Source: Intoshia linei | Lineage: Eukaryota; Animalia; Orthonectida | Length of the DNA stretch: 53,488 bases | Direction of reading: 5' to 3' | Assembly (NCBI GenBank): GCA_001642005.1 | Contig: LWCA01000109.1 | Location: 1-53,488, forward strand | Shown: piece by piece, positions 1 to 53,488 of the stretch | Layout of the letters: every line of letters starts with the position of its first letter | How positions within the stretch are numbered: the stretch's first letter is position 1 | Translations under genes and position numbers: made by a program | Notes under the pieces: model-generated | What the model saw: the letters and a program-made list of their open reading frames with translations, nothing else | Told to the model about the DNA's origin: nothing | Database searches by the model: none

Positions 1-814
1 TCTGTAAATACGGGGCGTAATGGGATAATTTCAAAATTACAAAAAAATGTTATTGGAAGTATTCCATATTTTGGATGTTAGTGACACATACTAGATCGAT
101 TATTACGGTTATACATGGATGCGAAATTAGGAAGCATGAACAAATCTCCGAACATCGGTTATGAATTCATAAGTAAGCATATATATTTAATCTTTTAAAA
201 ACAAACTTATAAATGAATTACATTCAAATTATTATGAATTAACCACATCATATTCAGAAATGTCTCATGACTTTCAATGTGTTCCTAAAATGTCCCATTG
301 GATTCGTGATGACTATTCTGAACTTGAACATCTATCATCAGCATATAAAATTATGCAAACTGGAGATTGGCCTAAAGTTAAGTGGCCTAAATTAAGATCA
401 TTAAGCAATGATCAATGGAATTCGAGAGCTATAAAAGCGTTGCAAGCATGGATTTTAGGTAATTATTAAAATTTATTATACAATATTTACAATAGGTATT
501 CGGCAAACGGGGTTGGAAGAGTGTTGCACATTTATTGCAGACACATTCGTTCATTGTTGGTTAAATGCTACCGTATACGAAAACATTGCTTCATACCAAT
601 AGTCCCTGTATTCAGCCGTGACATGAGTTCCATCTTCTATTTTGCCACAAATTGTTGCTTATACTTCAATTTCTCCTTTAAATGTCATGTCATGACCAAT
701 GAGGTCACCGAACGAGCTATTCATCGAGTCCAAGTGTTACGAGATAGGGCGTCACTTAAGTACATTGAAGATGAGTTAATTACAGATACCATAGATATAA
801 TTAATAAACATTAG
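1..814 (+). pseudogene. Decayed hAT-superfamily (hATm/Cc8K15.2-like) transposase remnant, 5'-truncated by the window
   Basis: Frame 1 reads SVNTGRNG...FGC**HILDRLL, a CxxH motif broken by adjacent TAG TGA. Later segments read WIRDDYSEL, SNDQWNSRAIKAL, CTFIADTFVHCW and TNEVTERAI, motifs I recall from this family. Probable GT-AG introns at about 173-257 and 459-495; further stop and frameshift near 600. Confidence 0.6.
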
Positions 815-1023
815 CTCAAATTGCAACAGGATATTATTTAAATGTGAAAGTGGGCCTGTGTTTTTGTCATTATATGTGAAACAAAAATTATGGTGTTAAT
901 TTAGAAGGCATTTCTCATGTCGTACGGGGGTGTATTTTATTAATTTCTAAAATTCAATAAAAAAGTTAACACTCTAATGAATACCATGATTGGAGTCCAA
1001 ATTTTAAATAAAATAAAATTTAC

Positions 1024-2339
1024 CTGATTGTAGGTACACTTTCGAGATTTACATTTACCGCATTTGATCATATCGGTTTCGGTACCTAAATCAAATATTA
1101 AATTAATATTTAAACAACACAATAAGTCAAACATCATTGTTTTCCAAGTTGTTGAATTTTCATCGATATCATGATAATGTTAAAGAAGAAAAAATAAACA
1201 TATCTTAAAAAAATTTAGACCAATCGGTATTTGTGAGTGTTACCACTGTTGTATATAAAAAAACATACCAACTTGCACTGATACTTGATGGTCATCAATT
1301 GATTCCTTGGTAAATTGTTGTCGTAATTTTTTCATTTCGTCCGAAGCCATTTGCTTGAAATAAAATGATCAATTTTAACAATAATAAATTACAATAGATG
1401 TCATATTAGCAAAGGTATTTGGACTTAATCTACCCATTAAAACATTTTCTCTAAGTTTTGGGTTATTTGGATCTCTCAAATTCAAAACTCTGCTTCGAAT
1501 TGTAGCACGGTATTTTTGGTCGGTGTGATTAAATATATCATAAACGCCACATTCAATCAAGTTTGAAAGCACATCAATATCTGCGGAATCGTCAGGAATA
1601 CCTATAATGTTAATTAAATTAATCGATAAATATTAAACTATATTTGGTGAAGGATTGCCGAAAAAGTTGTCTAGATTTGAGTCTTGTCGGGTCTGTAGTA
1701 TTCATACGAGAATTATTTGGATGTGTTTCTTTTTCCTCTTGGTGAGGAGAACGTAAAGGAGTTCTGGATCGTTCCGATCTTTTATTTTCTTCAGTATCAT
1801 TATTTTGACTTGAAATTGATGGTGTAGCTAAAAACCTCAATTAAAGTAAGATTTATAATTTTAAATGTTATTTAATTTTGGTAAAGCAAAAGACTGATGG
1901 CGAAAATTAAATACAAGGTTTATATTTTTTCTTAGCGGACAAAGTTGAATCAAATGGACACAAAAATTGATTATAAGTATAGGTGTTACTATCGATCCCC
2001 AATTTATTTGATAAAACAACCTGTTGAAATATTATTCTTCCATTGTCGCAACAAATCTTTACAAATAATGACGACTTTGTCGTTTGTTGTATTTTTTCGT
2101 AGCATATTGACAATCATTCCTATATGAGTTTTCTAAAAACTAATAAAATTGTACATTATACTACAAACTTTAAGTATTTCAGTCGTCATTCGCACATTTT
2201 TTAATCGTTCCAATGTTTCGAACACTCCAATGTATTCCTATAAAAAATATATTATTGAAAATTCACTCATTACTGATGTGTGCTTTCGGGAATATTTTGT
2301 TATTTTTTTACTCAATTTGAGAACTTCTTGTACCGACAT
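1024..2339 (-). CDS. TCEA1: Transcription elongation factor TFIIS; last exon(s) not found in the window
   Basis: Spliced exons read MSVQEVLKLSKK...KTHIGMIVNMLRK...LLRQWK (N-domain), KYRATIRSRVLNLRDPNNPKLRENVLMG...MASDEMKKLRQQFTKESIDDHQ (central domain) and TDMIKCGKCKSRKCTYNQ (zinc ribbon start). Donor at 1023; the QTRSADEP exon is absent from 1-1022. Confidence 0.93.
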
Positions 2340-3391
2340 ATTTTAGTTAAATAAAATATTAATTACAAAATCAGTATTCTATAACTATAATCAACATTTT
2401 AGTTAATTATTTGAAATAAATACTACTTCTAGTTAATTTAATGCCTGCATCTCATTTTAGTTAAGTGTTGGTATGGTATCGTATTTGTTGATATCTTAGT
2501 TATTTAATTATTTGTTAGTTATTTTAACTTGGAATTTAGCTAAATTAGTTATGTAATTCCATGGTTGTTTAATTATTTTTTTAATTGCCAATTAATTATT
2601 ACATTTCAATAATAGAAATTAAATCCAACATTCAAAAATTTATCAGTGGCAACAAATAATTATTTAATTAATTAATAATTGTTTAAGTTAAACTTTAACG
2701 CATTATAAATTGAAATTTGCTTGGCGCTATTTTCAGAAATTCTAACGATATGCAACATTGAGAAACACTGCCAATCTCTAAAATATATTCGACATTAGTC
2801 ATTTAGACATTTTAGGAAAATTTTAGATACAATTTAAAATGTAAATGTAATGTTGAAGTTTAGTCCCGAATCTGGACTCTAGATAAAATGTTCTTAAATT
2901 AAGAACAATGTAATAAAGTCAAGTTCATAATCAATTTCAGAATATATTATCACTTGTTAAACTTAATATTAAAACACTTAGTCTTGTTTAGTACATTCAT
3001 AGTCTTTATTACAAACAAAAAAGCCAAAACTACTCATCTATGATGACAAATAAAAATTTTCGGCTTAAAATGTATTCCAAATAAACTAAAACTGATAGTA
3101 CGTATTTATCTTGATATCAATTATGCTAGATATAAAATATTATGATAGCGTACAAAATTTGTTTACATTGTTCTGTCATACAGATGGAGAAAATCAATAA
3201 CTAAAATTCAGCACTATTTATTGTTGATTTTAGAGTACAAAATATACTGCATTTTTGACTAACAGATAAATGTCATGAAAATTTTGTAGATTCACTATGG
3301 ATTGCAATAATTACATTGAAAATTTAAATCATAAATAAATTTACTTAACTATTTTTAGAGATTAGAATTATTTATATATCCATTTTTATTC

Positions 3392-3655
3392 ATGGCATGC
3401 TTACCTTGTATAATTATTCCATTTATAATTTGGCTGTTTTTCAAATTTATACAACCTTTGGTCAATTACATTTTTAAAATTAAAAATAAAGGAAGAACTG
3501 ATTTTGTAACGAATTTTGAGGTAAACATTTAATTTATTTGTTTTTATTACAAAATGTAAAATAAATGTCTTTACTGGAAAAAGTTTAAATAACAGACACG
3601 TGGTTTAATGTGGATCAGAACTCCTGGAATGGAGTCGATATTTTCTGAAAAATAA
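3392..3655 (+). CDS. Small UPF0729/C18orf32-like protein (exons 3392-3520, 3596-3655; 62 aa)
   Basis: Exon 1 reads MACLPCIIIPFIIWLFFKFIQPLVNYIF, matching the [22 protein letters not shown] pattern of C18orf32. Donor GAG|gtaaac; the second exon is less certain. Confidence 0.75.
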
Positions 3656-3825
3656 ATGATTCTTTAGTTTCATATTGTATTCGTATGCGCTAACAATTAT
3701 TAGATATTGCAATATGTATGAAATATTTTGTATGTATTCATAAATGAAAGTGGTCATATTAAACTTAGACCAAATTAAACTTTTGGGTTGTTTGAATAGG
3801 GTGTCAAATTTTTAGTGCGTTAAAA

Positions 3826-6270
3826 ATGATAAAACAGGTTGACAACCACTGATTTACATACTACATTTCAATTTCAATTGCTTCATCATGCATTCCATGG
3901 GTCACTTATTTGAGCATCATTTGAAATCTGAATTAGGAGAATTTTACTTATATTTTATATTTAGGCCGATGAGAGTAAAACTGCTAGATTAATTAAAAAA
4001 GTGACAGAAGAACATAAAATTGTTGTATATAAAAAAACTACATGCAATTATTGCTCTCTTCTCGACAAACTATTTATTCAAATTGGAATTCCATATCATT
4101 CTGTCAATGTTGACCAACAACCTGCTTATCAAGATTCTCTGGATAAAATTACGGGGATTAGAACTGTTTATTTTTCTTTTATTCGTATAATCATGTTTGT
4201 CGCGTACTTAAGGTACAGGCGAAAATGTATATTTAATATAACAGTGTGATAAAAAATAGGTGGCCGAATTAAAAATATAAACTTTTAAATGTAATGGTTA
4301 AGTTGTTTTTCATATACAGTCAGACCCGTCAATAATTTTTTGTAAAATTGTGACTACACCATTGTGAAGATTGTGGAAGTTTTTTATTTTATTTAAATTG
4401 TTCAAATTCATTATAATAAATGTAGAAAAAATTGTTTTTAATTTTGATACTATTGATTTTTTGACCAAATTTTTGGGGTTTCTACATTAAATTTTTTCAT
4501 CCAATTTTTAAATATCCTTACTTATATAATATGCTACTCAATATTTGTTTGTGTGTGTGTTCCACTTTATTGAAATAACTACCAGTCTTAGAATTTTATA
4601 AAATCCACATTTCAATTACAGTTTTTCCAGGACATATAATAAGATAATTTTCAACCTACCAAACTCACACATATTACGGGTCAAAAAAACTTAATTGTCC
4701 TTTTTTTTAAAAATCAAACAAGTTGGAGAACTTAAAAAAATATATCGCTGATAGTATCAGCCTGATACGGATTTTAAAATAATAAACATTATAATAAATT
4801 TAAATTAAAAACATTTATATTTTCAGGGCCAAAACCACAAATTACCTTTTTCTTTTATGAAAACAGCCCTAGAATTTAAAAAAATATACAGGTGGTACAG
4901 TTGTATCCTGTTAACACACACAAAAAATTTCAATCTGAATAGTACAGTTGTATCCTGTTAACACACATAAAAAATTTCAATCCGAATAAGTGACGGCTTT
5001 ACGGTCAAAAAAGCATTTTAGTTTTCATACATTTTTTTTCCGAAATATTTTATTAAAGCAATGATATTCTTTTTGATCTATTTATACTTAATTATAAATT
5101 ATGTGACTTGCAATATAGAAAGTTATAAGCATATATAAGTTATTAGCAATAAAGGAAGTGGATAAGTTTTGTGGAATATTTAATTATAATTATATTTATT
5201 TGAATTAATAGTTTGATGAGCAATATTGAAATTTATCATCTTTAAACATGCAATTCAATGCCATATTCCGATCGTGAGATGTATCAAACTTGATTAATTT
5301 TAAGATATACCATACTTTTTTATAATTTTATGTTTGAAAAAAAAACAAACAATTTTATCCACCATTCTTACTCAAAACCGGTTATGTTTATTCAGCAGGG
5401 ATGCCTAAGCTGTCGATCGCAAGTGATTTTCTAGTCGATCGTCAAAATTAGAATTAATTTTTTATTTTAATATTGATATATATTGTATAATGTATTTTTA
5501 AAATTTGTACACATTTCAATAAATGCTATGTAAGTTGTTAAGATCGTTATCTAATAAATAAATTAGTCTACTATTTCTTAAACTAGGTTTTGCCGATAAT
5601 TTTAAAATATAAATCGAGAGTGCTTGAAATTATTTTGATTTTGAATTTGAATTTTTATGTTTTCGACCATCACTAAAAATATTTAGATAAACATTTTTTA
5701 TTGGATTCCGCAAGGCGATTTTTTTGAAATAGGTTCCGATCAGAAAAATTTTAAAGTCGATCGCATCAAAAAAAGTTTGATACCCCTGGTATACATATAT
5801 AAAATTTACAATATACAAACAATGCATGATATATCAGTGGTTTTCAACTTTTTTGTGTTCGCAACCCCTTATAAACATAAAAAATTTTCGCGACCCAAAA
5901 ATTTTCTATATACTCCAAACATCTTATCAATTCACATAAATGAAAATATTAAAAAAGCATATTCAGTTTTATTTATATTTTATACTGTGTTCAAATTCTC
6001 ACGACCCCCCTGATAAATTTTAGCTATAGAAATAGCTGGTAAAATAAATATTTCTCCTGTGTATAATGTGTGTAAAATACCCCAAACATTTACTGTGAAC
6101 CACTAAGGGGTCCACATGGACCCCTTGAGAACCACTGATATATATTATCAATTTAGGTGCCTGCATTATTTATAAATGGACAATATTATGGTGGTGCCAC
6201 GAATGCTTGGGCATTATTCAACAACGGGAAATTGTTACCATTATTGAAAGAAAATAAAAAAGATTTATAA
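3826..6270 (+). CDS. Dithiol glutaredoxin (possible exon 3826-3837, exons 3965-4165 and 6157-6270)
   Basis: KIVVYKKTTCNYC active site, RT|VPALFING (TVP motif) and YYGGA (GG motif); ends KKDL*. The first exon MIKQ is tentative. Confidence 0.88.
4514..5060 (+). mobile_element. Helitron-like non-autonomous repeat family copy in the glutaredoxin intron
   Basis: Starts TCCTTACTTATATAA followed by a (GT)n tract and reiterated AAAACC(C/A)AAATTACCTTTTT units. Homologous segments occur at about 7190-7670, 12690-13260, 13271-14318 and 24500-24975 (+), and 10480-10797, 27600-28009, 36740-37281 and 45020-45123 (-). Confidence 0.6.
5396..5788. mobile_element. hAT-type MITE with CAGGG termini
   Basis: CAGGGATGCC...GATACCCCTG imperfect terminal inverted repeats with subterminal GTCGATCG repeats; target-site duplication not clear. 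Confidence 0.6.
5835..6137. mobile_element. hAT-type MITE with CAGTGGTT termini
   Basis: CAGTGGTTTTCAA...TTGAGAACCACTG inverted termini and internal GACCCC motifs. Confidence 0.75.
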
Positions 6271-8300
6271 TTTTAAATAAAATTTACTTTTATGTATCGG
6301 CTTATTATACACATGAGTCAAATTAAACTACTGTAGTTAACTCGTGCGTAATTTTATATTATGAATTTATTTAGAGTTAGCTGCTAAATCTCGCTCATTA
6401 CGCATTAAAATCAGATTACGTTTACGTCATAATTATAAAAGTACCCTAAAAATATCTCATTTTTTTGTAATGATGATTTTTCAATTTATCCATCAGTTCA
6501 AGGAAAAATATTCTGGGAGGTCAAAAAACTTGCATTTTGTGAAGAGTTATAGTTACAGTCTTTAGTAATAATATGAATTTCAGAAAAAATAAAATTATAA
6601 ATACCCGTAGTACTTTCTTCTATCAGAATGGGATCAATTATACTTGAATATCCGTTTTCGATAACTAAAAAATATTTGGTATTAATAATTATTATAATAG
6701 CATACTAAGAGATATTTTTTGTAATATAAATTGGTTCTGCATTTTTTCATTCTTAACTTGGCTTTGTCATTAAAGCTAACATTATCAATGATAATTTATC
6801 ATTAAAATTTTAATTTAAATGTACTTTAATCAGCTTAAATGTATTTATTATTATAGCAATACAATTATAATAGAATCAAAATTGATTCATCAATTCAAGT
6901 AAAATATGATTAGAAGAGATAATTATAAATTTTTTCAATGTAGCAATATTCCCAGATATCCTAAATAAATAACAAAAGATTTTAATTTTAACATTAGAAA
7001 ATATTTATCTCACAAAAAAATTAAATAGATATAAATGTAATTAGACATTTTAAATTAATCATCTTAAAATGTGATATTTTGTTAGTCTGTTGTTGATTGC
7101 AAATTGCATTTAACTTAATTTAACACCCACACTATAGGAATCGCAACGATGACTTTGATCACACATGCAATTGAAATGGTAATTAAAGTCCTTTAAGGAC
7201 AAAAACCCAATTTTCCTTTTTGTTATAAAAAGTCAACCCAAAAATTTAATAAAACATACATTCTGGGACGTGTTTTAAAATCAGTAACATTGTCGTTAAT
7301 CTCAGTCTCAGAAAGGCATACCTTCATAGTAAAAACCACAAATTACCTTTTTTTTTTAAAAATGAAACATGTCCTAAAATTTTATAAAACATAAATTCTG
7401 GGATAGTTTTAACAGCATAAACATTATCATAAATCGTAACCTCAAAAAAGGTGATCTCATAGTCAAAAACCCAAATTATTTTTTTTTTTAAAATGAAAAC
7501 AGCGCTAGAATTTAAAAAAAATTACACATGATGCAGTTGTATATATGATACACATACATACAACTTGTATCTAGTTAACACATGCAAAAAATTTCAATCT
7601 GAATAAGTGACGCTTTAACGGTCAAAAAAGCACTTTAGTATTCATTTTTTTTATTTCGAAACTATTTATGCGTATTTTTAATAACCCTAAGCCCTAAGGA
7701 CCACCAATATAGAGAATAATAATAAAATCCCAACTACAAATATAAAATAAGGCTATACACAAGTTTGAATTTTACGTACTATATTAATAAAATTGTAATT
7801 GTATTAACTAAATTGTAAAATTTCAAACTAACAATACGTGCAAATTCCACGTATCGAACAACAAATAAATAACTGTAATAACATAATTCATTAAATTATT
7901 AATTGAAACATTAAAAAAATTAGCATAAATTAAATATTAAGATTAATAGAAATAAATATTCATGAATAAGAATCTATGAGATGTAAATTGAAACAAAGTG
8001 ATAAAATCAATATAAAATATGGATACGATTTTCTAGAATAAATTCATGACAACAAAATATTTTTTTACACATATCTAATCTAACATTTATAGGTCATTCA
8101 TAATTTAAAAATTGCAAATCTTGAAATCAAGTCAATTCCATATATCGTTAAAATATTATTCATTGAAATGTACAATGTTGAAATGACTCAAAATTGAATA
8201 TAATTCTCCGTAATGTAAGATTATTGTAATTATTGAAAATTTAAAACATTTCAACTTTAGTGTTATTGTATACATTTGTTAATTTCATAAAAACACGTGC

Positions 8301-11300
8301 ATGGGTAAAAAAAAAAAAAACAAGAACGAATTGAATGATGAATTTGATGTAAATTATTCAAACAGTTTTTCGAACACCTTACCTTCAGCAAAATCAACAA
8401 AATCGACAGATTGTGATGATTCAGTTTTAACTTCAATGAACAATTTATCTTTGGATAAATGTAGGAGTTCTGATGTAGAAAATTTAACAATGTCACCTAC
8501 CACTAGATTGAAATATAAATTCAATAAATCTCCCAGAATGAAAAATTTGTCTTTAAAATTTTCCAAGACTAGGACTGATACAGAAAAATATTGCATTCAA
8601 GACACAATTATCAAAATTAATAACAAATTGTCGACAAACTGGTTATCTGAATTTGAATATTGTTTGAATGAGCATATTCCAGATGATAAGGAATGTTGTG
8701 GATTAAAAAATATGGGAAATACCTGCTTTATGAACTGTATTTTACAGTGCATGGCACATATTTCTCCGATATTAATCATTTGTTTTAATAGACAAAAATC
8801 AAATATTACTGGGTTACTTTTTAATGCCTTTTCTTCGTTAATTGATAATATGTGGTCTCAAGATGATAATAAACCAATCACTCCGTATCAACTTAAAATT
8901 GAAATTGATAGAATTACCGACACTTTTGACGGCTTTGATCAAGAGGATTGTTCAGAATTTTTAATCTATCTGTTACAAGTAATTATTTTGTAAAATTTTT
9001 TTTTAAATTTAATCTTTTATGTTAAAACAGGGTTTACACGACGACATACAAAAATCTTTAAAATTTACCAAACCTGATGAACTTTTTAATAAATTGAAAA
9101 AACCACAAAATTGCCGAAGGTAGTTTTTTATCACGTTTATATTATGTTTTTTATTTTTTTTAGAAAATCTGCCATGAAATGCTGGAAAAATTATTTAGAT
9201 TCAACCAATCACAGTTATTTGATTGGTAATTTTAGTTTCAATTATATATTAATTGCTTTTTTATTTTTTACAATTATTTACATGTTATTTTAAATTTAGA
9301 TATTTTTGTTGGACAATACAAGAGCCAACTGAAATGTTTGACGTGTAGTACAATATCAAATACATACGATCCATTCTGGATGATTTCTTTGCCTATTAAG
9401 GTTTTTATTATGGATTGTATTATTATTTATTTTTATTTAGAGACGATTGACCAATTTATCACTACTTGATTGTTTTGAACTATTTACACAAACTGAAAAA
9501 TTGGACGGTCCAGATAAAGCGGTATTTTATTATAAATACTATGAAAATGTATTACATGGGTTGAGAAATGTTTAATTTCCTCGCCATCAAACGCTTACCA
9601 ACCTACTTAAACTAAACCATCTTGAAATTAGAAAATTCTCGAATAATTTGTATTTTACATTTTTTTTAATTAATATAATGTAAATAATTTGCAAATAAGA
9701 GGTAATTTGCGGTTTGTCTGTGATGATAAAAATTAATGATGAAACAATAATGGCTGTCTAGCTTTGGTGTTTTTTAATACTCTACCGAGGTTTGAAGGCC
9801 GACTTTTTAAATATAATTATAGACATTGAGTGTATAACGGCTCAGACTCAATTTTCTTGGCCGGACATATGTTAAAAAAAATCTTTACTCAAACCATTAA
9901 CCAATTTTGATAAATAAAATGAAATAATAAACAATTATAATGAAATAGGTGCATAACTACAGCTAAAATTGATTCATGAATAAATAAATTATGAAAAATA
10001 AATAAAAAAACTGTATAAGAAGAAATATGAGTAAAAATTTATATTATAACGCGGGTCGTACATTCCATAATTGACACCCCTAGTGTATAATCTTTAAAAC
10101 AATTCAATTATAGTTAAAACCCTAAAAAAACGTCATAAATGCCATAAATTTTAGAAAAAATAAAAATTTAAATACTTTTTTCTTCTATCATGTATTTGGG
10201 ATGAAGAAACATTACAAACATTGAAAAAACAGAAAAATACTACTAAAGTTATATTCAAGTTAAGTTTATTCTAAATTTTAAGTTTTTCCAAATAAGAAAT
10301 TCCGTAGAATTGATGTAAAAACAAAAGGAATTAATTTAACAGATTAAAACCCACATTTCTGTATTTCAAATATGTATACGGTCAAATCTCATTTTTTTAA
10401 ATTGTAGGATTAATATTTTAATTTTTAATTCAAAAATTTGAAAAATATTGGTTGATAATATATTAAGTTATTTTTTATTAAAAAAAGTGGCAATTTGTAG
10501 TGTTATATAGTTGATATACATGTTTCTGAGGTTGAAATTTAGGACAATGTTAATGTTTTTAAAAGGTGGCACAGAATTCATGTCTTTTAAATTTTAGGTT
10601 AAATTTTATATAAAAAACTGGAAATTGAGTTTAAGGGCATGAAGGACTCAATTTGTGTAAATTAAACTTGCATCAAAACATGACACTCGAAAAACGGTAT
10701 GAGAAATTGGGTTTTTTTAAGACTTAAGATTTTAAGACTGTTAATTTTATAAATAAACTGTAACACCCACACGGACGTTAAATTTGATATAAGTAACGTT
10801 ATATTATTATTGTTTGCTTTTTAGTATTGTTCAAATTGTAAATGTATCAAGAAATCAACAAAAAATCTGTTAATCGAAAAATTTCCAAAAGTATTAAATA
10901 TACGTAAATTTAAAAATTATTTTAAAATGCATTTTATTCCTGATTAAATTTAATATTTTTATATTTTAATTTTTTTTGAAATTATTTTAGAAATTTAATT
11001 GATAGTTTATTGTCTTTTTTAATTTGAAAAGGATAGTCTAAATAAAATGGCAACATTGATGCAAATATATTAATGTAAAATTTAGAATTGAAAAGATTCA
11101 CAACAAATGGGAAAAAAATACATTCACACATTTCTATTCCTTTCACCAACCTAAATTTAACGCCTTTTTACGCTAAAGAAGGTTTGTACCAAAAATACAA
11201 CATAACTACATAAATTTACCTAGATTCTATTAATATTTATTATGATTTAATCGGAATGTGTGTACATACGGGAAATTTATCTGGTGGACATTATTACAGT

Positions 11301-11483
11301 TATTGTAGACATCCGATAGACAAAAATGTGTGGAGTGTTTTTAACGATTCAATGTAATTTACTTTTGATGAATATTAATTTAATTTTAGAGTGTCTAATG
11401 TTAACTTTTCTTGCATAAAATCCTCCATGAATAATGCCTACATTTTATTTTATGAATTGAAAAATTTCGAAACAAAAATCTAA
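8301..11483 (+). CDS. Ubiquitin-specific protease (USP2/8/21-like, peptidase C19), about 9 exons
   Basis: Cys box GLKNMGNTCFMNCILQC, QEDCSEFL..LLQGLHDD, DIFVGQYKSQLKCLTC, LKRF, His box HTGNLSGGHYYSY, FNDS and AYILFY; stop at 11481-11483. Confidence 0.95.
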
Positions 11484-11596
11484 TTTTTGACTATACCTTT
11501 AAAGCGTTTCAAACCTCGACTGCAGGCTTTACCTTTAACATTTTTTATTTTCCAAAAACACAGATAAAAGACTAATTTGTATAAATATATTAAATT

Positions 11597-14500
11597 TTAC
11601 AATTTATCAGTAAACATTTTAGAATTGCTTATTGCAAAAGGTAAAAATTTTTCCGATTTAGCTTGCCGTGAACTCAAAAAATTTAAATTGGTTTGATCAT
11701 TATCAATTTCCTTCTTGATGACAGTTTTTCTCAATTTGTTAATAACATTTTTGGTTTGTACAGTTCTGAGTATGGTTGCGTTTGATTCAATCAATTTTTC
11801 TTGAATTCTAATTATATTTTGTAGGGTGTAATTTACGTTTGTTATATTATTTTGCATTTCAATTATATTTTCAGATATCAATGTGTTTGACTCTTGGATT
11901 TGTGGTTTAGATTCACTTTTGTTTTCAACTAGCATATAAAATCGCATGTTTTCTGGGTTTTGGTTTATTCGGTTGTTTCTTTTTTCGTTTTTTTTTGTTA
12001 AATAAGATAGCATACTTTTTTTTAGGGATAATGCCACTTTTGTCCCGTGGACGTTCCAAGCGTAGCTTTCTATTTTACACACTTTTGAATATGAATCGTT
12101 CATCATTGCAATCAATCTAAATTAAATATTAATACGACTGTAAAATTTCAGTTTTTGACTAGACAAGATCAGGGTACACAACCTGCGACAGTGGATAATC
12201 CATGTGATCATAATGCAATATATCATTTTACTTCAAATTATATAAATATATAAAATATATCAAGGTAAATTTTGTACGGCCGTAGTATCCAAGTAGAGTA
12301 AAGTAGTTTTGCAGCTGAATTGGTGGAAAGGTTGTGGACCCTCGACTAGATGGTGTTTACAAAAAGATTGAAAAGTTGAAATCCTTTTTTGATTTCGTAA
12401 ATTAGAATATTCTACTTGTTAGAAATTCTTTCAAACATTAAATGATTTTAAGATGCAGGAATCTATGTTATAATACATAGTATAATTATACTTAATTTAG
12501 GTGTCTCAACAGTTTTTATAAAAATTCCTTAGTTAATTAAATTGAATCTCGGTCTAACTTTCATTAAATAATGATTCAACAACAAATAAAATAAGTGTTA
12601 CAACACGGTGTGCAATGCGAATCTTCATACGATTATGATTTACATGTATATGTGTCACCTGAATTATTTAATGGAGAAGAAATCAAAATTATAATTTCAC
12701 AAAACATAAATTCTTGGAAAGTTTTTAAAATCATTAATCGTAAATCTAAGCCTAATCAACTTACATCTTCATGATCAAAATCCAAAATTATTCATTTTAT
12801 TAAAAATGAAAAAAGTCATGAAATTGAATAAAACAACATTGTCGGATAGTTTTTAAAATTATGAGAATTATCATAAAACATTAAAAACTTAAACTTACAG
12901 GATTAAAACTCCAGATTACCTTTTTTTAAAGAATCAAGAGTCCTAAAATTAAAAAATAATTCAATCTCACAAATTAACACTTTCACGGTAATTTCTAGAT
13001 AGATTTTTAATTTAAACCTTTATGAGTGAAATATTGTACAATTTAAGCCATTTTAAATTTAATTTTTATTTATTTTATTATTTTTGTTAATATTTATGTA
13101 TATATAATAATATAAATGTTAATATTATTTACGAAATTTTTGTAAAATGTGGTCTCATTATTTCAAATTGAGCATTAAAAAAAATATATATTCTTAAGTA
13201 TCGGTGTATCAGATCTCGCAGAGCTAACAGCTGTTTGTACGAAGTACATAACAGTCAATTTCATAATGGTTCTTTACTTATATAAAAATAAATGTCTATG
13301 TGTGTAACGATTTATTGAAAAAATTGACAGTCGCACGATTTAAAAAACTCAATGTCTAGTACAGTTTTTCCTAGAACGTGTTTTTATCCATTTTTCAGTT
13401 TCAGAATTTCAGTCCTTCAGTGTCAAAAACCCAATATCCCCTTTTGTTTAAAAAGAAATCAACCCGTAAATTTAATAAAACATACATTCTGGGACCAATT
13501 TTAAAATCATTAACATTGTCGTTAATCTCAGCTTCAGAAACGCATATATTTATGGTCAAAACCCTAAATTACCCTTTTTTTTTAAAAATAAAACATATCT
13601 TAAATTTTTTTTAAACGTAAATTCTGTCATAATTTTTAAATTCATAGACATTATCATAAATGGAAACCTAAAAAAAATAATTTTCACGGTCAAAACCCCA
13701 CATTACCAATTTTGTTTAAAATAAGAATAGCTCTAAAATTTAAAAAAAAATAACAGATGGTTTTGTTTAAAATTTAAATTAAAACCACAACAACGAATTA
13801 CTAAAAGTAATACAACTTTGTTATTATCATTTTTATATTTTTACAATCGATGTGCAATATTGGTAAAATTCATCTGAAATATGTTTCTAAAGTGCTAATT
13901 CCGTTAATTATTGATACATAATTGGTATTTTTAATTATTTATTAAATTGGTACTGAATATATGTTATCACATTAAAAATGACAAAATAGGTTTTTACAAT
14001 TTTATTTTTTATTTATTATTTATAATTCTGGAATTTATGCTATTTATGACAATTTTTAGGATTGGACTGTTTTTTGTTTATTTTTAATATTATACACACC
14101 TTCTGTCTAATAAATTATAAAAATGGGATAACAATTTTTTATAAATTTCTTTACACAAATGTTAACAAAATAAATTTAACGTGGAATAATTCACTTTAAA
14201 TTAAAAGGTAATGTGATATGAATTTCCTTATTTAATTTATTTTTCTGATAGAATAAAAATGTCGGTCCTCGGCAGAGATTGGATGCTGATTGTACGAAGT
14301 ACATAACAATCAAGTTAGTATAATATAAAAATAAAATTACAAATTGAGCAAAACAACACTGGACAAAATGATGTAAATGACATAAATAGCATTTAAATAG
14401 CCGTACAATTGATTATCCAACGGATAACTTGTGGACGCATCAACATCTTCAAAGATATACTCCATTCCAACCATCATATTAAAAACAAGCAAAGCAGTTT

Positions 14501-17500
14501 TAAGAGGGTTTGAGTATTTTGAACTGTAATAATGGCTGGATTCAAATAAACCATGTATTCCAAATGTAAAAGCAGCAAAGATAATAGCATACACAACAAA
14601 AAAGCGTGCAATATCATTAACGATAATATCTTTGAGGGTTATAGAAAGAGAATAAACCTAAAAATATACTAAATTAAGCAATATTAATAAAAAACTTGTC
14701 TAATCCCTTTAGTAAAAAAAATGGTATAAAGCCATCCAAGAATAATGACCATTGGTAATAAATAAACAGAAATAACTAAATCCATAATATGAGTAGCAGT
14801 CCAAACGATAGAAATAAGCATAAAAAATAATGCAACAACCAGCTGATATTTAAAATCAAACCCAGAAGAAAAATCGTTGGTAATTTTCTTGAAAGACAGA
14901 GGAGTAATTTGGTTTTGTTTAGATTTTCGTTTAAATACACGAGATTCGATAATAACATCGATATAAAGTTGAAACAAAAAGAGAAGCAATGGCCAAAGAA
15001 GTGCAGTAATATGTACATAAGATTTTGGCCCAGATTTTTTGATACTGACATATTGAGACGTAATGGTAACATTTATAACATGTTCCAAGTTATACGATGA
15101 ATAGGAAGTCATGCAGAAAATAATCATGTACATTATATGTAAAATCATGAGGGTAAAGTAGCAATACTTGTAATAATTAGAATAATTTTTCACAAGGTGG
15201 TTCATGGGGCACAGTTTCAGCATAGTATCAGAAATGTGAATATCGTCTTTGTTTAGTATATATTCCAAGTATGATAATTCGCCATTCGTATGAACTTTCT
15301 TTGAAATGGATGTAAACGGAGTCATATTGGTTACATCGTAAATAGTATACTTTCGAGTCAACACTTTCATGTTTTCTCTTTGTAATTGCGTCAGTTGAGA
15401 TTCAGATATGAATTTATTGAATACTGGTTGTTTAATTTGGTAATTTATAAAGGTGTTTTTACATATGGTATAAAACTGGTCGCCGTTCATATTTTTGTTT
15501 TCATCGTTATAATTCAACAACACAGAGGGTAGTATATGATAAACGCGATTCATTCCCATAATAGCTTCCATAATGGTTGTACAATTCATTAAAATGGCAT
15601 ATTGAAGCACATTATGACCATCCATATCGACAAGGTTTTCGAATAAAAATTGTACAATTTTACTATGAGTCACATCAAAGCTAGAATGTTTAATTTTGTC
15701 AGTCTCAATAAATTCTCGAGTTTGAATTATATTTGTACTAAATTTATGTTTAATCATTGCTTTTGCTAGATCGGGATACAAGTGACTAAATGAATTGTAC
15801 CATTTCGTGGCATGGTCAATTAATTTGTAAAAAATTGTCAAATACGATTCTAATGAAACCTTTACTAAATTATCGCATGATTTTTCATTAATATCCAAAT
15901 TTGTAGATATAATGTTTTTCAATTTCCGGCTTTCCGCTGTACCGACAGTTTCATTAATTTGTCTTTTCCAACAAGCCATGAAAGCATCAATAAGAACATG
16001 AAATACCGTTTTTTTTTCTTTATTTTGAACTCCCAGGTCTAAAGTAGATCCACATTTTTCCATCAACAAATCCAGTTTATCGATAGATCCTTTTATGACA
16101 ATCAAATGCAATGGGGTGGATTCGAATTCATTCTTACAGTTAATGTCTACAGTTGAAGATTCCATACAAACAAAAATATTTAGATATTCTTTGAATGTAA
16201 CAAAATCTGCGAGAGCCGCTTCATGGATGCTGGTATTTCCGTTATCGTTTATAATTTTCGGATCAATGTAACATAAAATTTCGAGTAAATTATTAGCTTT
16301 GTTTTTTATGGCTACATTTAAGGCAGTGTCTTTATTGGCATTTTTCATGTGAATTGTTTCCCAGGATTGCGTTTTAACCATTGTTCGAAATAAAACATTT
16401 AAGGTGTCATATTTTCGCTTTGGGTCCACTCTGGAACGTGCAACTACATGCAATGGGGTTTCGTTGTTTATGTTCGTTTCTTGGCATTTTTTATTATCAT
16501 ATTTCATTAAATGCTCGACCAACTCGAAATGTCCTTCTTCGCAGGCAACATGTAGCAATGTGTTTTTTTCATGGTTTGGCTCTACGTCTTTCAAGTAATC
16601 TGAAAATTCAATTATAAAGTCCAAATGTCCGTATTTTGTTGCAACGTGTAACCAAGAATCGTTAGAGTTTTTGTGCACTTTTGATATATAATTTATTATA
16701 TCCCAATTTAATATAATCCTTGCCTTGTCAGGGTAATTGTACTTGGCTGCCAATAACAATGGACTAGTGTTGCTCACTTTTCGCTTATCACCAGCTTTAT
16801 TAATTCGATAACGCATCCACAAGTGCAGTAATTCTAACAAATCTTTATCTTTTGAGTTTAGAGCCGAATCCCAAATGGATATGTTGTCATTGTTAACTTG
16901 GTCAGTGTATGCGTTTCTTTGTAGTAGCAGAGCTACAGCCTGCAATTGACTTTTTTCGCATGCCAGATTTAGAGGATTATCTCCATGGTCATCGGTAGCA
17001 TCAATGTTTGCTCCAGCGTTCAGCAAAATTTTAACACAATCTGCATTTCCAAAATTACAGGCCAAATGCAGTGCAGTCACTCTCCCATAAATGGTTCTAG
17101 TTACACTAATTTGCGAATTTACCAGTTTAGAAAGAATTTTGGGGTAATCTAAAGAAGCTGCCAAACAACATAGACATGGAATCCCCGTTTTTCGTTGTGC
17201 GTGTATATTTGCTCCACCTTCCTCAATCAAAATTTCAACACTTTCATAGTGACCATAACGTACAGCCCAATGCAAAGGAATCGACCCCTTATCGTTAGGC
17301 GTATCTACATTGGCTTTCCTAGCAATAAGCTCTTTTACAGTTTCTACTTTATTAAATCTTACAGCCCACAAAATAGGAGTATCCAGTTTATTATTTCGTA
17401 TGTTAACATCAAAATCGTTATCGTTTAGTAGACAAACAACTTTTGTATGTCCATACAATGCAGCCAACAGCATGGCATTCATGTGCCGGGAACGTTGACC

Positions 17501-18313
17501 TTTAACTGAATGAATCATAAACAATTTGTGTGTCTTTTTCAATTCTGGTTTATGCGCGCACCGTTGAAAATACAACTTTACTAAATCGGCATCACCTTTT
17601 ATGGACAATTGGTGCAGTACACTCATATCCGTGGGCATATTGTCAACAATTATACTGTAAACATGTAATACTGCTTTAAGAGGAGCATTAGTCATTAAAT
17701 ATGTACAAATTTTGGTGGAAGTATCACTTTCTAGTGCTATATTAATTGCATTTTTATTATTCTTAAATTTCAATTGCGCCCATTTACCATTACTGCAAGC
17801 TGGTGATTGAGTTATTAAATCTATCAAATCATTGTAATATTTATCATCACAACAAAACATTTCAAATTCGGCAATTAATTTTAAATTACTGGACATGCGT
17901 CTAATAGATCTTGCTTGAGATACAGATTTAATAGCACCAAGGGAAATACTATTCTTGTCATTTTTGGCGTCTATTAAATGTAAATTTTCCGATTTTTCTT
18001 CTTCTTCTTCATCTTCTTCTTCTTCTTCATCTTCTTCTGCTTCTTCTTCTTCTTCTTCTTCCTCTTCATTCAAATTTAAATTTTCATATTGCTTTTTTCG
18101 TAATTCTTTTAACCCCTTTGATTCCTTTGAAGTACTATCACTTCTTTTTTCAACAGCAAAGTCAAATTGAGTTAAATCGAATTTAATTTTTTTAGTTGCT
18201 TCTTTCTAGAATCATTTATTAATTTTTAGATTAAAATTTCAAATTTAAAAAAAAACGTTTACTTGTTTTAATCGCTTTTCCAACTCTTTGTAATCCCCAT
18301 CAACTTGAGCCAT
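11597..18313 (-). CDS. TRPV-type cation channel with a long ankyrin-repeat N-terminus (exons 18313-18263, 18205-14696, 14657-14341, 12116-11597; about 1465 aa)
   Basis: Many TPLH/TALH ankyrin repeats, six hydrophobic segments, S4-S5 linker LKDIIVNDIARFFVVY and S6 end LLNLLIAMMNDSYSKV...W as in TRPV channels; splice phases are consistent. Confidence 0.88.
12170..12343. mobile_element. Short hAT MITE
   Basis: CAGGGTACACAACCT / AGGTTGTGGACCCTC termini; flanks GACAAGAT and GACTAGAT form an 8-bp TSD with one mismatch. Confidence 0.7.
13271..14318 (+). mobile_element. Near-complete Helitron-like element, following another copy ending at about 13260
   Basis: 5' TCTTTACTTATATAAAA..TGTGTG. 3' hairpin TGATTGTACGAAGTACATAACAATCA followed by GTTAG; the same TGTACGAAGTACATAACA core occurs at about 13236-13253. 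Confidence 0.55.
17995..18070 (-). repeat. (GAA/GAT)n coding microsatellite encoding a poly-Glu/Asp tract in the TRP channel N-terminus
   Basis: TCTTCT repeats on the + strand; translates EEEEEEEEAEEDEEEEEDEEEEE. Confidence 0.9.
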
Positions 18314-20104
18314 AATACTGGTTGATATACAATGTTAATTATTATTACTATATTTTGTAAATAGCAACGATTTCGGCTTTATGAAATACTTTATGTAGTA
18401 GAATGAATTTAACAGTAGATTTACTTTTCAAGCAAATATTTATTTTAGTGAATTTTAAAATAGTTTGGCAGGGTTAACTTTCTAACTAAATTTCATTTAA
18501 ATAATTAAAAACTACAATTTTTGAAAAATTTCACATAGACTGTCTCAAGAAAAAATTCATTTACATTTAAATTTAAACAATAGTTAATTTTTCAAATTTA
18601 GTTTAGGTTTCGAAGTTTACATTATAAATATTGTGTAGTAATTTAATTATTTTATAAATTTGATTAGTAATATACAACAGTACAATTGTACATTGTAAAA
18701 GCGTATAATATTCAAAAATTTTTCCTTTTTATATAATTCTTTCGTATTAAATGTTTTTATTAGCATGTTGATAGAATTGTATTTTCTAAATCTAAATCTA
18801 AATGACTCATCTGAAATGGTGCACTTGAGCGCACTAGTGAGTTAAAATAAAAACCACTATACCTTTATACTACAATAGAATAACAATAAGTTAGGTCATC
18901 AAACCTATTTTATATTATCTATATTTATGTTAGCGAATCAGTGAAAGAGTCGGACAATGAGCCAGTCCCACCAATGCTAACTCATATATGATGTAAAAAA
19001 ATTACAAAATTTAGAGGACACTAGAAAAATTATAAATGGAATAATATTTATTTACACTACTGGTTGAAATAAGAGTGATACACGCAAAGCCGACCCAGCT
19101 ACACTCGAATCCCCAAAATGATAATGAACCGTGCAAAAAAATTTTTAAAATAAAATACGTAACATAATCAGATAATATATAATTAATAAAAAAATTTAAT
19201 GCATATATCCTAAGTTAGGATTCCTAACTTATATACATTAATCTAAAATCGTACACAAGATGATTTAGCCCACTGATCTCAACGGTGGGGAATCACCCCA
19301 TTGGGGCCGATTTTTTTATATTATTTCACAAAATACATAATTTAAAATTTTTCTTGATCGTTTGATTAGTGTTAAAATCGTTTCCTTAATTTTTTTAACT
19401 AAAACATACAACAGTATTTTATTTTTTTAAGAGAATTATTAGTTCTATAGGTAGATTGAAAAAATGTGTCAATTTTGATTTAGGGGGCAATTCTAAAAAA
19501 AGGCTGGAAACAAGTGCAGTATACTAAGATAGTTGTATCTATACGCTTAATGAAATTTGTTTATTTATTTTTTAATTTTTTTATCGATAAATTAACAATC
19601 CCAATCAATACGGACATAATAAAATCAAATTTATAGAAACCATTATATTTAAAATTTTTAACTCGAATCACCGTACATCATTAATATTTCAGAACATTTT
19701 TCTTACCTGTACAATGGACACAGTCCGCGTGCTTACCCAACACTTCTGGTAGCCGTAAAAGAGTTTGGCCACAGTCCGAAACACGATTCGAATATGAACT
19801 TCAAAAATTACTTTAAGAACCGATGCAGGATATTTTAATTATCTTCAAAATGATTAATTGTGATTGTTCAGTAAGTCCTTAATGAAATTTAATCCGTGCA
19901 TAAATACGAACTTTGGACTCAGTTGCAGAACTCTACAGTTTAGAATCTAACCGTGTGATTTAAAATATGTTTTCGTCAATTTTTTTTTTTTTTAAATTAA
20001 TAACTTTTAATATTTTTTAACTTAATTTAAAAAATATGCACCTTAAAAATGAAATTTAATAAGAAAAACATGATACATGTAAAAGAAATAGATTTCATGA
20101 GTAG

Positions 20105-22543
20105 ACAAAATTCACTTGTTTAATATTAAAATTTATAAAGGTACTTTTACATATTCATTCAAATTGCTCGTTTTTTATTGACAATTGATTTTAATTATCA
20201 ATACAGGTATTTAAATGCACTGGTTATATCTTATAAACTCGGTCCAATCCCATAATTGCTTCAATTATAGTATTGCAATTATTCATTATAGCGTATTCTA
20301 TTACATTAAGATTGTTACTATCTCGTAATTCTTTCAAAAAAAAGTGTAAAACCTTTTCGTGTGTGTCATCATACTAAAAATTTTTTTTCTATTGATTTGT
20401 TTAGATTTGAGTGGTTCATTTTTAACATTTTTTAAAATATCTATCTTCTATTTTTGTCTTTTCATTGTCACAAATTTAATTAATTCTGGGTATAAATCTT
20501 TAACATTTTTGTACCATTCAGATACGTAATTGATTTGTAAAAAATTTTTATATACGATTCTAAATAAATTGCTTTTTTTTTTAGATGAAAAATTTATACA
20601 ATTATTAATTTCTCCATTAACTAAATTGTCTTGTATATTTTTTGATATGCTACTTTCTGAGGTACCTAGTGTCTGGTAATTTTGTTTTTTTCAGTTATAC
20701 GTGAAACCATCTATGAGAATATGAAATATCGACTTTTTTTCATTATTTTGAACACTCAAATCCAATCTTTTACCACATTTTTCAATTAAAAAATTCAATT
20801 TATCAATTTTGCCGTTCAGAACAATTAAGTGTAATGCAGTAGAATTGTTCACATTTTTAAAATTGAGGTCAATAAGTTCCTTGAGGACAAAAATATCTAT
20901 GTATTCTTGAAATGTATCAAAATTTGATAAAGCAGCTTTGTGGATACTGCAATTTCCAGTGATATTTAAAATTGTAGGGTCCATACAATTTAAAATGTCT
21001 AGTAAATTATGGGCATTGCTTTTTAAGGCTACATTTAGGGCAGTATCGTTATTCCCATTTTGCATGTGAATTGTTTCCCAAGATTGCGTTTTAATCATTG
21101 TTCGAAATAAAACATTTAAAGTGTCATATTTTCGCTTTGGGTCCACTCTGGAACGTGAAACTACATGCAATGTAGTTTCGTTGTTTATGTTCCTTTCTAG
21201 GCATTTTTGATCATATTTCATTAAATTCTCGACCAACCCACAATGCCCTACTTCACAGGCAACATGTAGCAATGTGTTTTGTTCATGGTTTGGTTCTATG
21301 TCTTTCAAGTAATCTAAAAATTCAATTATAAAGTCCAAATGTCCGTATTTTGCTGCAACGTGTAACCAAGAATCGTTAGAATTTTTGTGCACTTTTGATA
21401 TATAATTTATTATATCCCAATTTAATATGATTTTTGTCTTGTACTGGTAATTGTACTTTGCTGCCAATAATAAAGAACTAATTTTGCTCACTTTTCTCTC
21501 ATAACCAGATTTATTAATTCGAAAACGCAACCACAAGTGCAACATTCCAATAAATCATCATCTTTTGAGTTTAAGGCTGAATCCCAAATGGACACGTTTT
21601 CATTGTTAACTTGGTCAGTGTATGCATTTCTTTGCAGTAGCAGAGCTACAGCGTGCAATTCACTTTTTTCACATGCTAAATTTAGAGGATTATCTTTGCG
21701 GTCATCGGTAGCATCAATGTTTGCTCCAGCATTAAGTAAAATTCTAGCACACTCTTTGTAACCAAAATTACTGGCCAAGTGTAAGGCAGTCACTCCTCCG
21801 TCAATTGCTCGTGTCACACTGATTTTTGACTGTACAAGTTTAACGAGAATTTTTGAGTAATTTAATGAAGCTGCCAAACAACATAGACACGTAATAACAA
21901 TAAAGAAATATGAGTGAAAATTTATATATTCATTCCTTCGAAATTTCTAAAATTATCATGTTCACTATTAAAAAAATAGGATCAAATAAGGAACACTAGG
22001 AAATTATAAATTGTATTAATTCTTAATCATATATTCAATGATGGAAGGTTCTTCTTTCTTTTAAATTGGTATACAGTCAATTTTGTTCTATATGAACATG
22101 AATGGATCAGGTTTTGATCATGTTCATACTATACTGTAATATGAACATATATGAATGGCGATAATAATATAATTAAAAGTTTCGAAATGTCCAATCAATG
22201 TTTGTTCAAACAAAATTGTAGTGTTCATATTGAGGTTAGTTCATATTCTAGGATGTTTATATAAAACAGAATTGACTGTATATAATTTCATTCATAGCAC
22301 ATATATCTCACCAATGGTTTCAGCAAAAACTTTTTCAAGATTATGAATATGCATAATTGCCTCAGCGTAATAGCAGTACATATCAAGTGCGTAATATAGT
22401 TACACGTGTTTATGATTCATAAACTATTTTAGTATTCATTTTTTTAAACATAGAAATGGCTTTCCGGAAACACTGAATCAATAAAATTCTACCTTAGACA
22501 GCCTTTTTTCCAATTCTTTATAATCTCCATCAATTTGTCCCAT
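20105..22543 (-). pseudogene. Decayed partial tandem paralog of the TRPV-type channel
   Basis: Exon 1 MGQIDGDYKELEKRLSK (ATG 22543) mirrors MAQVDGDYKELEKRLKQ. 21890-20105 aligns to the ankyrin region, with a frameshift near 21545, a TGA at 20691 and further stops; no transmembrane part. Confidence 0.85.
22074..22278. mobile_element. Tc1/mariner/pogo-type MITE
   Basis: TA|CAGTCAATTTTGTTCTATATGAACAT ... ATGTTTATATAAAACAGAATTGACTG|TA. Confidence 0.85.
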
Positions 22544-23008
22544 AATACCCAGAGTACAAGAGTAATGAATAATTATATATTAAATTTCGTATTTATTTGG
22601 GACTAATAAAACATACCCTCATTAATTTCTTTCTACATAATTAAGTATACAACTAAATCAATTTCTTAGTTCACAGTATTATAATTTAGATTTAGTTATT
22701 CTACAAAATATAATAACAAGTTAGTCAAAATATTAATCAATAAGATAGAACAAATGCACCAAATACCTTGATACTTATTCATAAAAAAATTTGTAAATAT
22801 TGATATAGATAAACTACATTTGTAAGTAAAAACATATTCGCGTGGTTAATTTCGTATAAACCAACAGAACAATAAATAATGTCAAAACAAAACATTTCTA
22901 AAATTAGATAATTTGTTAACAAAAATATCAGTCTCAACAATTCAATGTAAATTTTTACAAACATTAGTATAATCTCAATTTTCAGCAATTTGTCGATAAT
23001 AATTGAAT

Positions 23009-23844
23009 ATGGCAATGAACATTGATACAGACGTAAAAAAAAAATTAATAAATCTTGTAGAATTTGAATCACATGATAATGGACCCCAAAAAATTTTAAA
23101 TCAATGTCAAGTTTATCAAGTTTACTGCAAATTACCTTCAATAAATGATGTTTTTCTATACTTTAAATCTAAAAAAAACTCAAAAACAAACTTGAACCTG
23201 GACCTCGACCCAAACTTAACAAAATGCAATTTGAATTTTGTAAACAATTTAAATATTCTCAAAATCAATTTAACTATTACAATGGACGCTTTATCTCATT
23301 ATAACTACCATGTACATTTAAATACCAAACCTAATTTTACCATACCTAAAAACCAATCAAATTACACTGCAATAAAAAATAGGAATGAAAATTGGATAAA
23401 ATTTAATGGAAATTGTTCAAATTTAAATAATGATGATTGTTTTAGTTTATGTATGGAATATAATCAATTGAAATATATCAATTTTTATAGAATTTTTATT
23501 CAAGATGTGGCGACCACTTATTTATGTAAGTTTTCATATTTTTTATACATTGTATCTGTTTAGCCATTGAAAAGTTCCAAAATGTAAAGGTCGGTTTAAA
23601 TTTTAGTCAAAATATAGTGAATAGTATCTTTGAAGAAAATATTTCAGTCACTGAGAAAATAGAAAAACCTGTCGCACAATCTCAAATTAAAAATTTACTA
23701 AACAAAATTAGAAATACTTTCCAACATGTTCATAATCATACATTTAATTTGGACTTTGTACATAAAAATCAAATTGAAAACGAAGACGACCAAGAAAAAC
23801 CAAAATATATTACATTTTACAAAAATCTTCATTCAAAATTGTAG
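23009..23844 (+). CDS. Hypothetical Asn/Lys-rich protein (exons about 23009-23525 and 23564-23844; about 265 aa)
   Basis: Two ORFs joined in frame by a 38-nt GTAAGT...TAG intron; no recognisable domain; start uncertain. Confidence 0.55.
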
Positions 23845-23916
23845 CCATTTGTAACATTTTGTATATAAATTTTTATTTTATATATACATTTAAGCTTTAT
23901 AATTTTCATCAAATTT

Positions 23917-25843
23917 TTATCCTCCGTGAAGAGTAGAAATAAATAAAATGTTGTCTTTGTCAACTAATTCATAGTTATATGTATCCTAATTTTGAATTAC
24001 TTGTAGCTTTAAATAAAAAAAATTACAAATATTTCCCAATCAGAATCATTTATCAATACTAAAATTCCCGGTCTCCTAAATTATTTAATTAAAAATATAC
24101 CTGCAAACTGTCATTTAACAAATATCTGAAACATCCTTACATAGGGTTACCAACATTAAGTTATTCTCAACCCGAATTTTTGGACGAAGCTCAAAACTTG
24201 GCTGAAACGCTGCGAACCGTATTATTTTTTTTGGGGGGGCTCTCTTTTACGTTGGGGTCTTTTTTTCAAAAAATAATAACAGTTTACACACAATTTTTAT
24301 TGCAAATTTCAAAATGTATACTTTAAATTTTTCATAAAAAATAGCAAATAGCACATTTCAAATGATTTTGATTGAAATAATTAAATTACCCTGAGAAATA
24401 TCACTTAACCCTGAGCCCTGAATTTAATTTGAAAATCCGAAGTCTCAGAGGAAAAATAACGCAGTTGGCAACCATATTCTTATAACGGTTTTTCCAGAGT
24501 CATGTTTTATCGCAAATTTAAATTTCAGAAATTGAGTCCTTTAAGGTTAAAAACCCCAATTCTCCTTTGTTTTTAAATTCAAACCCGTCCTAGAATTATA
24601 AAAAATACACATTCTAATAAAAAGTTTTAAATTCATCAATATTATGATAATTTTCAATATCAAAATCTTATATCTTCACGGCCGAAACCCCAAATTACTT
24701 TTTTTTGTAAACAGGTAGAAAGTCTTATAATTTTATTCAACATAAATTCTGGGACGGTTTTTAAATTCATAAACATAAAAAAGATAATTTTCACGATCAA
24801 AACCACAGATTACCTTTTTTTTAAATTGAAAACAGCCCTAGAATTTAAAAAAAAACAGATGGTACAATTGTATCCTTTTAAGACACACAAAAAAATTTCA
24901 ATTTGAATAAGTAACGCCTTCACGGTCAAAAAAGTACTTTAATATTAAATTTTTTTTATTTCGAAACTATTTTATTAAAAATAAAAAATGTGAAATAATT
25001 AACGGTTATTAATTTTAATATTCAAAACAAAAATATATTCTGATACAGCTTATTCCAGTTGATATAAATACAAAATTTCAACCCCAGAAATCTACGCATT
25101 TCCGGTGAAAAATAATTTTTAATATATTATCAACCAATAGTATATACTAATAGTATGTTCAAATGTTTCGATTAAAATAAAAATATTGATCCTAAAATTT
25201 CAAAAAAAGTTCATTGAACGTCTACGTTTCCAATAAAAAAATATGGGTGGAAATCTATATAATTGGTTCCTTAGGATTTTTTTTCATTGTGTCTTTTTAT
25301 GTTTTATCTAGGATACAATCTGTATTGTATTAATAAATAGTTATCATTGAAACTAATGATTACAACACTACTCAATTTTTGATTCTCAAATACTCATTTT
25401 CAAAAAATGTATACTTTCCTACCAAATTTTAGAATTTGTTTCTTTTTATAAATCAGACTTTCGATGGGGCTGTAAAAAATTTTTTTCTTATAAATTTTTT
25501 TATTAGTTAGCTACCGATTTGTCGAACCTGACAATATATAATAACCTTCAAAAAGAAAACATACATAACTTTCAAAATCTAAAAAAGTACAAATCATCAG
25601 TAAGCATAAACAATGTTTTGAATTTATCCTGAATTAAATCATCTCTAATCCATTTAATCAGCTGTCTCATATTTCCTAATTTAAAATAATTAATAAAACA
25701 AATATAATGCAGTAAAACTAATTTCTGAAGATATCTCCACATCATGATCCTTAACACCACCCAGAAAAAGTTCGGCACCAGCCCTAAAAACTTGAAAATA
25801 AAAAAAAAGTAAAAATATACGTAAATTGCAACTTTAAATTCAT
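23917..25843 (-). CDS. URM1: Ubiquitin-related modifier 1 (5 exons)
   Basis: MNLKLQFTAGAELFLGGVKDHDV...LIKWIRDDLI...LRPGILVLINDSDWEIF...NILFISTLHGG*. Confidence 0.96.
24142..24476. mobile_element. hAT-type MITE with TAGGGTT(A/G)CCAAC termini in a URM1 intron
   Basis: TAGGGTTACCAAC / GTTGGCAACCATA; flanks TCCTTACA and TTCTTATA (6 of 8 match). Confidence 0.65.
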
Positions 25844-26056
25844 TATATCAGCAAAAAATGAAGCAATTAATAATTTTTGCAATAAATAATGTAAACAATT
25901 AAAATGATACAATATAATACAATTAAATAATATAAAACTTTACTTTATTAAAAAATGAATAAATTATCGTTACATATCGTGACGAAAAGTTTATTTCTTA
26001 CTATGGAAAAAAGTTGTTTCGACTTTTCTGCTGAATTTAATTAAACGTTAATTTAC
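25844..26056. promoter_or_regulatory. Probable bidirectional promoter between URM1 and NAA15
   Basis: Divergent start codons only 213 bp apart; inferred from layout only. Confidence 0.55.
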
Positions 26057-29000
26057 ATGTCTAAAGTAGAATTCTCCAACAGGGAAAAAAATTTGTATAA
26101 AAAATTATTGGTAATTGAATAAAGATGTAAAACGCTCATTTGATCATTTTAATTTTCTAGAAATGCTATGAATGCAAGCAATATAGAAATGGGATTAAAA
26201 TTTCAAAACAAATTTTGGATGTATTTCCCAATCATGGAGGTTTCATTTTTGTCAAATTTTAATTAAAATTTTTATTAGAAACTATTTCAATTAAGGGATT
26301 GTGTTTATATGGTATAGGTAAAAAAGAACAAGGTGAAAAATGCGTTAAGGAAGGTCTTCGTTATTCCATCAATAGTGACTTGTGTAATTTTTATTATTAA
26401 ATTTCAAAGGTAAAATTTTAATATGTTGAAATTTTTATTTTTACGTTTTTATTACATTTTAATCAAATAAAGTAGCATTCATTATTTATTCATATAAAAT
26501 TTAAAACTTGTTTTTCCATTATACTGTACAACTTTTATACAAAAATTACTACTAATGTATATAATTGTGTTTAATTTTTATTTCGATTGTGACTGAAAAT
26601 ATGGTATTGTATATAGTGATTATTCATGTTGGAAATATCTGTTTTTTCTATTTACAATTTTTTGATAAAAATTTATACTGGTTTTATTTTATTTTTATCA
26701 TAGGTTGGAGAGTTTACGGATTAATTCACAGATATAATCGACGTTATTCCGAATCTCTAAAATGTTATCGAAATGCGATAAAAATGGACGCTGTAAATTT
26801 TGATATTTACCTCATCTACTATTTAATTAGGTCAATCTAACCGTATTACGTGATAGTGCTGCCATCGAAATTCATCTTAGAGAATTTGACAATTTTAGGG
26901 TATTTTAATGTATTATTTATTTATTTACCATTTAAGGAAACTAGGCAAAAGTTACTGTTACAATCTTCTACTAAAACAGCTTGTTGGGTTGGATATTCTT
27001 TGGGGTACTATTTTTGTGGAGATTATAAAAACGCTCTCTGTGTATTTGATTCATTCAATGAAGATGTAATTATGGTTTATGTGTTCATTTGATATGTTTA
27101 TTTTAGAATACCGACTATAAATCTTTAGAACTTTGCGAAAAGGGAAATATCGTTCTATATTGTGTTAAATTGTACATGTTGAATCAAGAATATCAGAATG
27201 CATTGAATTATATCTATAAATCAAAAGATACTATTTTAGATCATATACAGATTTGGAAAGTTATGGGTACTTTATTATGATTATGATTTTAAAATATTTT
27301 TTAACTGGGATTGATCAGTGGACATTAAAAATTTATAGTCATTCTTAACTCTTAACATTGTAAAACAAGTTGGGAATTAAAAGTTTTCTATAGTTCTCCA
27401 TATATTTACAATTTTTTATATACCATTAAATTTTTTAAATTCGGAGGAATTTATAGTGTGTCAATTTGTAAATTATCTAGTTTTTTAAAGATTTATTTAA
27501 AACTTTTATATTTACGGTATCCGGCGAATGGATCTAAAACAATTGATATAGGATTGATTTTTTCATATTATTTTGATTTCTCTAGTACGTTTATGTATAA
27601 CTGTTTTTTAATCTAAAAAAACCTTTAAAATTTGATATGTTAAATAATGAGAATATTCTTAAACCCAACCATTTTTACGTGTTTTTACATTTTTACATTT
27701 CCATATTTGTGTGATTTTGACCATGAAGATGTGCATTTCTGAAGCTGCTATTTATCACAATGTTAATGATTTTATAACGGGTCCATAAATTTATGTTTTA
27801 TTAAATTTTTGGATTGATTTTATTTTTAAACCAAAGGAAAATTGGGTTTTTTACCCTGAACGACTCATATGCGGAAACTGAAAAATAGATATAAACACGC
27901 CCTGCGAAACACTGTATTAGAAATTGGTTTTTTTACATTCTACAACTGTTAATTTTTTAAATATACGGTAACACACACACAATCAATTAATTTTATAAAA
28001 GTAAAGGATATCTATAGCTATACTTTTAGTTGAAATATTGCAAAAATTGAACCGATTTGAAGATTGTTTGCAAGTATACTCATGTTTGTTAAATGCCAAT
28101 CCTCATTGTATGGGTTTTATCAAAGGTTTTATTGACATTTCAAAAATTGTTCATGAGACGAAAAACTCTGTTGAGGTATTATGTGAACTTTCTTCTAAAT
28201 ATCCTTCCTCGGTGGCTATTCAAAAAATGCTTATTTTGGCTTCTGATGGTTATTTATAATTAATTATTGGGGAGTATTTAATTAAAATACTGGCAGTTTT
28301 TAATAAAAAATTTTCAGTATTTTTAACAAAAATTGTCAGTAATAAAATGTACTTTCTCAGTATTCAATTACATATTTGTCAGTTTTTAATTGCTTTCTTG
28401 TCATTAAAAAAATATAATTGTAAGTTTGATGATTTTGGAGTGTCAATATAAAAATTAAAAATCTAGTTTTTGAAATAATATATCATACACTACAGACCCA
28501 AGTTAAAACTGAAATATTAAGATACCATATTACAAAAAAATTAGAAATATTCTATTGTGTTCACATCAGAGAATATTTTTTTATGAGAACAAATAGAATA
28601 TTTTACGAAAGCATTTTTTGTCAGTTTCATTATATACAGAAAATTCAATTTAAATACTGAAAGTATATTTAAAGTACTGACAAAATAATTTTTTTTTACT
28701 ACACTTCCAATTTAAATACTGACATTTAATTATTTATACTGATACTTTGTCAACTGGTTAACTGTTAATTAATTGAAAGGTTTTTATGGTAAATGTCTCG
28801 TTATGCTGCGCTAATTTACGAAGGGTTGTGGAAACACTGTTTTCACGGCATTGGTTATTTAAATTTAAAAATATGAGGCTTATAATTATTCATTTATCTA
28901 TTTAAAAATACTATTATATAGGAGAAAATTTAAAGATGATTATTAGAAAAATGGTATATGATGCAGCGAAGCGATCTCAATTTTCATTAGTTGAATTCCT

Positions 29001-31209
29001 TTCGTTTATGTACAAAGATTCTTATAAAGTAATTCAACTATTATTATATTTTATATATTCCATGTCTGATTATTTTAGTCTTGTTTGGTCTAAAGTTAAG
29101 TCCCATACCAATTTGTGATGTGCCGAATAGATAAATCAAAACTTTTGTTTTTTTCAAAATTTTATGAATTAAAATCAGTATAACCTTGCGGATTAGATGA
29201 AAATTCTCCTTTATAATATTCTCTAATATGTAAAAATTTTTAAACTGTCTAATGAAGGGGTTTCCAGGATTTTGACCTGTAATTTGACATTAATAAAATA
29301 TTGTAGAGTTACTTTACTTTGCGTTTTCTGTTGAATGATAAATTTTGAAATTTTTTGTGCGGATTTGAATTTGAAAACCGCTGGTGTAATACATTTATTA
29401 ATTAATAATTTAATAATTCGTATAATTTTCACAACATTAATTATACTCTTATTTTTAGATGCAAATGTTGCATACAGTTTTAAATGAAATTTGTAAAACA
29501 ATAGAAAATAATTATATTTTATCTCCATACGGTAATTAAAATTAAAATTAATGTTTAATTATAATCTACAATTAGACAATGTGGAAGAAACTGTTTACCC
29601 AAAGACTTTTGAGTTGTGTATTTATTATTACATGGCTTGCAACGATTTAAAGCTGAAAAATTATGATTTAGCCTTATCTTTTACCAGCAAATGTCGCCAA
29701 CACACTCCAAATTTTGTTGAGGTTATAGAATTGGAAGTTATTATTCATCATCAAGCACATGATAACAAAAAAGCCTTAGAATTGGCAAAGTTTTGTCAGA
29801 GTCTAGATTATGCTGATCGTTTTCTAAATCAATTGTATCAAAAGTCGCTTTTATTGAACAATGAGATAGAAGATGCTCTTTTAACCATGCATGCTTTTTC
29901 CAGGGTTTAAAATTATAATTGAAATTTCAAATTAATTATAGGATAATTCTAATCCGATTGTACAACTTGCAGATATGCAATGTTTATGGTTTATTACTAT
30001 GCAATGTGAAGCTGAATATCGACGAGGTCGTCTTGATCATTCCTTGAAATATTGCCATCAAATTTTTAATGTAATTTTAAAAAAAAAATTTTAGTTTCTT
30101 TTAGATTTTCGTCAATATTATCAATGACCAAATTGATTTTCATTCGTATTGTCTAGTTAAATATTTCATCAATGCTTACATTGATTTTATTCATTATGAA
30201 GATACGGCTATGCAACATTATTCTTTTAAACGTGCTTCAGAGTTGGCTGTGAAGGTTTTATTTCTATTTATACGATTATTATATCTATATATCTAAGATT
30301 TATCTTGAAATCTATGACGGCTCGGAAAATTTTTTGATTTGCAAAATGAAAAAAATTAAAATTGGTAATTTGTCGATTTACATTGTTTGTTAATTAATTA
30401 ATTAACAGACGATTCAATTTTAACTAAAACTTTTAAAAGTTGCAAGCGAAATAAGCCTATTGTTGACATTTATGATAAACCTACAGAAATTTTGGAGCCT
30501 AATCAATATTTTTCTGTAATTGTTGTGTATTTATTATAATGGTAATTCTAGACCAAAACACCATTAATAGATTGCTTACCTTTTCTCAAAAATTTGATTT
30601 TAAACTTTCCAGATGATTTACATACAAATTATCTAGCCTACAAAGTGTACAAAAGGATAGGTATCATGAATTAATTATGAAAAATTTACATTGGTTTAGG
30701 AAATTTACAAGAAATATTCAAATACCTTAAAAATTGTATACAAATTGATGAAAATCATTACTATACTCACGAATGTATATACGATGTTTTGACTACAATA
30801 TGTACTCGTTTTCTTTATTTTTTAATTCATCATTTAGCTAATAATCTTAACCAAACCGAAATTGACGCTTTGCCTCAATTCCTTCAAAATATAAATATAA
30901 TTCAACTTGTAGATAATTGGCGTGATAAAAACAAAAATTCGATATTTCATCAATATATTTGTAATGCATTTTTTTCAGATTTGAAATTTTTCATTAGATT
31001 CAAAGTGTGATAAAAATGTTGAAAAATTTGAAGAAAATTTATATATTATTCTAAAGGACATGGTGGACAATAAGAGTAAACCTAATTGTTCTGATTATGT
31101 CCATATATACAAAGAAATACAATCTCAGTCCAGTTTAAATTTGAAGGAAAATGTCATGCTTCATTTTAAAAATACACTTCACAAAATATTTCCTCTATTA
31201 AAGCTTTAA
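26057..31209 (+). CDS. NAA15: N-alpha-acetyltransferase auxiliary subunit NAA15/16 (TPR protein, about 18-19 exons)
   Basis: REKNLYKKLLKCYECKQYRNGIK, FPNHGETISIKGL, WRVYGLIHR...YSESLKCYRNAIKMD, HTPNFVE, LDYADRFLN, LADMQCLWF and DQIDFHSYCL. Confidence 0.93.
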
Positions 31210-31325
31210 TTTACTAAAATTCAAAAAAATTTTAACTGTTTATTAAATATTTAATGTTCATAGATTTCAATTAAATTTTGATCAAAGTTTTTGTTGAGTT
31301 TTATAATTTTTTTATTAATTCACAG

Positions 31326-31473
31326 AGGGGTGCACGAACGCTACCCAACCATAACAAATTCTTTGCTCAACAAAGCTAATACAATGTTGCAGATGCCTTT
31401 AAAACTGTGTAATATGATAACGACATCTGGCCCGAGAGCTATATGATCATCTCGGATACTGCATTTGTAAATT
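31326..31473 (-). ncRNA. U1 snRNA variant A (5' arm AUUUAC-AAA); promoter interrupted by a MITE
   Basis: Reverse complement shows SL1 UCCGAGAU-GAUCAUAUAG-CUCUCGGG, SL2 loop AUUACAC (degenerate AUUGCAC), SL3, Sm-like AAUUUGUUAU and SL4 GGGUAGCG-UUCG-UGCACCCC. Confidence 0.8.
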
Positions 31474-31478
31474 AACTA

Positions 31479-31937
31479 CAGTCTAACTCGTCAATAATAA
31501 ATACCGTAAATAATGAACAAGTTTTTGTCAAAATTCATCCCTTTTATAGTAAATTTCTTATACATTCATTACTTATCGTGATTTTTTAATAATGAATCTG
31601 AAAAAAATAAAAATATTTATATGTTAACAGGGAGACCAAGGTCTGCAAAAATTTATTGACTAAATGGAATGTTAACAGTTTTGAAATACGTCACGTAATT
31701 ACTTTTTATTAGATATGGATTGTCAGTCTTTTTGGTTTATAAAAGACTGACAAGCCGTAATAAAAAGTAAGTTGTATCTACAAAAATGTTAGTGAAAATG
31801 AAAATAATTATTGAAATTTTTAGAGTTTTTAAAAAGGTATCCCTTTAATTCAAAATGTTGATTAAATCACCAAATTGTTTAATAATGAATGTGCCAAAAA
31901 TTCAACATTTAACGTTCATTATTGACGAGTCCGACTG
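31479..31937. mobile_element. Tc1/mariner/pogo-type MITE
   Basis: TA|CAGTCTAACTCGTCAATAAT ... ATTATTGACGAGTCCGACTG|TA, with an internal palindrome at about 31695-31772. Confidence 0.85.
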
Positions 31938-33056
31938 TAATATCGTTGACTTAAAAGGTTAAAATTTAGAAAAAATTAATTTTACACGCATAATATATTC
32001 AAATTTCATTTTTACTTGAATTTTACAATAACAGTCAAGTCGATTTAAAAAAATATTCAAATGAAACAATTAATATTTGTTAATACACATTATTTTATTA
32101 TCAAACTTTTTTAATTTGATTATTAACAGTTAATTTTACCTTTCATTTCTTTAAACAGGTAAATCGTTGAATTTTAATTACTTTGACAGTAATCTAATTC
32201 ACAGTTTTTCATTAATCAAAATACTACAGATAAATAAAAATCAATAATTTGTCAACAAAAGTTTACATTCAATTAACATAATCACAAATTGTTGAATATT
32301 AATTTTTCATTACTAAAATAAAGATACGTGTATTGGTACATTTTAAAAATTTATTAATACATAATAAATTATACATTTTTCTAGCAACTAATAAATTAAT
32401 ATTCTTATGTTCAATATAACTTTTAGTTCAAAGTTGAACATTTTTTAACACTCAATATCTAATAAATTTTACTTTGTATCAAATTTATTAAGTGTATAAA
32501 TGTAAGACAGAAGGAACAATGTTCATTGAATATTGTAATAGTGTTAAAATAATTTTAAATTTTTTTGTTTCGTTGATGAAATAATTTCCCAAGTTTGTTT
32601 CTTAAGTTTTGACATTCAAGATATTTTTGAAATTTATGATAATGTTCATGATTATAAAATCTTTATCAGAGTCAGAACCATATGACCCGGCATACAATCA
32701 TGAGGGTCCTAATATTTTAATTTATTAATATTTAATGTTGGAAAATTGCTTATGTATATTAAAATTATGATGACTAATTCGATTTGCAACTATTATTTTC
32801 AATTTTTAAACGATCGATTAAACGTCCCAATTTAAAACATTATTGATAAGGGCCTACTGCTGACTCTTTACAGTCCTGATCAGAGTATTTTTTTAAATTC
32901 TAAGACTCGTTTGAGTTTTAAAAAAAATGTAAAAAGCAAAGATATACAGAGATGTAAGTTTTTGAGATTGATATTTATCTTACTTTCCCCTAAAAAATCT
33001 GAATTCAACACAAACAAAGAGTTTTATTCAAGATAAGGTTCTAATTTAATTTTAAA

Positions 33057-33210
33057 TGAGGGTGCGCGAACGCTACCCCGAGTATAATAAATTTTCTGCT
33101 CAACAATGCCAAAGGCAAGGTTGCAAGTCAAAAAACAAGGCTATGTGCAATGCAATGTCTCAACTTGGCCCGAAGTCTCGTTGATCACTTCAGTGCTGCA
33201 AAAGTAAATT
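33057..33210 (-). ncRNA. U1 snRNA variant B (5' arm AUUUAC-UUU)
   Basis: SL1 CUGAAGU-GAUCAACGAG-ACUUCGG (U1-70K-type loop), SL2 with AUUGCAC (U1A site), SL3, Sm-like AAUUUAUUAU and SL4 GGGGUAGCG-UUCG-CGCACCCUC. Confidence 0.88.
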
Positions 33211-33270
33211 AAAAATAAAGATTGTAAAATGATTCTTATCAATTTTATTCAAAGGTAAACAAGAAAAGAT

Positions 33271-33284
33271 GCATAATTTATTCA
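33271..33284 (-). promoter_or_regulatory. Candidate snRNA proximal sequence element, TGAATA(A/T)ATTATGC
   Basis: The same 14-mer (one mismatch) occurs at 35212-35225 and 31988-32001, at an identical offset from the 5' arm in copies B and C. Confidence 0.65.
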
Positions 33285-33460
33285 CATGTTTAATTTTCAA
33301 ATTTTAGCAATCAATAATACATTTTAAAATACCATATATTATGTAAAAATAAATATATATATAATACTTAAGTTTAATTAATCATTTTAATAATAGTTGG
33401 ACTAATTTCTTTTACTAATAATAAATTTTAGTAAAATTTAAACTTTTAGAGAAATCTTTA

Positions 33461-33471
33461 TTACTTTGACA
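33461..33471 (-). promoter_or_regulatory. Candidate snRNA distal element, TGTCAAAGTAA
   Basis: Identical 11-mer at 35403-35413 and 32178-32188, always 190-191 nt upstream of the proximal motif. Confidence 0.6.
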
Positions 33472-33925
33472 ATTTTCACTTTTGTGTAAATAAAATGTTT
33501 ACTTAACGAAAAAGGATATGTTTTATTGACTACATATAAAATTATACAGTATTTTGATTTAAATTTTAAAATTTTAGTATTTATTTTAATTCAACTCAAT
33601 TTGAGAAGTATACACATGAAATATTGATACATATGTATTATACATTTTATAATCTTTTATAATAATTATTATCATGTAATTGAATATCGGTTTGATTACA
33701 TTTGCATCACTCGAAAATTTAACAGCATAATGTATCAATTTCAATGCCCAATTCTGATAATGCTTCGTCTTGATCTAAAACAAACAGTAAGGCTCATCAT
33801 TATGTGAATGCATTTTGCTAAATTTGGATCAAACTCTCATGGACTATACAAAATGAATGTTTACTATATTAAATTTCTCCATTCAGAAATTTTCATATTT
33901 AAATGATTTTTAAAATTAACACATA

Positions 33926-36900
33926 ATGAATTCTAGAAAATCTGATGATGATTACAATATTGGACAACGATACCCCGTCTATCGTGGTATGTCACCAACT
34001 AGTGAACATAGAATGGAGGTAAATCTGTATTCCATGCATCATTGTATATACAGTATCAGCGGCCACCAAACTATATAATAAAATTCGCGGCTAGATGGAT
34101 ATTGAATGCCCCATATACCATTTCAAAAAATTTGGTTTTCTATTCATTGTAAATATTATAGCGGTTGCATAATATAATTATGTTATAATAGTAGTTTTGT
34201 TCAGCGTTAAACTGCATGAGTAAAAAAATGTTGCCCACCATCTGAAATTTTTTGTAAAATCACTTTTTAATTTATAATAATATCTCCTTGATGATGGTCC
34301 TTTCCTTAGCTTAAAATAAGATAAATCGATGACATATAAGTCATACGATTAAAAGAACATAATTCTGATATGTATACATAAAGATTAATAATAGGAATAT
34401 AACTGCAACTATTATTTAAAAAAATTTCATATTTTAGTTTAATTTTATAGTTGTACTAATTGTTAAACTAAACTGTTAAACTATAATTTGTTAATAAGAT
34501 ATTATAATGTTTATCAATCAGGATCCATCTGTGTGTGACCTCACTGAGGACTTCTTCAATTGATAGATATTTAATTTTTATGAATTTTCGAATTATATCA
34601 TAGTGTAGTGCTCACTGCTGCATATAATTAGAAGGGATGTTTAGGCTTTTATCGTCTCGACAGTCACAAATTAATCATTTTAATTGCACGAAATATTTCT
34701 TTGTTCGTACTCATTTCTAACCTGTTGTGTTATAATCAAACTTATATTGATATATTATTTAGAAAAAAATGAACGAGTTGGAAGAAGTAGTCGAAATTGA
34801 AAGAGACGCTCGATTACGCGTAATATTCAATAGTCCATCAATACATTAAATATTAATATTAATTATAAATAATTATTATAATTAATCTTAATTATCAATT
34901 AAAATTATTATAATATATAAAATGGTATAACCAATACATTTTGATTACAAATTTAATGTAACCACGTTTTGTAAAAACTAAAATCTTTTATTCATTGATT
35001 AAGGGGTACGCGAACGGTACCCAACCATAACAAATTATTTGCTCAACAAAGCTAATGCAATGTTGCAGATGCCTTTAAAACAGTGTGCAATATAATAACG
35101 ACATCTGGCCCAAGACCTATATGATCATCTCGGATACTGCAGTCGTATATTAACTGTACAGTATTATCACTGACTTAAAAGTTTTAAATTTAGAAAAAAA
35201 TAATTTCGTACGCATAATATATTCAAATTTAATTTTTATGTGAATTTTACTATACCAATATTATAGATTTAACTAAATATCGAAAATTAAACAATGAATA
35301 TTTATTATGTACATTATTGTATTCATTAAATTTTTTAATTTATCTTAAAGTGTTAATTTTAGCTATTATTTCCTGTAAAAAGGTAAAAATTGTATATTTT
35401 AATTACTTTGACAGTAATCTTTTTCAGTTTTTGATTTTATCAAAATTTTGTATGTCATATTAATATTATCATAATATACATCATGTAATAATCAAAAATG
35501 TAAAAATCAATATTATTTAATACAGTCAAAGTTTAACAGTCAAACATTAACGGAAATTTCCATTTTAACGGAATTTTGAATTATTTTTTTTCTTAACCAA
35601 TGTGTATGAACCAAAAATTTGATCTCTAATGCTTTAGAATCTATTTTTAATCACTATCATAAATATAATTTCATTTTTTTACTAATTAAAAGTAAATTTA
35701 TTGTTTTTTATCAAATTTTTAATAGATATTAAACAAGATTATGTTAATTAAAAATAATTTTAAATTTATTTTATTTCAGTATATAATTTAAAATTGATAA
35801 AATTTTTCATGAACTCAAAAATACTTCTGTCAACCCCAGGAACCATATGGACCAGTTGATAATATTTTGTGTATATTACTTCGTCATACATTATTCAAAA
35901 AATCATAATAACAATAAATATGACCATTTAATGGTTTTTACATAAAAAAATTAAATTCCGTTAATAAGTATGTTACTACATGAATCATTACTACTGTATG
36001 AGGAAAATTCACTATTAACAGAATTACCGAATTTGCATCCCGTAATTACGACTTTGACAGTACAATGTATAATGTTATACACTAGTTACCACGAAAATTT
36101 TTGACCTGCGGGTCGGATAAACTAAAACAAATATACGTCAAATATATGCCAAATAGAAATACAAACATATGTGGCGTATTTAAAATTATAAATAAAAAAT
36201 TGATAAATTGATAGCTCTCACCAAAAAGTTGAAAGCGTCCATATTTTTTTACTTTCTTGTGCACCAATTTCTTCGACCATCATAAATTACTAAACACCCA
36301 AATTGCAAACCCGGTTCTAACATTTCAAACAATAATAAGTATTTTTTGTATAGTTAGAATTTTTAATAAACCAAATTATTTGACACAAAACTCTATTACA
36401 GAAGTTCCCACTTTTTTTTTACAGTGGACCTGTAATAAATTATATTTTAAATTATATTAAATTATATATTTATAAATATGTAATCATGTACATTTAATGT
36501 ATAATGTATGAGTTAAATGTAGCTTAAATTAAATCCTTATTGATTACTAATACGATAAATAACATTTAGATGGAAAAGGAATATAGTGATCTATCCATTA
36601 AATTTGAATCAACATTGGATCAATTACAAGAATTGGAAGATTTACAATCTGGACAGGTTCTAAACTTAAATATGCGTAGTAGATATATGGTTCACAATGT
36701 GAACTTCACATTGATTGATGTACCAAATTGATGATTCTTTAAATTTTCGAGCTCATTTGATTTTTAAAAAAAAAGGCGTCGGGTTTTTGACCCTAAAAAA
36801 CCCAATTTTGGGAAATAAAACATAGATATAACATCACCTGCAAAAAATTGTATTATAAATTGGGCTTGTTTAAAATTTAAAGAGGTGGGGAAGCATTTAC

Positions 36901-39900
36901 TATTCGAAGGCAGCACTAACTTCTCAAAAAAATTTAGTAAAGCCGCGCCTTTCTAAAAAAATGTAATCAAATACAGCTTTGCTTCTCATGGGGTGAATAA
37001 TTTTATTAGGGGTGAATACAAAAATTTTAGATGATTGGGTGTGAAGATAAATTTTTAGTATACATTCATGTATGTATGACATACATTGTATGTATTTCAT
37101 TCAATTTAATAAAATCTTATGAGAACAAAGCAAAATTTTACCAACCCTTAATGAAAAAATTCAAAAAAGGAAAATAGTCAATAAAGCCGAACTTTCCCCA
37201 CCTCTGGTTTAAATGCTAAGACTGTTTATTTTTTAAATAATAGGGGACACACAGACATTCAATTTTATATAAGTAAAAGATATATGACTGACAGTCATTG
37301 ACTGTATTATATAATTAACATTAAATTAAATAAAAATGAAATTTATATATGAAATATTAACATTATATTAAAAAGAATGAATTGATTCGGAGAACTGAAC
37401 ATGATAACAAAAAGCAGAAAAACGAAATAATGAAAATAAATACTGAATACGAAATGACAATATTAAATTTAAAAAAGAAAAACCAGGAAACGTTGACTGA
37501 AGTAACTGAACAACTGGAAAATATTAACCGAAAAAGTAACAGGTAAATTGATATTTTTATTTAAAAAATACAAAAAAAAATGTATGTGTTACCGGTGCGT
37601 TTCAGTTTCAAAATACTAAAAAAAATGGTTAAATGATAAAAATTATATGGAAAATAACACTTTATAAATAATGTTATCAACAGTTGTAAATATGATGTGA
37701 ATAATTCAATTATAACAACCTAAATAAAAACACTTTATAGTGAACTCATTTCAAAAGCTCCACTCTTAAAATTTAATTAAAATGCAATTTAGAATTGACA
37801 AGGAAAATGAACAATATAAAGTACAACTCGATGCAATATCAATACAGCTAAATGAAATTCAAAAAAAGAAGGTACATTTTTGTATATTTTACTATATAAT
37901 TTGTAATTATTAATTTTTGATTCTTAGATACAAAGTGACACGAAAATTGAAAATTTAGAAGAAAACATTAGACGAATAAGGCAAGAGAATGATAATCTAA
38001 AAAAAGAAAGATTGTACCTGGTTGAACAACGAAACAGTCTTGCCATAATAAACGAAGATTACGAACGAAAAATTAAAACTATTGAAATTGACTTAAATGA
38101 AAAAAATTCATCATTTCTAAAAAACACCGACCAATTGAACGAATTAAAGGAATATGCGTCTGATATTGAAAAGGTAATTTAAAATTATCAAATTTAAAGG
38201 AGTGTTTGGCCTTTTTTAAATAGTTCCATAAATTTTGAATTATTTAAGATGATTCAATAAATGTTTCTATTTTTACCTCGGCCCACCCAGAGAGATTTAA
38301 TATGTACTTAATTTTTGCATTTCATTTTTGTATATTATATAAATAAATGAAATAATTTAGGAAAACAATCAATTGGGATCTATTAATAATAACATGAAAT
38401 TGGAAATTGATACACTTGGTCAACGACTAGATGACGAAATAATGATGACCCAAACATTGAGAGATAAAATAAATAGAGAAAACAACGAAAGAGCTGCTAC
38501 AAGGCAAAGTAATACATTATTTAGAATTATATACGATAGATTTTGACAAGCACGTACTTCCTGGGCACCTATGGCACGACTCAGCTGCTATAAGTATCTG
38601 TCATGTTCATTTACCTGTATTAAAATTCACGTTTAGAAATTGAAACTGAATTAAATTTAATGAATGACCAATGTGAAGAATTAAGGTAATTTAATTTTGC
38701 AAAAAATGGTAGATTAGACGAAAAATTAAATATTTTATATTTAGTCCAGTCATATTCAAAATAAAGTTCGTGATTCGTAGTCTATAAAAATTTAAATTAA
38801 AAAACTATCAGACCGTTTTATAAATCAGCCATTCCTAATGTCCTAATGTGCCGAATCGTCTCAACTCGAGGCCATCGAAAATGAAAAATAACTTAAATCA
38901 TCACACAAAATACTTATGATAGTCAAGAAAAATTTTTTTTATAATTTCTGGGTGAAATTTTATATCGATATCAACTGGAATTTAAATTTAGGACCGTTAA
39001 TTATGATGTTTAGATTCTCTAGAGCAGTGGTTCCCCATTGGGACCCTGGACCCCTAGGGGTGCGTTAGATTCCAATAAAATGTAAAAAAATGTTATCAAC
39101 TTTTGTTTATTTTAATTAGTGATTGTGCCGGGAATTAAATTTCCAGTATTTCCCGAAAAAAATTGAGACATACCTGTATTTGATTTATGTTTGTTATTAC
39201 TATGAAAATATGATTATATTATAATATTTAAAATTTACCATTTCAAACCCTCAGGGATTAATCTAATCTAACTTTGGGACCAAAAATATCTTGAAAATTT
39301 TAAAAATTGGGTAAAAAAAACTAAAAAAAAATTTAGGGTTAAATCTTAGTTTGTTAAAAGGATTTGACACTGGTCAAAATGTCTTTAAAAATTTTAAATT
39401 TTTCATTAATTTGATATGAATTTTAGAAAAACAAATACAAAATTGAATTATGAATTACAAAGTGTGGCACAAGAAAATGAAAATAAAATTCGACATGAAA
39501 TACTAAAATATAAAAAAACACTGGAAATTGAAAGAAATGAATTTGCAAAACAGCAACAAAACATTTCTTATGCCAATTCAGAATTAAATAAAGCCAATAA
39601 ATTGTTAGCTACTCGGGTTAAAGTAATTTTTAATATAAACTTGTGTATATTGGTCAATTTTGAGTAAATGAAAGATGGTAGATGCGTCGCTAGTTTGAGT
39701 GTTGCATCTGCATTTTTCCTAAAATGAATTTTAATTTTAATTTCTATAATTCAAATACATTTGATGAAAATATAAAATTTATCGTGGTTTCCATAATTCC
39801 TTAATAAGCTCGAAAATTTTCATGGAGCCCAAATATTGTTTATACAATGTAAACATGAACCGTTCAATGGGCTCAAAATTCTAAATACTGGCCAATTTGA

Positions 39901-41162
39901 GTTTTCCTTATAAACAACATGGCCTTCTATGAAAAATATAACCCGCACAGAATTTGATGAATATTATTTGATGAAATTTGAGATTTTATTCAAATCTAAA
40001 ATGTAATATAATTTACTGTAGGAATTGGAAATGTTGATATCAGGAGAACAAAAAAATAATATGGAAATGAAGGATTCTCTAATAAGTTGTGAAAGAAAGC
40101 AGACTATATTATTAAATGAAATGGATGAATTAAAATCTCACTTGGAATCAGTTTTATATAATTTATAGATAAATGAATACAATTTAATTTTAGTCTGAAA
40201 GAACTAAAAAGGCATTGCAATTGGATTTACATGAAGAAGAATCTCAATTATCTGAATTGAAAAATAGTTACAGTCTATTAATAAGAGAAAAGAGGAAAAT
40301 GGAAAATGAATTGGCTACAACCATGGCTTCTTTGGAAGATTTACAAAAAATTAAGCAACATGTTGAAGAATCGGTTGACAGGATTCTAGGAGAACATAGC
40401 AAATTACAAGAAGAATTTAAAATTGAACAAGAAGCGTAATTAAATAATTTTTTAATAAAAATATGAAATTAAGGGATATTACTTCATAACCCCACTAATG
40501 CACCCTTATATAACCATAACCTACGTTTAGACTACGTATATCTGAACAAGAAAAACGTAAACTGGGAGAAGATGTAGGCAAACTATCCAGACAGCTAGAA
40601 AAGGCTGAAATAAATTCAAACAGTGACAGTAAAAAAACTACACAAAAATTGAAAACCCAAATCAAACGTATGAAATTTTGAATAAAATTAAATTAAAATA
40701 AGAATATGAAAATGATTGCGATACATACCAGAAAATCATTAAGGAACATAAAAACATAATAAAGAAAATTGAAAAACAACTCAGCGTCCAAAAAAACAGT
40801 ACCGAAGAATATGAAAAATGCAACAAAGATTTGTGTGAGAAATTGGACGATGGGAAAAGTAAAATAAAGACAATCAAAAGACAATTAGATGAAACGGTAA
40901 TTTTTTAAATTTTAAATTATATTGTTAAAAACTAAAATAGGAGGAGGTTTTGTCTATAACAATGGCGAAATACAAAAAATGTCAAAATATTTTGAATGAA
41001 TATGATCAAAAATCTTCCGATTTCATGCATCGGGTAACATACATGTCTGTCCCCGGATCAACAAACAAAATTGGAAATTACGTCGCAAAACGTATTGAAA
41101 CTCCACGTAGAACACGAGCCTGTTCCGTCAATCGTGAAGTAACGCGAATTGTTCGAATTTAA
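33926..41162 (+). CDS. Paramyosin-like coiled-coil protein (about 14 exons, roughly 680 aa)
   Basis: N-terminal VYRGMSPTSEHRME|KKMNELEEVVEIERDARLR|MEKEYSDL, myosin-rod-like heptads (LKKKNQETLTEVTEQLE, KRKMENEL, IKRQLDETEE) and tail RACSVNREVTRIVRI*; no motor domain. Confidence 0.85.
35002..35151 (-). ncRNA. U1 snRNA variant C (5' arm AUAUAC-GAC), antisense within paramyosin intron 2
   Basis: SL1 UCCGAGAU-GAUCAUAUAG-GUCUUGGG, SL2 CAGAUGUC..AUUGCAC..GGCAUCUG, SL3, Sm-like AAUUUGUUAU and SL4 GGGUACCG-UUCG-CGUACCCC. Confidence 0.87.
35523..36060. mobile_element. TA-flanked MITE
   Basis: TA|CAGTCAAAGT ... ACTTTGACAG|TA imperfect inverted termini. Confidence 0.6.
36881..37206. mobile_element. hAT-type MITE nested in a Helitron-like copy; related copy at about 43310-43659 in the opposite orientation
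   Basis: AGAGGTGGGGAA / TTCCCCACCTCTG termini; shares GGGGAAGCATTTACT.TTCGA.GGCAGCACTAAC with the 43.6 kb copy. Confidence 0.7.
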
Positions 41163-41182
41163 AATAAAAATAAACTAATCAT

Positions 41183-41654
41183 TTAAAAATTTAATACAGA
41201 TTGTATACAGGAAAGGTATTTTGATATATCCACATGACTTATATCTCTAAAGGTAAAACATTGCACCATATAATCGACTAATAACTTTTTTAAATTCTTA
41301 ATATTAAGAAATTACCATTTTGAGATATTCGACCCAAAAATTCAAAATTTCCTCCAATATTAATCTTTTTCAACGTTTTTCCATCAAGTGTAAAAGTATA
41401 CAAATTTGCATTTTTTATGCCAATTTTTATCATTTTAGGTTCAGGTTTAGTTGAATTTGATAATATGCTGTCGATAGAAGATATTCCAACAATTAATTTT
41501 TTTGTATCATAAAATTCTATTCTTGATAATACGTATTAGCATTATTAAAAATGTTTTAAAGTTACCTCCCCATTATTCTTATGTAATTATTTATTTTTAA
41601 ATGACCTACATCATCCAGTGATGTGTATTTATAATGCATTACACCACTTGACAT
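41183..41654 (-). CDS. Small OB-fold protein, TEN1-like (CST subunit; RPA3 not excluded), 3 exons, about 130 aa
   Basis: MSSGVMHYKYTSLDDVGHLKINNYIRIMGR|IEFYDTKK...GGNFEFLGRISQN|VDYMVQCFTFRDISHVDISKYLSCIQ. RxxGRxxxYD and the G..F.FLG...D...Y helix resemble TEN1; splice phases are consistent. Confidence 0.65.
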
Positions 41655-41722
41655 GGTCTATCCAATTTATAAACCTTATCAAAATTATAAAACAAACATC
41701 TGTTTATTTTAATGCGACATTT

Positions 41723-44700
41723 TTAAATAACAAAAGTAAATTCTTTTTGAATTAAATCAAAAAGTTGGTGATTTGTTGGTGAATTTTTTTGTACAAATGT
41801 ATTTTTAATTGTGATTCCAAGTTTGATGAAGACGGTACTGGGTATAGGCGCGGAAATCAATAAGTTTTTGTTTGTTGTAATAGTTTTCTAGTTCTGAAAT
41901 AATAATAATGGTGTAAATAATATTTATTTTTTATTTTGTTTCACAAAATCATCATAACTTGAGTAATAATTCTTTTCTTCGTTTGTAGATTCAATATCTG
42001 AGTTATCTTGTGAGAATGTCAACGTTTTCCCCGTTTCTAAAATATTATATTTTACATTATATTCAAGATAGAAAAAATGTTACACAATGTTGAACCAATA
42101 AAATAATTGGTATAAATATGATTAAAAAAATTTTTGTTAGATTTTATTTTTAAATGGTAGACCGAATTAAAAAATGTATATTCTGAAAGATAGTGGGAAA
42201 AGGTGTCTCCTAGTTACCGTAATAATATCATATTAATATTATTTTATACAAATGATTATTGCATATTTTAAATCATTAAGTGAACTATTTTGGTTAACTA
42301 ATATTTTTTAAATACATAATTAAAAATGGTGAATCTAATAAAACTATAAAAATTTCAATTATGAAATTATCTTTAAAAAAGGGCATTAATTTTATCATAA
42401 AACAACACTTCAAAAAATTCTACTTAAAAATAATAAAATAATTGTAAAAATGTAAATCGTAAAATTGAAACATTGTGAATTGTATCAGTTGATAATTTTA
42501 ATCTATTAATTTAATTACCTGGAATATTTGAAGTTATTAATGATAAATCGTTTCTAGGTGCATCTCTAAAGGTATAATGAACAACTATACATAAAATAAT
42601 GTCAATCAGTGCTATCAACCTTTAGATCAACAACTAAATATTGCAAAATCAATGTTAACTGCAAAGCAAATCAAATTTCTGATAGTTTAAACTTTAAACC
42701 AGAGATAGGGAAAGGGTAATCTACAAAAACGGCACAACTTAAATAATTATAATTACATAGCAATAAAAATACAATACAATGAAATACCGAAACTACACTG
42801 ATATAACGCAATTTCACTTAACATTTGACCTATATTTGATTCATTCTTATTATTATTAGATTTTATAGAATTCATCCACTACAGACCCAAGTTAAAACTG
42901 AAATATTAAGATTAATTTTTTACCTATAAACCATATTACAAAAAAAATAAAAATATTCTCTAGTGTGAACACCATAGAATATTTTTTTATCCTATTCAAT
43001 TATAAATTCTAATTATAAATACACAATATATGATGTTTTGTAGTGAAAAATAGAGTTACGCTGTTAAATAGTGTTAATTGTTGGTTATTATAATTATTAC
43101 TCTCTATTTTGCAATATTCGCTGTTATTAACGCAGTGAAATTAGTTTTAATTATTACAAGCCGAAATTTGAAAATGTTAACTACGAAAATGAATTAATTA
43201 CAATAGTCTTTTTATCTCAAGTTCTACTTGTGATCATATTAATACAATTGTATTTTCATTGCTATGTAATTTTAATTATTTAAGTTGTGCCGTTTTTACC
43301 ATAAATCAGGTAAAGTGCGGCCTTGATAACAATTTGAATTATTTTTCATTTAAAATTATTTTATTTATTATATTATTTTTAAAATATTAATTTTTGGTAA
43401 AATGGGATTTTATAGAAAAATATGGTAAAAGCGGTTTTTTTTTCTTAAGGGTAGGTAAATTTTTGCTTTTTTATTATAATATTTTACCAAATTGAATGAA
43501 ATATACTAAAATGTTCGTATTCACCCCTTGGGGTGATCAGTCACCCCATGAGAAGCACTGATGTATTTGATTAAATTTTATTTAAAAAGTTGCGGCCTTT
43601 TTAAAAATTTTTGGTAGGTTAGTGCTGCCATCGAACAGTAAATGCTTCCCCACGTCTGCTTTAAAGCCTAAAAAAATTAACAGTATTTATTCTGTGAGCT
43701 GTGATCTCGGTCGACTAACATTGCATTGATGCAGATAATAACAAGTACCATACTTTTTTCGGTACGATAAATATAGGAACCAATATTTTTTTAAATTAAT
43801 TAATCGGTATAAGGGCCTACGATTTTCATCTGGCCCAGGAACACTGTTGGCTCACGTCGGCCCTGCATACAATACACAATTATAAAAATATAAATTACAC
43901 TTTCTTTTTATCAATTTGTTTTCTAAAATACGATCTTGCTCTTTGAATACAGTAAAAATTTGTTACAAGTATTGTTGTAGCAGGGACGGCTTAAATACAA
44001 ATAAAAAATAAAATTATACAGTCTAATCCAGTAATTACCAAACCGTGCGCCGCAACGCTCTAGTGCAGTGGTTACCGATTCAAATGATATACAGACCCCA
44101 TTTCAAAATAGTATTTGATAAAATCGTGTTTTTCAAAAAAATATTAGAAAAAGGGAATTTTTTACGTAAAGGTTGGTGAAATTGGATTTTTTATTTTGGA
44201 TTTTTCAAGAAAATATAGATCAAATTTTTCCTTAAGGGTTTGAAATAATATTTTTTATTAAATTTTCATTTTAATGATGCCATAAGTGTCATCTTTTAAA
44301 TAATAATGTAGCCATCGTCTAGTTTAGAAAAATACTGATGTATATGTATACTGAATGTATATTCAACAAAATAAAATCCGGGACGATTTGAAAATTCAGT
44401 ATTAACATGATTATAATCACCAGTTATAGTAGAAAATTTTTAAAACTGTTTTTAGGGTTGAAAAATAATTAACTTAAATATTTACTCAAAGGGCCACCAA
44501 AATTTTTCTGTGTGCCATTGGCTGCCGACCCCTGTTCTATATACACAATTTTAAGTAATAAATACATTATCTTAAAAAATATATATAAACATTTTTTTCT
44601 CTCTATCCTTATTCCGGTAGGAAACCCTGGTCTAGGATTTGAAATAAATTCCAACATCTGCCAACTCTAATAAATATTAAAAATTATCCTATAAAAATAA

Positions 44701-46305
44701 ACAAAAGTTGATAAATTTTTTTTATATTTTAGTTAAATCTTATGGACCCCATGACTTATAGTTTTGGAACCTAATCGGGAACCACTGCTCTAATATTCCG
44801 AAAGCCAAAATTAGATGCATCGCGAGATTTTTAATTATAATTCAAAAATTCAATTGTAAATTTTGTAAAAGTTATTTTAATAATGTTAAAACATTTGGAT
44901 CCACATTTTTGTTCAGTCTATTCCAGCAAACCAGCATATATTTCTGTCAAATCGATTGTAAGTGTTAAGAAATTTGTTTACATATATTATGGGGCCGCCA
45001 AATGATTCATTAATTTGAATGTGAAAAACTGTATTAGAAATTGGCTTTTTAAATTCTACGACTGTTTATGTTTTAAATAAACGGTAAACACACACATATA
45101 TTCAATTTTATATAAGTAAAGGATAATATATTATCAAAAATTCGCGACGCATCTATAATTCACCTACGGTACACTTGTTGGAAAGCACTGTACTATAAAA
45201 TAAGTTGATTTACACAAGTACGGAAACATTTTGAAGGAATATCAAAATCAGTTGAAATTTTAGATAAAAATATAATTAAAAAATTAAAAATTACAAATAT
45301 ACGCAGCAATTTTATTTTTAGGTTTCCAAAAACCTAAATAAAATTATATTCTTAATAATTAAATAAATGTATATATATTACCCATATTTAAAAGCCAGTA
45401 GGTACTAGCTAATGAGGCAAAACACAAAGGTATAGCTAAATTAACTAATATAAAAACATCCTAATTTACATACACATAACATAAACATATAATTTATATA
45501 CGTAGGTATATCATAATATAATTATATGGAAGATTCCAACTATAAAAGGTAATATAGATAAAATTAATAAGAGTAAGTTGATTAATTTTCCAAATTTCCC
45601 AAAATATCAAAAAAATTTGACTCAATTAAACCCACGGATCTCGTTGAATCTAGCTGAAATATTTCATAAGAAAAAAAACACAAATATTTACTTAAACTTC
45701 CAGTACATGATGCCATATTTCTACGCGCTTTTTCAATTGTATCTTTGTGAACATCAGCTAGCAACTAATTTAAATTATATGTAATGTAATGCATTAAACT
45801 AAAAAAAAAACTGGCAAAAAACACGTGTAATAAATTAGGTCTCCCAATTTTTTCGGAAATGGCACCAAAATGAATGCACATATTGATCGCGGTCCCTTAA
45901 CGTTGATAATATGACCCCTATATGGTCCCTGAACCCTACCTGTATTTGGGAAACGCTTTTTCAGATATTACCATAAAAAAACTTTACAAACATTATGAAA
46001 TTAATGATGTGAAAGAACTTTTTTCGCGAAAATTAATCATATCAGTATTAAATTTATTTAGTTCCCAAAAGCTACATTATTGTGGTTGAGGTATTTTATT
46101 ACTACCACCGTCTAATTTTGAAGCAGGCACATTTGTGGCATAAATAAATAAATGTTTTGAAAGATTAACATGTTAACAGATTCTAATAAACTAATTTTTA
46201 CCTGTTAAATGTATTCAATATTCGGTAGTGTTATATTATACATATAAGTATATTGCAAATAACCTTAATAGCTTCATTAACTTTGTCTTGATCTGAATCG
46301 GCCAT
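41723..46305 (-). CDS. Hypothetical multi-exon, probably single-pass membrane protein; both ends uncertain
   Basis: Phase-compatible small exons near 45.75k, 45.65k, 45.54k, 45.43k, 43.94k, 42.55k, 42.03k and 41.89k give DVHKDTIEKARRNM...YIMIYLPIPLCFASLASTYWLL...STVFIKLGITIK; candidate first exon MADSDQDKVNEAIK. Confidence 0.45.
42724..43298. mobile_element. Foldback/MITE-like element with about 50-bp inverted termini
   Basis: AAAAACGGCACAACTTAAATAATTATAATTACATAGCAAT is inverted at about 43258-43298. Confidence 0.65.
44066..44787. mobile_element. hAT-type MITE (CAGTGGTT termini) nested in an older element; relatives at about 39025 and 49031
   Basis: CAGTGGTTACCGATT / AATCGGGAACCACTG; flanks CTCTAGTG and CTCTAATA. 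Confidence 0.7.
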
Positions 46306-46490
46306 TTCGTTATTTATACTAGTAAATAGCAATTACCCCAGTTATGCCTGCTAATAGAAATTTAATAAACACAAATTCAATCTAGCAGCCATTATACATA
46401 ACCATAAGAATACAAAGTTGAATATTTAAAAAACAAAGTTTTGTTAAATTTAAACTTAAAATTTTATATTTGTAATTTATACCAATTAGG

Positions 46491-47511
46491 ATGATTTCTA
46501 CCGACATCAAACCTCATCGATTTATAGTAAATATCAATTCTATGATTTTTAACCTTTCAATCATTTTTATTTTATAATCCCTACTAGTCATATCACTTAA
46601 AAATGAATAAACTAAAATAAAATTGTAATTGTAAAAATTAAGTCATTAACAGTTAATTAACAGCCTTTAAAATGTGCATTTATTCTGTATTAATAATTTT
46701 ATTGAAATTTATTTATAAGGAAAATATTCACGATGAACTTATCAAGTACAAATTGGAAGAAGTTCAAAATCTTTTAGCTCATATTACTCTATCTATCCAA
46801 AAGTGTCGTAAAATTGAAGATGAATATACCGCTCAAAGAAACAAGTACTTGATTTTTATCTATTTATTTTATTTTAAAATTAATATAGAATGAAAGAACA
46901 ATTGGAACCAATGACTAAAACCATTGGAGCCATTCAATTTGCTGAAAAGAACAAGGTATTTAATTCTTAGGGCTATTAAACTTTTTATTTTGAACTCGTA
47001 TCGTTGCTAGTGCATAGTATTGCTTATTCAAGATTTAATTTCTTTAAAAATTTTTAAAAATACATTTTTAATTAATTTCTCGTTTTTTCTTTTAGAATAA
47101 AACTTGTGAATCTCGCATAAAACTTTCTGAAAGTCTTTATGTTACTGCCAATGTGGAATTTGATGGCAAAGTTGGATTATGGCTGGGGGTATTTTTTAAA
47201 TTCAATAGCGTGTTCAGTATTCTACGCGTTTTGTTAGACTTTTAAATTATTTTGTAGGCTGGTGTCATGGCTGAATACACATGTAACAAAGCATTGGAAT
47301 TGACAAACCGTTCTCATAAAAATTTAAACAAAAAAATCCAAGAAATTGAACAAAGTTTGACAGTACTTCGAAACGAAATCAACACTTTACAAGTGAATAT
47401 CCTTTTATTTTACTCTTATATTATATTTTCATTTGCATATTTATTTTCCTTAATTATCGTTTACATTTTTCTCGTATACACAATTGGACTATTAAACAAA
47501 AAAGGAAATAA
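46491..47511 (+). CDS. VBP1: Prefoldin subunit 3 (6 exons; last intron AT-AC)
   Basis: KPHRFI|ENI..., LSESLYVTANVEFDGKVGLWLG|AGVMAEY, LRNEINTLQV N FSRIHNW align with PFDN3 motifs (WLGANVMLEY, TTEVNMARVYNW). Confidence 0.92.
47397..47464 (+). other. U12-type (minor spliceosome) AT-AC intron
   Basis: 5' ATATCCTTTT, branch site TTCCTTAAT near the 3' end, terminal TTAC; removal restores the conserved VN..R..NW frame. Confidence 0.88.
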
Positions 47512-47598
47512 TTTTGAGTAAAATATTGTATTTCTCATTAAATGTTTGCAAATTTGTTCTTGATAGCATAGTAACCCAATTTCCACAATTTTATATTG

Positions 47599-50500
47599 AT
47601 GATTACGTCCAGTTTTAAAACATTCAACGATCCCATTCATGGGGTCATAGATATGGACCCTTTGAGTATAGCTATTATAGATACACCTCAATTTCAAAGA
47701 CTACATAGAATTAAAATGCTGGGAACTTGCTATTTCGTTTACAACAGTGCTACTCATTCTCGCTTTGAACATTCTCTCGGGTATTTTTTATTGATAATTA
47801 AAAAAATTTCAAATTAAACGCTTGGGCGCATTTAATTTGATATGCATGTGTTAGAATTCATTAGCGTAAATGATATTGTATTATTACTTTAAAGTAGATT
47901 TATATACTCATTTTAGTACTGCTTATCTAGCAGAATTACAAATTAAATCATTACGAGAAAATCAACCAGAGTTAAATATCACTAATACAGATCAATTGTG
48001 TGTAAAGTTGGCTGGTTTGTGTCATGATTTAGGTACATTCATTTTATTTTGATTATAGATGCGTTCATTTCGTACATTGTTTGGTAAATTTCTATCAAGT
48101 CTCAATTAAGTGCATTTAATTAACCGGGATTGTGAAATTTCAGAATGTTTGCAAATAAATTAGTAAATCATTGTTTTTCTGAGGGTAGCAATGCTTTTAA
48201 ATGTACTTGGAATGACAAATTAATCATACCGTGTGTACACTACGGTCAGGTAAAACGGACCACTTTTTTTAAAATGTTGGTTTGGAGTAGTGACGGCTCG
48301 TCATTGAGGGCTGCAGCCCCATCAGAATTTTGACCAATATAAAAAAAAATATAATTTTATAATACAGAAAAATAGTAGTACCTTGGCAGCATTATTTTAT
48401 TATTATGAGATTCGTAAATTTCGTTGTGTAACAGTCATATTACAATTCAATATATTGAACACAATTTCTAATTTTTATCGAAAATATAATACTTTGGGCT
48501 GCGCTGTTTGTAGTATCTAACTTACTTACTGAAATTCACAAGTTAAACACTGTAATAGCATTATTACCGTTTAATACATCAACAACATGTTCTTGCAGCC
48601 CCACCAATTATTTTGAAGATTTTTAATCAATAGGGTTGAAAAATTATCTATTAAAAAATTAAAAAATCAATAAACTATTTTTATTAATCATACAGATACA
48701 TCTACTTTAGTACACTACAGGGATGTCCAAATTCTATCGTAAAAAAATTGGAGTTAATCCAGAATATACCATTAATATTTTTTTTAAAATAAACCCTTTC
48801 TCTGAAAATGATGACATAAATTAATTATATTTATTAGAATCCCAATAGTATAATTTGTATTTATATATAATTTTATAGTTTTTATAAACATTTTTATCTC
48901 AAAAAATGCAACTAATTTTGATTTTACTGACTTTATACAGGCTAATTCCTCGTTAACGGAATAATTGATCCTGAAAATAAATCTCATTCCGTTAACGAGG
49001 ATTTTTTATAAATAATGTATACCTTAAAACTATGGTTCCCGATTGGGAACCAAAATTATATGCCTGGGGTCCGTGAAATTCAATTAAAATATAGAAAAAT
49101 TTTGATCAACTTTTGTTTATTTTTATGGGAGAATTTTTAGTATTTATGACAGAGTTTCTAGATTTTGATTATTCCAAAGCCTAGACGACTGCTACATTAT
49201 TATTTCAAATTATTATTATTTTTTTATCGTACTTTTATCCCACCATTAATAAAATTTAATAAAAAATCCAATTTTACCAATCCCTAAGGGAAAAATAATG
49301 TTTTTCCAATATTTTTTTGAAAAACACAATTTACCAAATGTTATGAGAAAAACCTCTTATTCCAACCCAAAATAAAACTCCAATATTACCAGCGCTTAAG
49401 AGAAATGTTCTCTTTTTTTAATATTATTTTGAAAAATCCGATTATACTAAATCTTATGAGTAATAACTTCCAAAATAAAAAATGAAATTTTATCAATTCT
49501 CAATAAAAAAATTTTTTTTCCAATATTTTTTGAAAAAACGATTTTACTAAATAATATGATAAAAAACCTTTAATTTTTTTATTAATGTTTTTTATATTTC
49601 ATGTTTCCCCTTGAAGCTAAAAAAATAAATATGGAAATGGGGGTCCGTACACTATTTAAACCTTTATGTATAGAAAAAAATGAAATCTTTTACGTATCTA
49701 AAGCTTTTAATTTGAACCGAAAAAGTTTTAGTATAATTATGATGATAGTCATTTTAAGTTAAAATTTAACGGAATTTTTATACTTTAGAAAAATTCAGTC
49801 CGTCAATCAGAAATTTTTTTCCGTTAACGAGGAATTTCGTTATAAAAGAGTTAGCCTGTATTACTCAAATTGTGTTTCGTGTCATCCGACAAAATAGAAA
49901 TTTAGAAAATGAGTATTTTATAGGTTTCTGAATTTTTATTCCTGTATTTGTACGGCATTGCGCATCTCTATTAAAATTTAATTTAAAATGTTAATAATTT
50001 GTATTAATTATAGGACATGGACCATTTTCTCATTTATTCGAAAAAGTTGTAGATAAATCGAAATATTGGAAGGTTTGTCCATGAATCTTGATACTAATGA
50101 TATACAAATACATTTATACTATTATATGCAGGGATGGAAACAGCAGTACTGTTTTGTTTGTTTTAACAGCGAATGATGTTTATTTCAACAGCATCGAGTA
50201 CAGCTGTTAACAACTAAAATAAACAGCAATTTTTTTTGTAATATATAAATAAGAGTAAATTATTTTTCATACACCAAGTTATTGAATAATACTCGAAATT
50301 ATCGATTCATTATTCATCATCAACACGGATTATTTAACAACGTTTTATTACTGTAATATTATCTCTGGTTTCTCATCTGATAGGACATATAATTCCACAA
50401 AGTCAATCATTATTTATATATGTAGAAGATCAGGAACTGTTCTTTAAAAAAAGGGTAACTTCTGTCGTTCCCATTTCCAAGCATATATATTTTGAAAAAG

Positions 50501-53126
50501 AAGGTAGTCAACTGATACATTTAAAATTGTTGGATATGAATATTAATTTAAATGAATTTCCTTTGCATCGGACGTTGGTTTACTTAATATTAAAAATGTC
50601 AATATCGAAAGCATCAGTAGAGCGAGATTTTTCTAAACAGACAAATTTATTCTAATTATCGACCAAACTTATCTACATAAACTTTACACAACACTTTATT
50701 TGTTAGATACAGGCAAAATCTCATTTAACGAAAATGGCAAAACATTAAAATGGCACATTCGTTAAATGATTTTAACGAAAATATTGGAAATGTAAAAATA
50801 ACCATAGATTACGATCAATCTATTTATATTGACCTATAATATTAACAGAGTTTATGAATTTTCGACGTTCGTTAAAATGAGATATTTGTTAAATGAGATT
50901 TTGACTGTATAATTACAAACATGTTTATGAGTGTCTCAGTAAATTTTTTTAGATTAAATTATATTGTATTATTGTAATTTATTAAAATTGACATCAACGC
51001 ATTTTTTTAATGAAATTCAGTAATTTTAGAATAAATATTAGTAGTAATAATTTTATAAGATCAATTATAACTAAAAATGCAATTTTTCATGATATGTACC
51101 TTTTTAACATAAATATGGTCTCTAAACATTAAAAACACTTCATTTTTGAATGCTGTTAAAATAGTTGTTAACAGCGGATGTTGTTTTGACAATGACAGCA
51201 GCGCTGTCTTTGTTATCAGCATTTGAGCCATTCCTGATTATATGATTTACATGTTTCTGAGTATGCATTTTTTATCTTAATACTTGACTGTTTTCTGAGA
51301 GTAAAGTGTGCATGTTATTAAAATTATTATGACATAGATTAATAATGTATTAAGAAAATGATAAAAATAATAGGGTTTTAGAGGGATTGTGGAATGCAAA
51401 AACTTTCACTATTAAAGAGGTAAAGGAGTATATAGCGATGAAAAGAGTCGCCAAACTTTTTTTGTGATATGGGTGGACCCCAGTTTCAATATATGAATTT
51501 CTAAAAAAATACATTTTTTATTAGGCGGGGGTTTTCCATATAAACCAATTTGACAACCCTTTCTAAAAAATAACTCAATTTTTATCGTTACTACCCCGTA
51601 ATTCTCTTATAACCTCAATCTCTTTTTTAAAATCCCTACCTTAAGTTCACTTAAATAGAAAATTTTGAATTTTAGCACGTCCTTATAAAAGGCGTCGGTA
51701 TATCTTAATTTTATTTGTTATGATTAATTTTTCATTAGCATGAAGAAATGTCCATCAAAATGCTCAAATATGTTTTTAATACAAATGATCGTGTTCAACG
51801 ATTACTAAAAGAATACAGTATTGACAATGTTGCACAAAATTTTATTTTTGAATTGATTCATCCACAAGAAACTACTAGTTTACCACCAAGCAAGTATTTT
51901 ATGTACGAGGTTTGATTATTCACATCATGTTTCGAGATATTTTTTGTTTTGCTCGACACTTTAATTTATTTTTGCATAACATGAGGGAATCAGAAAAATA
52001 GTAATTTATAATTGAATATTAGATTGTCTCAAATAAAACGACTGGAGTCGACGTAGACAAATTTGATTACATTTTACGTGATTCTTATTATGTTGGACTT
52101 AAATGTGGTTTTGATTATAAAAGATTTATCAAATTTTCAAGAGTCGTTGATATTAATGGAACTTGCCATTTATGTTATAGGGATAAGGTAATTACAAATA
52201 GCAACGATATATTCTAAAAAAAAATTTTTAGATGTTTCATGATCTGTATGGATTATTTAACACTCGTAATTATTTAAATTTCCACATTTACCATCACAGA
52301 ATTGCCAATGTTGTCGACGTTATGTAATTTTTATAAGTTTGAATTTAATGTATTTTAGGTATATTGAATCTCTTAAATTGGCAAATAATTTTTTAACATT
52401 TACTAATTTAGATGGGTAGTTGTATATTATTTTTATATTGTACTCATTTTTAGGGACAAATTAAAATTATGTGATACGATCGACGATCCTTATGCATATA
52501 CTAAAGTCAATGATGCGGTTTATGATATTATAAGATGGTCAGATAATGTAAACCTCGCTCCAGCCAGACAAATTTTTGAGAATTTGGAAAATCGTCAAAT
52601 CTATAAATTTGTTTATGAATGGTTGAACAATGAAGATCAAAAATTGACAGTGAGTTTTAATTTTAAAGTTAGTAATTTTATTTTATCATGAACCCCTGAT
52701 TTAAAGTTTGGGTGTTTTAAAACGATTTTATACAAAAATTTTATACTTAAGGAAACTAAAAATATTTAGTGTCAGGTTAAAATACTTTTCTAAGATTAAA
52801 AGGCCAGATTGATAGGTGAGAAAAGAACTTTCTCTAGTAATTCATTACAATTCTTTAATTTTTAATGGATATTTGATGTTATAACTTATAAACTTACTGT
52901 ATGATAAAATAGAATATCAAATCAATCATAATTGACAGATGCAATGATGCTACAATCAACAACGACAATCTCATCATTTGGGTTTAATTTTAAAATGTAT
53001 TTGTATGTCATATATATTTAGTTTGTTCGAACTGATTATGGTAGCGGTAACGAGGACCCTATCGAAAAAGTTTATTTTTATTCCAAAAACAATTTGAACA
53101 TTGCCAATATTATGAAAAAAGATGAG
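47599..53126 (+). CDS. SAMHD1: SAMHD1-like HD-domain dNTP triphosphohydrolase (no SAM domain seen; continues past the window)
   Basis: [59 protein letters not shown] and DYGSGNEDP. Confidence 0.95.
48938..49858. mobile_element. TA-flanked MITE with a nested hAT-type element (about 49031-49670)
   Basis: TA|CAGGCTAATTC ... GAGTTAGCCTG|TA with CGTTAACG subterminal motifs. Confidence 0.75.
50129..51236 (+). mobile_element. Internally deleted hAT transposon retaining a dimerisation-domain remnant
   Basis: CAGGGATGG / CCATTCCTG termini, perfect 8-bp TSD ATTATATG, ACAGC subterminal repeats; about 50550-50700 translates [27 protein letters not shown]. Confidence 0.88.
50710..50907. mobile_element. 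Tc1/pogo-type MITE nested in the hAT element
   Basis: TA|CAGGCAAAATCTCATTTAAC ... GTTAAATGAGATTTTGACTG|TA. Confidence 0.85.
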
Positions 53127-53488
53127 GTTATTTTAGTCATACATAACTTGTTTAAGTTAAAGGGTCATGAATAGGGCAATTTTTTAAATAACCTAACGAC
53201 TGATTTTTAGTAACTTTAAAAAATTTTTTTTGTCTACAACTTTAATTTGAATCTTGTTAACTTCAATCGATTAGTTTTCATTTTTTCCAAGTATTTTTTA
53301 TGTTTTTATTTCGTACCATTTGAAAATTCAAAATATTTAATGAAATTTTTTTTCTCTAAAAAAATAACTTTCTATTGTTTACCTTCAAGAATGTCAATCA
53401 TACTCATTATTCATATATATTCAATATACCAAACATTAATTTAAATGAAGAAAATTAAACTATGCAAATGGATAATTAATAGAGTATT

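Follow-up and report, generated by a model that had tools for sequence, protein, structure and literature searches.

Diverged U1 snRNA genes with altered 5' arms in Intoshia linei, an animal with degenerate donor sites

Three U1-like units, here called A, B and C, lie on the minus strand of a 53,488-nt stretch of the Intoshia linei genome (contig LWCA01000109.1, hereafter the window). The best explanation of the data as a whole, which we hold to be probable, is a diverged family of 12 U1 genes in which B is a working variant, C is intact, with an uncertain contribution if it is made, and A is a pseudogene. Few RNA sequences vary as little among animals as the 5' arm of U1, which raises the question of how donors are found in lineages with eroded splice signals.

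The three U1-like units and their flanking signals

An earlier note on this DNA had claimed three U1 units. With relaxed thresholds, the Rfam U1 model RF00003 indeed recovered A, B and C as full-length minus-strand U1-like genes, matched end to end (model positions 1-166 in each case). The units and their arms are listed below, with E-values computed in a 5.5-kb search and with scores of our own covariance model, R1.

31325..31475, minus strand: U1 variant A (type IV), a copy that is probably dead; RF00003 25.1 bits (E 2e-3, match at 31325-31474)
33056..33212, minus strand: U1 variant B (type III); RF00003 58.4 bits (E 5e-13, match at 33056-33212); R1 152.8 bits; folds
35002..35153, minus strand: U1 variant C (type IV); RF00003 36.3 bits (E 1e-6, match at 35002-35148); R1 145.8 bits; folds
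31464-31472, minus strand: arm of A, AUUUACAAA
33201-33209, minus strand: arm of B, AUUUACUUU
35142-35150, minus strand: arm of C, AUAUACGAC

All three scores are below the RF00003 gathering score of 69.5 bits, and a scan of the window with Rfam at default thresholds returned no match. Such scores speak for a rival explanation, under which every non-canonical copy, A, B and C included, is a silent or useless duplicate decaying under AT-biased mutation, all working U1 being supplied by three genes with the canonical arm (L080, L078 and L079); over the whole of the evidence, we judge this rather unlikely. U11 or another snRNA was rejected as the identity of the units, as only RF00003 matched and U1-specific loops are present.

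The loops and sites listed in the earlier note (SL1, SL2, Sm-like site, SL4 with UUCG) were all recovered. The SL1 loop is of the U1-70K-binding type GAUCA..AG (GAUCAUAUAG in A and C, GAUCAACGAG in B), and the N-terminal domain of U1-70K is encoded in the Intoshia linei genome. The SL2 loop reads AUUGCAC, the U1A site, in B and C, and AUUACAC in A. A Sm-like site is found in the interval between SL3 and SL4 (AAUUUAUUA in B, AAUUUGUUAUGG in A and C), and each unit ends in an SL4 whose loop is UUCG. The note had also read the arms correctly, and the canonical arm ACUUACCUG, complement of CAG|GUAAGU, is absent from all three. MFE folds gave the cloverleaf, i.e. four stem-loops around helix H, for A, B and C; MFE z-scores against shuffles were weak in all U1 genes, canonical ones included, and thus do not discriminate. 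Individual stem-loops fold in B and C. In B, the four stem-loops, helix H, the AUUGCAC loop and the Sm-like site are all intact. In C the stems are intact and pairing survives its private changes in SL1 and SL4, which argues against silent duplication.

Candidate expression signals around the units, and an inserted element, are as follows.

33272..33281, minus strand: PSE-like element of B, ATAAATTATG, ending 62 nt before the arm
35213..35222, minus strand: PSE-like element of C, ATATATTATG, ending 62 nt before the arm
33460..33471, minus strand: distal upstream motif of B, TGTCAAAGTAAT, at about -259
35402..35413, minus strand: distal motif of C, TGTCAAAGTAAT, at -260
33039..33047, minus strand: 3' box-like motif downstream of B, AAATTAGAA
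34984..34992, minus strand: 3' box-like motif downstream of C, AATAAAAGA
31477..31939, no strand assigned: 463-bp element bounded by terminal inverted repeats of 25 nt (I2, 88% complementary)
31989..31998, minus strand: displaced PSE-like element, ATATATTATG, formerly serving A
32177..32188, minus strand: displaced distal motif of A, TGTCAAAGTAAT

In 11 of the 12 U1 genes a PSE-like motif, A[TA]A[TA]ATTATG, precedes the arm, its end lying 60-62 nt away. It was cross-checked outside the U1 family against U6, upstream of which the same motif stands, accompanied by a TATA box at about -28. In B, C, L085 and L087 the distal motif stands between -245 and -260, and its distance is alike in B and C, whose flanks show no other resemblance. 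Most copies have an AAWNNWAGA motif 11-12 nt past SL4, which carries little weight in DNA so rich in A and T. B and C thus show both kinds of Pol II snRNA gene signal, a PSE at fixed distance and a 3' box-like motif, while in A the PSE is displaced by 463 bp. The exact PSE spacing, and the equidistant distal motif of B and C within unrelated flanks, weigh against silent duplicates. By these motifs, B and C keep a predicted snRNA-type promoter and 3' box-like motif, along with loops of U1-70K and U1A type, a Sm-like site and SL4.

Unit A presents another picture. The 463-bp element is inserted 2 nt upstream of its UUAAUUUAC, pushing the PSE 463 bp away; the sequence past the element can be aligned to what lies upstream of C and of L085, and the distal motif of A is at -713, i.e. 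about -250 plus the insertion. The element itself has 54 matches on many contigs, many of which stop precisely at its position 1 or 463, and raised depth in DNA contigs. Further damage to A includes the U1A loop AUUACAC, a 2-nt deletion in SL2 and an SL4 loop closed by a G-U pair, and an AGA 3' box was looked for downstream of A and found absent. Promoter loss and damaged sites occur among the three units in A only. A is probably a pseudogene, with a transposon between promoter and coding region; its interruption and mutated U1A loop are what the silent-duplicate explanation would expect.

The window also contains the start of a plus-strand gene.

33895..36591, plus strand: start of a highly expressed gene (spliced X2 contig, depth 898)
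about 33895-34018, plus strand: exon 1, donor GAG|GTAAAT
34763-34819, plus strand: exon 2, donor CGC|GTAATA
from 36570, plus strand: exon 3

C is antisense within intron 2 (34820-36569) of this gene. Run X2, which is apparently RNA-derived, gave no contigs on A, B or C. This could be counted in favour of silent copies, but the run was probably poly(A)-selected and had no canonical-U1 control, so that it is uninformative either way.

A family of twelve U1 genes and the evolution of their arms

In the small genome (41.6 Mb, 26% GC), R1 yielded exactly 12 strong U1 matches, the next match scoring 21 bits; RF00003 also ran full length on five copies besides A, B and C. This set provided the genome-wide tabulation of U1 arms. 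The canonical arm is not missing from the genome: L080, L078 and L079 retain ACUUACCUG. Canonical arm and canonical U1-70K loop are combined, genome-wide, in L080 only, a point against leaving all working U1 to these three genes.

B is the sole type III gene of the genome. Type IV comprises six copies, including A and C, with the consensus arm AUUUACGAC, from which A departs by 2 nt and C by 1 nt. The arms of A and C, said earlier to differ at 4 of 9 nt, are thus both small departures from a common arm rather than independent designs, and a recount gives 3 of 9. The case for diversification of these two arms (3/9 against 11/140, p = 0.04) is weak, the difference amounting to one plus two private changes from the common arm.

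Across all variant arms, changes affect U1 nt 4, 5, 9, 10 and 11 only; nt 3, 6, 7 and 8, facing donor positions +6, +3, +2 and +1, never change. Seven arm variants represent about 11 inferred changes, all outside the UAC core and nt 3, and the chance of sparing these four positions, if changes were random, is (5/9)^11 = 0.0016, which argues against silent decay. Nucleotide 9 is C, U, G or A across the family. Changes toward A/T at nt 4, 9 and 11, C-to-U included, would also be expected from AT-biased decay.

The stems, said earlier to be preserved between the units, are preserved family-wide. In the family alignment 91.4% of cells are paired, against 34-48% with partners slid, and double changes occur at 18 base pairs; none of 500 shuffles came up to the values observed. 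A, B and C have compensatory swaps in common relative to the canonical-arm group. Every member of the family traces back to RNAs that had been shaped by the U1 fold. Types III, IV and V are set apart by many compensatory changes, which implies that each of these lineages has long evolved under the fold, again contrary to the expectation for useless duplicates.

Decay is nonetheless visible in some type IV copies (L087, L089 and A). Two observations side with the silent-duplicate explanation here, i.e. the mutated loops and weakened stems of L087 and L089, and the greater divergence of the gene body (93% identical) than of the flanks (97-98%) in the recent duplicates L082/L087. Among type IV copies, gene bodies are 89-95% identical and flanks 36-85%; gene conversion, rather than selection, could make bodies more alike than flanks.

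Fit of the arms to a degenerate donor landscape

Donors were surveyed on 91 GT introns inferred from kinase genes, i.e. one protein family, with junction candidates evaluated by scoring joined exon peptides against a local HMM; the census assumes GT/GC..AG introns and rests on homology inference, not transcripts. The median intron in this sample is about 41 nt. PRPF8 was rejected as a source of introns, its PROCN domain being inside a single open frame of 1872 aa. A search with a 1129-aa ankyrin ORF for its own spliced protein found only a 40% identical Intoshia linei paralogue.

The degenerate donor landscape described earlier was confirmed: the consensus is AAG|GTAATT, GTAAGT occurs in 2 of the 91 donors, and position +5 is T in 48%, A in 29%, G in 15% and C in 8%. 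The donors of Intoshia linei have largely lost +5 G. The window adds two RNA-supported donors, GAG|GTAAAT and CGC|GTAATA. The donor strings cited in the earlier note do exist where it placed them, some on the minus strand, but they are no evidence for specialised U1s since such 9-mers are frequent by chance; TTTGTAATT, for instance, occurs 13 times in the window (26% GC).

With at least 6 contiguous pairs, the B arm fits 42% of the 91 donors and the canonical arm 21%. Decoy GTs are fitted by B in 16% of cases, a 2.6-fold enrichment on true donors that rises to 4.2-fold at 7 pairs or more. At the 6-pair level, the A arm fits 19% of true donors against 11% of decoys, a marginal difference, and the C arm 5% against 8%. 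Ranked against real donors, AAA, the exonic triplet of A, comes 55th of 64 and GAC, that of C, 53rd; the former fully pairs with 2 of 91 donors, the latter with 1 of 91. These poor triplets, and a C arm that fails to separate donors from decoys, accord with silent duplicates. At nt 4, any change improves donor fit, the three possible single mutants ranking 1-3 of 256.

We infer that B is plausibly a U1 re-tuned to AT-rich donors. As a working variant, its arm AUUUACUUU would pair with AAR|GUAARU donors, with G-U wobble where needed, and through this pairing B would start 5' splice-site recognition on many donors that are poorly paired by the canonical arm. For C, the intron-facing half would suit GUAAAU and the exon-facing half would be unsuited to typical exons.

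The earlier note had gone further, proposing that A, B and C each form a specialised snRNP with its own donor class (-3..-1 and +3..+6), together dividing up the degenerate donors. The differing arms and the loose donor landscape are in keeping with this, as are the four bases at nt 9, which together could pair any -1 base, and the rise from 19 to 53 of 91 donors with at least 6 contiguous pairs when the arms of L081, B and type IV are added to the canonical one. We nevertheless find the three-way division improbable: A is without a usable promoter, the triplets of A and C fully pair almost no donors, the C arm shows no enrichment on real donors, and the arms of A and C hardly depart from the family arm. 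Moreover, the predicted co-variation between exon and intron is absent (-1 Y against +5 R, Fisher p = 0.62). What stands of the earlier reading is that the units are U1-family genes with non-canonical arms and compensated stems, that donors are degenerate, and that the B arm outperforms the canonical arm on prevailing donors; for A and C the specialised snRNPs are unsupported.

Types IV and V, although well diverged, have AUUUACGA(C/U) in common in spite of its poor fit to ordinary exons. This might point to expressed type IV/V RNAs that work outside general 5' splice-site selection, for instance on one particular target via AUUUACGAY or in a regulatory or telescripting-like function. No candidate target was found, and GTCGTAAAT has no occurrence in the window; we regard such a role as very improbable.

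Returning to B as a working variant, we tentatively suggest, as a possible extension, that donors without +5 G are read by several coexisting, co-evolved U1s: ACUUAC for GUAAGU, AAUUAC for GUAAUU and AUUUAC for GUAARU. Recognition would then be split among paralogues, B being the AUUUAC member with a wobble-tolerant UUU exon-facing half.

Comparison with known systems and significance

The family resembles canonical metazoan U1 (RF00003) in its cloverleaf of four stem-loops with helix H, its GAUCA..AG and AUUGCAC loops, Sm site and UUCG loop of SL4, as well as in its length of about 150-160 nt, upstream PSE and 3' box-like motif. Unlike canonical U1, the variants lack the arm ACUUACCUG and keep only U6-A7-C8 and A3 of it, score below the Rfam cut-off, and have the UAC core shifted by one base relative to PSE and helix H.

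In human, U1 variants carry changed 5' arms or protein-binding loops (PMC3561869, PMC10870369, PMC13172311), and the present family is likewise a multigene mix of canonical genes, transcribable variants and pseudogenes. The human canonical gene array dominates, variants from their own loci amounting to <0.001% of canonical U1; of the human variant genes, most show hardly any expression and few can sustain splicing (PMC10870369), a precedent for silent copies. In Intoshia linei, by contrast, genes with variant arms outnumber those with canonical arms 9 to 3. Divergence between the types is far greater and includes compensatory changes in the stems, and the donors themselves have moved off the canonical arm. 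A, with its separated promoter, mutated protein-binding loop and lost 3' box, resembles U1 pseudogenes, and L087 and L089 are similar; B and C, which retain their promoter elements and every structural and binding motif, differ from these.

A change of the U1 recognition sequence alongside atypical donors is also seen in Entamoeba, Mastigamoeba and Physarum, where the U1 arm is altered to complement an atypical donor consensus, both standard and modified U1 variants being reported in Physarum (bioRxiv 10.1101/2022.06.08.495308). Those protists have one strict atypical motif, and Entamoeba a single U1 gene, whereas the present case concerns an animal with a loose AT-rich consensus and several arms; the arm changes are at nt 4 and nt 9-11 here, and at nt 5-6 in the protists.

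The donor consensus AAG|GTAATT no longer fits the canonical arm at +5, and the genome holds intact, promoter-bearing U1 paralogues with arms altered exactly where variable donor bases are faced. If these genes are silent, they would form a pseudogene family of unusual age and preservation, and it would stay puzzling how such donors are handled by three genes with the canonical arm. If B and its relatives are expressed, Intoshia linei would offer a natural animal case of snRNA-donor co-evolution, with several arms per cell.

The U1 gene family

Three minus-strand units of about 150 nt each were aligned end-to-end by the Rfam U1 model (RF00003) at relaxed thresholds. A default Rfam scan of the window gave no U1 match because all three score below the gathering score of 69.5 bits.

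31325-31474, minus strand: U1 unit A, 25.1 bits, E 2e-3
33056-33212, minus strand: U1 unit B, 58.4 bits, E 5e-13
35002-35148, minus strand: U1 unit C, 36.3 bits, E 1e-6

The 10-nt SL1 loop (U1-70K-type site) is GAUCAACGAG in B, and A and C share GAUCAUAUAG; B and C carry AUUGCAC in the SL2 loop (U1A-type site), where A has AUUACAC. Sm-like sites and a UUCG loop on SL4 are present. The U1 architecture proposed in the earlier note is borne out by the RF00003 alignments, the SL1, SL2 and SL4 loops and the Sm-like sites.

The search for U1 genes and the tabulation of arms (i.e. U1 nt 3-11, facing donor positions +6 to -3) were carried over the whole assembly (41.6 Mb, 3520 contigs, the window being its contig C2162), as the same note had suggested. 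U1 models do match: outside the window, four genes exceed the Rfam U1 threshold, and a covariance model of our own, built from seven U1 copies, gave strong scores of 124-179 bits to twelve loci, with 21 bits for the runner-up. Five extra family copies were independently recognised by Rfam at 30-51 bits.

Members of the U1 family by type, with their arms
Type I: L080; ACUUACCUG (canonical); every loop canonical
Type I: L081:1501-1669 (G000 C2786:17033-17201); AAUUACCUA; 4.7 kb from canonical L080
Type II: L078:1501-1670 (C504:4510-4679) and L079:1501-1670 (C1710:31963-32132); ACUUACCUG (canonical)
Type III: B, sole gene of the type; AUUUACUUU
Type IV: A; AUUUACAAA
Type IV: C; AUAUACGAC
Type IV: L082, L085, L087 and L089; AUUUACGAC
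Type V: L088; AUUUACGAU

Only three U1 genes in the genome have the canonical arm, and L080 alone combines it with a canonical U1-70K-type loop; the near-identical L078 and L079 carry GGACAAGAGG in SL1 in place of GAUCA..AG. The arms of A and C, formerly counted as differing at four of nine bases, differ at three. With 2 nt (A) and 1 nt (C) changed from the type IV consensus, both are slight variations on a single family arm, not designs in their own right.

Structural constraint, flanking signals and the state of unit A

In a model-guided alignment of all twelve genes, standard pairs fill 91.4% of cells; sliding the partners by 1-3 columns lowers this to 34-48%. Double (compensatory) changes affect 18 of 34 pairs, versus 3-6 in the slid controls, and none of 500 shuffles matched the observed pairing values. 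Relative to types I and II, swaps common to A, B and C were found (e.g. AU to UA for helix H, AU to GC for SL4), and additional swaps set B, type IV and type V apart; each lineage has therefore had a long evolution under the U1 fold. When each stem-loop was folded separately, B, C, L082 and L088 were intact; loop mutations or weakened stems were seen in A, L085, L087 and L089. The private changes of C are conservative: two in SL1 give U-G and G-U pairs, and two in SL4 replace a G-C pair by an A-U pair and shift the bulge.

The motif A[TA]A[TA]ATTATG ends 60-62 nt upstream of the arm in 11 of the 12 U1 genes. It recurs 64 nt before +1 of U6, where a TATA box is also present at about -28, the classic arrangement of an snRNA proximal sequence element (PSE). 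Two U6 genes, L090:1501-1605 and L091 (G000 C2452:15849-15953 and 17689-17793), were located 1.8 kb apart; their PSE, ATAAATTATG, ends 64 nt upstream of +1, and their U6 box is the canonical ACAGAGA although G is rare at donor +5. A distal motif, TGTCAAAGTAAT, is shared by B (-259), C (-260) and two further type IV copies (-245 to -259); otherwise the type IV flanks bear no relation to those of B. In most U1 copies a motif resembling AAWNNWAGA occurs 11-12 nt beyond SL4, this 3' box-like motif being AAATTAGAA in B and AATAAAAGA in C; none was found past SL4 of A.

31477-31939: non-autonomous 463-bp element with 25-nt terminal inverted repeats (TACAGTCTAACTCGTCAATAATAAA and its complement)
31989-31998: displaced PSE of A
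32177-32188: displaced distal motif of A
33272-33281: PSE-like motif of B
35213-35222: PSE-like motif of C

The 463-bp element sits 2 nt upstream of UUAAUUUAC of A, and the sequence past it can be aligned to that upstream of C and L085. It has at least 54 matches over many contigs, many of them stopping exactly at element position 1 or 463, and its depth is raised in DNA contigs. This insertion, a mutated U1A loop, a 2-nt deletion in SL2, a G-U pair that closes the loop of SL4 and the lack of a 3' box together make a pseudogene the best reading of A. The element also contains an internal 32-nt hairpin (31701-31772) with a weak mir-2238-like Rfam match.

Type IV gene bodies are 89-95% identical and their flanks 36-85%. 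The recent segmental duplicates L082 (C1887:44028-44194) and L087 (C3240:53217-53383) are the exception to this pattern of bodies more alike than flanks, with flanks 97-98% identical and U1 bodies only 93%, which points to one copy decaying fast, or to gene conversion by a different type IV member.

C lies antisense within intron 2 of a plus-strand gene (33895-36591). X2, an apparently RNA-derived run analysed as assembled contigs, holds a perfectly matching spliced contig of this gene (exons at about 33895-34018, 34763-34819 and from 36570), so it represents RNA of this organism or a very close one. No contig of X2, which is probably poly(A)-selected RNA, falls on A, B or C, an absence that carries no weight either way; among the runs recorded as RNA, none covers the stretch. 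The plus-strand gene is small and highly expressed (X2 contig depth about 900), and its introns of 744 and 1750 nt are both long for the genome. Elsewhere in the window, 32590-32860 is a high-copy repeat, where contig depth in the DNA run sums to about 960, versus about 10 next to it, and where many loose ends occur at 32627, 32715 and 32747; a large ORF has as its best database relative an Intoshia linei protein 40% identical to it, hence a paralogue.

Donor sites and the fit of variant arms

Introns were inferred by homology and not from transcripts, using exon-wise Pkinase (PF00069) matches in the genome; these were re-aligned to a local HMM built on the genome's own intronless kinase domains. 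Between adjacent exon matches, every frame-open GT/GC..AG intron was scored and the best was kept if its lead over every alternative donor was 4 bits or more, a choice blind to positions -3..-1 and +3..+6. The resulting 91 GT introns have a median length of 41 nt, fitting the short introns reported for Intoshia linei (PMC6543705).

Base composition of the donors (n=91)
-3: A 47%
-2: A 51%
-1: G 58%
+3: A 77%, T 22%
+4: A 59%, T 30%
+5: T 48%, A 29%, G 15%, C 8%
+6: T 58%

The top hexamers are GTAATT (13), GTAAAT (11), GTAATA (8) and GTATTT (7), with GTAAGT found twice among the 91. Both donors of the spliced X2 contig, GAG|GTAAAT and CGC|GTAATA, agree with this set. The PROCN domain of PRPF8 (L007, G000 C1208:8296-9513) lies inside one open frame of 1872 aa, so this highly conserved gene has few introns here.

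Arm fit was measured as contiguous Watson-Crick or G-U pairs around GU, for the 91 true donors and 2135 decoy GTs at most 250 nt away.

Sites with at least 6 pairs (true donors; decoys)
Canonical arm: 21%; 5%
L081 arm: 33%; 8%
B arm: 42%; 16%
Type IV consensus arm: 22%; 13%
A arm: 19%; 11%
C arm: 5%; 8%

At 7 pairs or more, the B arm fits 26% of true donors versus 6% of decoys. Among the 256 possible tetramers at U1 nt 3-6, AAUU (L081) ranks first, AUUU (B, A and type IV) second, canonical ACUU eighth and AUAU (C) twelfth; among the 64 trimers at nt 9-11, UUU (B) ranks second, canonical CUG third, GAC 53rd and AAA (A) 55th. At nt 3-6, L081 is perfectly complementary to the most frequent donor, GTAATT. 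The co-variation of exonic and intronic donor bases expected in the earlier note was checked as the association of a -1 pyrimidine with a +5 purine predicted for GAC arms, and was absent (p = 0.62, 91 donors).

Arm fit alone cannot tell re-tuning from AT-biased decay, because any single change at nt 4 improves donor fit and U-rich arms profit from wobble. The distribution of the changes is more telling: all of the approximately 11 inferred changes across variant arms fall at nt 4, 5, 9, 10 or 11, and nt 3, 6, 7 and 8, opposite the donor positions that are best conserved, are unchanged in every variant arm. Random placement would give this with a probability of (5/9)^11 = 0.0016.

Variant U1 genes and degenerate donors

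The view of A, B and C as three specialised snRNPs, each with its own exon-intron class, is not supported, since A is disrupted, the C arm shows no preference for real donors (5% vs 8% of decoys), the arms of A and C differ little from one shared family arm, and canonical-arm genes exist. Our literature search found no paper on orthonectid U1. The family has its closest analogue in the variant U1 genes of humans (PMC3561869, PMC10870369), and the closest cases of U1-donor co-evolution are those of Entamoeba, Mastigamoeba and Physarum (bioRxiv 10.1101/2022.06.08.495308). Judged from arm and donor sequences, a match between altered U1 arms and the degenerate donors of this genome is plausible for B (42% of true donors vs 16% of decoys) and, outside the window, for L081.
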